This document shows positions 1 to 64,000 of a DNA stretch of 64,000 nt, one piece after another. The position numbers were made by a program, and so were the translations under genes. This DNA is from Obrimoposthia wandeli (taxonomy: Eukaryota). The DNA lies in assembly GCA_977020255.1 (NCBI GenBank), contig CDROCS010000546.1, forward strand, positions 62,001 through 126,000, given 5' to 3'. Under the pieces are notes generated by a model. That model saw only the letters and a program-made list of their open reading frames with translations, was not told the origin of the DNA and did not search any database. Numbering within the stretch: position 1 is the stretch's first letter; every line of letters starts with the position of its first letter.

Positions 1-1
1 A

Positions 2-283
2 GCCAGTGATGATAACCCAGCGGCTATTCCCACTGCAGCAATAGTCGGTATTCCTCTCTATATTAGAGTGACCGCTCTACTGCCACTAGTTGGCTCTTTT
101 CTCGCTAAAGGTGTCAGTATGGGAGCAATTATCGCGCTGATAATTGGCAGTGGCGGCGCCAGTTTACCAGAGGTGATTTTGCTAAAAAGACTGTTTCGCT
201 GGCCGCTGATGGTGGCGTTCCTAAGCGTTATTTTTTCCATGGCAGTGACTGCTGGCTTCACCATAAATTATATAGTCAGCTAG
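2..283 (+). CDS. Permease, DUF318/ArsP-like (3' part; 5' end outside window)
   Basis: Frame is open from base 2: ...NPAAIPTAAIVGIPLYIRVTALLPL...KGVSMGAIIALIIGSGGASLPEVILLKRLF. This resembles the C-terminus of DUF318/ArsP permeases. Confidence 0.8.
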   Translation, partial: ASDDNPAAIPTAAIVGIPLYIRVTALLPLVGSFLAKGVSMGAIIALIIGSGGASLPEVILLKRLFRWPLMVAFLSVIFSMAVTAGFTINYIVS

Positions 284-421
284 TTTTGTGTGGATGAAAA
301 CATTTGTCTAGCGCATCGCTTTTAAAACGATGCCTTTATATTATAAATGGCTAGTATTCACTTTAATGGGTATGGGTCAAATAACGGTCTCAAATAATCC
401 AATTAACACTTCGATTGTCAC

Positions 422-444
422 AATACCCCTCAAACGAGGGTATT
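422..444. promoter_or_regulatory. Palindromic candidate operator AATACCCCTC-AAAC-GAGGGTATT
   Basis: Imperfect inverted repeat about 100 bp upstream of the 547 gene. The 16-bp core recurs at 5476-5491. Confidence 0.5.
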
Positions 445-546
445 AAAAACGGCATCTATCCACTTTAATAGCCCGCTTAAACTATTAGCAATTGAGCAAT
501 CCCGACTACTACCCGCTGCTAATTTCACTAAAGGTCTATTAAATAA

Positions 547-2670
547 ATGCGATACCTCCCTATGCTGGCTCTGTTCGTTGCCGCTATTAGCTTAGCCTTT
601 TTAGGTTATCCACTGATGTCGACATCTTCGGGTGCCTCTAAAGAGCAAGTGGCATCTGACATTACAATTTCTTCCACCGTTAAATCCGCATGGCTACGCG
701 AGCGCTTACCTGACGATGCTCTGTTTTATGCTCGTATCCCCCCGCTCTGGTCTAGTCTTTCTTACTCTCAAGATAGCTTTAAATATGCATTGGGTAATTC
801 ACAGCACACCGAACTGATTGAACAATTGCAAAAGGCGAGTAAAGACTGGCTACAACAGGCAGATCCTGAATTAATTCCACTACTCAATTTGCTTGCGGGG
901 CAACTTGATGGGCCTTTAGAGGTAGCAGTACTGCCAAGTGCTCCAATGCCTCAGATACTCCTCTCTGCTAGTTTGAATTTACAACAGCCTCAACTGCTAA
1001 CAGCTATCATTGATAGCCTTAGCGAAGCTGGCATCGTCAAAAACGAGGTACGTGCCTTAAGTAATGGCCAAGGAGTATTGTTCACTGAGTTGGGAAGTAC
1101 ACCCTATCGCTGGGATAATGAGAGTAAACGTCTTGATATTTTATTACGTTTAGGAGGTGCTGATTTAGAAGCACTAGACACCGTATTCAACAATTTAACC
1201 TTAAATCCTGGTAGTCCAATGCTCGACAATGAACAGCAAATGGATGCTAGTACTAAAGGGTTATACTTTTGGTTTAACAACCAGCTCGCTTACGCTTTTT
1301 ACCAACCATTACTCGCCGCTGGTAATAGCTGGCTGAACGATTTTGCTATTGCAGAAATACGTACCTTGGCGCTTAGTTGGGGAGTTCGAAATAAGAAAGG
1401 TCGATTAAAAATTCAAGTTGATGCGCCGCACAGTAATTCACTGCGCCAGATATTGCCTGTTGCGGGTAACCATCTCGATTTAGCGACTGCTGGCACCCCT
1501 GTTTTTAGCCTGCTACTTAATATCCCTACATTGAAACAATTACAGCAAAGCAATGATCAGTTACAACGTTTAGGGTTGGAAAACGATATCCTCACTGCTT
1601 TACGAAGTCAGCTCTTTGCAACCGCGAATATAGAGTTACCGGCATTATTAGCGGCCATTGGTCCTGAGGCACTACTGATATCCGACGACGCAGGAGAATA
1701 CTTAGCCGTTAAAATTCGTGATCGAAATGTACTACGCACACTAGAAGCTTCGTTAGATGATACAAACAAAATCGCGGCGAAAACCTCTGGCATTAATCAT
1801 CTCAAGCTTGCTAACCCTTTAACTATGAATAGTAAAAAAGGTATAGGTCTGCCTTTTTACCTCGACGGCTTGCTACGTAATGTAGGGAGTCATTTTTATT
1901 GGCAGGTAGATAAAGATTATTTAATTATCGCCAGCCTAGCGCAAATTCTCAAAGATCGGCAGCAGCTATTGTCACAGCAAAATATTTCACAGTGGTTTAT
2001 TCAAGATCAGCGACAAGATCTTAGTAATAGTATCGCTGCATTATCACTCAGCATAGATCAAGCGCCTAAACGGATTTACTACGGCTATATTTCTGCCTTG
2101 CAACTTTTGGCAGATATCACAAAAGCAGAGATCGACACGACTACACTACCATCAGCAAGTGACCTTGCATTACCACAACGTGGTACTTTTGGTCTGCAAT
2201 TAGACTCTAGCGACAGTTTTTCAGCCCTAGAGCTAACTTTCGAAGCTACGCCAATGGATGTGTTACTCGTTGCCAAAGGATTGAGCAGTATCGCTGCAAT
2301 AGCAGGTGTCACCACACTTTTAGCCCCTACGTATCAAACATTTGAGTTTCGCGATATTACCAATCGTGCGTCCGATGCAGCAACCAATGCCAAACTAAGA
2401 TTACTGGGCTTTTATATTGAGCATCAGCGTTTTCCCAACGACACAGAAATCAGCGCTGTCAGTGCAGGTTTTAAAAATACAGCGGATTATCGTTTCACTC
2501 TTGCAGCTGATAGCGGCTTAATTAGTGTCACCTTTAAAGGTCCTTATCAAATATCTGGTGACCGTCTTGAGTTTCTCCCCAGTGTTAGCAACGGTGAGAT
2601 CAACTGGCAATGCAGTTCAAGTCTGCGACGTAAGTATCGCCCGTCTGGCTGTGATACATACACCCGATGA
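547..2670 (+). CDS. Large exported protein with C-terminal type IV pilin-like domain
   Basis: N-terminal hydrophobic signal/anchor. From about 2284, AIAGVTTLLAPTYQTF...FYIEHQRFP resembles pilin alpha1 (ILAAIAIPAYQDY...YYxxxGxFP). Ends in the pilin D-region WQC-x12-C (CSSSLRRKYRPSGC). Confidence 0.75.
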   Translation: MRYLPMLALFVAAISLAFLGYPLMSTSSGASKEQVASDITISSTVKSAWLRERLPDDALFYARIPPLWSSLSYSQDSFKYALGNSQHTELIEQLQKASKDWLQQADPELIPLLNLLAGQLDGPLEVAVLPSAPMPQILLSASLNLQQPQLLTAIIDSLSEAGIVKNEVRALSNGQGVLFTELGSTPYRWDNESKRLDILLRLGGADLEALDTVFNNLTLNPGSPMLDNEQQMDASTKGLYFWFNNQLAYAFYQPLLAAGNSWLNDFAIAEIRTLALSWGVRNKKGRLKIQVDAPHSNSLRQILPVAGNHLDLATAGTPVFSLLLNIPTLKQLQQSNDQLQRLGLENDILTALRSQLFATANIELPALLAAIGPEALLISDDAGEYLAVKIRDRNVLRTLEASLDDTNKIAAKTSGINHLKLANPLTMNSKKGIGLPFYLDGLLRNVGSHFYWQVDKDYLIIASLAQILKDRQQLLSQQNISQWFIQDQRQDLSNSIAALSLSIDQAPKRIYYGYISALQLLADITKAEIDTTTLPSASDLALPQRGTFGLQLDSSDSFSALELTFEATPMDVLLVAKGLSSIAAIAGVTTLLAPTYQTFEFRDITNRASDAATNAKLRLLGFYIEHQRFPNDTEISAVSAGFKNTADYRFTLAADSGLISVTFKGPYQISGDRLEFLPSVSNGEINWQCSSSLRRKYRPSGCDTYTR

Positions 2671-2755
2671 ACATATACGAGGGTAAACCTAATCATTTTT
2701 AAATTATGTCATGGCGCGGGTATTCTACTTGCTGCTTCAATCTAGAGGAAAAAAC

Positions 2756-3094
2756 ATGTACCAAAAATTGATCATCACAGCCGTGCTTAGCTTATTCTTA
2801 TTCAATAATGCCAACGCAGCTGTGGATAAAAACTGTCCTAAAATTGAGGCCACATCTGCAGCTATCGCTGTTGAAGCTGATAAGGCTTATACCCAACAAA
2901 GCTATACTTACGCTAATGATAAATTAAGTCAGCAAGTCAGTGATGCTGTCGCTATAATTAATTCACCCGCTTTTAGCTCTGCCGTTACAAAATTTAGTGA
3001 TACACCGAACGACCAAGACACCAAAGTGAGATCAGAATTGGCAGACGTCGCCGCGCTACTCTACCAGTGGGAAGGCGAAAACTGCTTCGAATAA
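2756..3094 (+). CDS. Small secreted hypothetical protein
   Basis: GAGG RBS before ATG 2756. Signal peptide ends ANA-A. Two Cys, one near each end of the mature chain. Confidence 0.7.
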   Translation: MYQKLIITAVLSLFLFNNANAAVDKNCPKIEATSAAIAVEADKAYTQQSYTYANDKLSQQVSDAVAIINSPAFSSAVTKFSDTPNDQDTKVRSELADVAALLYQWEGENCFE

Positions 3095-3107
3095 GCATTA
3101 AAAAACG

Positions 3108-4223
3108 TCAATGATAGGCGGAGCTGGCGGCAATTTTTGCCACAAGTTCCGCCTGCCTAGAAGCACCACACTTTTGGAAAATAATTTTCAACAGTGAACG
3201 TACAGTGTGAAGAGAGCGTCCGGTGTCAGTGCTAATTTGTTGTAAGCTCAGACCCTGAAATACCCCTTGTACAGTCTGAGCCTCAACAGGTGTTAAATCA
3301 AATAACCGTCGTAATATGACGATATCCAACTGGCGCTGTAAACTATTGATTGTCAACAAGCTGAAGCGCTGCTGCATACCTTGAGTTAATAGCGAGTCAC
3401 TGTCTTGGACATAGGGAGTGACCTTCAAATGATAACCACCGCCGTCCTCATTTAAATAATGGTTTTCACTACCTTGGATTAGTGCTGACAGCTGATACTG
3501 CGCATTAACTATTTTTTGTAACCACTGAAGACTCGATGATGGTAATTTTATCCGCTCATCTGCGCGCCTACCAATACTACTCTGTCGATGTAATAAATTT
3601 TCGAATGCACTATTCGTTTTAATAATTTTTAATTTTTGATCAACTAACACGGCAGCTTTATTTAAGTACTCTAACTCGATAGTTGTCTGTTGCCCCATAG
3701 CAAAAGCCTGTACTGCAGCGACAGCTGCACGTAAATGGGGCCGCAAGCGCGCCAGATACTCGGAACTACGATCTTCACTGTAACTTTGCTCGCCAGCCAG
3801 GCGTTGCAGTGTCAATTTCACTACCCGCTCTCGGTTATCATTCAATGTTAACCAGATAGAATAATCCGTGCCTATATGCGGCTGTACCCAATCGACATAA
3901 AACTCTGACTCTTTAAATTCTCGTAATGAAATAAGTTGATCTGAAATAAAAATACGATCAAACAGGCGCTTATCCGCTGCCGCTGCATTAGTGAGAACGT
4001 TTATTTTACTATAATGGCGCTGATAAAGGTCCATACCGCTGTCAGGGAAACCTTGAAAAACACCACCGAGCACCTGCATTGTACGATAGTCATCTATTTG
4101 AATTGAGCCACTACAACTATTTGTTTTACGTCGGATCAACTGTAATAGCATTTCCAGATACTGTGGCTGGGCAATCGAACGATAAAGCAAATCTACTTCT
4201 TGTGTAATATCACTTAAGCTCAT
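3108..4223 (-). CDS. LuxR-type HTH transcriptional regulator with N-terminal sensor (GAF/PAS-like) region
   Basis: C-terminal LTPVEAQTVQGVFQGLSLQQISTDTGRSLHTVRSLLKIIFQKCGASRQAELV is a LuxR/NarL HTH. Confidence 0.85.
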   Translation of the reverse strand: MSLSDITQEVDLLYRSIAQPQYLEMLLQLIRRKTNSCSGSIQIDDYRTMQVLGGVFQGFPDSGMDLYQRHYSKINVLTNAAAADKRLFDRIFISDQLISLREFKESEFYVDWVQPHIGTDYSIWLTLNDNRERVVKLTLQRLAGEQSYSEDRSSEYLARLRPHLRAAVAAVQAFAMGQQTTIELEYLNKAAVLVDQKLKIIKTNSAFENLLHRQSSIGRRADERIKLPSSSLQWLQKIVNAQYQLSALIQGSENHYLNEDGGGYHLKVTPYVQDSDSLLTQGMQQRFSLLTINSLQRQLDIVILRRLFDLTPVEAQTVQGVFQGLSLQQISTDTGRSLHTVRSLLKIIFQKCGASRQAELVAKIAASSAYH

Positions 4224-4263
4224 GTAGCAGCGAGAGGTACTAAAAACCCCGCTCTAGTTTTCA

Positions 4264-5397
4264 TTATTGATAAGCCAAACTATTCGCGACTTTCACCACT
4301 AATTCGGTTTGTCGATTAACTGCCGCTTTTTGGAAAATAGCCTTTAAAGCTGAGCGCACGGTATGCTCCGACCGCTGAGTCTGCTCACTAATCTGCTTAA
4401 TACTTAACCCCAGAAATATTTGCGACACTATCGCAGTTTCCCCACGGGTAAAGCCATAGAGCAGCTGTAATAGATCAAGATCTAGTTTCTTCTCGCGGGA
4501 TTTAATGGTCAACAACACCATTTGACGACGATCTTCGCGCAATAGCAGAGAATTATGTTGTGAACGATAAGGCAACACTTTGACATCGAAACTGTCGCCC
4601 TTATCACTGGTATAAATTAATTCGCTGCGTGTAATACTAGCTGCTTGGTACACGTCAATATTAGCATCGATACAACGCTCAATGTTATCCTGCAATGGCC
4701 ACTGAAATTCTAGAACATCCCCTATTTTTGTCCATAACCAAGAGCACTCTTGTAACAGTGATTGCGCATGCGAGTTACATTCAAGCATTGTGAAAGAGCG
4801 ATCTAGCAGCATTGCCGGATGATCGATATAATGCACTGAGCTTCCTTTATTCGAATGATTGCGTTGTACCTTCATTGCACGCATCGCGGATATCAAGAAT
4901 GGTCTCAGTTGCGCCAAGTATTGCTGCGCGCTACTTTGGTGATAGTTGCCTGCAGTTTGGTCGCGCTGTAATGTTAAAATCAGTGATTGCTGTTTATTGT
5001 AATCGAGTAAACAAGTTCCCAATGTATCGACAAAGCCTGCTTGAGGCTTAACCCACTCATTGTAAAAAGTGGAAGCCTCGAACAATTTCGGGTCCATCAG
5101 CTGCTCTAATGAAGGCGTTCCGGTATAGAATAAGGGTGACTTTACCGCCATTTTTTTAGCGATATCCAACGGTGCATAATGTTTGATATAGCTGGTAATA
5201 GCGCTATCGCTAAAACCTTGAAATATGCCATCGACCACAGCGTAACTAGCCAAATCATCTATTTGAATAGAGCCGCTCATGCTATTTGTCTTACGACGAA
5301 TGTTACTTAGTAACTGATCTAGATATTTGGGGTCAGAAACGGCTTGATACAGTAAATCTACTTCTTCAAAAATATCTATGCTTGCTGTCATTAGCAC
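4264..5397 (-). CDS. LuxR-type HTH transcriptional regulator, paralog of 3108-4223
   Basis: C-terminal FTRGETAIVSQIFLGLSIKQISEQTQRSEHTVRSALKAIFQKAAVNRQTELV. Shares SGSIQIDD, FQGFxDS and LTLQR motifs with its neighbour. Confidence 0.85.
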   Translation of the reverse strand: MLMTASIDIFEEVDLLYQAVSDPKYLDQLLSNIRRKTNSMSGSIQIDDLASYAVVDGIFQGFSDSAITSYIKHYAPLDIAKKMAVKSPLFYTGTPSLEQLMDPKLFEASTFYNEWVKPQAGFVDTLGTCLLDYNKQQSLILTLQRDQTAGNYHQSSAQQYLAQLRPFLISAMRAMKVQRNHSNKGSSVHYIDHPAMLLDRSFTMLECNSHAQSLLQECSWLWTKIGDVLEFQWPLQDNIERCIDANIDVYQAASITRSELIYTSDKGDSFDVKVLPYRSQHNSLLLREDRRQMVLLTIKSREKKLDLDLLQLLYGFTRGETAIVSQIFLGLSIKQISEQTQRSEHTVRSALKAIFQKAAVNRQTELVVKVANSLAYQ

Positions 5398-5475
5398 CTA
5401 CATCTGAATAATTATCAGCACTCCATCGCTATTGCTCTATTATATTCAGACTACGCTAGTTTTAGTTTTAATTCC

Positions 5476-5491
5476 CCCCTTAAATGAGGGG
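5476..5491. promoter_or_regulatory. Palindromic candidate operator CCCCTT-AAAT-GAGGGG
   Basis: Lies in the divergent region between the LuxR gene (5397) and the secreted gene (5697). Same core as 426-441. Confidence 0.5.
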
Positions 5492-5696
5492 TTCGCTACG
5501 GCGGAAAACACGAGATAATTCTCTTGCCATGAAGGCAACTCTAGAGTGTCGCTATCGCAATATGCGCTTATCTACACCTCTATCTTTTTAAACGAAGGTC
5601 TTTGCCAGGGATGGTTTTTTTCTTTTACATTGCGCTGCTTAATTGGCTATACAAATTACCCATATTTCGAAACAGCCCGACTTCTAAAGGTTTTAA

Positions 5697-6005
5697 ATGT
5701 CTAAACTAACTTTCAAGCAACTGATAGCCACTGTTATCACATTGTTTTCAATGTTGTATGTCCAAAGCGCTCTCGCCGGATCCGTACGTATTTACAATAA
5801 CGATTCCACGTTACATATTATCGAATTAAGTTGTGCTGGCAGCAGTAAAACCCTCGCCATTAAAAGCTCAAGCACATCGACTTATACCTTTCATTCAAGT
5901 CAGAACAATTGCAAAATTGTCGGCGGCAGCGTCAGTTTTCCTAGTGGGCAGCTCAGTGACGGGCAAGCATGGAAGATCGCTAATGGTAAAGCCTCAAAAA
6001 ATTAA
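5697..6005 (+). CDS. Small secreted beta-rich hypothetical protein
   Basis: Signal peptide ends ALA-G. Two Cys. Followed directly by a terminator. Confidence 0.75.
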   Translation: MSKLTFKQLIATVITLFSMLYVQSALAGSVRIYNNDSTLHIIELSCAGSSKTLAIKSSSTSTYTFHSSQNNCKIVGGSVSFPSGQLSDGQAWKIANGKASKN

Positions 6006-6023
6006 TGATCTTTTATAGACTTT

Positions 6024-6048
6024 AAAACCGCCGAATGGCGGTTTTTTT
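6024..6048 (+). terminator. Intrinsic terminator
   Basis: AAAACCGCC-GAAT-GGCGGTTTTTTT just after the 6005 stop. Confidence 0.85.
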
Positions 6049-6333
6049 ATGTTTCAAAATTAACGGCATAAAGCGGCATGATAATACCGTTGACCTGTAA
6101 TGATAAAAGACAAACAAATAAGGAATACATAGCGGATAAATAAACCCCATCTAGATACCCAATATTTCACTCTGCAAGTCCGATTTACACGCCATCACCC
6201 TCGATTCTTAGCGCCAAACTTCTTTAAGCATATGCCAGTATTAAATCAATTCGCCAGAGTGCATACATTTCACTGTAATATGAACCTATACTGTCTATAA
6301 TTAGTAAAACATAGAGTTATAGGACGTTCTAAT

Positions 6334-8127
6334 ATGCTAAAAAATGTTAAAATCACCCGTAAATTCCCTTTGGTGATGATTTCATTGGCACTCTTGTCAG
6401 CACTTGTAACAGGAATGATTGCTTATACCAGTACCGCTAAACACATCAAAAGTTCTGCCAATCAGCAATTGGTATCACTATTGGAATCCAGACGCGCCAG
6501 CTTGAACCAGTATTCAGATAGCATTAAACGCGATTTAGAATTCTTTTCCTCCAGCCCATTACTACGTGAAGCAATAGTTTCATTTTCAAACGCATGGCAT
6601 TCACTCCCCGAAGATAAAACAGGCTATTTAAAGCAACAGTATATTTATAAAAATCCGTACCGAGTGGGTCAAAAAGATGCATTTGCTGCGGCAGATGATC
6701 AAAGTCAATACAGTAAAGTTCACCGTAAATTTCACCCTACATTACGCAATTTATTGCAAGGCGAAGGCTATTATGACTTTTTTTTAATAGACCCTCTTGG
6801 CAATATAATTTACAGCGTAAATAAAGAGCAGGATTTCGCCACTAACTTATTCCACGGCGAATGGAAATCAACGGCAATAGCTAGAATATTTAACTTGATT
6901 AATGAACAACCTGCTGTCGGTGAAATCAGTTTTGCCGATTTTTCTTCTTACGCACCTAGCGCGGGAGAACCTGCAAGTTTTGTCGCCACCCCTATTTTTA
7001 GTGCGGAGACTAAATACTTAGGTACCGCGATGTTCCAACTGCCGATAGAAACGATTAACAAAATAATGCAAGTCACTGCAGGCATGGGCAACAGCGGGGA
7101 AACATATTTAGTGGGTCCCGATAAGCTAATGCGCTCCGATTCTCGATTTTTAAGAGATCGTAGTATATTAAATACGTTGGTAGATACCCCCTCTTCGAAA
7201 GCCGCCTTGGCGGGTGAAACCTCCAGTCGGATTATTAAGGACTATCGCGATATTGCAGTATTCTCCGCCTATAGCTCAGTTGAATTCCTCGGCGCTACTT
7301 GGGCTATTATTGCCGAGATAGATGAGACAGAGATCATGGCGCCTATTGAGTCTATTCGTAGCTTCCTCTGGATTAGCGGCTTGATGATTGCGCTGGTCAT
7401 TTCGATCGTCGGCTACATATTAGCCACTGATATTTCTGAGCCTATCATAAAGATGACAGGGATGATGAACCAGCTCTCAAATAATAACCTCGAAGTCGAT
7501 ATCAGTGTTGAAGAGCGCCGAGATGAGGTGGGCCATATGGCAAATGCGATGCAAGTCTTTAAACGCAACGCGCAAGAGCGTGAGCAACTCCAGCAAGCAT
7601 TAGCACATATAGCAGATCACGACACATTAACGGGTTCATACACTCGAAAGTACGCGATGGACAAACTCCCCCTCCTGTTAGAAAGCGCAAAACAGCAGTA
7701 TTCAAAAGTGGTCATGATGTTTATTGACCTTGACGATTTCAAGTTGATCAACGATATTCATGGGCATCAAACGGGAGATATCGTTCTCAGTCAAGTCGCC
7801 ATAAAATTACAGGAAAATGTTCGCAAAGAGGACATTGTGGCACGTATTGGTGGTGACGAATTTATTATTATCCTACCCAAGATTGAAAGCATTGATGAGG
7901 GCTTAGAGATTGCAGACAATATACTAGCAGCTGTTCGCCCGCAGCTTCCTGTGATTGGAGATAGTTCGCGTATTACACTGAGTATTGGGTTATCTATTTA
8001 TCCAAACGATGCCAATAATGCCAGCGACTTGCTGTCCCACGCTGATATGGCGATGTACAGTGCCAAAGGACAAGGAAAGAATACTGTTAATGCATGGAAC
8101 CCTTCTATGCAAAGAGTGACCAGTTAA
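6334..8127 (+). CDS. Membrane diguanylate cyclase (Cache-like periplasmic sensor, HAMP, GGDEF)
   Basis: Two TM segments. YDFFLID and FADFSSYAPS Cache-type motifs. HAMP region. RKED I-site followed by RIGGDEF. Confidence 0.9.
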   Translation: MLKNVKITRKFPLVMISLALLSALVTGMIAYTSTAKHIKSSANQQLVSLLESRRASLNQYSDSIKRDLEFFSSSPLLREAIVSFSNAWHSLPEDKTGYLKQQYIYKNPYRVGQKDAFAAADDQSQYSKVHRKFHPTLRNLLQGEGYYDFFLIDPLGNIIYSVNKEQDFATNLFHGEWKSTAIARIFNLINEQPAVGEISFADFSSYAPSAGEPASFVATPIFSAETKYLGTAMFQLPIETINKIMQVTAGMGNSGETYLVGPDKLMRSDSRFLRDRSILNTLVDTPSSKAALAGETSSRIIKDYRDIAVFSAYSSVEFLGATWAIIAEIDETEIMAPIESIRSFLWISGLMIALVISIVGYILATDISEPIIKMTGMMNQLSNNNLEVDISVEERRDEVGHMANAMQVFKRNAQEREQLQQALAHIADHDTLTGSYTRKYAMDKLPLLLESAKQQYSKVVMMFIDLDDFKLINDIHGHQTGDIVLSQVAIKLQENVRKEDIVARIGGDEFIIILPKIESIDEGLEIADNILAAVRPQLPVIGDSSRITLSIGLSIYPNDANNASDLLSHADMAMYSAKGQGKNTVNAWNPSMQRVTS

Positions 8128-8206
8128 GAAAATAGCCTATTGTCCCCGTTAACATATAACCCTCGTTACCGGTTTTAGTATTACCATCAGCTGATTTATT
8201 TCGGTC

Positions 8207-8236
8207 AAAAAAAACCGCCATTTGGCGGTTTTTTTT
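8207..8236. terminator. Bidirectional intrinsic terminator
   Basis: A-tract, CCGCC stem, T-tract, between the convergent DGC and mmsA genes. Confidence 0.85.
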
Positions 8237-8250
8237 ATCAGGGTCTTAAC

Positions 8251-9741
8251 CTAAGATGGGAACGCGAATTGTGCACCTTCACGTACACCAGCTGAAGGCC
8301 AGCGCTGTGTGATTGTCTTACGCTTAGTGTAGAAACGAACTGAATCAGGACCGTAGGCGTGTAGGTCACCAAAGAGTGAACGCTTCCAACCGCCAAAGCT
8401 GTGGTAAGAGACGGGAACCGGTAACGGTACATTGATACCCACCATGCCCACTTTGATGTTATCACTGAAGTAACGCGCCGCTTCACCGTCACGGGTGAAG
8501 ATACAAGTACCGTTGCCGTATTCGTGATCATCAATCAACTGCATTGCTTGATCCATGCTCTCAACGCGAACAACGACAAGAACAGGACCAAAGATCTCTT
8601 CTTTGTAGCTCACCATGTCTGGCTTAACGTTATCGATCAAAGTACCGCCAACGTAGTAACCGTTAGCAAAACCTTTGACTTCAGGGTTACGACCGTCAAC
8701 AACGATAGTCGCACCGTCGTTTTCGGCGCTAGTGATGTAGCCGTTTACTTTATCTTGATGTGCTTTAGTGATTACTGGACCAAAGTCGTTGCTGCTCTCG
8801 CTGAAACAGCCGACCTTTAGATCTGCCATGCCCGCTTGTAACTTCTCAATCAACTGATCTGCTGCTTGATCGCCTACCGCTACAACACATGAAAGTGCCA
8901 TGCAACGTTCGCCAGATGAGCCGAATGCTGCACCAATTAAGGCCTGTGCCGCGTTATCCATATCCGCATCTGGCATGATGATAGCGTGGTTCTTCGCACC
9001 ACCTAATGCTTGGCAACGCTTACCGTTTGCACTGGCCGTGGTGTAAATGTACTCAGCTATTGGCGTTGAGCCAACAAAACTAACCGCAGTAATACGCTCA
9101 TCCGACAGCAAAGTATCAACGGCCACTTTGTCGCCATTAACAACGTTCATAACACCTTTAGGTAAGCCCGCTTGTTCTAATAGCTTGGCAATAAATAGCG
9201 TTGATGAAGGATCGCGCTCAGAAGGCTTAAGAATGAAACAGTTACCACAAACGATCGCCATAGGGTACATCCATAATGGCACCATTGCTGGAAAGTTAAA
9301 TGGCGTAATACCTGCAACCACACCTAAAGGCTGAAACTCGCTCCATGAATCAATATCTGGACCGACGTTTTTGCTGTGCTCGCCTTTTAATAACTGTGGC
9401 GCGTAGCATGCGTACTCTACATTCTCGATTCCGCGCTGTAGTTCGCCCAGTGCATCGTGGCAAATTTTACCGTGCTCTTCACCAATCAGACGTGTGATCT
9501 CATCGGCGTTGTCTTCGATCAACTGCTTAAACTTAAACATCACTCGGGCGCGCTTTGCGACCGGCGTATTCCGCCATGCAGGGAATGCAGCTTGTGCAGC
9601 GGCGATAGCCTCTTCAACAGTCGCCTGGCTCGCCAATGCAACTTGTTTGCTCACTTCACCGGTCGATGGATTGTAGACGTCTTGCGTGCGTTCTGTATCA
9701 GCGCGGTCTTCGCCGTTGATGTAATGTCCGATAGTCTTCAT
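8251..9741 (-). CDS. mmsA: CoA-acylating (methyl)malonate-semialdehyde dehydrogenase
   Basis: ALDH-family motifs GITPFNFPAMVP, FVGSTPIA, GGAKNH, catalytic GERCMA and EEIFGPV. Start taken at ATG 9741 after a GAGG RBS. Confidence 0.92.
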   Translation of the reverse strand: MKTIGHYINGEDRADTERTQDVYNPSTGEVSKQVALASQATVEEAIAAAQAAFPAWRNTPVAKRARVMFKFKQLIEDNADEITRLIGEEHGKICHDALGELQRGIENVEYACYAPQLLKGEHSKNVGPDIDSWSEFQPLGVVAGITPFNFPAMVPLWMYPMAIVCGNCFILKPSERDPSSTLFIAKLLEQAGLPKGVMNVVNGDKVAVDTLLSDERITAVSFVGSTPIAEYIYTTASANGKRCQALGGAKNHAIIMPDADMDNAAQALIGAAFGSSGERCMALSCVVAVGDQAADQLIEKLQAGMADLKVGCFSESSNDFGPVITKAHQDKVNGYITSAENDGATIVVDGRNPEVKGFANGYYVGGTLIDNVKPDMVSYKEEIFGPVLVVVRVESMDQAMQLIDDHEYGNGTCIFTRDGEAARYFSDNIKVGMVGINVPLPVPVSYHSFGGWKRSLFGDLHAYGPDSVRFYTKRKTITQRWPSAGVREGAQFAFPS

Positions 9742-9878
9742 GTTCAAGCCTCATTCTTAGCGCTATATAATAGTACCTTCGCGGTGCGAAGATCTTTTGA
9801 TTCAATAACAGGTATTTTATTCTAAAAAAACAATTAGTGAAACATTTGTTCCAAATATCTCACTTTGTCTGTTTCTGA

Positions 9879-11222
9879 TTAGCTCAATTCGTTTATCGAT
9901 TCGCCCAGTGCATTAATCACGTTATCTATCTCTTCGCGCTCAACAATAAAAGGCAAGCCCAATTGGATAGTATCACCGCCATAGCGTACGTAGAAACCTT
10001 TCTCCCAGCACTTCATCGCTATTTCATAAGGGCGTCGTCCAGGCTCTCCTGGATAAGACTCGATCTGTAGTGCTCCAGCCAAACCGTAGTTGCGGATATC
10101 ACTAATATATTTAGTCCCTTTAAGGCTGTGCAATGCATCTTCAAAAACCGGAGACATCTGCTTTACTCGTGGTATAAGCTGATCGTTTTTCAAAATATCT
10201 AATGAAGCCAACGCGGCTGCACAGGCAACTGGGTGTCCAGAGTACGTATAGCCGTGAGGTAGCTCCATCATGTAATCCGGACCGCCATTATCCATAAATG
10301 TCTGGTAGATTTCAGAGGTGGCAATCACTGCACCCATAGGCACCGCACCGTTGGTCAATTGCTTAGCGACATTGAGTAAATCTGGCGTCACACCAAACTC
10401 TTCGGCGCCACTGTATGATCCCATACGGCCAAAGCCAGTAATGACTTCATCAAAAATAAGTAGGATGTTGTGTTGATCACAGATCTCACGCAAGCGTTTG
10501 AGATAACCCACTGGCGGTGGAAGCACACCGGCAGAACCTGCGAGCGGCTCTACTATTACTGCGGCAATGTTCGATGCATCATGTAAAGCAATCAGTTCTA
10601 GTAACTCATCTGCTCTAAAAGCGCCCTCTTCTGGCATGCCGCGCGTAAATACGTTTTCTTTGAGTTGGGTGTGTGGCAAGTGATCACAATCGACACCTTG
10701 ACCGAAAAGAGTGCGGTTGGCACCAATTCCACCAACACTAAAGCCACCAAAGTTAACACCGTGGTAGCCCTTAGAGCGACCAATCAGTTTTGTTTTAGTC
10801 GGAACGCCTTTCTTGCGCCAATAGGCACGAGCGATTTTCAACGAAGTATCTGCAGCCTCTGAGCCTGAATCAGTGTAGAACACATAATCAAGGCTTTGTG
10901 GCATCAACTCTTTAATTCGGTTTGCTAATTCAAATGCCTTAGGGTGTCCATACTGGAATGCCGGCGCGTAATCTAGTTGCTTGAGCTGAGCGGCCACTGC
11001 CTCAGCAATCTCAGGGCGACTGTGCCCAGCGCCACAGGTCCAAAGACCTGAAAGCCCGTCAAATACTTTGCGCCCTTGAGCATCGGTCAAATAACTGCCT
11101 TTGCCTTCGACGATCATTCGTGGATCATCTTTGAACTGACGGTTAGCGGTGTAAGGCATCCAGTAAGCTTCAAGCTCAGCACGTGATAAACCCGCAGATT
11201 TTGCCGTGTTAAATTCTGTCAT
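9879..11222 (-). CDS. bauA: Omega-amino acid (beta-alanine)--pyruvate aminotransferase, class III
   Basis: DGLSGLW, FDEVITGFGR, PLP lysine in NVAKQLTNG and HGYTYSGHP. GAGG RBS before ATG 11222. Confidence 0.88.
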   Translation of the reverse strand: MTEFNTAKSAGLSRAELEAYWMPYTANRQFKDDPRMIVEGKGSYLTDAQGRKVFDGLSGLWTCGAGHSRPEIAEAVAAQLKQLDYAPAFQYGHPKAFELANRIKELMPQSLDYVFYTDSGSEAADTSLKIARAYWRKKGVPTKTKLIGRSKGYHGVNFGGFSVGGIGANRTLFGQGVDCDHLPHTQLKENVFTRGMPEEGAFRADELLELIALHDASNIAAVIVEPLAGSAGVLPPPVGYLKRLREICDQHNILLIFDEVITGFGRMGSYSGAEEFGVTPDLLNVAKQLTNGAVPMGAVIATSEIYQTFMDNGGPDYMMELPHGYTYSGHPVACAAALASLDILKNDQLIPRVKQMSPVFEDALHSLKGTKYISDIRNYGLAGALQIESYPGEPGRRPYEIAMKCWEKGFYVRYGGDTIQLGLPFIVEREEIDNVINALGESINELS

Positions 11223-11373
11223 AGCAACCTCAAATAGAGTTGGATAATTGATGACCAGCAGTGTGCGACGCAATCAAACTTTTTTAAATCTAAAATTACT
11301 TAAACTTAGTTAACCATTTACTTAACTATTGAAAATCGCTTAGGATAAATTTCCACTAACCATTGAGGTCAGC

Positions 11374-12300
11374 ATGAAAAAAACAACGACATCCAAGCGC
11401 GGCCTCTCTGGAAGATTGGCAGATACAGATATCCGTCTACTGAGAATTTATCGCACTGTGGTTGAATCCGGTGGGTTTAGCACGGCCGAAATAGAGCTCA
11501 ATATCAGCCGCGCCGCTATCAGTGTCGCCATCAGCGATCTTGAGCAACGCCTTTCCCTAAAACTATGTCAGCGTGGCCGGGCGGGATTTTCCCTTACCGA
11601 CCAAGGGGCGGAAGTCTATCAAGCGACTCTGCAATTATTTTCCGCACTGGAAGATTTTCGTACCCACGTCAACGGGATCCACCAGCAACTCAAAGGCGAG
11701 CTAAACATCGGCATTACCGATAATTTAGTGACCATGCCACGGATGAGAATCACTCGTGCGCTTGCTAATCTAAAAGAGCAAGGACCAGAGATACACATAA
11801 ATATTCGGATGATTCCCCCCGCCGACATCGAAAAAGGCGTGCTCAGCGGGCAACTACACACGGGGGTGGTTCCGGTACTCAAAGAACAGCCTGGGATTGA
11901 ATACCGCGCCCTCTACAGCGAGGAATCCCATCTGTATTGCAGCAGTACCCATCCGCTATTTATGCGCACTACCAGTGAGCTATCGCTGGAACTGATCGAA
12001 TCCTACGAAGCTGTTGTTCCAGCCTATGCTCAGTCAGCCAGTATCAAGGCTATCTATCAGCGTATGCGTGGTTCAGCTACCGCGACCGATAGAGAAGGCA
12101 TCGCTTTTCTGATTTTAACTGGCCACTACATCGGCTATCTTCCCACGCATTTTGCCGAGCGCTGGTTACTTCAAGGCAAACTTCGCGCCCTGCTTCCAGA
12201 GCAGGCGAAATATCGCACCGACATTGCCGCTATCAGCCGTAAGGGGATCACCAGCAATGCCGTACTCGATCATTATTTAAACCAATTGAGCGAAGCTTAG
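11374..12300 (+). CDS. bauR: LysR regulator, BauR-like, divergent from bauA
   Basis: LysR HTH (ESGGFSTAEIELNISRAAISVAISDLE). Same arrangement as Pseudomonas bauR/bauA. Confidence 0.75.
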   Translation: MKKTTTSKRGLSGRLADTDIRLLRIYRTVVESGGFSTAEIELNISRAAISVAISDLEQRLSLKLCQRGRAGFSLTDQGAEVYQATLQLFSALEDFRTHVNGIHQQLKGELNIGITDNLVTMPRMRITRALANLKEQGPEIHINIRMIPPADIEKGVLSGQLHTGVVPVLKEQPGIEYRALYSEESHLYCSSTHPLFMRTTSELSLELIESYEAVVPAYAQSASIKAIYQRMRGSATATDREGIAFLILTGHYIGYLPTHFAERWLLQGKLRALLPEQAKYRTDIAAISRKGITSNAVLDHYLNQLSEA

Positions 12301-12310
12301 CGCTCTTTAA

Positions 12311-12341
12311 ATCCGGTATTAACTTCCCAATACTGGATTTT
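12311..12341 (+). terminator. Probable terminator after LysR
   Basis: ATCCGGTATT/AATACTGGAT stem followed by TTT. Confidence 0.5.
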
Positions 12342-12462
12342 GATCCAGATCAAAAATCACCCCCTCAACGCTAGATCAAATAATTAGCGACGCGTTTAAA
12401 AAACCTCACTGGCTAAAATATTTACAATAATAACTTGCGATCTTTATTTTTCGGTAATAGGA

Positions 12463-12478
12463 TTTACCAAACGGTAAA
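12463..12478. promoter_or_regulatory. RutR/PydR-type operator TTTACC-AAAC-GGTAAA
   Basis: 6-bp perfect inverted repeat matching the TTkACC-N4-GGTmAA RutR consensus, upstream of pyrimidine catabolic genes. Confidence 0.7.
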
Positions 12479-12782
12479 AAATAATATTAATAAATTACGT
12501 TGCGCAAAAAGACTGTAAGCCAATGATATACAAACTTTATTTATTGGCTTATCTGCGCTTCACCCTGTGTGAGATGCCAAATGACCAATACATACGCTAT
12601 CCAGTACTGCAGCGACTTATGAACGATAAGTCTCTATTTATTCCCCGTTCTCTATTATTTTTTGCCCGTGTAGCGCCGTCAATTAGCGGAGCCAGTGACA
12701 GCAACGTCTGTTCCACGCGTCTGATCACAGCAAATTCTTTCACAGCCAAAACCACTTTGACTCAGCAAGGAGAACACCGTCA

Positions 12783-13655
12783 ATGAACAAACTTAAATGC
12801 GGCTTGATTCAAATGTCTCTCAAAGGCGATACCAGCGAATCAACAGAGTCCATTCGCGATCAAATGATTGCTGCACATATCCCTTTGATCGAAGATGCCG
12901 CCGCACAAGGCGTCCAAGTACTGTGTTTCCAAGAAGTATTTACCACTCCTTACTTCTGCCCTAGCCAAGATAAAAAATGGTATGACAGTGCAGAGCGTAT
13001 ACCTGAGGGTCATACTGTTCAGTTAATGCAAAAATACGCCAAAAAACACAACATGGTCATTGTTGTCCCTATTTACGAAGAAGACTTACCTGGTGTTTAT
13101 TACAACACTGCCGCGGTGATCGATGCCGATGGCTCATATTTGGGTAAATACCGCAAAAATCACATACCTGATACAGCGCCAGGTTTTTGGGAAAAACTCT
13201 ACTTTAAGCCCGGCAATACAGGCTACCCCGTCTTCGACACTAAGTACTGTAAGCTCGGTGTCTATATCTGTTATGACCGCCACTTTCCCGAAGGCTGGCG
13301 CGCCCTTGCTCTTAATGGTGCCGAGTACATCGTCAACCCATCTGCTACGGTGGCTGGTAAGAGTCAATACCTATGGGAGCTAGAGCAACCAGCTTCCGCT
13401 GCGGCTAACGGTGTATTTATCGGCGCGATCAACCGCGTCGGTGAAGAGGCACCCTGGAACGTCGATATGGGCAACTTCTATGGCTCGAGTTATATCGTCA
13501 ACCCTTTAGGTAAAATTGAAGCACAAGCTAGTGGTGATCAAGATGAATTACTGGTGCACGAAATTGATTTAGATATGGTGCGCGAAGTGCGCAAAGGTTG
13601 GCAGTTCTTCCGCGATCGCCGCCCAGAAAGTTACAGTGATTTAACCAAATCTTAA
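12783..13655 (+). CDS. Nitrilase-superfamily beta-ureidopropionase (N-carbamoyl-beta-alanine amidohydrolase)
   Basis: E-K-C triad (CFQE, YRKNH, ICYDRHFPE). Sits in an operon with NCS1 and dihydropyrimidinase. Confidence 0.82.
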   Translation: MNKLKCGLIQMSLKGDTSESTESIRDQMIAAHIPLIEDAAAQGVQVLCFQEVFTTPYFCPSQDKKWYDSAERIPEGHTVQLMQKYAKKHNMVIVVPIYEEDLPGVYYNTAAVIDADGSYLGKYRKNHIPDTAPGFWEKLYFKPGNTGYPVFDTKYCKLGVYICYDRHFPEGWRALALNGAEYIVNPSATVAGKSQYLWELEQPASAAANGVFIGAINRVGEEAPWNVDMGNFYGSSYIVNPLGKIEAQASGDQDELLVHEIDLDMVREVRKGWQFFRDRRPESYSDLTKS

Positions 13656-13746
13656 ACTATAGTAATTGAGCCTACTGTACGTTCGGTGTAGTGGGTTTAA
13701 CTATTAATTAAACCGTTAAAAAAATAATAAATACCGAGGAATAAGC

Positions 13747-15216
13747 ATGAGTGACAATCAATTATCCACCTCTAGTGCTGTGCAAGTCGACGAGTTCTAT
13801 GAACTCAATGTCGGCACTGACGTCAGTAGTAGCAGCCATTACAACGAAGACATTGCACCGACCAAGGTCAGCCAACGCACATGGGGCACGTTTAACGTCG
13901 CTGCGCTCTGGGTGGGCATGGCCATCTGCGTACCCACCTATACCTTAGGTGGCGTACTAACCGCCTACTTCGGTCTGTCGGTTGGTGAAGCGCTAATTAC
14001 TATTCTTGTCGCTAACCTGATCGTCTTAATCCCATTGACGTTAAACGCTTACGCTGGCACCAAGTACGGAATTCCCTTCCCTGTATTACTACGCTCCTCC
14101 TTCGGGGTGTTGGGGTCCAATATTCCCTGTTTGATTCGCGCAATGGTCGCCTGTGGCTGGTTTGGGATCCAAACGCTCTTCGGCGGTATTGCCATTCATA
14201 TCCTCTTCTCCACCTTGATCCCTGGTTGGGAAAGCTTAGGTGGTACTGGAGAAGTGATCGGCTTCTTTATGTTCTTCGTGCTGAACTTATACATTGTTAT
14301 CCGTGGCGCGGAGTCAATTAAAGTACTGGAAACGCTATCGGCGCCTCTACTGTTAGCCGTTAGTATTGGTTTGATGCTGTGGGCTATGCCACAAATCTCA
14401 CTGACAGAAATTTTAGCTGTGCCAGCCAACCGACCTGAAGGCGCTTCTTTTTGGGGATACTTCTTTGGCGGATTGACCGCTATGGTCGGATTTTGGGCCA
14501 CACTTTCGTTAAATATTCCCGATTTTAGCCGCTATGTGAAATCACAAAAGTCACAAATTGTCGGTCAGATCATTGGATTGCCAGCGACAATGTTTTTCTT
14601 TGCCGCTCTCGGTGTGATCCTAACGGCTGCTTCTACAACACTCGTTGGTGAAACTATCTCTGATCCGGTGAATTTGATCGGAAAAATTGATAGCCCAGTT
14701 TGGGTAGTCATCGCGATGATCATGATCGTTATCGCTACACTATCAACCAACACCGCAGCCAACATCGTTTCACCTACTAATGACTTTCAAAATCTAGCCC
14801 CTTCAAAAATCAACCAAACTCGTGGTGTACTGATCACAGGCGCTGTCGGTGTTTTATTAATGGGTTGGGAGCTGTTAAAGAAACTGGGACTAATTGAATC
14901 GGATACCAGTGTTGAGGCTATGTACACTAACTGGTTACTGGGATATTCAAGTTTACTTGGGCCTATCGCCGGCATCATGATTGTCGATTACTTCGTGATC
15001 AAAAAACAGCAGTTAAACTTGCCTGAACTCTATAAGACTAACGGCATCTACGCCGGCTTTAACATGCCCGGTATGATTGCATTCGCCATACCTGTAGCGC
15101 TCACTGTTTTTGCCCTAACCACCGGATCATTAAGCTGGTTCTACCAGTACGGTTGGTTTACCGGTTCTATTTTAGGCGCAATTATCTACTTTTTCATGGC
15201 ACCAAAGCCGGAATAA
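13747..15216 (+). CDS. NCS1 nucleobase:cation symporter
   Basis: About 12 TM segments. GIPFPV.LRSSFG, ACGWFGIQ, WATLSLNIPDFSRY and TNTAAN motifs. Confidence 0.92.
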   Translation: MSDNQLSTSSAVQVDEFYELNVGTDVSSSSHYNEDIAPTKVSQRTWGTFNVAALWVGMAICVPTYTLGGVLTAYFGLSVGEALITILVANLIVLIPLTLNAYAGTKYGIPFPVLLRSSFGVLGSNIPCLIRAMVACGWFGIQTLFGGIAIHILFSTLIPGWESLGGTGEVIGFFMFFVLNLYIVIRGAESIKVLETLSAPLLLAVSIGLMLWAMPQISLTEILAVPANRPEGASFWGYFFGGLTAMVGFWATLSLNIPDFSRYVKSQKSQIVGQIIGLPATMFFFAALGVILTAASTTLVGETISDPVNLIGKIDSPVWVVIAMIMIVIATLSTNTAANIVSPTNDFQNLAPSKINQTRGVLITGAVGVLLMGWELLKKLGLIESDTSVEAMYTNWLLGYSSLLGPIAGIMIVDYFVIKKQQLNLPELYKTNGIYAGFNMPGMIAFAIPVALTVFALTTGSLSWFYQYGWFTGSILGAIIYFFMAPKPE

Positions 15217-15223
15217 ATCTGTA

Positions 15224-15248
15224 AGGGCAGCACAGGCTGCCCTCTTTT
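15224..15248 (+). terminator. Stem-loop/terminator between NCS1 and hydA
   Basis: AGGGCAGC-ACAG-GCTGCCCT followed by CTTTT. Confidence 0.55.
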
Positions 15249-15281
15249 CAACGATTGACTCTAACACCTTATGTTAGCTAG

Positions 15282-16757
<1,476 letters not shown>

Positions 16758-16802
16758 GTTGAACGCCTCTCTGTAGAGAGGCATTATTAAGAGAGATTCT
16801 CG

Positions 16803-17246
16803 ATGGTTTGGCTAAGTATGCTGCTGGTCTTTTGTGCCGGTGCGATGTTACCCATGCAGGCTGGGGTAAATTCACAGTTAGCACGCAATGGTGCAGGAGC
16901 AGTTTGGGCTGCAGGAATATCATTCCTTTGTGGTACGGTCGCGCTGTTCACTATTTTCATCTTGAGCCGACAATCATGGCCCGCCATCGAACAACTAAAA
17001 GCGGCTCCGCTGTGGTCTTGGAGTGGTGGCTTTATGGGGGCATTTTTTGTCTCTTGTATGGCTTTTTTCGCACCAAAGCTTGGGGCCGCCACATTACTAG
17101 CGCTAATCATTGCAGGGCAAATGAGTGCGTCTATTACCTTAGATCATTACGGTTGGCTGGGGTTTAATGTCCAAGCGATTAACGTCGGTCGTATCGCCGG
17201 GTTAGTATTAATAGTGTTGGGTATCTTACTCATAAAGCGCTCTTAA
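16803..17246 (+). CDS. DMT-family small transporter (YdcZ/DUF606-like)
   Basis: GAMLPMQAGVNSQL, WSWSGGFMGA and GQMSASITLDHYG. Confidence 0.85.
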   Translation: MVWLSMLLVFCAGAMLPMQAGVNSQLARNGAGAVWAAGISFLCGTVALFTIFILSRQSWPAIEQLKAAPLWSWSGGFMGAFFVSCMAFFAPKLGAATLLALIIAGQMSASITLDHYGWLGFNVQAINVGRIAGLVLIVLGILLIKRS

Positions 17247-17530
17247 ACTAGTCATCATCTCAGGGAAAATCACATCGATGGTTTACTGGCTATGGCTATA
17301 AAACCAGTAAGTAACCTGAATACAGGACGCATACCAGAATCTGAAAGCCCTCGCTGCATCCATAAAAACTTGATCATAGCATCTGCCTATAGCGGTATCT
17401 TACATGGCTATTTCTCCGAGCCATTCTTCTTCAAAAATCTGCTACACTGGTAACACTCCATGTTAAAGGGGCTGTTTTCTTATGTTGCTTCTTTAATAAG
17501 TGTTATAACAGTGAATAACGGAGGTTGGCT

Positions 17531-18271
17531 ATGAATGCTTATAAACTTGCTTTTACTCCACTGCTCTTACTCGCTCTGCTCTTTATTTCGCTGCGCCCTT
17601 ATGCAGCAACCCTGGAAAATATTCTTCTACTGACTGAAGAATACCCCCCTTATAACTATGTAAATCCCCAAGGTAAACTAGACGGTATTGCGGTCAGTCT
17701 ATTGGAGCGTGCCTATCGTCAAGCGGGTATTGAATTACATAGGCCTTTAATCAGGGTTCAACCTTGGGCTAGGTCATATCGGCAAGTGCAAAAGGGTAAT
17801 AATATTTTACTTTTTTCCATGACACGTACCCCAACGAGAGAGAATCTATTCAAATGGGCGGGCCCCATCAGCAAAACTAAGGTTGTCTTAATCGCTCGAA
17901 AAGATCGTGAAATACACATCGAATCGACCAAACAGTTAGAAGGTTATGTGATAGGGGGGATTCACAATGATATTGGTATCCAGCTGGTCACTGAACTCTT
18001 AGATTACAAAGCTAATATCCTCAGTACACCGCACGCAGAATCACTGGCAAAAATGCTCCATAGAAAACGTATCGATCTTTGGGCTTATGAAGAAAATGCG
18101 GCGAAACACTTCTTCCGACGCAGTAACTTAGACCCACAAGACTACGAGTCGATTTATACATTGAGTGAATCTCAACTGTATTACGCCTTCAGCTTAAAAA
18201 CAGAGCAAAAAATAGTGGACCGCTTACAACAAGCGTTGAATAACCTAGCGCTTCAGCCGCCTAAGCCATAG
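17531..18271 (+). CDS. Periplasmic solute-binding protein (family 3-like)
   Basis: Signal peptide. TEEYPPYNY, PWARSY, LFKWAGPI and YYAFS. GGAGG RBS before ATG 17531. Confidence 0.85.
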   Translation: MNAYKLAFTPLLLLALLFISLRPYAATLENILLLTEEYPPYNYVNPQGKLDGIAVSLLERAYRQAGIELHRPLIRVQPWARSYRQVQKGNNILLFSMTRTPTRENLFKWAGPISKTKVVLIARKDREIHIESTKQLEGYVIGGIHNDIGIQLVTELLDYKANILSTPHAESLAKMLHRKRIDLWAYEENAAKHFFRRSNLDPQDYESIYTLSESQLYYAFSLKTEQKIVDRLQQALNNLALQPPKP

Positions 18272-18346
18272 ACACTTGGCTACGCTTATAGCATTTTGTT
18301 ACCCGCATAGTTAGCATGCTGTTGACTATTTAGTTGAGAACATATA

Positions 18347-18366
18347 AATTGTCATTTTTGACAATT
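18347..18366. promoter_or_regulatory. Perfect palindrome AATTGTCA-TTTT-TGACAATT
   Basis: 8-bp inverted repeat ending 15 bp upstream of the small ORF at 18381. Confidence 0.45.
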
Positions 18367-18380
18367 AACGGTATTTACTG

Positions 18381-18551
18381 ATGTCTTGGACTACTATTTT
18401 AGGCGCTCTGTTACTCTGCTGGGTGTTTTGGGATTTATTTGCTGGCAGTGTATGGCTACACCGCCAGTATTTTAGAGCCACCGACCCTTTGGCCTACTGG
18501 TGTACGTTACTGCTTTGGTGTGGCCTTGCCATTTCTTGTTTCTATTGGTAA
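18381..18551 (+). CDS. 56-aa two-helix membrane microprotein (missing from the ORF track)
   Basis: Translated by hand: MSWTTILGALLLCWVFWDLFAGSVWLHRQYFRATDPLAYWCTLLLWCGLAISCFYW*. It fills an otherwise empty gap and is Trp-rich with a hairpin pattern. Confidence 0.65.
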   Translation: MSWTTILGALLLCWVFWDLFAGSVWLHRQYFRATDPLAYWCTLLLWCGLAISCFYW

Positions 18552-18579
18552 TGCCCGCACAAAAGAAAAGTCCAAGACC

Positions 18580-19860
18580 CTAAAACAGCCCTTTACTGAA
18601 GCTAACCGCTGACCTATCCCCAGCGAGATTAAGCATGGTGCGTTGCGCTGCCGTACTGGCAATCACTTTCCCGCGGCGAATAACATACAAACGAGCAGGG
18701 CGTAACTGCAATGCCTCTACCGCACTAGTTGCCTGCAAAATGACAATATCTGCAGGCCCGCCGACTTTTATGCCGTATTGCGTTAACCCCAATACTTTTG
18801 CGCCGTTATCCGTCACCGCTGCATAGGCGTTTTTCATTGCCTCTAAGCCGGTCATCTGAGCTACGTGTAATCCCATATGAGCAACATCAAGCATGTCGTG
18901 CGTACCAAAGCTATACCAAGGATCCATTACACAGTCGTGACCAAACGCCACATTAATACCCGCCTCAAGCAGCTCTGGCACTCGGGTCATACCACGACGT
19001 TTAGGGTAGCTATCACTGCGCCCTTGCAATGTTATATTAATCAACGGATTAGCTACGACGTGTAACTGCGCTTCACGCATTAACGGTAACAGCTTGGAAA
19101 CATAATAGTTATCCATCGAATGCATTGAGGTTAAATGCGACCCTGTCACTCGCCCCTGTAAACCGTGACGAATAGTTTCTGCTGCGAGTACTTCTACATG
19201 ACGTGACATCGGGTCATCACTCTCATCACAATGCATATCGACAGGTAAACCGCGCTCTGTCGCTATTTCACACAGGCGGCGAATAGCTGCAGAGCCCTCT
19301 GCCATGGTTCGCTCGAAATGAGGAATTCCGCCGACCACATCAACTCCCATGTCTAATGCTCGCAGTAGGTTTTGCTCAGACTTGGGATAACGTAAAAAGC
19401 CGTCTTGTGGAAAGGCTACCAATTGCAGGTCTATATAATCAGCCATCTCGCGGCGCACTTCTAACAGGGCTTCCACTGCTAATAATCTATCATCACTAAT
19501 GTCAACGTGGGAGCGTATAGCCAGCGTGCCACGAGCAATAGACCAGTGACACAACTCCAATGCACGCTGTTTGATCGCCTCTACGGTCAAAGTAGGCTTC
19601 AACTCGCCCCACAGCGCGATACCTTCCAGTAGTGTTCCCGATTCATTTAACCTCGGTTGGCCCACACTTAGGGTCGAATCCATATGAAAGTGGCTGTCGA
19701 CAAAAGGGGCTGAGGCTAAATGCCCATCACCTTGTATGACTTCCTGTGCAGGGTGTTCGATATTCACACCCATGGCGGCTATGCGCCCATCTTTAACTGC
19801 TATATCAATATTTTTTTCGCCACTCACTAACGTGACATTTTTTATCAGTAAATCAAACAT
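18580..19860 (-). CDS. codA: Cytosine deaminase family amidohydrolase (possible 5-methylcytosine deaminase)
   Basis: HFHMD, GTLLEGIALW, VAFPQDG, HCDE, SHLTS and GHDCVMDPWY. Confidence 0.88.
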   Translation of the reverse strand: MFDLLIKNVTLVSGEKNIDIAVKDGRIAAMGVNIEHPAQEVIQGDGHLASAPFVDSHFHMDSTLSVGQPRLNESGTLLEGIALWGELKPTLTVEAIKQRALELCHWSIARGTLAIRSHVDISDDRLLAVEALLEVRREMADYIDLQLVAFPQDGFLRYPKSEQNLLRALDMGVDVVGGIPHFERTMAEGSAAIRRLCEIATERGLPVDMHCDESDDPMSRHVEVLAAETIRHGLQGRVTGSHLTSMHSMDNYYVSKLLPLMREAQLHVVANPLINITLQGRSDSYPKRRGMTRVPELLEAGINVAFGHDCVMDPWYSFGTHDMLDVAHMGLHVAQMTGLEAMKNAYAAVTDNGAKVLGLTQYGIKVGGPADIVILQATSAVEALQLRPARLYVIRRGKVIASTAAQRTMLNLAGDRSAVSFSKGLF

Positions 19861-19862
19861 GC

Positions 19863-21071
19863 TTACTCCTGATGAAATTGATAGCTCTGAGCGAGCAATG
19901 TATGTTTGAACAGTGGCAAACTGGCACTGCCTATTAATCTCGGATCGTCAGTCAAGCTGGCGCTTTCTACTTGTGCAAGTACAATACCCGGAAGTGATAA
20001 CTGTTGGAGCTGGATATTAACCGCCGTTACTAATTGTGTGCGAACAGCTGCTGGAAATGCGCCATCTAAAATAAAACACTCGAAATCGATAACACTACAG
20101 CTCGCGGCGATAGCGCGTGCCAAATAAGGCGCGGCACCGTCTATCCAAACATCAATCCACCTAGCGTGAGGCTGCCAATTATCCTGCCCCTGCCAGAGGA
20201 AGCTTGTATCTTGACCAGCGTCTTCTAACTGCTGAGCGAGTTGTGCAATCGAGGCGTGATCAATTAATTGCGTCATATTTCCCTGATGGTCAATCATCGG
20301 CATTGATCCAAAGGCCGCTGCATTCCCGTTAATCCCAGTACAGACAGTGCGATTAAACACTAGACCACCGCCAATAAAGTAGCCCACATACAAATAACCA
20401 AAATTAGCTCGATCCCCTACTCCACCAAACACAAATTCAGCAGCGCACGCCGTGGTGACATCGTTATCGACAGTAATTTCTAAATCACAAATCCCCTCTA
20501 ACTCACGTTTGATACTAACTGTTTGCCAAGCATCAATGTCACTGCAACTCGCCCCCATTTTCTCTGCCCATTGCCATAATTGAAAAGGCATAGCGACGCC
20601 TAACCCAATGACTCGCTCACGCTGCGAAGTACTCAATGAAGTGAGTATTAAAGGTAAGTGTTGCTCGACAAAATTGACTACGCAATCGGGCGTTGGGTAA
20701 CGGTAGCTCAAAGCAATTTGAGTGCGTAACGTTCCGCTAAAATCCATCAAAGCAAGTTCTACACTTCGGCGACCTATTTTCAATCCTAGGCTAAAAACGC
20801 CCTCTGGGTTTATCGCCAAAGGAATAGATGGCTGGCCTATTTGGCCCTTTTTCGCCGCGTGGCGAATAAGCAGGCCCCGTCGCTCCAAATCGCGAATGAT
20901 AACGCTCATTGACTGAGAGGTTAAGCCAGTTAATTCGGCCAATTGCACTTTTGTCAGAGCAACATGGTGCCGAATGGTACTCAGCAGTAATCGCTCGTTA
21001 TGTAACCGCACACTAGACTGGTTGGCACCGGCTGAGGAGGTTGTTCGCTGACGTAAACTAGATTGTGTCAC
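19863..21071 (-). CDS. ROK family transcriptional regulator
   Basis: N-terminal HTH (LTKVQLAELTGLTSQSMS), GQPS, SLGLKIGRR, DNDVTTAC and GGGL. GTG start; ends 2 bp before codA. Confidence 0.87.
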   Translation of the reverse strand: MTQSSLRQRTTSSAGANQSSVRLHNERLLLSTIRHHVALTKVQLAELTGLTSQSMSVIIRDLERRGLLIRHAAKKGQIGQPSIPLAINPEGVFSLGLKIGRRSVELALMDFSGTLRTQIALSYRYPTPDCVVNFVEQHLPLILTSLSTSQRERVIGLGVAMPFQLWQWAEKMGASCSDIDAWQTVSIKRELEGICDLEITVDNDVTTACAAEFVFGGVGDRANFGYLYVGYFIGGGLVFNRTVCTGINGNAAAFGSMPMIDHQGNMTQLIDHASIAQLAQQLEDAGQDTSFLWQGQDNWQPHARWIDVWIDGAAPYLARAIAASCSVIDFECFILDGAFPAAVRTQLVTAVNIQLQQLSLPGIVLAQVESASLTDDPRLIGSASLPLFKHTLLAQSYQFHQE

Positions 21072-21323
21072 TGTGAAGTCCTAGTTTTTAAACTGCATAA
21101 TATCACGGCTAATGCGCTAGCAAACAGCTTCTTTCAATCGATTTATTCGGCGTGTCGGATCTGTAAATTTAGCCGTTTTATTAAGCCGTTCTATAGTAAT
21201 CGATAACAATACATAGCAGCCCTTTAACTCAGTAGCTAGAAGGCCTGCCAGGATAAGTAGCAGCAATGATTTTATAAACGCCCTCGCATCAAAGTAGTTT
21301 ACTGCCACCACATTAAAAAGACG

Positions 21324-22295
21324 TTAATCGATTAATTCTATAGTGGATTGGCGTCTTCTATCGACAATTAATTTGGTCACATCTGGTCTAGAATAATGAC
21401 CAACAGGGTCGAAGTTTTGTCGCTCCTCTCTCACTCGTGCGTGATCAATTATCGCGGTAAACAACCCCTCTTCTGAGCCCTGAGGTTCAATAATCCACTC
21501 ACCATCAGGCCCTGCCAAACAAGAACCGCCACCAGCCAGTAAGGTCTGGCCTTTCAGTCCATTGAGAATCGCCTCTAAATGTGGCGTATCGGATGGAAAG
21601 TCACTCACGCGCATCAAGCCGCTGACTGCCATGGAGAAAGAGCGGCCTTCTTTAGCGATAAATTTAGTAATATCAAATGTATTCTGCTTACCACCGGGCC
21701 AGATAGAAACATGCAGGTCCTCTCCCAAGCCGTAGAGTGCCGCACGCGGTAGCGGCATCCAGTTCTCCCAGCAATTTAAGCCACCGACCGTAAATGACCC
21801 AAGAGAATGCGTTTGTAAACCGTGGCCATCACCTGGCGCCCAAGTTAAACGTTCTTCGTAGGTCGGCATCAATTTACGATGTACTGATTGAATCACTCCC
21901 TGTTGATCGATATAGACCATCGAGCAGTATAAGCTATGACCGCCGCGATTCGCCGCACGCTCTATAATGCCTAAGTACAGCGCACAATTAGCCGCTTTAG
22001 CAGCAATACACACCGATTCTAAGTGTCCAGCTTCAACCTGTACCGCCTGATCCATATAGTGAGCGTGCAGTTCCTTTTGATCCTGTGCGTTGAAGCGAGC
22101 TCCGTCAGTGAGGGAAACCCAAAAAGGGTAACCCGGCACAAGCGCTTCGCCAAAAGCCATCAGTTCCACTTGCTGTTTCGCTCCCTCTTCTAACTGTATA
22201 ACAACCTTAGCTAAGGTCGCTTCACGATCCAACCACACTGGGGCTATCTGCGCCAAGCCTATTTTAAGTTGCTGTTTTTCAGATGTATTACTCAC
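21324..22295 (-). CDS. Nitrilase (class 1)
   Basis: FGEALVPGYPFW, HRKLMPTYEER, catalytic NCWENW and DPVGHYSRPD. Confidence 0.9.
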   Translation of the reverse strand: MSNTSEKQQLKIGLAQIAPVWLDREATLAKVVIQLEEGAKQQVELMAFGEALVPGYPFWVSLTDGARFNAQDQKELHAHYMDQAVQVEAGHLESVCIAAKAANCALYLGIIERAANRGGHSLYCSMVYIDQQGVIQSVHRKLMPTYEERLTWAPGDGHGLQTHSLGSFTVGGLNCWENWMPLPRAALYGLGEDLHVSIWPGGKQNTFDITKFIAKEGRSFSMAVSGLMRVSDFPSDTPHLEAILNGLKGQTLLAGGGSCLAGPDGEWIIEPQGSEEGLFTAIIDHARVREERQNFDPVGHYSRPDVTKLIVDRRRQSTIELID

Positions 22296-22533
22296 TTGAA
22301 AGCTCCTTTACTAACCGATCATTTAGAATTTAAAATCATAGTCTAATTTATGACCAACAATGTCAATATTCACCACCTAGTGATCTACTGTTAATCATTT
22401 TCCCCAACGTGGCTGTCAAGTTTAGTCATGATCATCGATATTCCTCAAAGACAAATCAGCACCGCTTCCATCTGAAAGACACAAAGATCTCAATCAATAG
22501 AGGGACAGATAATTGACTGCATTTCAATTTATA

Positions 22534-22547
22534 TTGACAGACATCAA
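22534..22547. promoter_or_regulatory. FNR/Anr box TTGAC-AGAC-ATCAA
   Basis: One mismatch to TTGAT-N4-ATCAA, upstream of a cytochrome bd operon. Confidence 0.6.
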
Positions 22548-22561
22548 CTACAGTTTTAAAC

Positions 22562-22579
22562 TTTCAGAAATTACTGAAA
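22562..22579. promoter_or_regulatory. Candidate GbsR-family operator TTTCAG-AAATTA-CTGAAA
   Basis: Perfect 6-bp inverted repeat 18 bp upstream of the GbsR-family gene. Confidence 0.6.
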
Positions 22580-22596
22580 ATTAAGAACACTAAATT

Positions 22597-23166
22597 ATGC
22601 AAATGTCAGAAAAGGTAGAAGCTTTTGTTTACCACTTCGGTGAGATGGGCAGCAAGTGGGGATTTAATCGCACTGTTGGCCAAATGTACGCTCTACTTGT
22701 GGTCAGCGACAAGCCGCTCAATGCACACCACATAGCCACCGCCTTGAGTGTTTCGCGCGGTAACGTCAGCATGGGGCTCAAAGAATTACTGTCTTGGCAG
22801 TTAATCAACTTGAGTCATATTCCCGGAGATCGCAAGGAATACTACAGCCCCAAAGGTACTATTTGGGACATGGCCAATCGCGTTTTCGAGGAGCGCCGCA
22901 AGAGAGAAATGGATCCCACCCTCTCACTACTGCGCAACCTACAATTGGATAATCCTGAAAATGAAGCCGATGCTTACGCCCAAGATAAAATGCGCGAGAT
23001 TCACGATTTGCTCGAGACCGTCACTCAGTGGTCAGCAGAGCTACAGCGCCTAGATCCCGACAAACTTAATACACTGATGAAGCTCGGTGCCGGTGTCAGT
23101 AAAGTACTGACTCTTAAAGATCAGTTAATCAAACCTCTAAAACGCTCAAAAAACGAAGTTCATTGA
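22597..23166 (+). CDS. GbsR/MarR family transcriptional regulator
   Basis: HFGEMGSKWGFNRTVGQMYALL, VSRGNVSMGLKEL and GDRKEYY. First gene of the cyd operon. Confidence 0.88.
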   Translation: MQMSEKVEAFVYHFGEMGSKWGFNRTVGQMYALLVVSDKPLNAHHIATALSVSRGNVSMGLKELLSWQLINLSHIPGDRKEYYSPKGTIWDMANRVFEERRKREMDPTLSLLRNLQLDNPENEADAYAQDKMREIHDLLETVTQWSAELQRLDPDKLNTLMKLGAGVSKVLTLKDQLIKPLKRSKNEVH

Positions 23167-23202
23167 TTTCATTCACCTTTAGATGACTAAACGGACACCA
23201 CT

Positions 23203-24786
23203 ATGATAGATGAAACACTGGTCGATTTATCGCGCTGGCAGTTTGCACTGACCGCACTTTACCATTTCCTTTTTGTGCCGTTGACTATAGGTATGACCTG
23301 GATTCTCTTTATCATGGAAGCTGTTTATGTCATGACAGGGCGGGCAATCTACCGTGATATGGTGAAATTTTGGGGTAAGCTTTTTGGTATTAACTTTGCC
23401 TTAGGTGTCACCACAGGTCTGACCATGGAGTTTGAGTTTGGTACCAACTGGTCTTATTACTCACAATATGTCGGCGATGTTTTTGGCGCCCCCTTAGCGA
23501 TAGAAGGTTTGATGGCCTTTTTTCTCGAATCCACCTTAGTCGGCATGTTCTTTCTCAGTTGGGATCGTCTTACCAAGCGTCAACACTTGGCAGTGACCTT
23601 TTTCATGGCCATAGGAACTAACCTCTCTGCGCTATGGATTTTAGTTGCCAATGCCTGGATGCAAAACCCGGTAGGAGCGGAATTTAACTTCGAGACAATG
23701 CGCATGGAAATGACCAGCTTCAGCGAAATGCTGTTTAATCCTGTCGCTCAAGTAAAGTTTATTCACACCGTATCCGCAGGCTACGTCGCTGGGTCGATGT
23801 TTGTACTGGGAATCAGCAGCTACTATTTACTTAAAGGACGTGACATCGCTTTTGCCAAACGCTCTTTTTCAGTGGCCGCCGCTTTTGGCTTGGCTTCTAT
23901 TATGTGTGTCATCCTTTTAGGGGACGAATCTGGTTACGAAGTTGGCGACGTGCAAAAGGTCAAGCTCGCCGCTATCGAGGCCGAATGGGAAACAGAGCCT
24001 GCGCCCGCTGCATTTACGCTTATTGGTATCCCCAACTCTGAGACCCACACCACGGATTACGCGATTAAGATCCCCTATGCGCTCGGTATTATTGCCACCC
24101 GTTCACTCGATGGCCAAGTAACGGGTATCGCTGATTTGGAGAAAGAGCACGAGGTGAAAATTCGTCGCGGCATGATCGCTTATGACTACTTGATCAAATT
24201 GCGCAATGGTGAAAAAACCACCTTTAATCTATCAGCTTTTGAAGAATACGGTGATGATTTAGGCTACGGCTTGTTGCTAAAGCGCTATACCGCAGATGTC
24301 ATTGACGCCACTGAAGAGCAAATTCAAATGGCTGTAAAAGATTCTATTCCCCCTGTTGCACCGCTATTTTTCAGCTTTCGTATCATGGTCGGCTGCGGCG
24401 TCGCCATGCTACTAATTTTTGGACTTTCTTTTTACTACAATGCCAGACGACAAATAGAGAATAAAAAGTGGTTACTACGTGCCGCTCTCTACGGTATGCC
24501 ACTACCGTGGATCGCTATTGAAACAGGCTGGTTCGTCGCCGAATTTGGCCGTCAACCTTGGGCAATCAGTGAAGTGTTACCCACTTTTCTAGCCACCTCT
24601 AGCTTAGATGCCAGTGATGTCATGATCAGTATGGCTGGATTTATCATTTTCTATTCCGTGCTGGCTGTTATCGAATTTTGGTTAATGTTTAAGTTTGCCC
24701 GTCTAGGCCCCAGTAGTTTACATACTGGAAAATACCACTTCGAACAGCAAAGCCAAGCCAGCAGTGGCATGCACAGCAGTATTTAG
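23203..24786 (+). CDS. cydA: Cytochrome bd ubiquinol oxidase subunit I
   Basis: SRWQFALTALYHFLFVP, FEFGTNW, QKVKLAAIEAEW (long Q-loop) and EFGRQPW. Confidence 0.97.
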   Translation: MIDETLVDLSRWQFALTALYHFLFVPLTIGMTWILFIMEAVYVMTGRAIYRDMVKFWGKLFGINFALGVTTGLTMEFEFGTNWSYYSQYVGDVFGAPLAIEGLMAFFLESTLVGMFFLSWDRLTKRQHLAVTFFMAIGTNLSALWILVANAWMQNPVGAEFNFETMRMEMTSFSEMLFNPVAQVKFIHTVSAGYVAGSMFVLGISSYYLLKGRDIAFAKRSFSVAAAFGLASIMCVILLGDESGYEVGDVQKVKLAAIEAEWETEPAPAAFTLIGIPNSETHTTDYAIKIPYALGIIATRSLDGQVTGIADLEKEHEVKIRRGMIAYDYLIKLRNGEKTTFNLSAFEEYGDDLGYGLLLKRYTADVIDATEEQIQMAVKDSIPPVAPLFFSFRIMVGCGVAMLLIFGLSFYYNARRQIENKKWLLRAALYGMPLPWIAIETGWFVAEFGRQPWAISEVLPTFLATSSLDASDVMISMAGFIIFYSVLAVIEFWLMFKFARLGPSSLHTGKYHFEQQSQASSGMHSSI

Positions 24787-24797
24787 AGGATTAGATT

Positions 24798-25094
24798 ATG
24801 TTTGATTATGAAACACTGAAACTACTCTGGTGGGCTATTATTGGTTTCGTGCTGATCGGTTTTATGATCACCGACGGGATGGATATGGGTGTCGGTACGC
24901 TGTTGCCCTTTATTGCCAAAACTGACGATGAACGCCGAGTCGTTATCAACACAATTGATGACGCCCATTGGGATGGTAATCCACAAAGAGACGACATGTT
25001 TATGATCAGTGCTCTATATCTGCGTGTTTTACACAAGCTAACTCAGCTATTTAACAACTTTTCACCTTCCTCTAGAGGACAGCGTTATGTTTGA
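24798..25094 (+). pseudogene. Truncated duplicate of the cydB 5' end (about 61 codons) plus an unrelated tail
   Basis: 24798-24980 matches 25087-25266 apart from six synonymous changes and one G-to-DD change, then diverges after WDGN. The ORF reads on to TGA 25094. Confidence 0.85.
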
Positions 25095-25266
25095 TTACGA
25101 AACACTGAAGCTACTCTGGTGGGCTATTATTGGTTTCGTGCTGATCGGATTTATGATCACCGACGGGATGGATATGGGTGTCGGTACGCTGTTGCCCTTT
25201 ATTGCCAAAACTGACGATGAACGCCGAGTCGTTATCAACACTATCGGTGCCCATTGGGATGGGAAT
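24798..25266 (+). repeat. Direct repeat, about 180 bp x 2 (24798-24980 and 25087-25266)
   Basis: Aligned by eye. Each copy is preceded by TAGAGGA. Confidence 0.92.
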
Positions 25267-26223
25267 CAAGTGTGGTTTATTACCTTTGGTGCCTCTTTAT
25301 TTGCCGCTTGGCCCAGAGTATACGCCACCGCATTCTCCAGTTTTTACTTTGCGATGATGCTGGTGCTGTTTGCTTTATTCTTGCGCCCGGTAGGTTTTGA
25401 TTATCGCAGTAAGATAGACAACCCTAAGTGGCGCAACAATTGGGATTGGGCTATTTTTGTCGGTAGCAGCGTGCCGCCTATCGTCTTTGGAGTCGCTATT
25501 GGCAACTTATTTCTAGGTGCTCCTTTTTCTTTCGACAACCTATTGCGGGTGACCTACACGGGCTCATTCTTCGATTTATTTCATCCCTTCGCCTTAATTT
25601 GCGGCGTGCTGAGCTTAGCCATGGTGATCTTTCACGGCGCCCTGTGGTTACAGCTGCGGGCCGATAAGATCATATCGCAACGTGCCTATCCCATTATAAT
25701 CACCAGCGGATTAGCCTTACTTATCAGCTTTAGTGCAGCTGGCGTCTATTTGACCCAAATAGATGGCTACATTTTACTAGAGATAACAGACCTCAACGCG
25801 CAACCAGATTTGCTCAATAAAACGGTCAGCATGCAACAAGGCGGCTGGTTTGCCAATTATGTGCGCTACCCCTTAATCGGACTGCTACCTCTAAGCGCTA
25901 TTGCCTTTACTCTATTGGCCATGTGGTTTACCAAAATACAGCGTCAGGCGTTGGCCCTACTGTGCAGCTGTTTCATGCTGGCATTGATCATCGCTACCGC
26001 TGGCACAGCGCTATTCCCTTTCATTCTGCCCTCTAGCTCAGATTTAAGCAGCAGCTTAACCATCTGGGATGCAGTTTCCAGTGAAATGACACTCAATATT
26101 ATGTTGGTGGTAGTCGGGGTTTTACTGCCTATCGTGATGAGCTACACCTTATGGTGTTATATCAAAATGTGGCGTCGCGTGACGTTAGAAGAAATAGCTG
26201 ACAATCAACACAGCGCTTACTAG
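25087..26223 (+). CDS. cydB: Cytochrome bd ubiquinol oxidase subunit II
   Basis: [34 protein letters not shown] and YTLWCY. Confidence 0.97.
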
Positions 26224-26232
26224 GAGAAGAAC

Positions 26233-26385
26233 ATGTGGTATTTTGCTTGGATTTTAGGGGTGTTACTCGCTTGTGCTTTTGGCATCATCAATGTGATGTG
26301 GTATGAAATGGAGCAGCACCAAAACAGCATTGCAGATGATGAACAGCCAAGAAGTAATAGCGATGAGCCCAGCGGTCAACGTTAA
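26233..26385 (+). CDS. cydX: Cytochrome bd oxidase small subunit X (50 aa; missing from the ORF track)
   Basis: GGAG RBS. Translates as MWYFAWILGVLLACAFGIINVMWYE followed by an acidic tail. Confidence 0.95.
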   Translation: MWYFAWILGVLLACAFGIINVMWYEMEQHQNSIADDEQPRSNSDEPSGQR

Positions 26386-28131
26386 ATGCAAAATTCAAAA
26401 CAGGCGTTATTAGAAGCCAAACAGTGGCTCAAATCACAACGTGGTTTAAGCCGAGGAAAACTGTCGTTAGGCACTGCGTGTAGCGCTTTTTCTGGCATTG
26501 TATTGATCGCCCAAGCGGCACTTCTCGCTCATTTGGTGGATCAACTAGTGTTTGCTGGAGTACTTTGGCGATCCCTTGTGGTTGAACTCGTTTGCCTGCT
26601 CGCCATTATGCTCTGCAGAGTCGCACTTAATCGTGCGGCAGAGCACTACGCCTTTTCAGGCGCCTGTGAAATAAAATTAGCATTGCGCCAACAGTTGTAT
26701 CAAAAACTGACTGCGCTGGGCCCTCATTACTTAGCGGGACAGCGCAGTGCTGAACTCTCTCAATTGTTGCACCAAGGTGTAGAAGAATTAGAGCAGTATT
26801 ATGCGCGCTACCTACCAGCGGTTGCGTTGTGTGCAATTATCCCGCTGGCCATTTTAGCGGTCGCTCTACCGCTGGATTGGCTCAGTGGCTTGATCTTCTT
26901 AATCACCGCACCACTGGTGCCCATGTTTATGATTCTGATTGGCCTCAAAGCTGAGCAACTCAACCAACAACACTGGCAGCAGTTGAGTCGCATGGCCAAT
27001 CATTTTCTTGATGTATTACAGGGAATTGCGCAATTAAAATTATTTAATGCCAGCCGCGCTGAAGGCGAAGCCATCGCGCAAATTAGCGACCAATACCGTC
27101 GTAGTACGATGTCGGTACTCAAAGTGGCTTTTCTCAGTTCCCTCGCACTAGAGTTTCTCGCGACCCTCAGCGTCGCGTTAGTCGCTATCACAGTTGGTTT
27201 TAGGCTATTTTGGGGAGAGCTCGATTTCGCCACCGGTTTTACCCTTCTGTTACTCGCGCCTGAGTTCTATCTACCCTTTCGCAATCTTGGTGCGGTGTAC
27301 CACGATAAAATGAAAGGTGTCGCAGCCAGCGTGCAAATGTTACCCATTCTCTGTGCTAGCTCAGTGCACCAAGGCAACAACGATTTGGTTGTTAAGAACA
27401 ATCCACCGCATATTTCACTAAACAATATCAGCTTTAGTTACGACAGCGCCTCCACGCGCGCCAATGCGCTAAGTACGCTCTCATTAGAGATAACAGAGCC
27501 TGGGCTCTACGGAGTAGTGGGCCCAAGTGGCGCTGGCAAAAGCACACTGGCAGATTTACTTTTAGGTTTCATCCAGCCAACCACTGGAGATATCACCATC
27601 GATGGGCAACTGTTAAGTCAATTATCCCTTAGCAGCTGGCGAGATCAACTAGCATTTGTACCGCAAAACCCACAACTTATTTACGCTACGCTATTGGAAA
27701 ATATTCGTCTGGCTAAACCACAGGCAAGTGATGAAGAGGTATTGGGCGCTGCGAAGCTGGCGGGCGTCGATCAATTCGTAGATCAACTCGATAATGGGTG
27801 GCATCACCTAGTGCTAGAGCAGGGTCGTAGTATTTCCGGCGGTCAAAAGCAACGCATCGCACTGGCCCGTGCTTTTCTCAAACAAGCGGCAGTCCTTATT
27901 CTGGATGAACCTAGTGCACAGCTAGACGCCCACAGTGAGCTGTGGATATCTCAAGCGCTCGCGCAATATAGTCGTGAGCATTTAGTTATCGTCAATGCGC
28001 ATCGTTTACACACACTCACCCAAGCGCGATGTATTTTTGTCCTGCAAAATAGTGAATTAATTGATCAGGGAACGACCCAAGAGCTACTGGCTCGCTGTCC
28101 GCTATTTCGCCAACTCAGTGAAGGCAACTAA
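26386..28131 (+). CDS. cydD: Thiol-reductant ABC exporter CydD
   Basis: GVEELEQYYARYLP, LLLAPEFYLPFR, Walker A GPSGAGKS, SGGQKQR and LILDEP. Confidence 0.92.
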   Translation: MQNSKQALLEAKQWLKSQRGLSRGKLSLGTACSAFSGIVLIAQAALLAHLVDQLVFAGVLWRSLVVELVCLLAIMLCRVALNRAAEHYAFSGACEIKLALRQQLYQKLTALGPHYLAGQRSAELSQLLHQGVEELEQYYARYLPAVALCAIIPLAILAVALPLDWLSGLIFLITAPLVPMFMILIGLKAEQLNQQHWQQLSRMANHFLDVLQGIAQLKLFNASRAEGEAIAQISDQYRRSTMSVLKVAFLSSLALEFLATLSVALVAITVGFRLFWGELDFATGFTLLLLAPEFYLPFRNLGAVYHDKMKGVAASVQMLPILCASSVHQGNNDLVVKNNPPHISLNNISFSYDSASTRANALSTLSLEITEPGLYGVVGPSGAGKSTLADLLLGFIQPTTGDITIDGQLLSQLSLSSWRDQLAFVPQNPQLIYATLLENIRLAKPQASDEEVLGAAKLAGVDQFVDQLDNGWHHLVLEQGRSISGGQKQRIALARAFLKQAAVLILDEPSAQLDAHSELWISQALAQYSREHLVIVNAHRLHTLTQARCIFVLQNSELIDQGTTQELLARCPLFRQLSEGN

Positions 28132-28132
28132 T

Positions 28133-29809
28133 ATGAAACAAGCAAAGTTGCAATACAGCCAATCGCAACTCGTGCTGAAACTCCTTAAGTTGTGTTTACC
28201 ACACTGGCGCTGGCTTGCAGTCGGCATTCTCCTTGCGTTGATAACAGCACTGGCTAACATTGCATTACTGGCCGTCTCTGGTTGGTTCATCACCGCGATG
28301 GCCGCTGCTGGAATAGCTGCGGTACACATCAATTACTTTACTCCAGCAGGTACTATTCGCTTCCTTGCGATAGTGCGTACTGCCGGTCGCTATGGTGAAC
28401 GCTTAGTCACGCACAATGCAACACTATTGATGCTGTCCCAACTTCGCACTTGGTTTTACCTGCAGATAGAACCACTGGCGCCCGCTGTTTTACAGCAGTA
28501 TCGCAGCGCCGATTTGCTAGCGCGAATCAACAGCGATATCGAGCAATTAGATAACTTCTATCTACGGATATTACTGCCCTCAATTGTCGCGGTCATCGCC
28601 CTTCCCTGCGTCTATTTTGCTCTGGCTTATTATTTACCTCCTCTAGCGAACATCGTCTTGATCGCACTGCTGATCATCGCCTTAGCTATCCCGTATTGGA
28701 TCAATAGGCGTTCGAGCCGTTATGGCTCGCTTTTAACAGAACAGCAGCAAGTCTTAAGCACTGTCATATTAGAGGGAATTCAAGGCGCCCGGGAATTAGA
28801 AATATACGCGGCAACGACTGCTCAATGTGACAAAATACAACAGGCTAGCTCAGCGCTGGCCAGCAGTCAGTTACAGCTCAATAACATCAGCGCGAATGCC
28901 CAAGCGCTGAGTACTAGTATCGTCAATATCACACTGTGGCTATGCTTAATTACTCTGGGTCACTATTTCTTCAGCCAGCAAATTAGCGCTGAGCAACTAC
29001 CGATGTTATTACTGCTAAGCCTCGCTTCATTTGATCTTGTATTACCCCTTCCCATGGCTCTTCAACAATTGAGCATCACTTTAAGTGCGGCGCGCAGATT
29101 GTTTGAGCTGACCGATCAACAGCCCTTGCGCCCAGAGCCAACAAGTCAAAATATTGAGGCTCAAGAACTTCTGCCATTAGTTTTTCACGACCTCTCCTTT
29201 GCCTATCCCGCAAACTCGCATACGCTAGCGATTAGCCATTTTTGTGGGCAGATAAACCAAGGCGATAAAGTGGCTATTTGCGGCCCCAGCGGAGCTGGCA
29301 AGTCAACGATAGTGCAACTGCTACAAGGCTTTTACGCGGCGCCTACACAGGCGATCACCCTCGCTGCTACTGACATTAATAGCTTCAGTGGCCATCATTT
29401 ACGCGCTAATTTATCGCTGGTCTCCCAGAGTAGTTATCTGTTTAGTGCGACCATTCGCGATAATCTACTCCTAGCGGCACCTAACGCCAGTGAGCAGCAA
29501 CTACAGCATGCTTGCGATTTAGCCGCGGCGAGTGAGTTTATCGCTCAACTTCCTATGGGATTAGACACTTGGCTCAGTGAAGGAGGTGGGGGTTTATCCG
29601 GCGGGCAAGCGAGGCGTATTCAAATAGCACAAGCACTGCTTAAAGATGCGCCAATTCTCATTTTAGATGAGCCGACTGAGGGACTAGACAGTATTAGCGA
29701 GCACCTGGTGATCAACAGCTTATGGCAGTTAATGGCTGATAAAACCGTAATTTTGATCAGCCACAATCGGCAACTACTTAAGTACGCTGACAAAATCTTT
29801 CAGGTGTAG
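28133..29809 (+). CDS. cydC: Thiol-reductant ABC exporter CydC
   Basis: SGWFITAM, IRFLAIVRTAGRYGERLVTH, GPSGAGKS, LSGGQARR and LDEPTEGLD. ATG 28133 lies just after the cydD stop. Confidence 0.92.
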   Translation: MKQAKLQYSQSQLVLKLLKLCLPHWRWLAVGILLALITALANIALLAVSGWFITAMAAAGIAAVHINYFTPAGTIRFLAIVRTAGRYGERLVTHNATLLMLSQLRTWFYLQIEPLAPAVLQQYRSADLLARINSDIEQLDNFYLRILLPSIVAVIALPCVYFALAYYLPPLANIVLIALLIIALAIPYWINRRSSRYGSLLTEQQQVLSTVILEGIQGARELEIYAATTAQCDKIQQASSALASSQLQLNNISANAQALSTSIVNITLWLCLITLGHYFFSQQISAEQLPMLLLLSLASFDLVLPLPMALQQLSITLSAARRLFELTDQQPLRPEPTSQNIEAQELLPLVFHDLSFAYPANSHTLAISHFCGQINQGDKVAICGPSGAGKSTIVQLLQGFYAAPTQAITLAATDINSFSGHHLRANLSLVSQSSYLFSATIRDNLLLAAPNASEQQLQHACDLAAASEFIAQLPMGLDTWLSEGGGGLSGGQARRIQIAQALLKDAPILILDEPTEGLDSISEHLVINSLWQLMADKTVILISHNRQLLKYADKIFQV

Positions 29810-29844
29810 CTTGGAGTTTGTCGACTGACCACTAACCTGGCGCG

Positions 29845-30132
29845 CTATTCGTCGGCACAGCACTCTTCCTGCATGAAAGAAATCAGCGATTCGAGCTGAT
29901 CGAACTGCGGTACACAATAGAGGGTACGCCCCTCGCGGCGTTGTATCACTAAGCCGACTGAAACTAGACGAGTAATATGGTGCGAAAGAGTAGATCCCGG
30001 CACATCTAATTCAGCTTGAATATCGCCGACAGGCACTCCTTGATGTCCTTTGCGGACCAGAAATCTAAAGATGTTCAACCGAGTTTCATGACCCAGTTCA
30101 GCGAGGCATTTAGCCGCGGTGTTGGTTTGCAT
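29845..30132 (-). CDS. arsR: ArsR/SmtB family regulator with C-terminal CC motif
   Basis: ELGHETRLNIFR, STLSHH, RREGRTLYC and C-terminal EECCADE. Start taken at the ATG at 30132. Confidence 0.82.
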   Translation of the reverse strand: MQTNTAAKCLAELGHETRLNIFRFLVRKGHQGVPVGDIQAELDVPGSTLSHHITRLVSVGLVIQRREGRTLYCVPQFDQLESLISFMQEECCADE

Positions 30133-30455
30133 CACACTACCTAACGATAAATTAATAAAGCAGTATTCTGGCACAGCGATTTTGAGTGTCAATAAAGAGT
30201 CCATCACGTTATATTAAATACGAAACCCTCTCCCAAATCACAGTGCTAACATTGAGTTCAGCAAGTAGTCGTTTTACGAGATGAATCGGTTCTATTTACG
30301 ACAACTGCATTGTGATTAAAGCGGCCTTAGTTTATACCTTAGGGTCAATTTTTTATCGGCCCTGCCGCTATAACTCTGATAACTAAAAACAATAATTTAA
30401 GTCGTCGTTTAAGAAAGAGCTACGATTTTCAAGATTTAACCTTATAGGTATATCT

Positions 30456-32462
30456 ATGAATATAACAGTTACTGCACGCATAGGCGGCGGTTTTGCATTA
30501 CTAGTCCTACTATTATTGGCCATCAGTGTTTCTTCTTTTCGCAGCTTAGGTGTTGTTGAGCAACAACTGGCGAAGACCACCGATCAAATAACGCCCATTA
30601 TTTTACGCAGTGCAGAAATGTCGGTTTCACTGCTATCCTCTAACAAAGCAGTATTACTCTTCATGGATGGCAGCGAAGAAAAAGCACTGAAAGCTCAGCG
30701 ATCAAGTTTCGAACTGCAAAAGTCTAATTATCAGAGCCAACATGATCAAATTTTAACCCTCACTGCGCAATATCAGCCAATTACTGCCACCCTGACACAG
30801 CTCGATGGTCACGCTGAAATCTACTTTAATACCGCTAAGCAAGCTTTAGCCTTGCACCAAGATAACCTTGTTCTACAAGAGCAACTGGCTCAAGCAGTAC
30901 TGGCCTTGCAAAATGAAATGCGCTTTTACAAAGCAGATATAGAGCTACTGGTCACTTACGGCTTACCTGAAGAGCAGACCGGCGGTCGCGAACTAAAAAC
31001 TAACCTTGAGGCCATCGAAGGCGAATTTAAATCTCTGCTAGATGCCACTGAGCTGGAGCAATTAACGCCCATTCTAGAATCTTTCGCCACTGAGGGTTAC
31101 GGTTTTAGTTTATTGGGAATGAAGACACGTTTGAATAAATTGATTGCAGGCGGCAGTGATATTGCCGGTGATTTAACCAAATATATGGATGCTGTAGAGC
31201 TCGCTGCTAATGATCCAGCAGGCCTTAGTGCACTAAAGAAAAAACAGATTGAAGCGAAAAATGCTCTCAATGCGATGATTGCCAAGCTATCGAATAGTGC
31301 CAATGACAGTAGTGTGGCCTTAGATGAATTGATGAGCGGCGCACAAACACTTGCGGCACAAGTAAAGAGTGAAACGGATAGTCAAGTTGCACAGAGCCAG
31401 TTGACAAACATAGTGATCAGTTTAATTTCCGTGCTACTCGCGATTGTGATTGGTGTCTGGGTCAGTCGTAACATTCGCAATTCACTTAAGGGTATCAATT
31501 CAATCTTACGCACCATTGCCGACGGTGACTTAAGTCAACGTATCGCCACTATTAGTAAAGATGAATTTGGTCAGCTCGCCACTTATGTCAATGAGCTCGC
31601 CGATAAGCAGGAACAAGTTATCCGTCAGATTCACCGAGCGGCCGATGATATTAACAGCTCGGCTGTTGAAGCGTCATCGGTGAGCAATAGAACCAAAGAA
31701 ATGATGACCGAGCAGCAGCAACAGACAATCCAAGTAGCCGCTGCTATTCAGCAGATGTCCTGCTCTGTTGCAAACGTCGCGCAAAGCGCGGAACAAGCAC
31801 AGCTTGAAGTCCAGGAAATTGACAGTAGTGCACAGCATAATCGGGTGCTGATGGAGCAAAATGTCGAGCAAGTTAGCTTGTTAACTTCTGAAATTGAACG
31901 CTCATCCACTGTAATTAATCAACTGCACAACGACACTGTCGATATCGGTAAGATCCTGGTGGTGATCGAGGGGATCGCGGCGCAAACCAATTTACTCGCG
32001 CTCAACGCAGCCATTGAGGCGGCACGTGCCGGCGAACAGGGACGCGGCTTTGCCGTAGTTGCCGATGAAGTACGTACGTTGGCGAGTCGTACTCAGAACT
32101 CTACCCAGGAAATACAAGTCATGATTGAGCGCTTGCAAAAAGGAGCGCAAAGCGCGGTGGATATTATGGACAGCAGTAAATCCCAGGCACAAAGTAACTT
32201 AGAACAGACAAATATTGCCGGCGAATCACTGCTATCGATGGTCCATCAACTAGAGAAAGTGAAGCAGACATCTATTGAGATTGCCACTGCTGCTGAACAA
32301 CAAACAGCGGTCAGTCTAGAAATATCACAATCGGTAGAGCAAATAGCGACTGCGGCAGAGCTAGGCGCTCAAGAGGCGCAAAATAGCGCTATTGGCAGTG
32401 AAACACTCGCTCAATTAGCACGTGAGCAAAAAAGTGTGGTCAGTCAATTTACCATTAGCTAA
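30456..32462 (+). CDS. Methyl-accepting chemotaxis protein
   Basis: Two TMs, HAMP (GDLSQR...DEFGQL) and [34 protein letters not shown]. Confidence 0.96.
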
Positions 32463-32476
32463 GAAGTGAATTTTAC

Positions 32477-32929
32477 TTGAAGGCGGTAAAGATCGATCAA
32501 AAAGACAGGCTGCTACTCACGCTTTTACAGCGTGATGCTCGTATGCCTGTCTCACAATTAGCGCGCAGCGTACATTTAGCAAGATCCAGCGTTCAGGCCC
32601 GCATAAAGCGGCTCGAAGAGTCTGGCATTATTAAAAGCTATAATCTCGAAATAGATACCACACTATTAGACCAACCCGCTGTAAACGCACGTGTAGCGGT
32701 CACTGCAAAAGCCACCGCACAGAATAAACTCATTGAGATTTTTTCTACCATCCCTCAAATAACTTGTTGTGAAAGTGTCAGCGGGGCCAGTGATCTACAT
32801 TTACATCTCGCCACTCAATCCACGGCACAGTTAGAAGTCGTTCTAGATAAGATTAATCAATTAGCCGGTGTCGAACACACAGAATCCAGCATTGTCCTCA
32901 GGCGCTTCTTTGATCGCGATCCCTGTTAA
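32477..32929 (+). CDS. Lrp/AsnC family regulator
   Basis: DARMPVSQLARSVHLARSSVQARIKRLEESGII and CESVSGASD. Confidence 0.9.
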   Translation: MKAVKIDQKDRLLLTLLQRDARMPVSQLARSVHLARSSVQARIKRLEESGIIKSYNLEIDTTLLDQPAVNARVAVTAKATAQNKLIEIFSTIPQITCCESVSGASDLHLHLATQSTAQLEVVLDKINQLAGVEHTESSIVLRRFFDRDPC

Positions 32930-32981
32930 TAGATCATGTTATTATGCGAGTTGGGATCAAGTAACATCCAATACTGTAACG

Positions 32982-33791
32982 TTAAACCGAACAATCCCTT
33001 AGCAGTAATGCCGCTAATTCTTTATATATTTTGGCACAGACCATCGCCGTCATCTCGTTAATATCTTGTCGCGGATTATATTCAACGATATCGGCACCCA
33101 CCACAGGTACATCAATTGCCTGTAGCACTTGTAATACTTGGCGCACATTCAAACCACCAGGTTCGTAGTGAGACACCCCTGGTGCGTAGGCCGGATCTAG
33201 CGCATCTAAGTCAAAAGAGATGTAAACAGGGCCCTTTAGGCGTAACGGAGTCTCTACAGACCAATCTTTCATTTGATGAATCTCAACACCAAAGCGCGCT
33301 GCCTGCTCTGATTGGTGTTTATTCAACGTTCTAATACCGAGTTGCACCAAACGCGTGGCCAGCTGGGACTCCATAATACGGGCAAAAGGACAAGCGTGGC
33401 TGTGCTTATTGCCCCCAAGATTGTCATATAGATCAGGGTGAGCGTCAAAGTGCAGTATGGTGAGATTTGGATGCTGTTTAGCCAACGCTTTAATCACTGG
33501 GTAAGTGATAGAATGATCTCCTCCCAAAGTTAAAACCTTACTTTGTTGGGCAGCTAAGCCTAAGCAGCGCGCTTCAATAATATTAAACGCCTCCTCCTCT
33601 GATGGCCAACTTAGTTCACCCGCATCTCTGATACGGGTATCTTTCGCTACATCTATTCCTGATTCGCTTGTCGTATTAGCAGAACCATTCATCAATACAC
33701 GGCGAATAATTGGCGGAGCTTGCGCCGGACCTCGCAAATGCGATGAGTTAAAGTCGAGAGGAATTTCGAGCACACTGACAGTTTTATACAT
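32982..33791 (-). CDS. Agmatinase/arginase-family ureohydrolase
   Basis: GGDHS, HFDAHPD, DLDALDPAYAPG and DIVEYNP metal-binding motifs are intact. Confidence 0.88.
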   Translation of the reverse strand: MYKTVSVLEIPLDFNSSHLRGPAQAPPIIRRVLMNGSANTTSESGIDVAKDTRIRDAGELSWPSEEEAFNIIEARCLGLAAQQSKVLTLGGDHSITYPVIKALAKQHPNLTILHFDAHPDLYDNLGGNKHSHACPFARIMESQLATRLVQLGIRTLNKHQSEQAARFGVEIHQMKDWSVETPLRLKGPVYISFDLDALDPAYAPGVSHYEPGGLNVRQVLQVLQAIDVPVVGADIVEYNPRQDINEMTAMVCAKIYKELAALLLRDCSV

Positions 33792-33941
33792 ATCTATTCC
33801 TGATTATTGGCAATGAAGGAGCCTATTAAGACCGATAAATCTTCCAGAAGAAAGCGGCGATACCACGTTATTTCTATCTAATTCCGACACTTTTCCTTCT
33901 GCTACTCTCTCTATATATTGTTTGAGCCCAAGGTGGAAAAA

Positions 33942-33953
33942 TTTGTATACAAA
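33942..33953. promoter_or_regulatory. GntR/HutC-type palindrome TTTGTATACAAA
   Basis: Perfect 12-bp palindrome in the divergent region upstream of the proline-racemase-family gene. Confidence 0.55.
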
Positions 33954-33991
33954 CTGTATTATTTATAATTTCCTATTCACTTGGATTTCTT

Positions 33992-35044
33992 ATGTCTACG
34001 CAAATCAGTACCGCATTTCAAGCTTGGCGAGCACCTGAAAAATTCCTAACCATTAAAACTTTAGACTGCCATACTGGGGGTGAACCACTGCGTATCATCA
34101 CTGATGGCTTTCCAGAATTAATAGGCCAGACTGTCCTTGAGCGCAGGCGTTATTGTATGGAGAATTTTGATCATTTACGCACGGCACTGATGTTTGAACC
34201 GCGTGGTCATGCCGACATGTATGGTGCACTTATCACGCCACCAGAGCGTGCGGACTCGCATTTCGGTGCGATTTTTATCCACAATGAAGGCTACTCTACG
34301 ATGTGTGGACACGCGATTATTGCAATGAGTAAGTTTGCAGTTGAATCCGGCTTGGTCCCCTCCTGTGGTGAAGTTACTGAAGTTCGCATCGACGCTCCCT
34401 GTGGCCTAATTACCGCGTGGACAACTCAAGATAGTGATGGCCAAGTGATACAGACCACCTTTGATTGTGTTCCATCGTTTGTCGCCCAACGTGACATCAT
34501 AGTCGACTTACCCTCTCTGGGAAAAGTGCGTATCGATCTCGCTTATGGGGGGGCTTTCTACGCTTATGTTAACGCTGAAGATGTCGGCTTGCGCTGCGAC
34601 AGTCAACACTATGATCAACTAATCCACCTAGGACGCGAAATTAAGCAGGCGGTCAATCAGCAATTTACTATCGAACACCCTTTTGAAGCGGACTTAAGCT
34701 TCCTCTACGGAACTATTTTTGTTGAGCAAGTGAGTGACCCCCAGCTGCACTCGCGCAATGTTTGTGTCTTTGCCGAGGGCGAAGTCGATCGTAGCCCGAC
34801 AGGGTCAGGCGTGTCTGGACGCGCTGCTATTCACTATGCACGCGGCGATTTAGCACTGCACCAGCCAATCACCATCAGCTCCATTCTCGATTCCCGCTTT
34901 GAAGTACAAGTACAGCGTACCCAAGCTTACGGCTGTCACGATGCCATTATTCCCAGAGTGACCGGCAGTGCCCATATTGTTGCAAAATCAGAGTTTATTA
35001 TTGATCCAAATGATCCGCTAAAAGACGGCTTTATTTTTCGTTAA
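33992..35044 (+). CDS. Proline racemase family protein, likely trans-3-hydroxy-L-proline dehydratase
   Basis: HTGGEPLR, EPRGHADMYG, STMCGH and DRSPTGSG (Cys/Thr catalytic pair). Confidence 0.85.
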   Translation: MSTQISTAFQAWRAPEKFLTIKTLDCHTGGEPLRIITDGFPELIGQTVLERRRYCMENFDHLRTALMFEPRGHADMYGALITPPERADSHFGAIFIHNEGYSTMCGHAIIAMSKFAVESGLVPSCGEVTEVRIDAPCGLITAWTTQDSDGQVIQTTFDCVPSFVAQRDIIVDLPSLGKVRIDLAYGGAFYAYVNAEDVGLRCDSQHYDQLIHLGREIKQAVNQQFTIEHPFEADLSFLYGTIFVEQVSDPQLHSRNVCVFAEGEVDRSPTGSGVSGRAAIHYARGDLALHQPITISSILDSRFEVQVQRTQAYGCHDAIIPRVTGSAHIVAKSEFIIDPNDPLKDGFIFR

Positions 35045-35442
35045 ACTACTGAGTAACGATAATTAGAGCATACTGATGAGCTCTCCTGTTGGTGGAATAA
35101 ACACTCCGTTAGCAGGGCGTCCAATCATTAAGTGATACGCAGCCAAGAAACGTACTGTCGTACTCTCTCTTTGGCTATTACCAAATTCAAGCGTATCTTC
35201 ACTCGTATTAATAATGCTAAAAATATGATGTAATCTAGACCACCTCTAAAGCTCTACCATTACACGTCACGATGAATATTAAATGCTAACCCAAGCGCAT
35301 ACATCCATAAATTTAAATGACAGCTATACTGCCTGTATGAAACTCAAATAAATCAGTATGAGCAGATTAATTACACGCTTTGTATTAATGAAATTGACTG
35401 CTTATTAATACTAGGTTAATATTTATTTCCGTTGGAGGATCT

Positions 35443-36189
35443 ATGTTACGTTTATTCTTATGTTGTCTTTTTGTTATCTCTAGTCAATGGAGTGTCGCCC
35501 AATCAGCTCATACCATCAAAACAGTTGAGCAAAGAGCATTGGTTTTTTCCACGTTCAACTCTTATACCCTATCCCAGACCATATCCGCTATTTTGAATAA
35601 GGCTTATCAAAAGCTTGGGATTAATATTTCTATTAAATACTTACCTGGCAGCCGTGCCTTGCAAACATCCAGTGCTGGCATTGTGGATGGCGAATTATTC
35701 CGTATCGCTGGAATAGAGAAAAAATACCCCACTTTACTGCAAGTTTCTGAACCCATCATCGAACTGCAAACGACAGCGTACAGTTCTAAGATCAAATTCG
35801 ATGTACAGAGCTGGTCAAGTCTCAAACCTTACAAAATAGGCTTTTTGCGTAGTTTTCGTAAAGCTGAATTGAAAACAAACAATATGGATACTTATCAAGA
35901 TGACAGTTTAGACAATCTTTTTAAATTATTAGATATGGGTCGAATCGATTTGGTCATTGAATCAAAACTGGGCGCCTCCGTTATTTTGCAACAAAACAAC
36001 TACCCTAACGTGCAAGCACTTTCTCCTCCAGTCGATCGTTTCAAGATTTATCACTACTTACATGCAAAGAATAAAAAACTACTCATCCCTCTCTCTGAGA
36101 CCCTATTAGCAATGCGTCAATCAGGAGAAATACAACAAATTATCGACGCAACTGTCTTATCGCTCGCTCAAATCGATGTAAAAAAATAG
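35443..36189 (+). CDS. Periplasmic solute-binding protein (family 3-like)
   Basis: Signal peptide. LPGSRAL, DGELFRIAG, GRID and YHYLH. Confidence 0.82.
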   Translation: MLRLFLCCLFVISSQWSVAQSAHTIKTVEQRALVFSTFNSYTLSQTISAILNKAYQKLGINISIKYLPGSRALQTSSAGIVDGELFRIAGIEKKYPTLLQVSEPIIELQTTAYSSKIKFDVQSWSSLKPYKIGFLRSFRKAELKTNNMDTYQDDSLDNLFKLLDMGRIDLVIESKLGASVILQQNNYPNVQALSPPVDRFKIYHYLHAKNKKLLIPLSETLLAMRQSGEIQQIIDATVLSLAQIDVKK

Positions 36190-36365
36190 ACTAAGAAGGT
36201 AGCTGTTAACTCTAACTCATCTGATTGAGTATTCAATATTCAATTAAGCTATTGGAAAATGTTAATAGGATAGAATCTTTTTAATCACACAATTCATCTA
36301 TAACCTTGCACTTATCAAAGTTGATCTCTACTATCAATTGCTACTACTGTAGGGATACGCTAGAA

Positions 36366-37541
36366 ATGATGAAGGTTATTTTATTAAACATCGTAAAAAC
36401 AAGGAGCTACCTCTCTACTATCTTGATCATTTTTTTTACTCTTACTTTTATTGCTTTGACCTTCCATAAAGTGATTATCCCCTCGTTTAAGCAGCAAATC
36501 ATCAATAACATTCTTGACGAAACGCGTCGTGTTGCTAGCCATTTAGCACGCTCAATAGATTTTGATCATCAAAATACCGAACAAATCAGTGATCATGTAG
36601 AAAATGAAATGACTACATTTCAAATTCACAAAATTCATTATTTCGATCGGATTGGACGAATTATATACTCCTCCGATACACAAAAAATTGGCAACATTAA
36701 TGATAATAGCTATTTCCACGACACCGTCGCTAAAGGTGAAACGTATTTCAATATCAAGCAAGCGGGAGAAAAATCTTCAGAAGGCGAATTAATATTTAAA
36801 GATATTATCGAAATATATATCCCTATTATGCGAGATAAGACCTTTGCCGGTGCGTTTGAGCTCTACTATGACATTAGCCAAGAGATAGCGGACTTCAATC
36901 ACGTTGCCGCTAACTTATCGAGAATAGTGTTGTTTGTATTCTCTTTTATATTTTTGTTGGTGCTACTGTCCATCTACTTTGCCAGTAGAAGAAACCTGCA
37001 AATACAATGCTACCAGAAAGAGCTACAGGCACTCGCGGAACGAGATCACTTAACTCAAGTTTACAACCGCCGCTACTTTTATACTTATGCCAACCACCTC
37101 CTCGAAAGCAATCGACATCCCGTTAGCGATATTTCCATGTGCATGCTCGACGCTGATGATTTTAAAAAGATTAACGATACCTATGGCCACCAAGCAGGTG
37201 ATATAGCCCTCAAAGTTTTATGCCGTACTTTGAATTCGCTATTGCGAAAAACAGATCTTATTGCCCGCTACGGAGGCGAAGAATTTATCATCTTGCTCCC
37301 TGCTACCAACAGAGAAAATGGGCAGGTAATCGCCGAGAAAATTCGCCATTGTATTGCCGCGTTGGAGATCCCATTCGACGAGCACATCATTAAAATGACA
37401 GTTAGTATTGGTGTCAGTCAGTACCAGTGTGGGCAAAGCCTAGATGAGTTTGTACACTGCGCCGATACCGCGCTATATCGTTCAAAAAATAACGGTAAGA
37501 ACCAAGTGACCTTAAATGGATGTTTAAAAAAAGTTAGCTGA
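36366..37541 (+). CDS. Membrane diguanylate cyclase
   Basis: Two TMs around a periplasmic domain. DADDFKKINDTYGH, RKTD I-site and RYGGEEF. Start is uncertain (36306 TTG or 36366 ATG). Confidence 0.9.
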   Translation: MMKVILLNIVKTRSYLSTILIIFFTLTFIALTFHKVIIPSFKQQIINNILDETRRVASHLARSIDFDHQNTEQISDHVENEMTTFQIHKIHYFDRIGRIIYSSDTQKIGNINDNSYFHDTVAKGETYFNIKQAGEKSSEGELIFKDIIEIYIPIMRDKTFAGAFELYYDISQEIADFNHVAANLSRIVLFVFSFIFLLVLLSIYFASRRNLQIQCYQKELQALAERDHLTQVYNRRYFYTYANHLLESNRHPVSDISMCMLDADDFKKINDTYGHQAGDIALKVLCRTLNSLLRKTDLIARYGGEEFIILLPATNRENGQVIAEKIRHCIAALEIPFDEHIIKMTVSIGVSQYQCGQSLDEFVHCADTALYRSKNNGKNQVTLNGCLKKVS

Positions 37542-37646
37542 GCTCGCTACTTTCCATAATGATAGATTGCACAGCAAAACTAGCCAGCTTCAGTTCCTAT
37601 TCCCCACACTAGATGCCCTTTAATAATGGCCAGCGGATTTTGACAT

Positions 37647-38357
37647 CTAAGTTGCTGAATCCGTAGCCGACAAAGAAAACTCAACTGCGCTTAATGCGTG
37701 GATAGCGGTTGTGTCATAAAGCGCTACGTCTGTATCACGCTGCTGGACCAACAATGCTATTTCAGTACAGCCGAGAATAACTGCCTGCGCGCCCGCCGCG
37801 TATAAATCATTGATGACTCGCAAATAGTACTGCTTAGAAGCCTGTTGAATATCACCTAAACACAGCTCTTGGTAAATAATCCGGTGGACCTCTGCACGCT
37901 GTTCTACTTGTGGTACTAACACATCAATCGCAAACTTTTCGGTCAAACGCTGTTTGTAAAAGTCTTGTTCCATCGTGAACGCGGTCCCCAGCAAACCTAC
38001 CTTGCTGATCCCATCCTCCTTCAACTGTAATGCAGTAGCATCGCTAATATGTAACAACGGGATACTCAACTGCGCCTCTATTTGGTCGGCAACTTTGTGC
38101 ATTGTGTTAGTACAAATCAATAGGCAATCGGCTCCCGCGCGCTCCACACTCAAAGCCGCTTGCGTTAGAATGCTCGCCGTTTGCTGCCAATCACCGCTGT
38201 GTTGTAATTTTTCAATCTCTGAAAAATTGACACTGTTCAGTACTATCTTAGCGCTGTGTAATCCCCCTAACCGGCGCTTTGTCTCTTGGTTAATCAACTG
38301 ATAGTAACTCACTGTTGACTCCCAACTCATCCCACCAAGTAAGCCTATGGTTTTCAT
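37647..38357 (-). CDS. Aspartate/glutamate racemase family protein (YgeA/RacX-like)
   Basis: MKTIGLLGGMSWEST. Catalytic ICTNTMH and LGCTEI motifs. Confidence 0.92.
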   Translation of the reverse strand: MKTIGLLGGMSWESTVSYYQLINQETKRRLGGLHSAKIVLNSVNFSEIEKLQHSGDWQQTASILTQAALSVERAGADCLLICTNTMHKVADQIEAQLSIPLLHISDATALQLKEDGISKVGLLGTAFTMEQDFYKQRLTEKFAIDVLVPQVEQRAEVHRIIYQELCLGDIQQASKQYYLRVINDLYAAGAQAVILGCTEIALLVQQRDTDVALYDTTAIHALSAVEFSLSATDSAT

Positions 38358-39562
38358 TATGTACCCTCAATACTATTGGTTTGTCCAAGTGTTATTCGCT
38401 TGCGTGCTTTATCCAATCGATTGGTCACTAGCAACAAGAGCCCCGGTAATAGCAGGCACATTGCCAGCCAATTACTGTTTTCCCAACCAATACTTTGGAA
38501 CAAAAATCCCGCTGAGAATGCCCCGATAGTATTGAGTAATGCTACCGCCGATTCATTAATACCCTGCAATTTATGAACATCTCCATGCAAGGTAGCCACC
38601 AGTGAACTACCACCGATATAGAGCATATTCCAGCCCAACCCTATGCCAATTAACGCGGCCAAAATACCGTAGTAACTCGTGACATAAATGGCGACCAACA
38701 TCGAAATAAACATCACTATGTAGCCGCCCATAATGACTTTTTCCTCACCGATGGCAGTAATAATTCGCCCCATCACCAAGGAAGGTAAAAACATGGCCAC
38801 GACATGGCATTGGATGACAAACATGATATCGATAAAAGGTACGCCCAATGCGTTCATCTTAAGAGAGGATTGCATCATCAACATCGCCATCAGCATATAA
38901 CCAAAACCTGACGCGTAAATAGCCACTAACAAGGAGAGCGAGATCGGGTTTGAGCTTGTCGCTGCCGTGCCGGTTGGTTTTGCATCAGCGACTGTTTCTT
39001 CTGTTTTCTCTTCGCGGATAAATAACAGCAAGACCATCACCAACAACGCCAATCCGACAAAACTGAGATAGCTGGCGCTAAAGGCGTAATCTTCAAACAT
39101 CAGCCGAGTATATTGCGCAATACGCGGGCCGATAAATGCAGCGGCTATGCCTCCTAGAGTCACTAGCGCAACGGCTTTCGCTTTTTGTTTATCATCTAGT
39201 CCGTCAGTGGCAGCGAACCTGAAATAAGCAAACGCACTGATCGTCATACCAAAGAAAAAATGAGCCACTAAATTGAGCGAGAAGGAATGCCAGTAAATCG
39301 ACAGCGCCCCCAGTAGACCGCCCAACGCTAAGGTGGATGCGCCTAGAAAAAACACCGGGCGACGACCAAAGCGTTTCATCGACATCGACAATAGATAAGA
39401 ACAGACAATTACCGCCACATATTGAATACCGTAGGGCAGCGTGGACAACTCGGGGTAAGGTGCCAAGCTCTTGCCTATAATGGGTGAGGTAGAAACCGCA
39501 ATCACCGCACTGGTTAAAGAAATTGCCTGTGCCAGCGAGTATAGAAGTGTTTGTTTACGCAT
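38357..39562 (-). CDS. MFS transporter
   Basis: About 12 TMs. MKRFGRRP, YFRFAATD and HVVAMFLPS. Its stop overlaps the racemase start (TAATG). Confidence 0.88.
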   Translation of the reverse strand: MRKQTLLYSLAQAISLTSAVIAVSTSPIIGKSLAPYPELSTLPYGIQYVAVIVCSYLLSMSMKRFGRRPVFFLGASTLALGGLLGALSIYWHSFSLNLVAHFFFGMTISAFAYFRFAATDGLDDKQKAKAVALVTLGGIAAAFIGPRIAQYTRLMFEDYAFSASYLSFVGLALLVMVLLLFIREEKTEETVADAKPTGTAATSSNPISLSLLVAIYASGFGYMLMAMLMMQSSLKMNALGVPFIDIMFVIQCHVVAMFLPSLVMGRIITAIGEEKVIMGGYIVMFISMLVAIYVTSYYGILAALIGIGLGWNMLYIGGSSLVATLHGDVHKLQGINESAVALLNTIGAFSAGFLFQSIGWENSNWLAMCLLLPGLLLLVTNRLDKARKRITLGQTNSIEGT

Positions 39563-39723
39563 TTATATTCCTAATATTGAATGACGTTGCGTGGTTTATT
39601 GCTCTGTTATTGACGATAGTCGGCCAATACCTGAAGATAAATAGCTATCCCAACCGCTTGTTCAATCAATAACGTTTTAACGGCAAAAGGATAATTGGAT
39701 TGCTCAGCAGTGTTACACAAGCT

Positions 39724-39761
39724 ATTGTATGACTCAATTTATTTATTGCATGACATACAAT
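39724..39761. promoter_or_regulatory. MocR-type repeat array: ATTGTATG, ATTGCATG (direct) and CATACAAT (inverted)
   Basis: Two direct 8-mers 21 bp apart plus an inverted copy, at the start of the MocR gene. Confidence 0.55.
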
Positions 39762-41081
39762 ATGTGGTTTCCGAGTCAGACCGAACAAAAAATGGGCGTT
39801 AACGCTTTAGTACAGGCGATTGAAAAAGCAATTTTTGAGGGGAGCTTAAAAATAGGTGATCGTTTACCACCACAGAGAATCCTGGCTTACAAACTGGATG
39901 TCAATCCGACCACCGTCTCTAGGGCTTATCATCGCGCGGCCGAGAAAGGCTTAGTCGGCGGCCAAATAGGCCGTGGCACCTATGTGTTGGCACAGAGTAA
40001 TGCGGTGCTGTTTACCCAAGTAATGCGCGAACACCAAGAAGGAATAATCGACTTATCCATCAATAAGCTACCCTGTGATAGTACTATTCTCTCACTCAAT
40101 CAGCAGATTGAGGCGGCCAATCTATACCGTAACCAAGCCGAATATTACGAGTACATCAACAACAAGATGATTGCCCGCTATCAGCTGGCCGTCACCCAAT
40201 GGCTCTCGCGCAGTCGCCACATCGAATACCACAGTGAGCATATTTTGCCGCTGCCAAGCTGTCAGTACGCTATCCACTTTATCTTTAGTCAGCAGCTCAA
40301 ACGTGGTGATCTGGTGATCGTTGAGCAATATACCGCACCGGGTATCATCGCTGCCGCTCAAGAGCATGGCCTACGCCTCTTTGCCTGCAAGTGTGATGAT
40401 CAAGGATTAATACCGAGCGCACTCGACTCACTGATAACCCAAACCAGTGCCAAGACATTAATTACCATCCCCTCCAATCAGTCGCCAATGGGGACGACAC
40501 AATCCACGGCACGACGAGAGGCGCTGGCAAAAGTCATTATCTCCCGCGATTTACTGGTGATTGAAGAAGATATTTACGGTATGTTCGCCGAACCGGCTCC
40601 TCTGGCAAAATACGCACCCAAGCACACGTTACTACTTTCAGGTTTTAGTAAATGCCTCAGTGGGGGGCATAAAATCGCCTTTATGGCCTCTCAACATCCA
40701 CTGCTGCAAAAGTTCCAGCAGAAGATCGTTGAGACACTCTGGTTGATCGCCGCCAGTGCGGCTAGCCATATTATTACCGCTATTGAACAACAGATAATCG
40801 AGCGTGCCACGGCGCATGTCAGACAAAACAACATGGCTAAAAATCAACTGGTTGGCCGTATTTTAAAGCTAGACCTAAATCTAGATAACCCTCATCACTG
40901 GATTGAATGTGATCCACAGTTTGTGCAACGCGCCGCCAATGCGGGCATCAAACTAGCCCACAGCGACCACTTCAGCGTGGGCGCTTCAACAACGGGATGT
41001 ACTTACTATCGCCTAAGTGTGCACAGTGTTGATGAAGCCGACATAAAAAAAGCGGCAATTATCTTAGCGGGTTTGCAATAA
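39729..41081 (+). CDS. MocR/GabR family regulator (GntR HTH plus PLP aminotransferase domain)
   Basis: GDRLPPQRILA, IGRGTYV, IEEDIYG and GFSKC. The true start may be ATG 39762. Confidence 0.9.
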   Translation: MTQFIYCMTYNMWFPSQTEQKMGVNALVQAIEKAIFEGSLKIGDRLPPQRILAYKLDVNPTTVSRAYHRAAEKGLVGGQIGRGTYVLAQSNAVLFTQVMREHQEGIIDLSINKLPCDSTILSLNQQIEAANLYRNQAEYYEYINNKMIARYQLAVTQWLSRSRHIEYHSEHILPLPSCQYAIHFIFSQQLKRGDLVIVEQYTAPGIIAAAQEHGLRLFACKCDDQGLIPSALDSLITQTSAKTLITIPSNQSPMGTTQSTARREALAKVIISRDLLVIEEDIYGMFAEPAPLAKYAPKHTLLLSGFSKCLSGGHKIAFMASQHPLLQKFQQKIVETLWLIAASAASHIITAIEQQIIERATAHVRQNNMAKNQLVGRILKLDLNLDNPHHWIECDPQFVQRAANAGIKLAHSDHFSVGASTTGCTYYRLSVHSVDEADIKKAAIILAGLQ

Positions 41082-41090
41082 CCGCGAAAG

Positions 41091-41465
41091 TTACCAGCGC
41101 TGAATAACTTGATAGTAAGCGAAGCTATTGCTTTGCGCGGCGCTTTCCTCACTATCCATCAGCGAAAAATAGTGGATACACACGGTGCAACTTTCCACTT
41201 TTCCCGCCGCCTCTTGTGCCGCATCAAGACTTTCCCAGTGGATAATATCAGCAAATTGATCCACACTTTTCTGCACTAGCTCACGTTTGATAAAACCCGC
41301 CTGCAGGCTTAAAAACTCCCGATTTACTTTATCAGCCTGTGTTAGTAATTGTTCAGTGGTGATCTGTTTCGCTTTGACGAAAGGCGCCCATTCTACGGCT
41401 GTTTCAGCCAGGGCTGTGTGGCTAATTAATACGGTGACGACGAGAGATTTGACGATATGTTTCAT
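41091..41465 (-). CDS. Secreted hypothetical protein, ABM/dimeric alpha-beta barrel-like
   Basis: Signal peptide ends ALA-E. FLSLQAGFIKRELV and DIIHWESLDAAQEAA pattern. Confidence 0.65.
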   Translation of the reverse strand: MKHIVKSLVVTVLISHTALAETAVEWAPFVKAKQITTEQLLTQADKVNREFLSLQAGFIKRELVQKSVDQFADIIHWESLDAAQEAAGKVESCTVCIHYFSLMDSEESAAQSNSFAYYQVIQRW

Positions 41466-41506
41466 AATAGCTCCAAGGTTAACAATTGGTGCACACTATA
41501 AAGCAG

Positions 41507-41532
41507 CCCTACTGACAATTCTGGCAGTAGGG
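41507..41532 (-). terminator. Stem-loop between MOSC and 41465 genes
   Basis: CCCTACTG/CAGTAGGG inverted repeat. Confidence 0.4.
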
Positions 41533-41632
41533 TTTGGTCATATTAATTTGAGACTTCATCATTATGTATAGAGAGAATAATACTATTTTTCACGTCTATC
41601 CATTAGCCCTTAAGCTATCTGCAGCGCAACTG

Positions 41633-42226
41633 TTAGGCTGGCATATGCGGAAAACTTGGCTGTACCGGTAAATGCAAGGTTAGGTTATCCCCCACTGTTA
41701 ATTCACCCGTGCGTTCCACCCAAGCAGTGACGCCGCGCATATTGTAGGCCGCTTTAACGAACATCTTTCCCTTCCCCGGAAAATGCTCTTCAATCACATC
41801 ACCGACAAAACGACAGGGGCCGTTAATCATATCAATGGTTAGCGACACTCCTGACGAGCTGATCAAGCGCGATGACGGCGGAATTAATGAAAAATCAGCG
41901 ATGCCAGAAACTACAATATTTGGGCCAAGCCAAGTAGGGTCTAGAGCCGGTATATCCATATTGATGGCAATTGTGTCTAAATCTTCCTGCGAGATAATGC
42001 TGATCTGGCGCACATTACGGATTTCAGTACCTTTAGGGTATTGACCCAACAACCGAGAGCACGAACTGCGTGTTTCGCCGCCATGCGCTTCACCTTGCAT
42101 GCCAGCATAATCCAGTATGGCCACCTCTAAAGGCGCACTGACTAAGCCAGCCTCTCGTGATGGATTGACGTAGAGGCCTTCGATTTTGGCGATGAATTGG
42201 CTCTTTTTCAGCATGCTCGGCTCCAT
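41633..42226 (-). CDS. MOSC domain (molybdenum cofactor) protein
   Basis: GEAHGG, RNVRQISIIS, LGPNIVVSG, NGPCRF (Moco Cys) and RGVTAWVERTG. Confidence 0.85.
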   Translation of the reverse strand: MEPSMLKKSQFIAKIEGLYVNPSREAGLVSAPLEVAILDYAGMQGEAHGGETRSSCSRLLGQYPKGTEIRNVRQISIISQEDLDTIAINMDIPALDPTWLGPNIVVSGIADFSLIPPSSRLISSSGVSLTIDMINGPCRFVGDVIEEHFPGKGKMFVKAAYNMRGVTAWVERTGELTVGDNLTLHLPVQPSFPHMPA

Positions 42227-42482
42227 GAAGTTTTTATGATGAGGAGATTCTACGATAAAAATTAGAATGATGGGGAGCTTTAATACCCTTGTCTAATCCG
42301 CATCACTTTTTAAGCCTCAGCATTAAGTCATCCTATCTAGACGCTTCTATCGTTATTTAGCTCTCCCTAAGATTATAGGAAAACGATTAGCCCTATCACG
42401 CAATAATTTTAAAAATACCTATTTTAACGTTACGTCTCCTTAGCCTGAAAGCTTTGAGGCCCTACTAGTTAGGTCTCATGAT

Positions 42483-43418
42483 TCACCCCATCACATCCAC
42501 AGGGAAGTAATCCGCCAACTCTTTTAGATGCTGATCAATATAATCGACAAACACTTGGCTGCGCCTCGTCTGGCGCTCTGGGGCTGGTAAAATCAAATAA
42601 CTGTCGAACCCTGTTTCTACGCCTTTTGTATTCAACAGCACTAATTGACCTGAGGCTAAATCAGCGGCAATTTCATAGTACTCCGCGAGCGCGACTCCCT
42701 GCCCCATGCGCGCAGCCATTAACACTTGGTAATTATCACTGTAAAAAATATTCGCCCCTCGCCCCTGTGCCTGTCCGCTGGCGAATCGATTGAACCAAGT
42801 GGTCCAACCGCGTGACCTATCGTGCAGTAGTGGGTAATCGAGCAGCGCTTCATCCAATTCAATGGCTGCCCTATTTAACATCAATGAAGGTGCAGCGACG
42901 GGATAAAAATGCGCCGCCATCAGCTTGCGTGTCTCCAAATTTTCAGTTTCTTGTGGCAAGCCAAAACAGACACAAACATCAAAGATGTCCGGAAGCGTGC
43001 TGACGCTCGGCGCTACTTGCAATAGTTTGAGCGTGACTTCTGGATAAGCTTGGCTAAAACGCCCCATCACACTGATCAACATATTATGGGCAATAGAGGG
43101 AGTTGAACAAATAATTAATTCTCCAGACATCTGTTGGCTGTCACTATTCAACTGGCGTATACCGCTAGTGAGTACATCCAACCCTTCACTGACACTAGCC
43201 AGTAGACGACAACCGGCTGGCGTAAGCGATAAACGTTTATTCTTACGGTTAAACAACTGCTGTTCTAACAGCGACTCAAGGCCACGTACTTGCTGACTAA
43301 CGGCCCCTTGAGTAACTCCTAATTGCACCGCCGCTTTACCTAAGTGGCAATGCTGCGCAGCAGCTTCGAATGCACGTAGTGCATTGAGTGGTAAATGGCG
43401 ACGATCTAATTTCTGCAT
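42483..43418 (-). CDS. LysR regulator (GcvA-like)
   Basis: LPLNALRAFEAAA and QGAVSQQVRGLE. Confidence 0.9.
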   Translation of the reverse strand: MQKLDRRHLPLNALRAFEAAAQHCHLGKAAVQLGVTQGAVSQQVRGLESLLEQQLFNRKNKRLSLTPAGCRLLASVSEGLDVLTSGIRQLNSDSQQMSGELIICSTPSIAHNMLISVMGRFSQAYPEVTLKLLQVAPSVSTLPDIFDVCVCFGLPQETENLETRKLMAAHFYPVAAPSLMLNRAAIELDEALLDYPLLHDRSRGWTTWFNRFASGQAQGRGANIFYSDNYQVLMAARMGQGVALAEYYEIAADLASGQLVLLNTKGVETGFDSYLILPAPERQTRRSQVFVDYIDQHLKELADYFPVDVMG

Positions 43419-43581
43419 TTAGTTTTTCTACACAAAGATGAAAGATTTAATCACTTTGTATCAGAAAAATTACTTGATAGCATCATCGGACGATATGAGA
43501 ATTCTCTATGTTGCTCAATTTCAGAGAACTCAATACTGTATCAATGGCCAACACTTCACGATTACCCTAGAGATTACGGAT

Positions 43582-44526
43582 ATGCGCAACACCCCTTTGT
43601 ACGCTCGCATCAGCCAGCGCACTAACCTCATGAGTCACTCTTCGCAGTACGGAATCTGGATCATGGTCTTGGCGATGCTGATGTTCCCATCAGTAGATGT
43701 AATAGCCAAATTACTGTCCAAATCGTTATCACCAGTACAGATCAGCTTTTTACGTGTAGCCTGCCAAGCCATGGTCATTCTGCTGGTATCGCGCACTCTG
43801 CCAAAATCGCATTCACTTTTAATGAATTCACGGCTGTTATTGTGTGCAGTGCTGGTGAATACAGCAATTATTTGTATGGTCTGGGGGCTGGCATTTTTAC
43901 CTGTGGCCAATGCGATTGCCCTGTTTTTTATCGAACCATTACTACTGATGTTACTCTCCTCGCTAATTTTGAAGGAGAAGTCATCTGTCACTCGATACGT
44001 ACTAGCCGCCATTGGTCTACTAGGTGCTATGGTGGTGATTAGACCTAACTGGCAACTCTATGGCTGGCCCGCTGTGTTACCTATGTTTTCGGCCCTCTTT
44101 TTTGCCTTTTACTTGCTTTTAATTCGTACCACACGCGGTCAAATATCAACCACCCAAGCACAAATTTTCATCAGTCTCGTTGGCACCTTACTCCTCGGGT
44201 TATTACTTATCGCCGGTCAGAGTTTCGACGCTTCCGTACTCATTTGGCACAGCATAGCCCCGACAAATTACAGCTTAATCTTACTACTCGGTTTATTTGC
44301 AGCACTAACCCACTGGATGATGGGCAAAGCATTCACTTTAAACCAAGCTAATGTCCTAGCACCCTTTCGCTATTTAGAGATTATCAGTGCCACAGCTTTG
44401 GGCTATCTTATTTTTAACGAAGTGCCCGACCTGTTAACCTGGCTTGGCACTGCCATTATTCTCAGCTCAGGTCTCGCACTGATGCGCTTAGAAAGCAGAG
44501 AGAGAGCAAGTAGTGAGAGCCCCTGA
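43582..44526 (+). CDS. DMT/EamA family transporter
   Basis: About 10 TMs. LPVANAIALFFIEPL, VVIRP and APFRYLEII. Start is uncertain (43582 or 43630). Confidence 0.87.
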   Translation: MRNTPLYARISQRTNLMSHSSQYGIWIMVLAMLMFPSVDVIAKLLSKSLSPVQISFLRVACQAMVILLVSRTLPKSHSLLMNSRLLLCAVLVNTAIICMVWGLAFLPVANAIALFFIEPLLLMLLSSLILKEKSSVTRYVLAAIGLLGAMVVIRPNWQLYGWPAVLPMFSALFFAFYLLLIRTTRGQISTTQAQIFISLVGTLLLGLLLIAGQSFDASVLIWHSIAPTNYSLILLLGLFAALTHWMMGKAFTLNQANVLAPFRYLEIISATALGYLIFNEVPDLLTWLGTAIILSSGLALMRLESRERASSESP

Positions 44527-44527
44527 C

Positions 44528-46120
44528 TTAGCGCTTTAAATCCTGTTGCAGTGTTTTAACCTGAGTAATGCCTAAGCGTTTAGCAATACGCCCCAAGTTT
44601 GCTCGATCCAATTCAAGGGCGCGAGCGGCAGCAGCCCAGTTGCCTTGATTGCGCTCTATTGCCGCGATGATTAGACCACGTTGATAGTCATCTGTTGCCT
44701 GTCGCAGTGACTGCGCCGCTTGCGGTGTTGTCTGATGAAGAGTTGTGGGAGCTTCACTGTGACTTGGCGCTATTGCCGCAGAAGATAGTTCAGAGCAATC
44801 TTGCAGATCTATCGCCACGATGGCCTGTTCGGTTTGCTTTGCCCGTGCCTTGAGGGCGCTTCGACTAATCAGATGTTCTAACTCGCGGACATTTCCAGGC
44901 CAGTTGTAAGTGTCAAAGGCCCGCAATAGTTGATTGGACACCTTCAACTGCTGCAAACCCAATTTTCGCCGCGTCTGTTCAATAAAGTAACCGCTCAGTA
45001 ATGGAATATCGCCGGGGCGGTCACGTAAACTCGGTACTGTGATTGGATAAACACTTAGACGATGGAATAAGTCCGCGCGAAAACTCCCCTGCTCAACTTC
45101 TGCGTTGAGATCCCTATTGGTCGCGGCGATTACTCGCACTTCTACTTGTTGTACTTTATCTTGTCCCACCGGCTGGATTTCTTTATTTTGCAATGCGCGT
45201 AGCAATTTACTTTGTGCTGCCAGCGGTAATTCCCCTATCTCATCGAGGAAGAGGGTTCCACCATCTGCGAGGGCGAACTTGCCGGCGCGATTTTTCTCGG
45301 CGCCAGTAAACGCCCCACGCACATGGCCAAAGAGTTCGCTCTCTATTAAGTTCTCTGCCAGTGCAGCACAGTTAACATAAACCAAAGGTCCATCACTCAA
45401 GGTGGATTGGCGGTGAATCATACGCGCGACTAACTCTTTACCGACGCCTGTCTCGCCGTAAATCAATACAGTGACATCTGATGGTGCCGCTATTTTAATT
45501 TCATGGGTCAGTTTTTGCATGCTCTCACTAGCCCCGATCAACTCGCCACCATCTCGCTGTAGCGCCTCTTCTGTCAGTTCAGTCACTACCCGTTGTGAAT
45601 GACTCGCTAAACTCTCTAAGCGCTCTATCATCAACGCGGTGTTTAAAGTTGCCGCCGCTAATGCCGCAACTACTTCGAGAGTGCGTTTAGGGATTTCATC
45701 AAAGACACCCGCCACTAGGCTATCTAGCGTTAAAACGCCAAGCAGTTGATTATCAAAATATAACGGTAATCCCATACAGGCATGCACCGGTAGATCACCT
45801 TCGCGATCGATTAACAAACCGTCGTAAGGGTCTGCTAAATCACAATCACTGGGAAAGCGCACCGCGCTATCCGATTGACAAATCTGGGCAAAGCGCGGGT
45901 GTTGCGCCAGTGCAAACCGTCTGCCTAATGTATCGCGGCTCAACCCTTGTAGCGCAATAGGTTTAAGGCGATCTCCGTGAAAAGAGAGCAGCGCAACCGC
46001 ATCACAGGGGATCGTTTTACGTACAGTATCGAGCAGCCTATCGTAACGAGTTTTTGCCCCTAAGCTAGCGGTTAAATCCGTGGCTAATTCGACCAGTGCA
46101 GTCGCGGTTATCTCATTCAT
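44528..46120 (-). CDS. norR: Nitric oxide-responsive sigma54 activator NorR
   Basis: GAF with RFP.DCDLADPYDGL and CMG, GETGVGKE, GAFTGA, DEIGEL and C-terminal HTH. Divergent from hmp. Confidence 0.93.
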   Translation of the reverse strand: MNEITATALVELATDLTASLGAKTRYDRLLDTVRKTIPCDAVALLSFHGDRLKPIALQGLSRDTLGRRFALAQHPRFAQICQSDSAVRFPSDCDLADPYDGLLIDREGDLPVHACMGLPLYFDNQLLGVLTLDSLVAGVFDEIPKRTLEVVAALAAATLNTALMIERLESLASHSQRVVTELTEEALQRDGGELIGASESMQKLTHEIKIAAPSDVTVLIYGETGVGKELVARMIHRQSTLSDGPLVYVNCAALAENLIESELFGHVRGAFTGAEKNRAGKFALADGGTLFLDEIGELPLAAQSKLLRALQNKEIQPVGQDKVQQVEVRVIAATNRDLNAEVEQGSFRADLFHRLSVYPITVPSLRDRPGDIPLLSGYFIEQTRRKLGLQQLKVSNQLLRAFDTYNWPGNVRELEHLISRSALKARAKQTEQAIVAIDLQDCSELSSAAIAPSHSEAPTTLHQTTPQAAQSLRQATDDYQRGLIIAAIERNQGNWAAAARALELDRANLGRIAKRLGITQVKTLQQDLKR

Positions 46121-46135
46121 TTTGAATACTCAATT

Positions 46136-46190
46136 GTCATTTTGACTACACTATATCGTTTTAACAACCTTAATGGATAGTCTTTTTGAC
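46136..46190. promoter_or_regulatory. Three NorR enhancer sites (GT-N7-AC)
   Basis: GTCATTTTGAC (46136), GTTTTAACAAC (46158) and GTCTTTTTGAC (46180), spaced exactly 22 bp apart. Confidence 0.85.
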
Positions 46191-46224
46191 AACAAAAAAC
46201 ATCATATCACCAATCATAATATAA

Positions 46225-46245
46225 CAAGATATTGATATACATCAA
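46225..46245. promoter_or_regulatory. Overlapping IHF site (minus strand TATCAA-TATC-TTG) and FNR box (TTGAT-ATAC-ATCAA)
   Basis: Perfect matches to WATCAA-N4-TTR (46225-46237) and TTGAT-N4-ATCAA (46232-46245). Confidence 0.65.
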
Positions 46246-46256
46246 AAAAATAAACT

Positions 46257-46272
46257 TGGCACTCTATATGCA
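46257..46272 (+). promoter_or_regulatory. Sigma54 -24/-12 promoter
   Basis: TGGCAC-TCTAT-ATGCA with exact GG-N10-GC spacing. Confidence 0.88.
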
Positions 46273-46316
46273 ATGTACCAGTTGTAACACACTGATGTTG
46301 ATAATGAGGCAGTCAC

Positions 46317-46592
46317 ATGACAACTATTAACAAAACAATTTTTGTGCCGTTGCTGAATGATTCAGAGCAACAAAAGCTACAGCAGCGGCTCTTGTTAGGG
46401 AACACCATCCTAATACTCACTGCGCTTTGGGCAGCCGTCGCTATAAGCATCGCTTTTATTTTCGAAGCGAACTTTAGCTTAGGCGCGCAGATTGCAGCAC
46501 ACATCAGCATCATCGTCTGCTCGCTGACGTTAAAAGTGGGTTACTTACTGCGCAGTTTTGCATTGAAAAAATTGGGCAGTCAGAATTTTTAA
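46317..46592 (+). CDS. Small two-TM membrane protein, first gene of the hmp operon
   Basis: GAGG RBS. Two hydrophobic helices. 21 bp before hmp. Confidence 0.72.
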   Translation: MTTINKTIFVPLLNDSEQQKLQQRLLLGNTILILTALWAAVAISIAFIFEANFSLGAQIAAHISIIVCSLTLKVGYLLRSFALKKLGSQNF

Positions 46593-46613
46593 CTTTTATT
46601 TATGGAATAGCAC

Positions 46614-47795
46614 ATGTTAAACGATCAACACATAGCAATCATCAAAAGCACTATCCCACTACTAGAGCAGGCAGGCAGCGCGCTAACTGCGCATTTTTAT
46701 CAGCGTATGTTTAAAGAAAGCCCTGAGCTACAGCACATATTCAATATGAGCAACCAGCACACGGGCCGCCAGCAAGTTGCCTTGTTCGAAGCTATCGCCG
46801 CTTACGCCAAGCACATCGAAAATTTAGCAGCCCTTAGCACTGCGGTAGAGCGCATTGCGCAAAAGCACACCAGCTTTGCCATTAAGCCTGAACACTATGC
46901 GATTGTAGGTCACAATCTAATAGAAACGCTACGTGAACTAGCACCCGACGCCTTCACGAGTGAAGTTGAAGAAGCGTGGACTGCAGCGTATCAATTCTTA
47001 GCACAGATATTTATCAATCGTGAAGAAGAGCTCTATCAGGCCAGCGCTGCAGCCAAAGGCGGCTGGAATGACACGCGCGACTTCAAAGTCAGCGAGAAAA
47101 AAGCAGAGTCAGCACTGGTCACTAGCTTCACCTTTACCCCTGTCGACCAACAGCCTGTTATCGGTTATAAACCTGGCCAATACTTAGGTTTAGATATACA
47201 GCCTAGCAAAAGCCAGTATCGCGAAATTCGTCAGTACTCACTGTCAGACAAAGCCAATGGCGAGAGCTATCGTATTTCAGTGAAACGAGAGCAAACCCCT
47301 GTACAAGGTTTGGTTTCGAACTATCTTCACGACGAATTAAAAAAAGGCGATATCGTCAAACTTCATCCACCAGCGGGTGACTTTCATTTTGAAGATCGCG
47401 GCCACAATGTTGCACTGATCTCTGCAGGCGTAGGCATTACCCCTATGCAGGCAATGCTTGAACAGTTGGATGCCGATAAATATCCGCATAATGTCTATTT
47501 TTTACACGCTTGTGAGAATATCGAACAACACTCTTTTCACGCTCGCACGTTAGAGTTGTGCCAAGGTGAGAACCGCGAACAGCACAGCTGGTACCGTACC
47601 GGCACACCGCAGGCGGAGAATGGCCATCAAGGGTTCATCAATATTCGCGAAGTGGATATCGCGCTTAATGAAACTGATTTTTATCTCTGTGGCCCGATCC
47701 CTTTCATGGAATTCATGAAAGCTCACCTACAAAAGCTTGGCGTGGCGGATGAGTGTATTCACTACGAGGTATTTGGCCCGCACCAAAACCTATAA
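46614..47795 (+). CDS. hmp: Flavohemoglobin (NO dioxygenase)
   Basis: Globin (IAQKHTSF, YAIVGHNL), RQYSLSD, SAGVGITPM and YEVFGP. Confidence 0.97.
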   Translation: MLNDQHIAIIKSTIPLLEQAGSALTAHFYQRMFKESPELQHIFNMSNQHTGRQQVALFEAIAAYAKHIENLAALSTAVERIAQKHTSFAIKPEHYAIVGHNLIETLRELAPDAFTSEVEEAWTAAYQFLAQIFINREEELYQASAAAKGGWNDTRDFKVSEKKAESALVTSFTFTPVDQQPVIGYKPGQYLGLDIQPSKSQYREIRQYSLSDKANGESYRISVKREQTPVQGLVSNYLHDELKKGDIVKLHPPAGDFHFEDRGHNVALISAGVGITPMQAMLEQLDADKYPHNVYFLHACENIEQHSFHARTLELCQGENREQHSWYRTGTPQAENGHQGFINIREVDIALNETDFYLCGPIPFMEFMKAHLQKLGVADECIHYEVFGPHQNL

Positions 47796-47856
47796 TTAAT
47801 CACGCGCTTAACGGTGCACCGTGCTAAAGTCATTTCATTTAATGTGATGATAATTG

Positions 47857-48240
47857 ATGGAAGTACAGCGTAATATTGCATTAGTTATCTTGCAGCAAGA
47901 GCAAAACATACTGCTGGGCTGGCGTCACAATGTCGAGATTTATCCCGACTTGTGGTGTTGTCCTGGTGGGCATATCGAAATAGCTGAATCACCTGAAATA
48001 GCGATCAGACGCGAAGCCTACGAAGAACTGGGCATTACCCTAGGACAGCTTAGTCTGCCATACTCTTATGTAATCGATGATTGTTGCTTTTATTTCATGC
48101 ACTGCACCCAATGGCAAGGAGCGGTGAGCAACCAAGAGCCAGATAAATGCGCTCAGCTTCGCTGGTTTTCACTACCACAGCTGCCCCAGCCCCTACACCG
48201 TGCTACTCAGTTTGCCCTGCATCATTTTTCGCTTAACTGA
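47857..48240 (+). CDS. NUDIX hydrolase
   Basis: PGGHIEIAESPEIAIRREAYEELG Nudix box. NQEPDKC. Confidence 0.9.
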   Translation: MEVQRNIALVILQQEQNILLGWRHNVEIYPDLWCCPGGHIEIAESPEIAIRREAYEELGITLGQLSLPYSYVIDDCCFYFMHCTQWQGAVSNQEPDKCAQLRWFSLPQLPQPLHRATQFALHHFSLN

Positions 48241-48398
48241 CACCCACTTACAGCCAATAAACCCCTGCTATTTACATTCTGTCTGCTATCGCTGACACTC
48301 CCTATTTTGTGACGAAAACACACTATTTCTATTGACTATAACCGGCGGTCCTAGGAGACTTGCCGCTTCATTTTTTAACGCCAAGAGAGGGATCCTCC

Positions 48399-49088
48399 AT
48401 GAAGACGCCAGTGTCTATAAAACACACTTTTAAAATAGCTGTTACCGCTATTTTTGCATTAATTATCAGCGGCTGTGCGACAGAGAGTCGAAAAGCTATC
48501 GCCCCAGAGACAGTTAAAACCTTTAACACTTCCTACAGTGGGGCAAAGACCACTTTAGTGGTTGGCGATTTCCAAAATCAGTCCAACTACCTCAAAGGGC
48601 TTTTCTCTTCTAACACTGACCAGTTGGGTAGTCAGGCTAAAACTATCTTGAAAACTCACTTGCAGCAAACCAATAGATTCCGTGTTGTGGACCGTCAAAA
48701 CCTCGCACTCAATAAAGCGGAAGCTAGTTACAATGGTCAACAGCAAAAAATTAAAGGCGCTAGATATACTGTTACTGGCGATGTCACTGAGTTCGGTCGC
48801 AAGGTCACAGGTGACCATCAACTTTTTGGCATTTTAGGTTCGGGAAAAACGCAGACCGCCTACGCCAAAGTCTCTCTTAATATTGTTGACGTACTCAGCT
48901 CTGAAATAGTCTACTCAACTCAAGGGGCTGGTGAATATGCCTTGAGCAACAGAGAAGTTATTGGTTTTGGTGGCTCTGCCGGATACGACTCAACACTTAA
49001 CGGTAAAGTACTCAACTTTGCGATTACTGAAGCGGTTAACAATTTAGTGCGCGATTTAGAAAACCGTACTTGGAACATACAACCTTAA
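48399..49088 (+). CDS. CsgG/HfaB-family lipoprotein
   Basis: Lipobox IISGC. QQTNRFRVVDR, GDVTEFGRK and STQGAGEY. Confidence 0.85.
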   Translation: MKTPVSIKHTFKIAVTAIFALIISGCATESRKAIAPETVKTFNTSYSGAKTTLVVGDFQNQSNYLKGLFSSNTDQLGSQAKTILKTHLQQTNRFRVVDRQNLALNKAEASYNGQQQKIKGARYTVTGDVTEFGRKVTGDHQLFGILGSGKTQTAYAKVSLNIVDVLSSEIVYSTQGAGEYALSNREVIGFGGSAGYDSTLNGKVLNFAITEAVNNLVRDLENRTWNIQP

Positions 49089-49097
49089 GGACTGATA

Positions 49098-49469
49098 ATG
49101 AGATCTAATATTAAAATGGTAGCCCCCTTACTCGTTGCTTTGTTACTGCTGACCGGATGTGCCACTAACAAGCCACTTTATCACTGGGGCTCTTATGAGC
49201 AGTTAGTGCTCAGCTCTTACACTAACCCCGGTGAAGCGGATGCTGCCACTCAAATAGACAAACTGACAGCAGACATCCAGCAGGCTGAGAGTCTAGGGCA
49301 AAAGGTCGCTCCAGGGGTCTTTGCGCAATTGGCTTTGATGTACGCCGAACAAGGCAAGCAGCTTGAATCGATTAACGCTTTCCAACAAGAAAAAGCACAC
49401 TTTCCAGAATCCGCCGTGTTTATTGATGGTCTCATGGCACGCGCGCAAAATGCAGGGAAAAGTTTATGA
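49098..49469 (+). CDS. DUF4810-like lipoprotein
   Basis: Lipobox LTGC. LYHWGSYE, APGVFAQLA and EKAHFPES. Confidence 0.8.
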   Translation: MRSNIKMVAPLLVALLLLTGCATNKPLYHWGSYEQLVLSSYTNPGEADAATQIDKLTADIQQAESLGQKVAPGVFAQLALMYAEQGKQLESINAFQQEKAHFPESAVFIDGLMARAQNAGKSL

Positions 49470-50128
49470 TTAAGTTAAATAACGCCTTAAAGTGTGCGAG
49501 CTTAATGTTCTCCTTGTTCATCACGGGTTGTGCAATGACAGACACCGTACCTTATGACTATAGTGCTCTGGAAAAGAGTAAACCGAGATCGATTGTTGTC
49601 ATTCCCCCGTTAAATAACTCTATAGAGGTTAACGCCCCTTATATTTATTTATCGACCATCAGCAAACCTCTGGCGGAAAAAGGTTATTACGTTTTCCCTG
49701 TTGCTGTCATCGATCGTATGCTTAAAGAAAATGGCCTACCCGGCCCCGCTGAAATGAACAATATAGCGCTAAATAAAATAGATCAGTATATTGGCGCCGA
49801 TGCAGCGCTTTACGTCACGATTGAAGATTGGGGACAAAAATATCAAGTAGTTTCATCAAGCGCCGTAGTCAAAGCTAATCTGAAGATGGTGGATGTCAAA
49901 ACTGGCGAAATTCTTTGGCAGGCGTCTGCTCAAGCAGTGCACACACCTGACAATGGTAACAATGGGCTGGCTGGGATGTTAATCGGGGCACTGGTTAATC
50001 AAATTGTAGGGTCCATTGCAGATCCTACTCCTGGGCTGTCTTCACAGGCAAATACCCTCGCCATTAACGATTCGAAAAAGGGCCTACTAACAGGCCCCTA
50101 CTATATCGACCCTAAAGAGCGCCAGTAA
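49466..50128 (+). CDS. DUF799/GNA1162-like lipoprotein
   Basis: Lipobox ITGC. PRSIVVIPP, EKGYYVFPV and GADAALYVTIEDWG. Confidence 0.82.
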   Translation: MIKLNNALKCASLMFSLFITGCAMTDTVPYDYSALEKSKPRSIVVIPPLNNSIEVNAPYIYLSTISKPLAEKGYYVFPVAVIDRMLKENGLPGPAEMNNIALNKIDQYIGADAALYVTIEDWGQKYQVVSSSAVVKANLKMVDVKTGEILWQASAQAVHTPDNGNNGLAGMLIGALVNQIVGSIADPTPGLSSQANTLAINDSKKGLLTGPYYIDPKERQ

Positions 50129-50135
50129 ACTTACC

Positions 50136-50172
50136 TAGTGATAGTGTTAGCTCACGCTAGCACTATCCACTA
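50136..50172. terminator. Hairpin between convergent DUF799 and phnN genes
   Basis: GATAGTGTTAGC-TCAC-GCTAGCACTATC stem. Confidence 0.5.
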
Positions 50173-50173
50173 A

Positions 50174-50719
50174 TTACTTTTGCGCGATCACTGCGAGCAA
50201 TCGCTCGCAGCCTTTATCCAATACACCACTGTTATCAATCACCACTATATCATCGGGTAGCAACTGACTTATCTCGCGATGGCGCTGTAAGCGTGCGTTG
50301 ATCTGATCTTCGTTTTCTCGACCGCGGCTCTCCAAGCGCTGGCGCAAGCATCCCTCATCGACTGTCACGACGATAGGCACTAATGCCGGGTAACGTATTT
50401 GAGCTTGTTCAAGGTATTGGCGTGAACCATTGACCAACACACTGACGCCCCTGTCGAGCAAGTTATCTAGCTCTATACCAATCCCGTAACTACAGCCATT
50501 TGCCTGCCAACTTAAGGCGAACTCACCCGCTTGACGCTGCTGTTCAAATAAGCGTGGGCTCAACGGAATATGCTCTTCACCGGGCCCCTCTGCTCTGGTG
50601 ATGTAACGTTGAATGACCACGGTATTATGTTGCGACTTTAAGGTTTTTTGGCACGCTGCCAACAAACTATCTTTGCCAGAACCTGATGCCCCAACGATGT
50701 AAAACAACTTTGCGCTCAT
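50174..50719 (-). CDS. phnN: Ribose 1,5-bisphosphate phosphokinase
   Basis: VGASGSGKDSL, RYITR, FALSWQANG.SYGIG, VNGSR and RGRE. Confidence 0.9.
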   Translation of the reverse strand: MSAKLFYIVGASGSGKDSLLAACQKTLKSQHNTVVIQRYITRAEGPGEEHIPLSPRLFEQQRQAGEFALSWQANGCSYGIGIELDNLLDRGVSVLVNGSRQYLEQAQIRYPALVPIVVTVDEGCLRQRLESRGRENEDQINARLQRHREISQLLPDDIVVIDNSGVLDKGCERLLAVIAQK

Positions 50720-50788
50720 CTCTCTACTCTCATCTTTAACATGCTACTATGCTGGCGACAAACCCCGACAGATGCAAGGAGATTTACC

Positions 50789-51196
50789 ATGAACAATACG
50801 GATACCGTCGTTTTAGGGAGCTGCCTGTGCGGCAAGATAAATTACCGTATTCACGGTGCTATTGGGGAGATAGTACACTGCCATTGCGTTACTTGTCGCA
50901 AAGCTCACGCCAGTGCCTTTTCCAGCGTTGTTGCCGTCGCGGATGACGACTTTGAACTTTCTGGAGAGCAGCACTTACATAGCTATGAGTCATCTGTGGG
51001 AAAACTGCGCTATTTTTGTCGTCATTGCGCCAGCCAAATTTATGCCAAACGTACCGCCAGCACTCATATCATCCTACGCTTAGGCACCATAGATTCAGAA
51101 TTTTCAGCCACCGAAAAAAACCATATTTGGACATCACAACAAGCTAGCTGGTATAAAATCGACAGCCAACTTCCCCAGTGCGCAACCTTTGAGTAA
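50789..51196 (+). CDS. GFA/CENP-V family zinc protein
   Basis: GSCLCG, CHCVTCRK and FCRHC. AGGAG RBS before ATG 50789. Confidence 0.9.
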   Translation: MNNTDTVVLGSCLCGKINYRIHGAIGEIVHCHCVTCRKAHASAFSSVVAVADDDFELSGEQHLHSYESSVGKLRYFCRHCASQIYAKRTASTHIILRLGTIDSEFSATEKNHIWTSQQASWYKIDSQLPQCATFE

Positions 51197-51268
51197 AACG
51201 GCTACCCCCATAATTCTCATACGAGACGTTTCATGCAAGAATAGTACGAAGAGCAAAGCAGCGCTCCA

Positions 51269-51835
51269 TTACAACAGCATCAGTACTATTTGCTGGCGGC
51301 ATGTATTGAGTAAATTAGCCGCTGCTTCTCGCTCCATCGTGCGAGCGATGGCCACTGCCCCTATCATCATCGCCGTCGCCGCCTCTACCTGACTGCGCGG
51401 TACGTTGCGAAACGCTTGCAGGCGCTGGTAAAGAATGTCATTCATCCCGGTAAAGGCTCGCGCATAGCAAGCTTTTGCCGTCTCACCTCTTACGGCGATA
51501 TCGGTGGCCATAAAGGCCAACGGACAAGCGCGAGTACCCCCGACATGCTCTACACTCAAATAATTCTCAAGTAATATCTCTACCCATTCTCTGTCACTTA
51601 GACCACTGGGCTTATTATCTAGCGCGGGGCTTGATTGCGCACCGTAAGCAATCGCTGCGCTGTACAGATCGGCTTTACTTTTAAAGTGATTGTAAAAGGC
51701 ACCCCGGGTTAACGCTGCCGTTTGCATCACTTTATCAACCGTTATCGCTGCAAAACCATGATGGCTAAATAAGCGGTAAGCACTCTCTAGAATCTTATCT
51801 CTAGTCAGCGCTTTGTGTGCTTTGCTGTACGGCAT
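51269..51835 (-). CDS. TetR/AcrR family regulator
   Basis: LFSHHGFAAITVDKVM...LTRGAFYNHFKSK. Confidence 0.9.
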   Translation of the reverse strand: MPYSKAHKALTRDKILESAYRLFSHHGFAAITVDKVMQTAALTRGAFYNHFKSKADLYSAAIAYGAQSSPALDNKPSGLSDREWVEILLENYLSVEHVGGTRACPLAFMATDIAVRGETAKACYARAFTGMNDILYQRLQAFRNVPRSQVEAATAMMIGAVAIARTMEREAAANLLNTCRQQIVLMLL

Positions 51836-51863
51836 AATATATCCAATAGACTCATTAAATTTT

Positions 51864-51883
51864 AATATGATGTTTATCATATT
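51864..51883. promoter_or_regulatory. Candidate TetR operator AATATGAT-GTTT-ATCATATT
   Basis: Perfect 8-bp inverted repeat between the divergent TetR and GFA genes. Confidence 0.7.
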
Positions 51884-51925
51884 TTATTTCACCCTTATGA
51901 TCTTTCTTTTTCTCAAGGGATTATC

Positions 51926-52297
51926 ATGAAAAAATTTGAATCTTCGTGCGCTTGCGGCACAGTATCGACTGTATTCACTCTGCCGGTCACTGCCGTTGTC
52001 GAGTGTCATTGTCAATTGTGTCGGCGTATGCAGGGCGCTAGTTTTATGAATTGGATAGCGGTGCCCAATGGCCAAATCACTGTCACTAAAGGTAGTGACA
52101 GTATTGCGAGCTATCGGATTAATGAGCGCTCCAGCAAGTTCTTTTGCAAGCAGTGTGGCAGCACGGTATTTGGTGAGAATGGTAAACATTTTCCCGAACA
52201 CAAGGCAGTGCCATTGGGCAATATCCTCAATTATAGTCAGGAGCTAGCTCCTAAGCACAAAGTCTATACTGACAGTGCCGCGCCTTGGTTAGAGTAA
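51926..52297 (+). CDS. GFA/CENP-V family zinc protein
   Basis: SCACG, CHCQLCRR and FCKQCGS. Confidence 0.88.
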   Translation: MKKFESSCACGTVSTVFTLPVTAVVECHCQLCRRMQGASFMNWIAVPNGQITVTKGSDSIASYRINERSSKFFCKQCGSTVFGENGKHFPEHKAVPLGNILNYSQELAPKHKVYTDSAAPWLE

Positions 52298-52344
52298 CCA
52301 TTAAACGTACCATTGGCCGCTCAACATTGAGCGGCGATATTTCC

Positions 52345-52511
52345 CTAGGAGCTTGTCGGACTTGGCCGATCGTCGCGAGAAAAATAAGGTTTGAGGCAGA
52401 TTTTTTGATCTTTTGAGGCGAATAGCGCGCTATTCAACGATAAAGAGCGGAAAATATGACCAAATTCTGATTTTTCGCAGTAGATTAGTGGTTAGTCCGA
52501 CAGGCTCCTAG
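52345..52511. mobile_element. MITE-like non-autonomous element, 167 bp including both CTAG ends
   Basis: Left end CTAGGAGCTTGTCGGACT; reverse complement of right end CTAGGAGCCTGTCGGACT. Central perfect palindrome GAATAGCGCGCTATTC (52420-52435). No ORF. Confidence 0.8.
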
Positions 52512-55500
52512 GCGATCATCCTCTGTTGATAACCAATTAACTGAGCATATGCTCCCCCCCGATGCATCATTTCTTTGTGCTTACCTTGCTCAACCACCTC
52601 ACCGGCATTGAGCACGATAATCTCATCTGCATCTTCTACACTGCTCAAGCGATGGGCGATCACCAGTGAAGTTCTCCCTTTCATCAGTTTTGCCAGTGCT
52701 TGCTGCACCGCCCGCTCACTTAAGGTATCAAGGTGCGAAGTCGCCTCATCCAGAATAAGGATAGGGGCATCGCGCAGAAAAGCTCTGGCGATAGAGAGCC
52801 GCTGTCGCTGTCCACCTGATAGTGCATGACCACGTTCGCCCACTCGTGTTGCAAGACCTAGAGGTAAGTTGGCGATAAAATCTTGCAACTGCGCACTGGC
52901 AATCGCACTGTCCAATTCTGCTTGACTCGCCTGTGGCTTCGCCATGCGCAAATTACTCTCAATACTCTCGTTAAACAGGTACGTATCTTGCGCGACGATA
53001 GCCACTTGATTTTGTAGTTGTGCCAGCGGAATTTGTCGAATATCTTGCCCCTGTATCAATATTTGTCCCTGCTGCGGATCCCAAAAACGCATTAGCAAAT
53101 GCGCCAAGGTACTCTTTCCCGCACCGGAGCTACCAACCAATGCAACTTTAGACCCTGGAGCTAAGGTAATATTAACGTGTTTGAGTACCTTCTCAGAGCT
53201 CTCTTTCTCTGCATAGCTGAAAGACAAATCGCGAAATTCTACCCGGTAACCTTGCTCATCGGCGTGTAAGTTGGCTGAGAAAGTCTCTGTGCCGTTATCT
53301 TGCACGGTCGGAGATGCCTGCTCTACTTGCATCAATCTACTGGTCGCCGCTAATGTATCCGCCAGTTGCCTAGCCACATCCGATACTTCTATGACAGGTA
53401 AGAAGGCAGCGATCGCTGCCAGCGCAATCAAGGGAAGGTAAAGCGCATCTAATTGCCCGCTATTGACTAGCGGTATCGCTAACAATGTGAGTGCTAGCGC
53501 GGCGCTAATGGTGATGACCTCTGTCAGCGTGCTCTGCAATGTCATCACTTTAAAGAAGCCTAAACGCTGCTGTTTGTGCTGGTTAATCAATTCACTCAGG
53601 TCTTTACGACGCGGCTCACTCGCCTGATAGTTAAGCACTTCGTTGAGCCCCTGTAACGTATCGACACTGTGCGCGGCAATCAGCGCTAAGAAGGTTCGCG
53701 CCTTACTGGCTTGCGTATCTAAGCGCTGGCGAAATAACACCGGCATCAATGCCACCGTCGCGAGGAAGGGCAACAGGGCAAAACTGAGTACTGGCGAGAA
53801 GCTGGCCAACAACATCAGCACCGCTCCTGGTACCAATATCGCCACCAACACGGGTGCGATAGTATGGGCAAAAAAGTATTCCACCATCTCTATATCGTGG
53901 GTCGCTAAATTGATCATATCACCGCTGCGCCGGCGTACCATGAAAGCAGGCGCCAACCGCTCTAGTTGCTTGAACAAGGCAATACGCATTTGTGAGAGCA
54001 TGCGAAAAGCCATATCGTGTGCCACCCAAGATTCCAACCAATGTAGTAGAGCAGCGACCACGGCACTGATCATTAAACCGGTGAGCCATCCTTGATAATC
54101 TTGCGCACTTTTCAGCGTGACGCTGACCATGGCCGCACACAAACTCACCCCAATAAATGCGCTCACCCTGCCGGTCGCCAATAAAAAGGTCAGAGTCAAT
54201 TGCCCCTTCCACGGCGCCGCCAAACTAAAAAGCATGCGTAGCACTTGCGCCCAACTGTGCTTATCACCCTGTAAAACTTGCTGCTCTTGCTCTTGCTCGT
54301 TACTGTTAGATGCCACTGGTTGTCTGGCGATATGCTCTGTTAGCTGGGCGGGCTGAGTAGGTATTGATGTGATATGCGACGCTGTCGCCTGAATCTGGCT
54401 CGCCATTAAGCCGGCATATTGACCCTCTTGTGCCATCAGCGCTTGATGAGAGCCACGTTCAGCAACGCGCCCTTTATCGAGTAAAATAATTTCATCGCAA
54501 TCGATAACACTGCTCAACCGATGAGCCAGCACTAGGCAAGTACGCCCGCGCATCAACCGGTTGAGAGCGCTTTGAATCACTTGCTCATTTTGGACATCAA
54601 CCGCTGAAAGCGCCTCGTCCAATATCAGTATAGGCGCATCGCGTAACAGTGCGCGAGCGATCGCCAAACGCTGACGCTGCCCTCCCGAAAGGCGCGCTCC
54701 GCGCTCGCCTATAACCGTATGATAACCGTGCTCTAACTGAGATATAAAGGAGTGAGCATTGGCAGTTTGTGCCGCGCGCTCTATTTGTTCAATACTCGCT
54801 TCTGGGTTCGCCAGCTTCAAGTTTTCAAGTACGCTGGCGTGAAATAAATAGGTATCTTGGCTCACCACCGAAAACTGAGCGCGTAATGATTGTAAGTCCA
54901 TATCTTGTATATTAACGCCTCCCAGCGCAATACTGCCCCCTTGCGGTTGATAGTGACGTAACAACAAATTGATAATGGTCGATTTACCACCGCCACTACT
55001 GCCGACCACACCAATGCGCTGACCAGCTGCTACACTAAAACTTAAATCACGATGCACACTCCCACGCAGTGAATCGGTCACTACATCTTTGTCAGCACAG
55101 GGATAGCTAAACGCCACTTGTTTAAAGCAAATTGAAGGTTCAAATACGCTCCCACTGTGTGCCACTTCGCCAACAGTGGTAGGCGCGTCCAATACATTGA
55201 ACAGCTGTTGCGCCGCCGCGTTAGCTAGCATGCCATCGTGTAGTAAGCCGCGTAGTTCTCGCAGGGGTTTAAACACTTCGACCCCGAGTAATAGAACTAA
55301 CAGTAAGCTCTGATAGCTCATTGTGCCTTCATTGAACTGATGAGCAGCCACTGCCAGTGCAATCGCTGCGCCTAGCGTAATCCCTATATCGGTAATTGCG
55401 CGGGTCAATGAGTTAGTGGCCATTACCCACATAGTGCTTTGAAATAGCGCCTCTGCTTTTTCGGCTAACTTGCCCTCTCGCGCTTTACTTTGACCGAATG

Positions 55501-56128
55501 CTTTTAAGGTAACGATACCTTGTAACGCGTCGAGAAACTCAGCGGCGAAAGCGCGATATGCTTGAGAGCGCAACAGAGAAAAACGACTGTCCCAGCGCTG
55601 AAATAAGCTAGGAGCTAGTAAAGTGAATAACGCAGCGCTTAGCAAAACTAACGCCACTGCAATATTGATTTGACTGGCAACTGCGAAGATGACAAAAGGC
55701 GTTAGCAGTGCGACGAATAACTGGGGTAGATAGCGACCAAAGTAAATTTCAAGCTGCTCGACACCTTCGACGCTGGTGGTGGCTAGTTCGCCACTGCGCT
55801 GCGAGGCTAAAAAAGCGGGTCCAAGCTCAATGAAACGATCGTACAGTTGTAGCCTAATTTCTCGCTGTACTTGCGCGGCGGTGTGATGCGCTGCTATTTT
55901 TCGCCAATAACCACAAACCGCATATAATCCTATCGCCAGCCCCAGGCTCAGCGCTACCGGCCAAATTTTAGCCGCATCAGCGCTCTGTACCGCGAGGCTA
56001 ATTAGCCAACCGAGCAGTAATAAACGCACGATGCCCAAGAGCGATTCCACCAGCCCAAGCATCACCGAACCCACTATTCTCTTGCGCACGTTTGCGGTGA
56101 GTAGCCACAACTTTCGATTGAAATACAT
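52508..56128 (-). CDS. Fused full-length ABC exporter TMD-NBD-TMD-NBD (CydD-CydC-like)
   Basis: Two canonical NBDs (GSSGGGKS and GSSGAGKS, LSGGQRQR twice, ILILDEA twice, AHRL twice). TMD1 has EGVEQLEIYFGRYLPQ, similar to CydD. Confidence 0.9.
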   Translation of the reverse strand: MYFNRKLWLLTANVRKRIVGSVMLGLVESLLGIVRLLLLGWLISLAVQSADAAKIWPVALSLGLAIGLYAVCGYWRKIAAHHTAAQVQREIRLQLYDRFIELGPAFLASQRSGELATTSVEGVEQLEIYFGRYLPQLFVALLTPFVIFAVASQINIAVALVLLSAALFTLLAPSLFQRWDSRFSLLRSQAYRAFAAEFLDALQGIVTLKAFGQSKAREGKLAEKAEALFQSTMWVMATNSLTRAITDIGITLGAAIALAVAAHQFNEGTMSYQSLLLVLLLGVEVFKPLRELRGLLHDGMLANAAAQQLFNVLDAPTTVGEVAHSGSVFEPSICFKQVAFSYPCADKDVVTDSLRGSVHRDLSFSVAAGQRIGVVGSSGGGKSTIINLLLRHYQPQGGSIALGGVNIQDMDLQSLRAQFSVVSQDTYLFHASVLENLKLANPEASIEQIERAAQTANAHSFISQLEHGYHTVIGERGARLSGGQRQRLAIARALLRDAPILILDEALSAVDVQNEQVIQSALNRLMRGRTCLVLAHRLSSVIDCDEIILLDKGRVAERGSHQALMAQEGQYAGLMASQIQATASHITSIPTQPAQLTEHIARQPVASNSNEQEQEQQVLQGDKHSWAQVLRMLFSLAAPWKGQLTLTFLLATGRVSAFIGVSLCAAMVSVTLKSAQDYQGWLTGLMISAVVAALLHWLESWVAHDMAFRMLSQMRIALFKQLERLAPAFMVRRRSGDMINLATHDIEMVEYFFAHTIAPVLVAILVPGAVLMLLASFSPVLSFALLPFLATVALMPVLFRQRLDTQASKARTFLALIAAHSVDTLQGLNEVLNYQASEPRRKDLSELINQHKQQRLGFFKVMTLQSTLTEVITISAALALTLLAIPLVNSGQLDALYLPLIALAAIAAFLPVIEVSDVARQLADTLAATSRLMQVEQASPTVQDNGTETFSANLHADEQGYRVEFRDLSFSYAEKESSEKVLKHVNITLAPGSKVALVGSSGAGKSTLAHLLMRFWDPQQGQILIQGQDIRQIPLAQLQNQVAIVAQDTYLFNESIESNLRMAKPQASQAELDSAIASAQLQDFIANLPLGLATRVGERGHALSGGQRQRLSIARAFLRDAPILILDEATSHLDTLSERAVQQALAKLMKGRTSLVIAHRLSSVEDADEIIVLNAGEVVEQGKHKEMMHRGGAYAQLIGYQQRMIA

Positions 56129-56215
56129 CCCTTCCCTCTCTTTATATTTATCTGCTAGAGGAAACAGCTTAGGTCAATTAAATTTGTTATGTAATCGATT
56201 AAAACTTATAGTATC

Positions 56216-56231
56216 TATTCATTTATGAATA
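56216..56231. promoter_or_regulatory. LysR-type box TATTCAT-TT-ATGAATA
   Basis: Perfect inverted repeat containing T-N11-A, between the ABC gene and the divergent LysR gene. Confidence 0.6.
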
Positions 56232-56241
56232 GGCGGTTATT

Positions 56242-57141
56242 GTGAAATTTGATTGGGATGATCTCAAAATTTTCCTCACCATCAGTGAACAGGGAAACCT
56301 CTCTGCCGCATCGCGGGTACTCAATATCAGCCAACCCACGGTAGGTAGGCGTCTAAAGTCGCTGGAAGATAGTTTGGGCACCGCACTATTCGATCGCTTA
56401 CCCGATGGTTTGGCCCTGACCAACCAAGGCGAACAGCTTATCCCTCTAGCCACTAATATGCAGCACGCTGCCAATGCGGTACAACGCCAACAAGCTAGTT
56501 ACAGTAACCGCGTGACCGGCACTGTGCGCATTTCAATGTACGAACACATTGCACAGTTTTTCACCCCGCACTTACCTGCTCTGCGTGCCCTGTGCCCAGA
56601 TATAGAGCTGGAGATAGCAATTGCGCACGGCGCTCCTAACCTCTCAAGACGCGAGGCCGACATTATGATTCGTGAATGCTTACCTGACATTCCCGACGTC
56701 ATCGCCAGGCGCCTTGGTCACTATCACTATGGTATTTACGCCGCGCCAAGTTATATTGCCAAACATCCACAAGCGATCGATCAACAGCGTTATCAGCATT
56801 GCGATTGGGTAAGTTTTGATGATGACCACATGAGATTCACCGGCCAGTTGTGGCTGCGTAAACAATTACAGGGGCGCCAGCCTTGTATTAGAACCAACAA
56901 CGGTGTCGTATTGTTAGATGCTCTTTTACAAGGCGTCGGTATTGGAGTACTACCCTGTTTTGTCGGCGAGCAAGAAAGCGGATTAGAGTGCCTAGAAATA
57001 TTGCCTGACACTAGCGTTCATCTACATTTACTCTACCATAAGGATATGCGTAAATCCGCGGCGGTGCGGGCCATGCTTGAAGCCGTCGCCAGCTTGTTTG
57101 AGCAGCACCATCAGCAACTACACGGTACTGAACACCACTAA
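56242..57141 (+). CDS. LysR family regulator
   Basis: FDWDDLKIFL, SQPTVGRRLKSLE and LSRREADIMIR. Confidence 0.92.
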   Translation: MKFDWDDLKIFLTISEQGNLSAASRVLNISQPTVGRRLKSLEDSLGTALFDRLPDGLALTNQGEQLIPLATNMQHAANAVQRQQASYSNRVTGTVRISMYEHIAQFFTPHLPALRALCPDIELEIAIAHGAPNLSRREADIMIRECLPDIPDVIARRLGHYHYGIYAAPSYIAKHPQAIDQQRYQHCDWVSFDDDHMRFTGQLWLRKQLQGRQPCIRTNNGVVLLDALLQGVGIGVLPCFVGEQESGLECLEILPDTSVHLHLLYHKDMRKSAAVRAMLEAVASLFEQHHQQLHGTEHH

Positions 57142-57155
57142 ATGCGAGGTTTACG

Positions 57156-57524
57156 ATGAAATTTTACAGCATTATCTGCGCCACTCTACTATTGGGTGGC
57201 TGCGCAGCACAGCTAACCACTCACACTTCTGCTGAGCGCTACTACCTCAGTACAGATTATCAAGGTTGGAAAAGCCGCTCTAAAATTTGCGCGCAACTTG
57301 CCGAGCAGCCATTGTGTCATCAGCTAATTGACGGCATTGAATTGCGCAAAGTACTCGGTAGTAATGTTTTAACTTGGGCCGATAAAGCCCGTGCTAACAA
57401 TCCTTCACCGCCTGAACCCGTGCAGCAAAGTATTTCGAGCAAACAAGCCAACGCGATACTCAAAGCAATGGAGAGAGATGCACTAAACCCACATCCCTTT
57501 AAAGTACCTTTTGAATTTGATTAA
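57156..57524 (+). CDS. Hypothetical lipoprotein
   Basis: GAGG RBS and lipobox LLGGC. Confidence 0.65.
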   Translation: MKFYSIICATLLLGGCAAQLTTHTSAERYYLSTDYQGWKSRSKICAQLAEQPLCHQLIDGIELRKVLGSNVLTWADKARANNPSPPEPVQQSISSKQANAILKAMERDALNPHPFKVPFEFD

Positions 57525-57644
57525 GGCATTTACTCTGTTGGCTTTAATAAATTCCCTGCTCACTGATACTTTATGATGAGTGAAGAGAGCGGGTCCAATT
57601 TTCTAGCGATTTAATCAACTATTGATACCCGTTTTAATGATCAA

Positions 57645-58562
57645 TCACTCTGGTACGGTCATTGATTGGGGCTGCACTTCTTCGGCGCACAGTGAGCTAC
57701 TCGCCTTTGCCAATTTAACAAACTCAGCAATACCGCGTTTTTTACTGTGTAAACGTAACCAAGAAACGTGCTCTACCACGCCTCGATCATCTTGGATGGG
57801 AACAAGCGCGTATCGGCTATTGTCCTCGCGGATGTCATCACTCAAACTAAATCCTACCCCCAATCCTAAAGCAACGGCATTACAGACGTGCTCCGACATG
57901 CCCATTTCCATATCGATATTGGGCGTAGCACCGCGCTCTACGAGCAGTTGATTGGCGTATTTTTGGGTGTAGGAGTCCGGTTGATGGGCGATAATCGACT
58001 CCTCACTCAGCTCGCCAATATCAATAGACTTGGCGTTGGCTAACGGATGAGCGGGATTGAGCACTGCCATTAAGTAATGTCGATGAAATGCCATACTTTC
58101 AATGCTTTGCGGTGGGTCATACATGGGGAACAAACCGATATCAGCTTCGCGATTTATGATAGCGGCACGACATACCTCCGTGGTGCCTGATATCACTTGT
58201 AGCTTTGCATGGGGGTAATGCTGCCTAAAGGCGGCCATCAATGGCATGAAAATAATGGGTGAGGCGGTGGCTACTCGTAACTGAAACTTTTCAACCTCTT
58301 CTTGACGACTAAATAACTCATCCACCGCGGCATCTAAGTTGACGTATTCACAACTTAAATTATATAGCTGTAAACCGACTTCCGTCGGTTTTACGCCCTT
58401 GCGGTAGCGCTCAAGCAACACTTGCTTAGTACGCGCCTCAAGACGGCGAACTTGCGCGGTAATTGCCGGTTGGCTGACCCCTAAATGCTTGGCAGCTTGA
58501 GTAAAACTGCCAAACTTAACCAGGGCGTTAAAGCTGCGAATTTCGCTAAAGGTTATATCCAT
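57645..58562 (-). CDS. LysR family regulator
   Basis: GSFTQAAKHLGVSQPAITAQVRRLE. Same orientation as the ABC operon, directly after it. Confidence 0.9.
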   Translation of the reverse strand: MDITFSEIRSFNALVKFGSFTQAAKHLGVSQPAITAQVRRLEARTKQVLLERYRKGVKPTEVGLQLYNLSCEYVNLDAAVDELFSRQEEVEKFQLRVATASPIIFMPLMAAFRQHYPHAKLQVISGTTEVCRAAIINREADIGLFPMYDPPQSIESMAFHRHYLMAVLNPAHPLANAKSIDIGELSEESIIAHQPDSYTQKYANQLLVERGATPNIDMEMGMSEHVCNAVALGLGVGFSLSDDIREDNSRYALVPIQDDRGVVEHVSWLRLHSKKRGIAEFVKLAKASSSLCAEEVQPQSMTVPE

Positions 58563-58587
58563 TACGTATAGTCACTGTTACAACATT

Positions 58588-60273
58588 CTAAGACGCTACT
58601 GGCTCTCCCGCAGGGCTTTTTTCAAGCGTAACGTGAGGATCCAACAGTGGGATAGAAGAGATGAGTTGCTGGGTATAACTCTGCTGCGGCTGGAGAAAAA
58701 TCTGACGTACAGAGCCTTGTTCAATCATCTCACCATAACGCATAACACAGACCCAGTCACATAAATTTGCGATCACGCTTAAGTCATGTGAAATAAAGAG
58801 AATGGTTAGCCCTAGCTCATCACGAAGGGTTTTCAGTAGGCCCAAAATTTCTGCTTGAATGGAAACATCCAATGCCGCAACGGACTCATCGGCAACGATG
58901 AATTGCGGTCGACAGACCAGTGCTCTAGCGATACTAATACGCTGGCGTTGGCCACCGGAAAACGCATGAGGGAAACGGCGCAAGTGACTCACATCTACAT
59001 GGCACTGCTTCGCCACTTCGATAACCCGCTGATCGGTCTCTTCACGGCTGCTAGTTAGCCCCATAGCCTCTAAAGGCTCGGCGATAATATCGCGCACCGT
59101 CATGCGTGGATTTAATGAACTGTAAGGATCTTGGAATACTAGTTGCGCTATCTTAGCCAACTCTTTGCGCTTGAAAGACTTACCTGCACCGAAAACCAAA
59201 TCTCCTTGCTCACGGTAATACTTCACTTGACCCGTGCTGATTGGCGACGCACCTAAGATGGCTTTACCTAGAGATGTTTTACCCGAACCACTCTCGCCCA
59301 CTAAACCAATAATTTGTCCTTTAGGTAAGTCGAGTGATATGTTTTTAACTGCCAAGAATTGCTCTGATCGACGTCCCACACTAGATATTTTATACGATAC
59401 AGAAAGGTTATCTATGCTGACCAACGGTGGTAGTGTTTCGGTGGGCGGTGGTGGTAGGTTATCTAGGTTTGGCAGCGCATCAAGTAATTTTTTAGTGTAA
59501 GCATGCTTGGGTGAATACAACACTTCTTGAGCCGTACCCGCCTCTACTACTTGGCCCTTTTGCATCACAGTAACACGATCTGCTATTTTGGAAATGACTC
59601 CCAAATCATGGGTGATAAACAACATCGCCATGCCATATTGCTCACGCAGTTCTAACATCAACTCCAATACTTGTGCTTGGATGGTGACATCCAAAGCGGT
59701 CGTCGGCTCATCCGCGATCAATAACTTTGGCTGAGTCGACAGCGCCATTGCGATCATCGCGCGTTGACGCATACCACCAGATAATTCAAACACGTATTGG
59801 TCGAAGCGCGTTTCTGGCTGCACAATTCCCACACGTTCAAACAGCTCGATACCGCGGCGGCGCGCTTCCTTTTTATCCAATCCCAAATGAATTTGCATGG
59901 TTTGGATGATCTGATCACTTATTCTAATCGCTGGGGCAAAACTGGCCATAGGCTCTTGAAAGATCATCGACACCGCACCACCACGAACCACGCTTAAATC
60001 TCTGCCGCGCAGTTTAAGTACATTGATGTCGCGCTCTTGGTGCTTAAAATAAATTTGGCTCGGCTGCTGGATAATCGCATTACTCGGGTTGAGCCGCATA
60101 ATCGTTTTTGCCGTCACCGACTTTCCGGAGCCACTCTCACCGACCAAGCCCATTATTTCACCGGGTCGCACATTTAAGCTGACATCTCTAACCGCGTGCA
60201 CTAGGCCTTCATCGGTATTAAAATCGATGGTTAAGTTATTTATATCGAGCAAATTGCCCTGCTGATTGCTCAT
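58588..60273 (-). CDS. Dpp/Opp-type ABC ATPase with two fused NBDs
   Basis: GESGSGKS, IFQEPM, LSGGMRQR, DEPTTALD; second NBD GESGSGKT and FSGGQRQR. Confidence 0.93.
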   Translation of the reverse strand: MSNQQGNLLDINNLTIDFNTDEGLVHAVRDVSLNVRPGEIMGLVGESGSGKSVTAKTIMRLNPSNAIIQQPSQIYFKHQERDINVLKLRGRDLSVVRGGAVSMIFQEPMASFAPAIRISDQIIQTMQIHLGLDKKEARRRGIELFERVGIVQPETRFDQYVFELSGGMRQRAMIAMALSTQPKLLIADEPTTALDVTIQAQVLELMLELREQYGMAMLFITHDLGVISKIADRVTVMQKGQVVEAGTAQEVLYSPKHAYTKKLLDALPNLDNLPPPPTETLPPLVSIDNLSVSYKISSVGRRSEQFLAVKNISLDLPKGQIIGLVGESGSGKTSLGKAILGASPISTGQVKYYREQGDLVFGAGKSFKRKELAKIAQLVFQDPYSSLNPRMTVRDIIAEPLEAMGLTSSREETDQRVIEVAKQCHVDVSHLRRFPHAFSGGQRQRISIARALVCRPQFIVADESVAALDVSIQAEILGLLKTLRDELGLTILFISHDLSVIANLCDWVCVMRYGEMIEQGSVRQIFLQPQQSYTQQLISSIPLLDPHVTLEKSPAGEPVAS

Positions 60274-61521
60274 TTATTTTTTCTCCGCATAAGGATCTGC
60301 GGCATCGCGCAAAGCATCACCAACAAAAACAAAAGCCATAATTAATAACACAAACAAAAGCACAGGGAAGAACTGCCAAATCATATTCTGCTGAATGTCT
60401 GGATCTTGCGCTTTCTGTAGTAAAACTCCTAAGCTGTTTACCGGCTCAGTTAAACCCAACCCTAGAAAGCTCAAACTAGTTTCAGCCAAAATCACGTAGG
60501 GGAAGTTAATAAGGGTATCGACAATAATGTAGCTGCCGAAACTTGGCACAAGATGGCGCCAGATAATCCGCCAAGTACTAGAGCCACACAATTGTGCCGC
60601 CAAGACATAGTCTTGGTTGCGCTCTGTCAATATATGAGTACGTAAGCGTCGCCCTAGCGCGGCGAAGTCCAGCGCACCTATCACCACCGCAATGGCAAAA
60701 TAGCGCTGCACTGAGGTCAAATCTATCTCGGCTAGCGCCACCGCGCAGGCCAGATAAATAGGTATCGGTGGGATAACTCGCACCGCCTCGGTAAAGCTCA
60801 TCATGACAGCATCGACTCTCCCGCCAAAATATCCACTGATTCCACCGACCAATAGAGAGCAAAACAGTTTAACCACCAGTGCAACCACAGCAATACTAAT
60901 AGTCACCCAAATAGCGTGTAGCGAGCGACTAAAGACATCTTTACCGTCTTCATCAGTACCCATTAGATGCAACTGTCCTTGCTCTACCCCGACTAAGTGC
61001 CTATCCCAGCGCAGGTCTAAGTCAAAACCAATAAAGCTCAAATCAATTAAACTGTACTCCCAGCCTTTGACATAAAACTGGATATAACGCCTTTTATCCT
61101 TATCAATCAAAAATTTATTCTGGCTCGACGAGCTCAGTGCGTTACTAGAAGTCAGTGCATCTAGTGCATCTAAACCACCCGCGGCTAGCGCAGATAAATC
61201 AAAACCTGATTTTTCTTTGGTATAGGTATAAGTGAAAGGGCGCAGTGAAAACCCGTTATCGTCACTAAAGTGCATCCACTGTGGCGAGCCACGTCTATAG
61301 TCGCTATCGGCGCCATTGATGGTTGGATCTGTCGGTGAGAAAAACGGTGCGAAAAAACTCATAAAAATCAGCGTGAAAAGCATCCAAGCGGCAACCACTC
61401 CGGATATTTTCCCCTTGAACCGATCTTTGATCAGCGATAATTGCCCTGCAGTGTAATAAGACTCTGCAGATTCTGTTTTTGCTTTGCGGCCAAACTTGGC
61501 CAAAAGTTGACTTATTGCCAT
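60274..61521 (-). CDS. Peptide/nickel-type ABC permease (DppC-like)
   Basis: HLMGTDEDGKDVFSR, GGISGYFGG, YVLAAQLCG and ETSLSFLGLG. Confidence 0.92.
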   Translation of the reverse strand: MAISQLLAKFGRKAKTESAESYYTAGQLSLIKDRFKGKISGVVAAWMLFTLIFMSFFAPFFSPTDPTINGADSDYRRGSPQWMHFSDDNGFSLRPFTYTYTKEKSGFDLSALAAGGLDALDALTSSNALSSSSQNKFLIDKDKRRYIQFYVKGWEYSLIDLSFIGFDLDLRWDRHLVGVEQGQLHLMGTDEDGKDVFSRSLHAIWVTISIAVVALVVKLFCSLLVGGISGYFGGRVDAVMMSFTEAVRVIPPIPIYLACAVALAEIDLTSVQRYFAIAVVIGALDFAALGRRLRTHILTERNQDYVLAAQLCGSSTWRIIWRHLVPSFGSYIIVDTLINFPYVILAETSLSFLGLGLTEPVNSLGVLLQKAQDPDIQQNMIWQFFPVLLFVLLIMAFVFVGDALRDAADPYAEKK

Positions 61522-61523
61522 GC

Positions 61524-62708
61524 TCAGCTCCCCAATACGCTAATACGTACACGCGGATCTATCGCCGCCAATACTACGTCGGTAATGAAGTTCATTGAAA
61601 TCACCACTAACGCCACTAAGAACAAAATGCCTGCAGCTAATTCCTGATCATTGGTCAGTGCCAATGCCTCGATTAAAAGCGCCGCCGCATCGGTTAGACC
61701 AATAACAATGGCCACGATGGGTAAATCATTAAAGACACGCTGGAAGTCAAAGCCAACACTGTTAAACAGTGGACTGATAGAGTGACGTACCGGATAGCCG
61801 GCCCATAGTGCCATACCATTCACGCCGCGCGCTCTCGCCGCATCGACATACAGCTTATTTGATTCATCCACTACGAGTGCGCGTACTGTTTGCAATTGCA
61901 GCGCAGTGGCCGACCAGCCGATAACAAAGATGGGGAGCCAAATATGACCGAAGAAATCCCACAGTTTATCGTATTCAAAACCGCTGGCACCAAACCAGGG
62001 AACATCTCGCCACTGATCAGAAAACAATCCTGTCGGGGCGGGCTCTCCGGCAAACACATAAAGTAGAATAATGAACAGCGCCAACAGAAAGTTGGGCAGT
62101 GCCAATCCTAAATAACTGACTATTCGAAACTGCAAATCGAGAAACTTATTAAAGCTCAAACCAATGCTGTTAATAATTTGTTCTTTCTTAGTATTTTGTG
62201 GGTTTTTATCCGTCCAGCTTTTGTTGATGCTGAAAGCAGATAGAATTCCGAAGGGAACCGCTATCAGGTAAGAGAAAAACAACGCGGCAATACAAAACCA
62301 AAAGCTCATCCAGAAGCGATCACCCAACGCCAAATTGACTGATTGCCGCTTGGCACAGCTAAAACCCAAATCGCCACGCAGCGCCAAATTGCCAACCCAT
62401 TTAGCCCAGCGTACTACGAGGGGTTTATCTAGTCCCATACGCGCTCTCTCTGCAGCGATATCCGCCTGGGTAATGCTCTCGCCTTGGGTACTTTTATAAG
62501 CGACATACTTCTCGGCGCAATCGCCTGGTAGCACTTCCATTAAGGAAAAAACAATCGCGCTGACCAGTAATAGCGTACCGAGGGCAAGGAGGTACCGGTT
62601 AAGTACGTAGCTAAAGTATTGACTACTCAGACCGCGCCAATAAAATAACGCAGCTACTGCAATAAGCAGCCACAGCAACCAGCTTTCAGAAAAAAAATTG
62701 GCAATCAA
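61524..62708 (-). CDS. Peptide/nickel-type ABC permease (DppB-like)
   Basis: EVLPGD, GDLGFS, ALPNFLLAL and YVDAARARG. TTG start after GGAG. Confidence 0.9.
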   Translation of the reverse strand: MIANFFSESWLLWLLIAVAALFYWRGLSSQYFSYVLNRYLLALGTLLLVSAIVFSLMEVLPGDCAEKYVAYKSTQGESITQADIAAERARMGLDKPLVVRWAKWVGNLALRGDLGFSCAKRQSVNLALGDRFWMSFWFCIAALFFSYLIAVPFGILSAFSINKSWTDKNPQNTKKEQIINSIGLSFNKFLDLQFRIVSYLGLALPNFLLALFIILLYVFAGEPAPTGLFSDQWRDVPWFGASGFEYDKLWDFFGHIWLPIFVIGWSATALQLQTVRALVVDESNKLYVDAARARGVNGMALWAGYPVRHSISPLFNSVGFDFQRVFNDLPIVAIVIGLTDAAALLIEALALTNDQELAAGILFLVALVVISMNFITDVVLAAIDPRVRISVLGS

Positions 62709-62931
62709 AACACAGTCTCCGGAACCGCTTACACTGTCATTTTGACCTGCGCAGTAGTTCTCACATTATTATTAATATCTAGTTTCATTCCAGAAGCGGA
62801 TGCACAATGACGCGTTACTTGTCACACTGGAACTCGATTAGCAGTCGTTGGAAATGATGGGTCGTCTAGCGTATTCAGGGACTTCAGTCGAAATGAAGGA
62901 TGTACAACTGATGTCCATTGAATGTTCAGGA

Positions 62932-62958
62932 TAAAAAAGAGGGAGTTTGACCTCCCTC
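62932..62958 (-). terminator. Intrinsic terminator/stabilising hairpin after the SBP gene
   Basis: GAGGGAG/CTCCCTC stem with an A-tract on + (U-tract on -), just past the SBP stop. Confidence 0.65.
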
Positions 62959-62974
62959 AACGCGATTTAACCTG

Positions 62975-64000
62975 TTATTGAGCTACACCGTTCTCATCTA
63001 AATACCACTGAGTGGCTAAGTAAGGGTAAACCCAGTAGTAATCGTAAGAATGGGTCTTTTGCACTTCGAAATTACCTAGCTTTTGGCTGTAGTAAATCGG
63101 CTTGACCGCTTTAACCGTTCCGACAATAAAGAGATCATCAACCACTCTTTTTACCATGTCTAAACCAGTTTGATTAGAGGCATCTGTACCCAATTTAAGA
63201 GTGACAAATTTGTTGGCCAATTTCTCCATTTCACCTACAGTTGCTGGCGGTGCCACACCTTCTGCACCATTTGTAGTTTTATATTGATCCCACAACATAC
63301 CAGTACGCAGATCAAAGAATGTGCCATACGGTGGCAATACATCTTCAGTCTTAGTTGCTATCGTTGGTAGTGGACGACCCATTAACCACGACAATATGCT
63401 CAAATCATTGGCACTTTGCGAGTTGCGATATTCATCACTAGTGATTTCTTTTAGCGCTGTTTTAACACCAATTTTGGTCCAGTTAGAAGCGATGATTTCA
63501 ACCATCTCTGTCGGCGTAGACTGAGTAGCGTACTGGAAAGTTAGCTCAAACTTTTTACCCGATGGCAGTTCACGTATACCGTCGTTATTGGTATCCAACA
63601 CACCCGCTTTATCAAGTAGTGCCGCCGCTTTAGCAGGATCATACTGAGTCCAGCTATTTTTCAACTCTTCTGTGATAAATGGCGCAGTGTCAGCGTCTAT
63701 AGCTGTGTACTGGGTAGGCTTACCTAAATTAAAGAAAGCAATTTCATTAATTTTGTCACGATCAATCGCTACTGACATGGCACGACGGAAGTTAACGTCG
63801 TTAAAGACCGCACGTTTCTCCAGGTCTTTGTCTGTCATGTTAAACGCGTAAGTGGTCTGGCTAATTTGTGGACGCAGAGCAATAGAGTATTTACCTTGTG
63901 CCTTGTTCTCCAAAAGCACTGGGGCTGAGGGTAAGTTTACTGCCTGCGACTTATAGTCAATTTCACCGGCGATCATTTTAGAAACCTGAATATCTTCATC
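62975..64000 (-). CDS. ABC substrate-binding protein, family 5 (5' end outside window)
   Basis: Frame is open to the window edge (DEDIQVSKMIAGEIDY...). FNDVNFRRAMSVAIDR and NWTKIGVK. Confidence 0.9.
   Translation of the reverse strand, partial: DEDIQVSKMIAGEIDYKSQAVNLPSAPVLLENKAQGKYSIALRPQISQTTYAFNMTDKDLEKRAVFNDVNFRRAMSVAIDRDKINEIAFFNLGKPTQYTAIDADTAPFITEELKNSWTQYDPAKAAALLDKAGVLDTNNDGIRELPSGKKFELTFQYATQSTPTEMVEIIASNWTKIGVKTALKEITSDEYRNSQSANDLSILSWLMGRPLPTIATKTEDVLPPYGTFFDLRTGMLWDQYKTTNGAEGVAPPATVGEMEKLANKFVTLKLGTDASNQTGLDMVKRVVDDLFIVGTVKAVKPIYYSQKLGNFEVQKTHSYDYYWVYPYLATQWYLDENGVAQ

What the first reader, a model, noticed from the sequence alone, without database searches (positions are those of the whole stretch)
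422..6005. Candidate new regulon: tandem LuxR pair, shared operator, pilin-fusion and two secreted proteins
Seen: a 16-bp near-palindrome CCCCTY-AAAY-GAGGGK occurs at 426-441 (before the pilin-fusion gene) and at 5476-5491 (between LuxR-2 and the 102-aa secreted gene). The 9-mer ACGAGGGTA from the first site recurs at 2677-2685, before the 112-aa secreted gene. So all three exported-protein genes flanking the two LuxR genes carry a full or half site. Established: LuxR/NarL HTH dimers bind inverted repeats. Inference: this is a self-contained sensor-to-surface/secreted-output module. I recognise no named system with this content.
Basis: partly seen in the sequence, partly recalled or inferred. 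Interest (0 to 1): 0.72.

Follow-up and report, generated by a model that had tools for sequence, protein, structure and literature searches.

The report
Shared operator of a tandem LuxR pair
A conserved 16-letter mirror-image DNA site sits at a fixed distance in front of the promoters of two neighbouring LuxR-type sensor-regulator genes and of nearby exported-protein genes, so it is very probably the pair's own switch for a small cell-surface gene set; the mechanism is ordinary, but this site and this regulator family have not been described.

Summary
The sites at 426-441 and 5476-5491 are copies of a 7-2-7 palindrome, CCCCTCA-WW-TGAGGGG. Against the perfect copy from a relative, the window has 2 matches within 2 mismatches where 0.06 are expected.

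It is not a REP-like repeat. In three related genomes (3.5-5 Mb) the best match lies at the orthologous LuxR locus. Four relatives without the LuxR pair have no good site.

The site lies upstream of LuxR-2 in all four genomes. Exactly 22 nt from it, a -10-like hexamer follows on nearly every gene-facing side. That centres the operator near -42.5, and the -35 elements are weak. This is the class II activator geometry of the lux box, here serving back-to-back promoters.

Predicted targets here are LuxR-2, the 102-aa gene and the pilin-fusion gene. In relatives the target is an autotransporter instead. The half-site before the 112-aa gene is weak evidence.

The regulators are old tandem paralogues. 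Each has a quorum-sensing-LuxR-like ligand domain, a PAS domain and an HTH. They belong to a large uncharacterised family.

Binding, transcription starts and ligand are untested. The scan noted a similar C-run/G-run LuxR operator on another contig of this assembly (s1-208482).

The parts
426..441 (.). Operator O1, a 7-2-7 palindrome with 2 mismatches to CCCCTCA-NN-TGAGGGG, 105 bp upstream of the pilin-fusion ATG
   Evidence: It is one of only two matches in the window.
464..469 (+). Predicted -10 hexamer TTTAAT of the pilin-fusion promoter, exactly 22 nt after O1
   Evidence: Prediction only; the transcription start is not mapped.
547..2670 (+). 707-aa exported protein: N-terminal hydrophobic leader, about 570-aa alpha/beta region, then a full-length type IVa pilin-like module (long helix 578-626 plus beta head with C689/C702)
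   Evidence: Pfam Pilin E=9.8e-9. AF2 model and Foldseek match to Neisseria PilE 1ay2, TM 0.61. 13 homologues.
2677..2685 (.). Half-site ACGAGGGTA, identical to the promoter-proximal half of O1; a possible degenerate operator before the 112-aa gene
   Evidence: The hexamer at the equivalent 22-nt offset, TGTCAT at 2707-2712 (read), matches TATAAT at 4 of 6. The distal half matches 2 of 7. Weak.
2756..3094 (+). 112-aa predicted secreted protein (leader ends ANA|A, two Cys), convergent with LuxR-1; no family match
   Evidence: The only orthologue among 190 family genomes is in G005, at the same position.
3108..4223 (-). LuxR-1, 371 aa, the downstream paralogue, probably co-transcribed with LuxR-2 (40-bp gap, no operator)
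   Evidence: LuxR-1 clade support 100/97.
4264..5397 (-). LuxR-2, 377 aa (probable true start ATG 5391): QS-LuxR-like ligand domain 1-180, PAS about 185-300, GerE-type HTH 309-377
   Evidence: AF2 pLDDT 83. VIA Z 14.2 to VqsR LBD, Z 10.7 to VqmA, Z 10.9 to the NarL DNA-binding domain. LuxR-2 clade support 97/94.
5448..5453 (-). Predicted -10 hexamer TAGTCT of the LuxR-2 promoter, 22 nt from O2. A stronger TATAAT lies 9 nt further on (5439-5444).
   Evidence: The same offset gives TAAGCT and TAGCCT in G005 and G426.
5476..5491 (.). Operator O2, 1 mismatch to the palindrome, between LuxR-2 and the 102-aa gene
   Evidence: Conserved upstream of LuxR-2 in G005, G426 and G429. Unchanged in a near-identical strain from another study.
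5514..5519 (+). Predicted -10 hexamer GATAAT of the 102-aa gene promoter, 22 nt from O2
   Evidence: G005 has CATAAT at the same offset.
5586..5598 (+). 13-nt block TTTTAAACGAAGG in the 102-aa gene leader, identical in G005 while the surrounding leader has diverged; unexplained
5697..6005 (+). 102-aa predicted secreted, beta-rich protein (leader ends ALA|G); no family match; rare
   Evidence: 5 homologues; only G005 among 190 genomes.
6024..6045 (+). Intrinsic terminator-like hairpin that closes the 102-aa gene unit

Best explanation
The 16-bp palindrome CCCCTCA-WW-TGAGGGG is the operator of the tandem regulators LuxR-2 and LuxR-1. Each regulator has a quorum-sensing-LuxR-like ligand domain, a PAS domain and a GerE-type HTH. 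A dimer binds the site, either a homodimer or a LuxR-1/LuxR-2 heterodimer; the two recognition helices are nearly identical.

The operator is centred about 42.5 bp upstream of weak-(-35) promoters and activates them in the class II manner. At O2 one bound dimer serves two back-to-back promoters. One gives positive autoregulation of LuxR-2 and the co-transcribed LuxR-1. The other drives the 102-aa secreted protein gene. At O1 the dimer drives the pilin-fusion gene and perhaps the 112-aa gene downstream of it.

An unknown small ligand is sensed by the N-terminal domains. The output is a small, lineage-variable set of surface or exported proteins: the pilin fusion here, an autotransporter in relatives.

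Shown: the sites, their conservation, their uniqueness in the genomes searched, their co-occurrence with the LuxR pair, their spacing to -10-like hexamers, the protein folds and the old duplication. Inferred: which protein binds, activation rather than repression, the transcription starts, the ligand and the physiological role.
For: - Rarity in the window: 2 matches at up to 2 mismatches against 0.06 expected. No other good weight-matrix hit in 74 kb.
- Conservation: a copy lies upstream of the LuxR-2 orthologue in G005 (perfect palindrome, 88 nt from the ATG), in G426 and in G429. The over-long N-terminus of metagenomic LuxR-2 orthologue P0022 reads ..TPHLRGG.., which is the translation of the operator letters, about 85 nt before the true Met.
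- Specificity: the only 0-1-mismatch site in G005 (3.5 Mb) and in G426 (5 Mb) is at the LuxR locus. The other 2-mismatch hits examined lie inside open reading frames or are terminator-like hairpins. Four relatives without the pair have no 0-1-mismatch site, and their 2-mismatch counts do not exceed the reversed-pattern control.
- Geometry: among 10 gene-facing flanks, the mean match to TATAAT is 4.0 of 6 at offset 22, against 1.0-2.7 at every other offset from 10 to 39. Seven of 10 have A2 and T6, against at most 3 elsewhere. The best -35 match is only 2-3 of 6 in all nine promoters.
- Site architecture: 7-2-7 inverted heptamers suit GerE-type HTH dimers. The HTH superposes on the NarL and DosR DNA-binding domains at Z about 10.8.
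- Precedent: the lux box is an inverted repeat centred at -42.5 (PMC3376562).
- Tandem pair: it is conserved with one member of each clade per locus.
Against: - No binding, expression or transcription-start data exist. No RNA run holds the locus.
- At the LuxR-2 promoter of the window a better TATAAT lies 9 nt further downstream. That would put the operator at -51.5.
- A site covering -50 to -35 could also repress.
- Only four genomes, forming two close pairs, carry the site, so the promoter instances are not all independent.
- The pilin-fusion gene of G005 has no site.
- Regulation of the 112-aa gene rests on a half-site.
- Pfam GerE scores of the two window proteins fall just under the gathering cut-off.
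Confidence: 0.6

Rival explanations
1. The same proteins bind the same operator, but they act as repressors or as a ligand-relieved or dual switch. Occupying -50 to -35 would block RNA polymerase. This resembles EsaR-type or VqsR-type negative control.
For: The operator abuts or overlaps the -35 region. The closest structural match of the ligand domain, VqsR, is described as directly inhibiting qscR through an inverted repeat TCGCC-N8-GGCGA (PMC3592444). A strong TATAAT lies 31 nt from O2 on the LuxR-2 side.
Against: All nine promoters have poor -35 elements, 2-3 of 6, and mostly imperfect -10 elements. That is typical of activator-dependent promoters. The exact -42.5 spacing on both sides of one site is the class II activation geometry (PMC3376562).
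Confidence: 0.2
2. The palindrome is the site of a different transcription factor encoded elsewhere, and it merely regulates this locus.
For: No binding data exist. Other GC-run palindromes serve other regulators, for example VqmA with AGGGGGGATTTCCCCCCT.
Against: In each genome the good sites occur only at the LuxR locus. They are absent from relatives that lack the pair. They always precede LuxR-2, and in G426 also LuxR-1. A trans-acting global factor would be expected to have more sites.
Confidence: 0.1
3. The sites are chance palindromes, a REP-like repeat, or RNA hairpins or terminators with no operator role.
For: The 16-mers can fold as 5-6-bp hairpins of -9 to -12 kcal/mol.
Against: The fold energies are not exceptional (z from -0.9 to -3.0). 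No T-run follows the sites. They lie between divergent genes, upstream of the predicted promoters. They are not dispersed. They are conserved where the flanks have diverged. The pair next to the loop does not covary: C-G, T-G and A-G are seen.
Confidence: 0.03

Closest known systems
LuxR/TraR/LasR-type quorum-sensing activators with lux-box or tra-box operators
   Same: The N-terminal domain has the fold of their ligand-binding domains (TraR, QscR, CepR2, CviR and LasR at Z 11.8-12.7). The C-terminus is a GerE HTH. The operator is palindromic and centred near -42.5 of weak-(-35) promoters (PMC3376562). The regulator controls its own gene. From my own knowledge, TraR also serves divergent promoters from one tra box.
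   Different: An extra PAS domain lies between the ligand domain and the HTH, giving 377 aa instead of about 240. There is no Pfam Autoind_bind signature. No LuxI was found, although that search was inconclusive. The operator is a 16-bp 7-2-7 C-run/G-run site rather than an 18-20-bp lux box. The regulators are a conserved tandem pair of paralogues.
VqmA (Vibrio cholerae and phage VP882), the PAS plus LuxR-HTH receptor of DPO
   Same: Residues 184-377 superpose on VqmA (Z 10.7; Foldseek). The operator is a G/C-run palindrome with an A/T centre next to the regulator gene. VqmA binds AGGGGGGATTTCCCCCCT (bioRxiv 10.1101/2021.04.15.439952).
   Different: There is an additional N-terminal LBD/GAF-like domain. 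No sequence match was detected. The run polarity is opposite: the C-run is on the 5' side of each strand here, the G-run in the VqmA site. The targets are exported proteins, not an sRNA.
VqsR (Pseudomonas aeruginosa orphan LuxR-type regulator)
   Same: It is the best structural match of the N-terminal domain (5xhx, Z 14.2, rmsd 3.5 A over 164 residues). It is an orphan regulator that binds an inverted repeat (TCGCC-N8-GGCGA, PMC3592444).
   Different: From my own knowledge, VqsR has two domains and about 270 aa. It is described as a repressor of qscR. Its operator sequence and spacing differ.
NarL/NarP 7-2-7 heptamer sites
   Same: The site architecture is the same: two inverted heptamers separated by 2 bp. 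This point about NarL is from my own knowledge. The HTH fold is the same (1je8, Z 10.9, rmsd 2.1 A).
   Different: There is no receiver domain and no phosphorylation. The heptamer sequence differs.
Uncharacterised family of roughly 375-aa LuxR-type regulators, to which the pair belongs
   Same: Full-length matches with the same length. 8,995 clusters at 50% identity reach E<=1e-10. GerE is detected in most of the ten members tested and PAS in one.
   Different: The LuxR-1/LuxR-2 subfamily is tiny: 6 clusters above 360 bits, then a gap down to 175 bits. Among 12 distant members checked, a similar palindrome was seen upstream of only one orthologous pair (L040 and L041).

Membership tests
LuxR/FixJ/NarL (GerE-type HTH) regulators | C-terminal GerE-type helix-turn-helix domain | tested here: met
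   Pfam GerE scores 22.5 bits for LuxR-2 and 15.9 bits for LuxR-1, just under the 23.5 cut-off. Orthologues P0014 and P0018 and wider relatives pass it. Modelled residues 309-377 superpose on the NarL, DosR and RcsB DNA-binding domains at Z 10.7-10.9 and rmsd 1.5-2.1 A.
LuxR/FixJ/NarL (GerE-type HTH) regulators | Binds an inverted repeat as a dimer | not testable with these tools
   A conserved 7-2-7 palindrome is present. Binding itself needs EMSA or DAP-seq.
AHL-type quorum-sensing LuxR receptors (LuxR, TraR, LasR) | Autoind_bind domain (PF03472) recognisable by sequence | tested here: not met
   No Pfam or NCBIfam match to the N-terminal 300 residues at E<=0.1. None in ten relatives at E<=0.01. 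Only the fold is similar (Z 12-14).
AHL-type quorum-sensing LuxR receptors (LuxR, TraR, LasR) | Two-domain architecture, ligand domain plus HTH, about 240-250 aa | tested here: not met
   371 and 377 aa, with a PAS-like domain at about 185-300 between the two.
AHL-type quorum-sensing LuxR receptors (LuxR, TraR, LasR) | Cognate LuxI-type synthase (PF00765) in the genome | tested here: inconclusive
   No match in G005, G426, G429 or the own assembly. The control genomes did not ring either, so absence is not shown.
AHL-type quorum-sensing LuxR receptors (LuxR, TraR, LasR) | Palindromic box centred near -42.5 of target promoters | tested here: inconclusive
   The operator-22 nt-(-10-like hexamer) arrangement is seen at 9 of 10 gene-facing flanks, with weak -35 elements. 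The promoters are predicted; no transcription start is mapped.
VqmA family (PAS plus LuxR HTH, DPO receptor) | Sequence homology to VqmA and a two-domain PAS-HTH architecture | tested here: not met
   A profile search of PDB sequences finds only HTH-level matches and not VqmA. The architecture has an extra N-terminal domain. Residues 184-377 are similar in fold only (Z 10.7).
VqmA family (PAS plus LuxR HTH, DPO receptor) | G6-ATTT-C6 type binding site | tested here: not met
   The site here is C4-TCA-WW-TGA-G4, the opposite polarity.
NarL-type response regulators | N-terminal receiver (REC) domain | tested here: not met
   No REC match. The N-terminus has a GAF/LBD-like fold.
Type IV pilins (for the 707-aa target gene) | Class III leader with a G|F(T/S)LIE prepilin peptidase site at the N-terminus | tested here: not met
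   The pilin-like module starts at about residue 578 behind a 570-aa region. The family consensus keeps ..AIPAYQDY.. but has no leader or cleavage motif. The Pfam Pilin match and the fold match are met.

The most novel reading that the evidence does not exclude
LuxR-1 and LuxR-2 act as an obligate heterodimer of two three-domain sensors, forming a two-ligand AND gate. The heterodimer sits on one palindrome placed exactly midway between two back-to-back promoters whose -10 elements are 60 bp apart. It fires both at once, locking itself on and deploying a swappable adhesin cassette (pilin fusion, autotransporter, small secreted proteins) in host-associated marine Oceanospirillales-like bacteria. 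The same C-run/G-run logic may extend to part of the roughly 9,000-cluster uncharacterised family.
Probability: 0.2. Interest if true: 0.65.

Novelty: new variant of a known kind. Interest (0 to 1): 0.5.

Why it matters
It gives a concrete, testable operator, promoter geometry and target set for one branch of a very large family. That family has about 9,000 clusters at 50% identity and consists of three-domain LuxR-type regulators. I found no curated family model beyond the HTH, no sequence match to a solved structure outside the HTH, and no paper describing it in the searches I ran.

It also offers a compact example of one palindromic site serving two divergent class II promoters. In addition it links an unusual pilin-fusion protein and two orphan secreted proteins to a sensory input. 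If the ligand is a host or community signal, this would be a new LuxR-solo-like signalling route in marine host-associated bacteria.

The principle itself, a transcription factor with a palindromic operator and autoregulation, is standard.

Tried and rejected
G000 is 1.35 Gb in 6,912 contigs and mixes AT-rich, low-coding (eukaryote-like) contigs with bacterial ones. Hits equalled the reversed-pattern control, 32 against 30. Loci L003-L020 were used only for GC content and open-frame coverage and were not pursued. I took none of them for human.
- The single-protein scan of genome contigs with the pilin fusion found nothing. The scan with an alignment gave 8 loci, none with the LuxR pair beside the gene. 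The five-gene synteny is therefore not general.
- The metagenome-contig scan with LuxR-2 orthologues returned only distant relatives. The JGI and ENA contigs that hold orthologous pairs could not be read.
- A sample of 401 genomes from G005's order gave only G005.
- Rfam found no RNA family in 250-6350.
- No RNA run holds the locus. Read laying showed only contigs.
- The ESM Atlas gave no trustworthy family for the two small proteins.
- A crude search for C-run/G-run palindromes upstream of 12 distant family members found one orthologous pair only. The operator type is therefore not shown to be family-wide.
- The hairpin or terminator reading was rejected.
Full report
**Setting**

The window is G000:C546:62001-126000, part of a 173-kb contig. 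The contig is gene-dense and bacterial. The assembly is 1.35 Gb in 6,912 contigs and also holds AT-rich, low-coding contigs. Whole-assembly counts therefore say nothing about one bacterium.

The nearest relatives are Oceanospirillaceae/Nitrincolaceae-like MAGs and an Osedax symbiont. The neighbouring aldehyde dehydrogenase is 91% identical to that of MAG G005. DNA at least 99% identical occurs in contigs from another study and from a marine metagenome.

**Observation**

The two full sites are copies of a 7-2-7 palindrome, CCCCTCA-WW-TGAGGGG. A perfect copy occurs in G005 at L036 7728-7743.

With that independent consensus and up to 2 mismatches, the window holds just these two sites. The expectation is 0.06, and 0 of 100 shuffles reach 2. 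At 3 mismatches no further site appears. A weight matrix scores them 24.0 and 22.2, against 9.0 for the next hit, which is coding. That matrix was trained partly on the window's own sites.

The 9-mer at 2677-2685 is a real repeat of the proximal half of O1, but it is weak statistically.

**Not a dispersed repeat, and tied to the LuxR pair**

- In G005 (3.5 Mb) the only exact site is at the LuxR locus.
- In G426 (5 Mb) the only 1-mismatch site is at the LuxR locus.
- In G429 one of seven 2-mismatch sites is there.
- The other 2-mismatch hits examined lie inside open reading frames or are terminator-like hairpins with different arms.
- Four relatives carry the pilin-fusion gene and gave no match above E 7e-5 to LuxR-2. 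They have no 0-1-mismatch site, and their 2-mismatch counts do not exceed the reversed-pattern control.

**Orthologous loci**

Among 190 genomes of G005's family, close LuxR-2 relatives occur only in G005, G426 and G429, always as a tandem pair. In G429 both copies are interrupted by frameshifts.

G005 contig C80 mirrors the window: aldehyde dehydrogenase, 102-aa orthologue (65%), LuxR-2 (59%), LuxR-1 (57%), 112-aa orthologue (44%). The two small genes have no other orthologue in the 190 genomes.

In G426 and G429 the gene divergent from LuxR-2 is an 801-aa autotransporter. In G005 an autotransporter-like gene starts just beyond the 112-aa orthologue.

The pilin-fusion gene is on another contig in G005 and has no site upstream. 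In contrast, two JGI metagenome contigs (6,684 and 7,649 bp) each appear to hold a pilin-fusion, a LuxR-1 and a LuxR-2 orthologue. This rests on three coincident contig lengths each.

**Where the sites lie**

A copy lies upstream of LuxR-2 in all four genomes, with the flanking GAA conserved:

| Genome | Position | Distance to LuxR-2 start |
|---|---|---|
| window | 5476-5491 | 84 nt from ATG 5391 |
| G005 | L036 7728-7743 | 88 nt |
| G426 | L050 10252-10267 | about 205 nt |
| G429 | L051 8584-8599 | about 205 nt |

Extra copies are:

- window 426-441, before the pilin fusion;
- L036 10710-10725, 66 nt before the autotransporter-like ATG;
- L050 8867-8882, between LuxR-2 and LuxR-1.

The over-long annotated N-terminus of P0022, the LuxR-2 orthologue on the 7,649-bp contig, reads ..KTPHLRGGFD.. 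That is what the operator letters translate to, about 85 nt before the true Met. This is consistent with a fifth conserved copy.

**Promoter geometry**

Exactly 22 nt beyond the 16-mer, on the gene-facing sides, the following hexamers occur:

| Site and direction | Gene faced | Hexamer |
|---|---|---|
| window O1, + | pilin fusion | TTTAAT |
| window O2, - | LuxR-2 | TAGTCT |
| window O2, + | 102-aa gene | GATAAT |
| G005 | LuxR-2 | TAAGCT |
| G005 | 102-aa orthologue | CATAAT |
| G005 | autotransporter-like gene | TATGAT |
| G426 | LuxR-2 | TAGCCT |
| G426 | autotransporter | CATCAT |
| G426 | LuxR-1 | TATAAA |

Across offsets 10-39, the mean match to TATAAT is 4.0 of 6 at offset 22 and 1.0-2.7 everywhere else. 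Seven of ten hexamers have A2 and T6 at offset 22, against at most three elsewhere. The non-coding side of O1 (ATTGGA) and the 112-aa side of the second G005 site (TTTCTA) lack such a hexamer. Best -35 matches are only 2-3 of 6.

If the hexamer is the -10 element, the operator covers -50 to -35 and is centred at -42.5. That is the position of the lux box (PMC3376562). O2 and its orthologues would then sit midway between two back-to-back promoters.

Caveats:

- The orthologous pairs are not independent.
- No transcription start is mapped.
- A stronger TATAAT lies 9 nt further downstream on the LuxR-2 side of the window.

**The regulators**

Pfam sees only a sub-threshold GerE match. NCBIfam sees only HTH-level matches. 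The AF2 model of LuxR-2 (pLDDT 83) has three parts:

- Residues 1-180 match quorum-sensing LuxR ligand-binding domains and GAF domains: VqsR LBD at Z 14.2, and TraR, QscR, CepR2, CviR and LasR at Z 11.8-12.7.
- Residues 184-377 match VqmA (PAS plus HTH, Z 10.7).
- The HTH matches NarL and DosR (Z about 10.8).

No solved relative is found by sequence beyond the HTH.

A profile search finds 8,995 clusters at E<=1e-10 with the same length and full-length alignment. Only 6 clusters are close. Most of the ten relatives tested score GerE above threshold, and one scores PAS.

A tree separates a LuxR-1 clade (100/97) from a LuxR-2 clade (97/94), with one member of each per locus. The duplication is therefore old and both copies are kept in the same order. 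The recognition helix, R-S/T-x-H-T-[VIL]-R-S..K, is nearly identical in both clades. Both should read the same heptamer, and a heterodimer is plausible.

**Targets**

The pilin fusion has a full-length type IVa pilin-like module at its C-terminus: helix 578-626 and a beta head, TM 0.61 to Neisseria PilE. It sits behind an alpha/beta region of about 570 aa that faintly resembles Treponema pallidum TP0453. It has no prepilin leader.

The 102-aa and 112-aa proteins are rare orphans whose N-termini read as signal peptides, judged by eye.

For the 112-aa gene the evidence is limited to three points:

- the half-site with TGTCAT at the equivalent offset in the window (read);
- a 4-mismatch site with TTAAAT at offset 22 in G005;
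- its conserved position, convergent with LuxR-1.

In the window it may simply be read through from the pilin-fusion promoter, because no terminator-like site separates the two genes.

**Conclusion**

By the usual comparative logic, the palindrome is the operator of the LuxR pair. The logic rests on a site unique to the regulator's locus, conserved upstream of the regulator gene, co-occurring with it, and matching the symmetry of its DNA-binding domain.

It most likely activates LuxR-2/LuxR-1 itself and a small, lineage-variable set of exported or surface proteins. Repression, binding by another factor, and a structural or chance origin rank lower, in that order.

An earlier scan note (s1-208482) reports a LuxR-type regulator with a 7-2-7 C-run/G-run operator on another contig of this assembly. 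I did not test it. A similar palindrome, followed by TATAGT after 21 nt, precedes one distant family member (L040 and L041), but it is not general among the twelve I checked.

**Limits**

- No RNA data exist for the locus.

Noticed in passing
window 5586-5598; L036 about 7640-7652 (minus strand): A 13-nt block, TTTTAAACGAAGG, in the leader of the 102-aa gene is identical in G005 while the rest of the leader has diverged and differs in length (about 170 against 400 nt). It resembles an operator half (AAACGAGGG). In the window it abuts a promoter-like TTGCCA-18-TACATT at 5602-5631.
   Followed up: partly
window 6334-8127: A dCache-HAMP-GGDEF diguanylate cyclase gene lies between the 102-aa gene and the aldehyde dehydrogenase here. 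It is absent from the same junction in G005. In G426 and G429 a methyl-accepting chemotaxis protein gene flanks LuxR-1 instead.
   Followed up: partly
L051 (G429:C1:4038000-4057000): Both LuxR genes, the autotransporter, the chemotaxis receptor and a cystathionine-synthase-like gene are all split by frameshifts relative to G426. This is either pseudogene decay in a 5-Mb single-contig genome or homopolymer errors from long-read assembly.
   Followed up: no
L040 1237-1253 and L041 1238-1253: A distant family member (24% identity to LuxR-2) has CCCCCTCAATTGGGGG about 230 nt upstream of its start in two genomes, followed after 21 nt by TATAGT or TACGGT. Some other branches of the family may use similar C-run/G-run operators.
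   Followed up: partly
L007, L009, L012, L015, L016 (G000 contigs C1252, C1396, C1709, C2407, C2412): An identical 27-nt stretch containing CCCCTCATTTATGGGG recurs on five contigs of about 38% GC. It lies inside open frames of 107 to 712 codons, three of them over 550. It looks like a multi-copy mobile element of another organism in the assembly and is unrelated to the operator.
   Followed up: no
window 547-2670 (model m2bee96162254): In the 707-aa protein the pilin-like alpha-1 helix is internal (578-626), with no prepilin peptidase site. The N-terminal 570 aa faintly resemble T. pallidum TP0453 (Foldseek E about 7e-4). The topology is unclear, given an N-terminal leader plus an internal hydrophobic helix with a disulfide-bearing head.
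   Followed up: partly
window 300-6100 against runs X2 and X3: Contigs at least 99% identical to parts of this stretch occur under a different organism label in another study (5143-5689, operator unchanged) and in a marine metagenome (pilin-fusion gene fragments). The bacterium is therefore not peculiar to the assembled host. Position 5505, in the operator-to-(-10) spacer, is polymorphic.
   Followed up: partly
G000:C4085:506030-507094 (L031, L057): A third full-length family member (about 24% identity) lies on another bacterial contig of the assembly. No similar palindrome was found within 450 bp upstream.
   Followed up: partly
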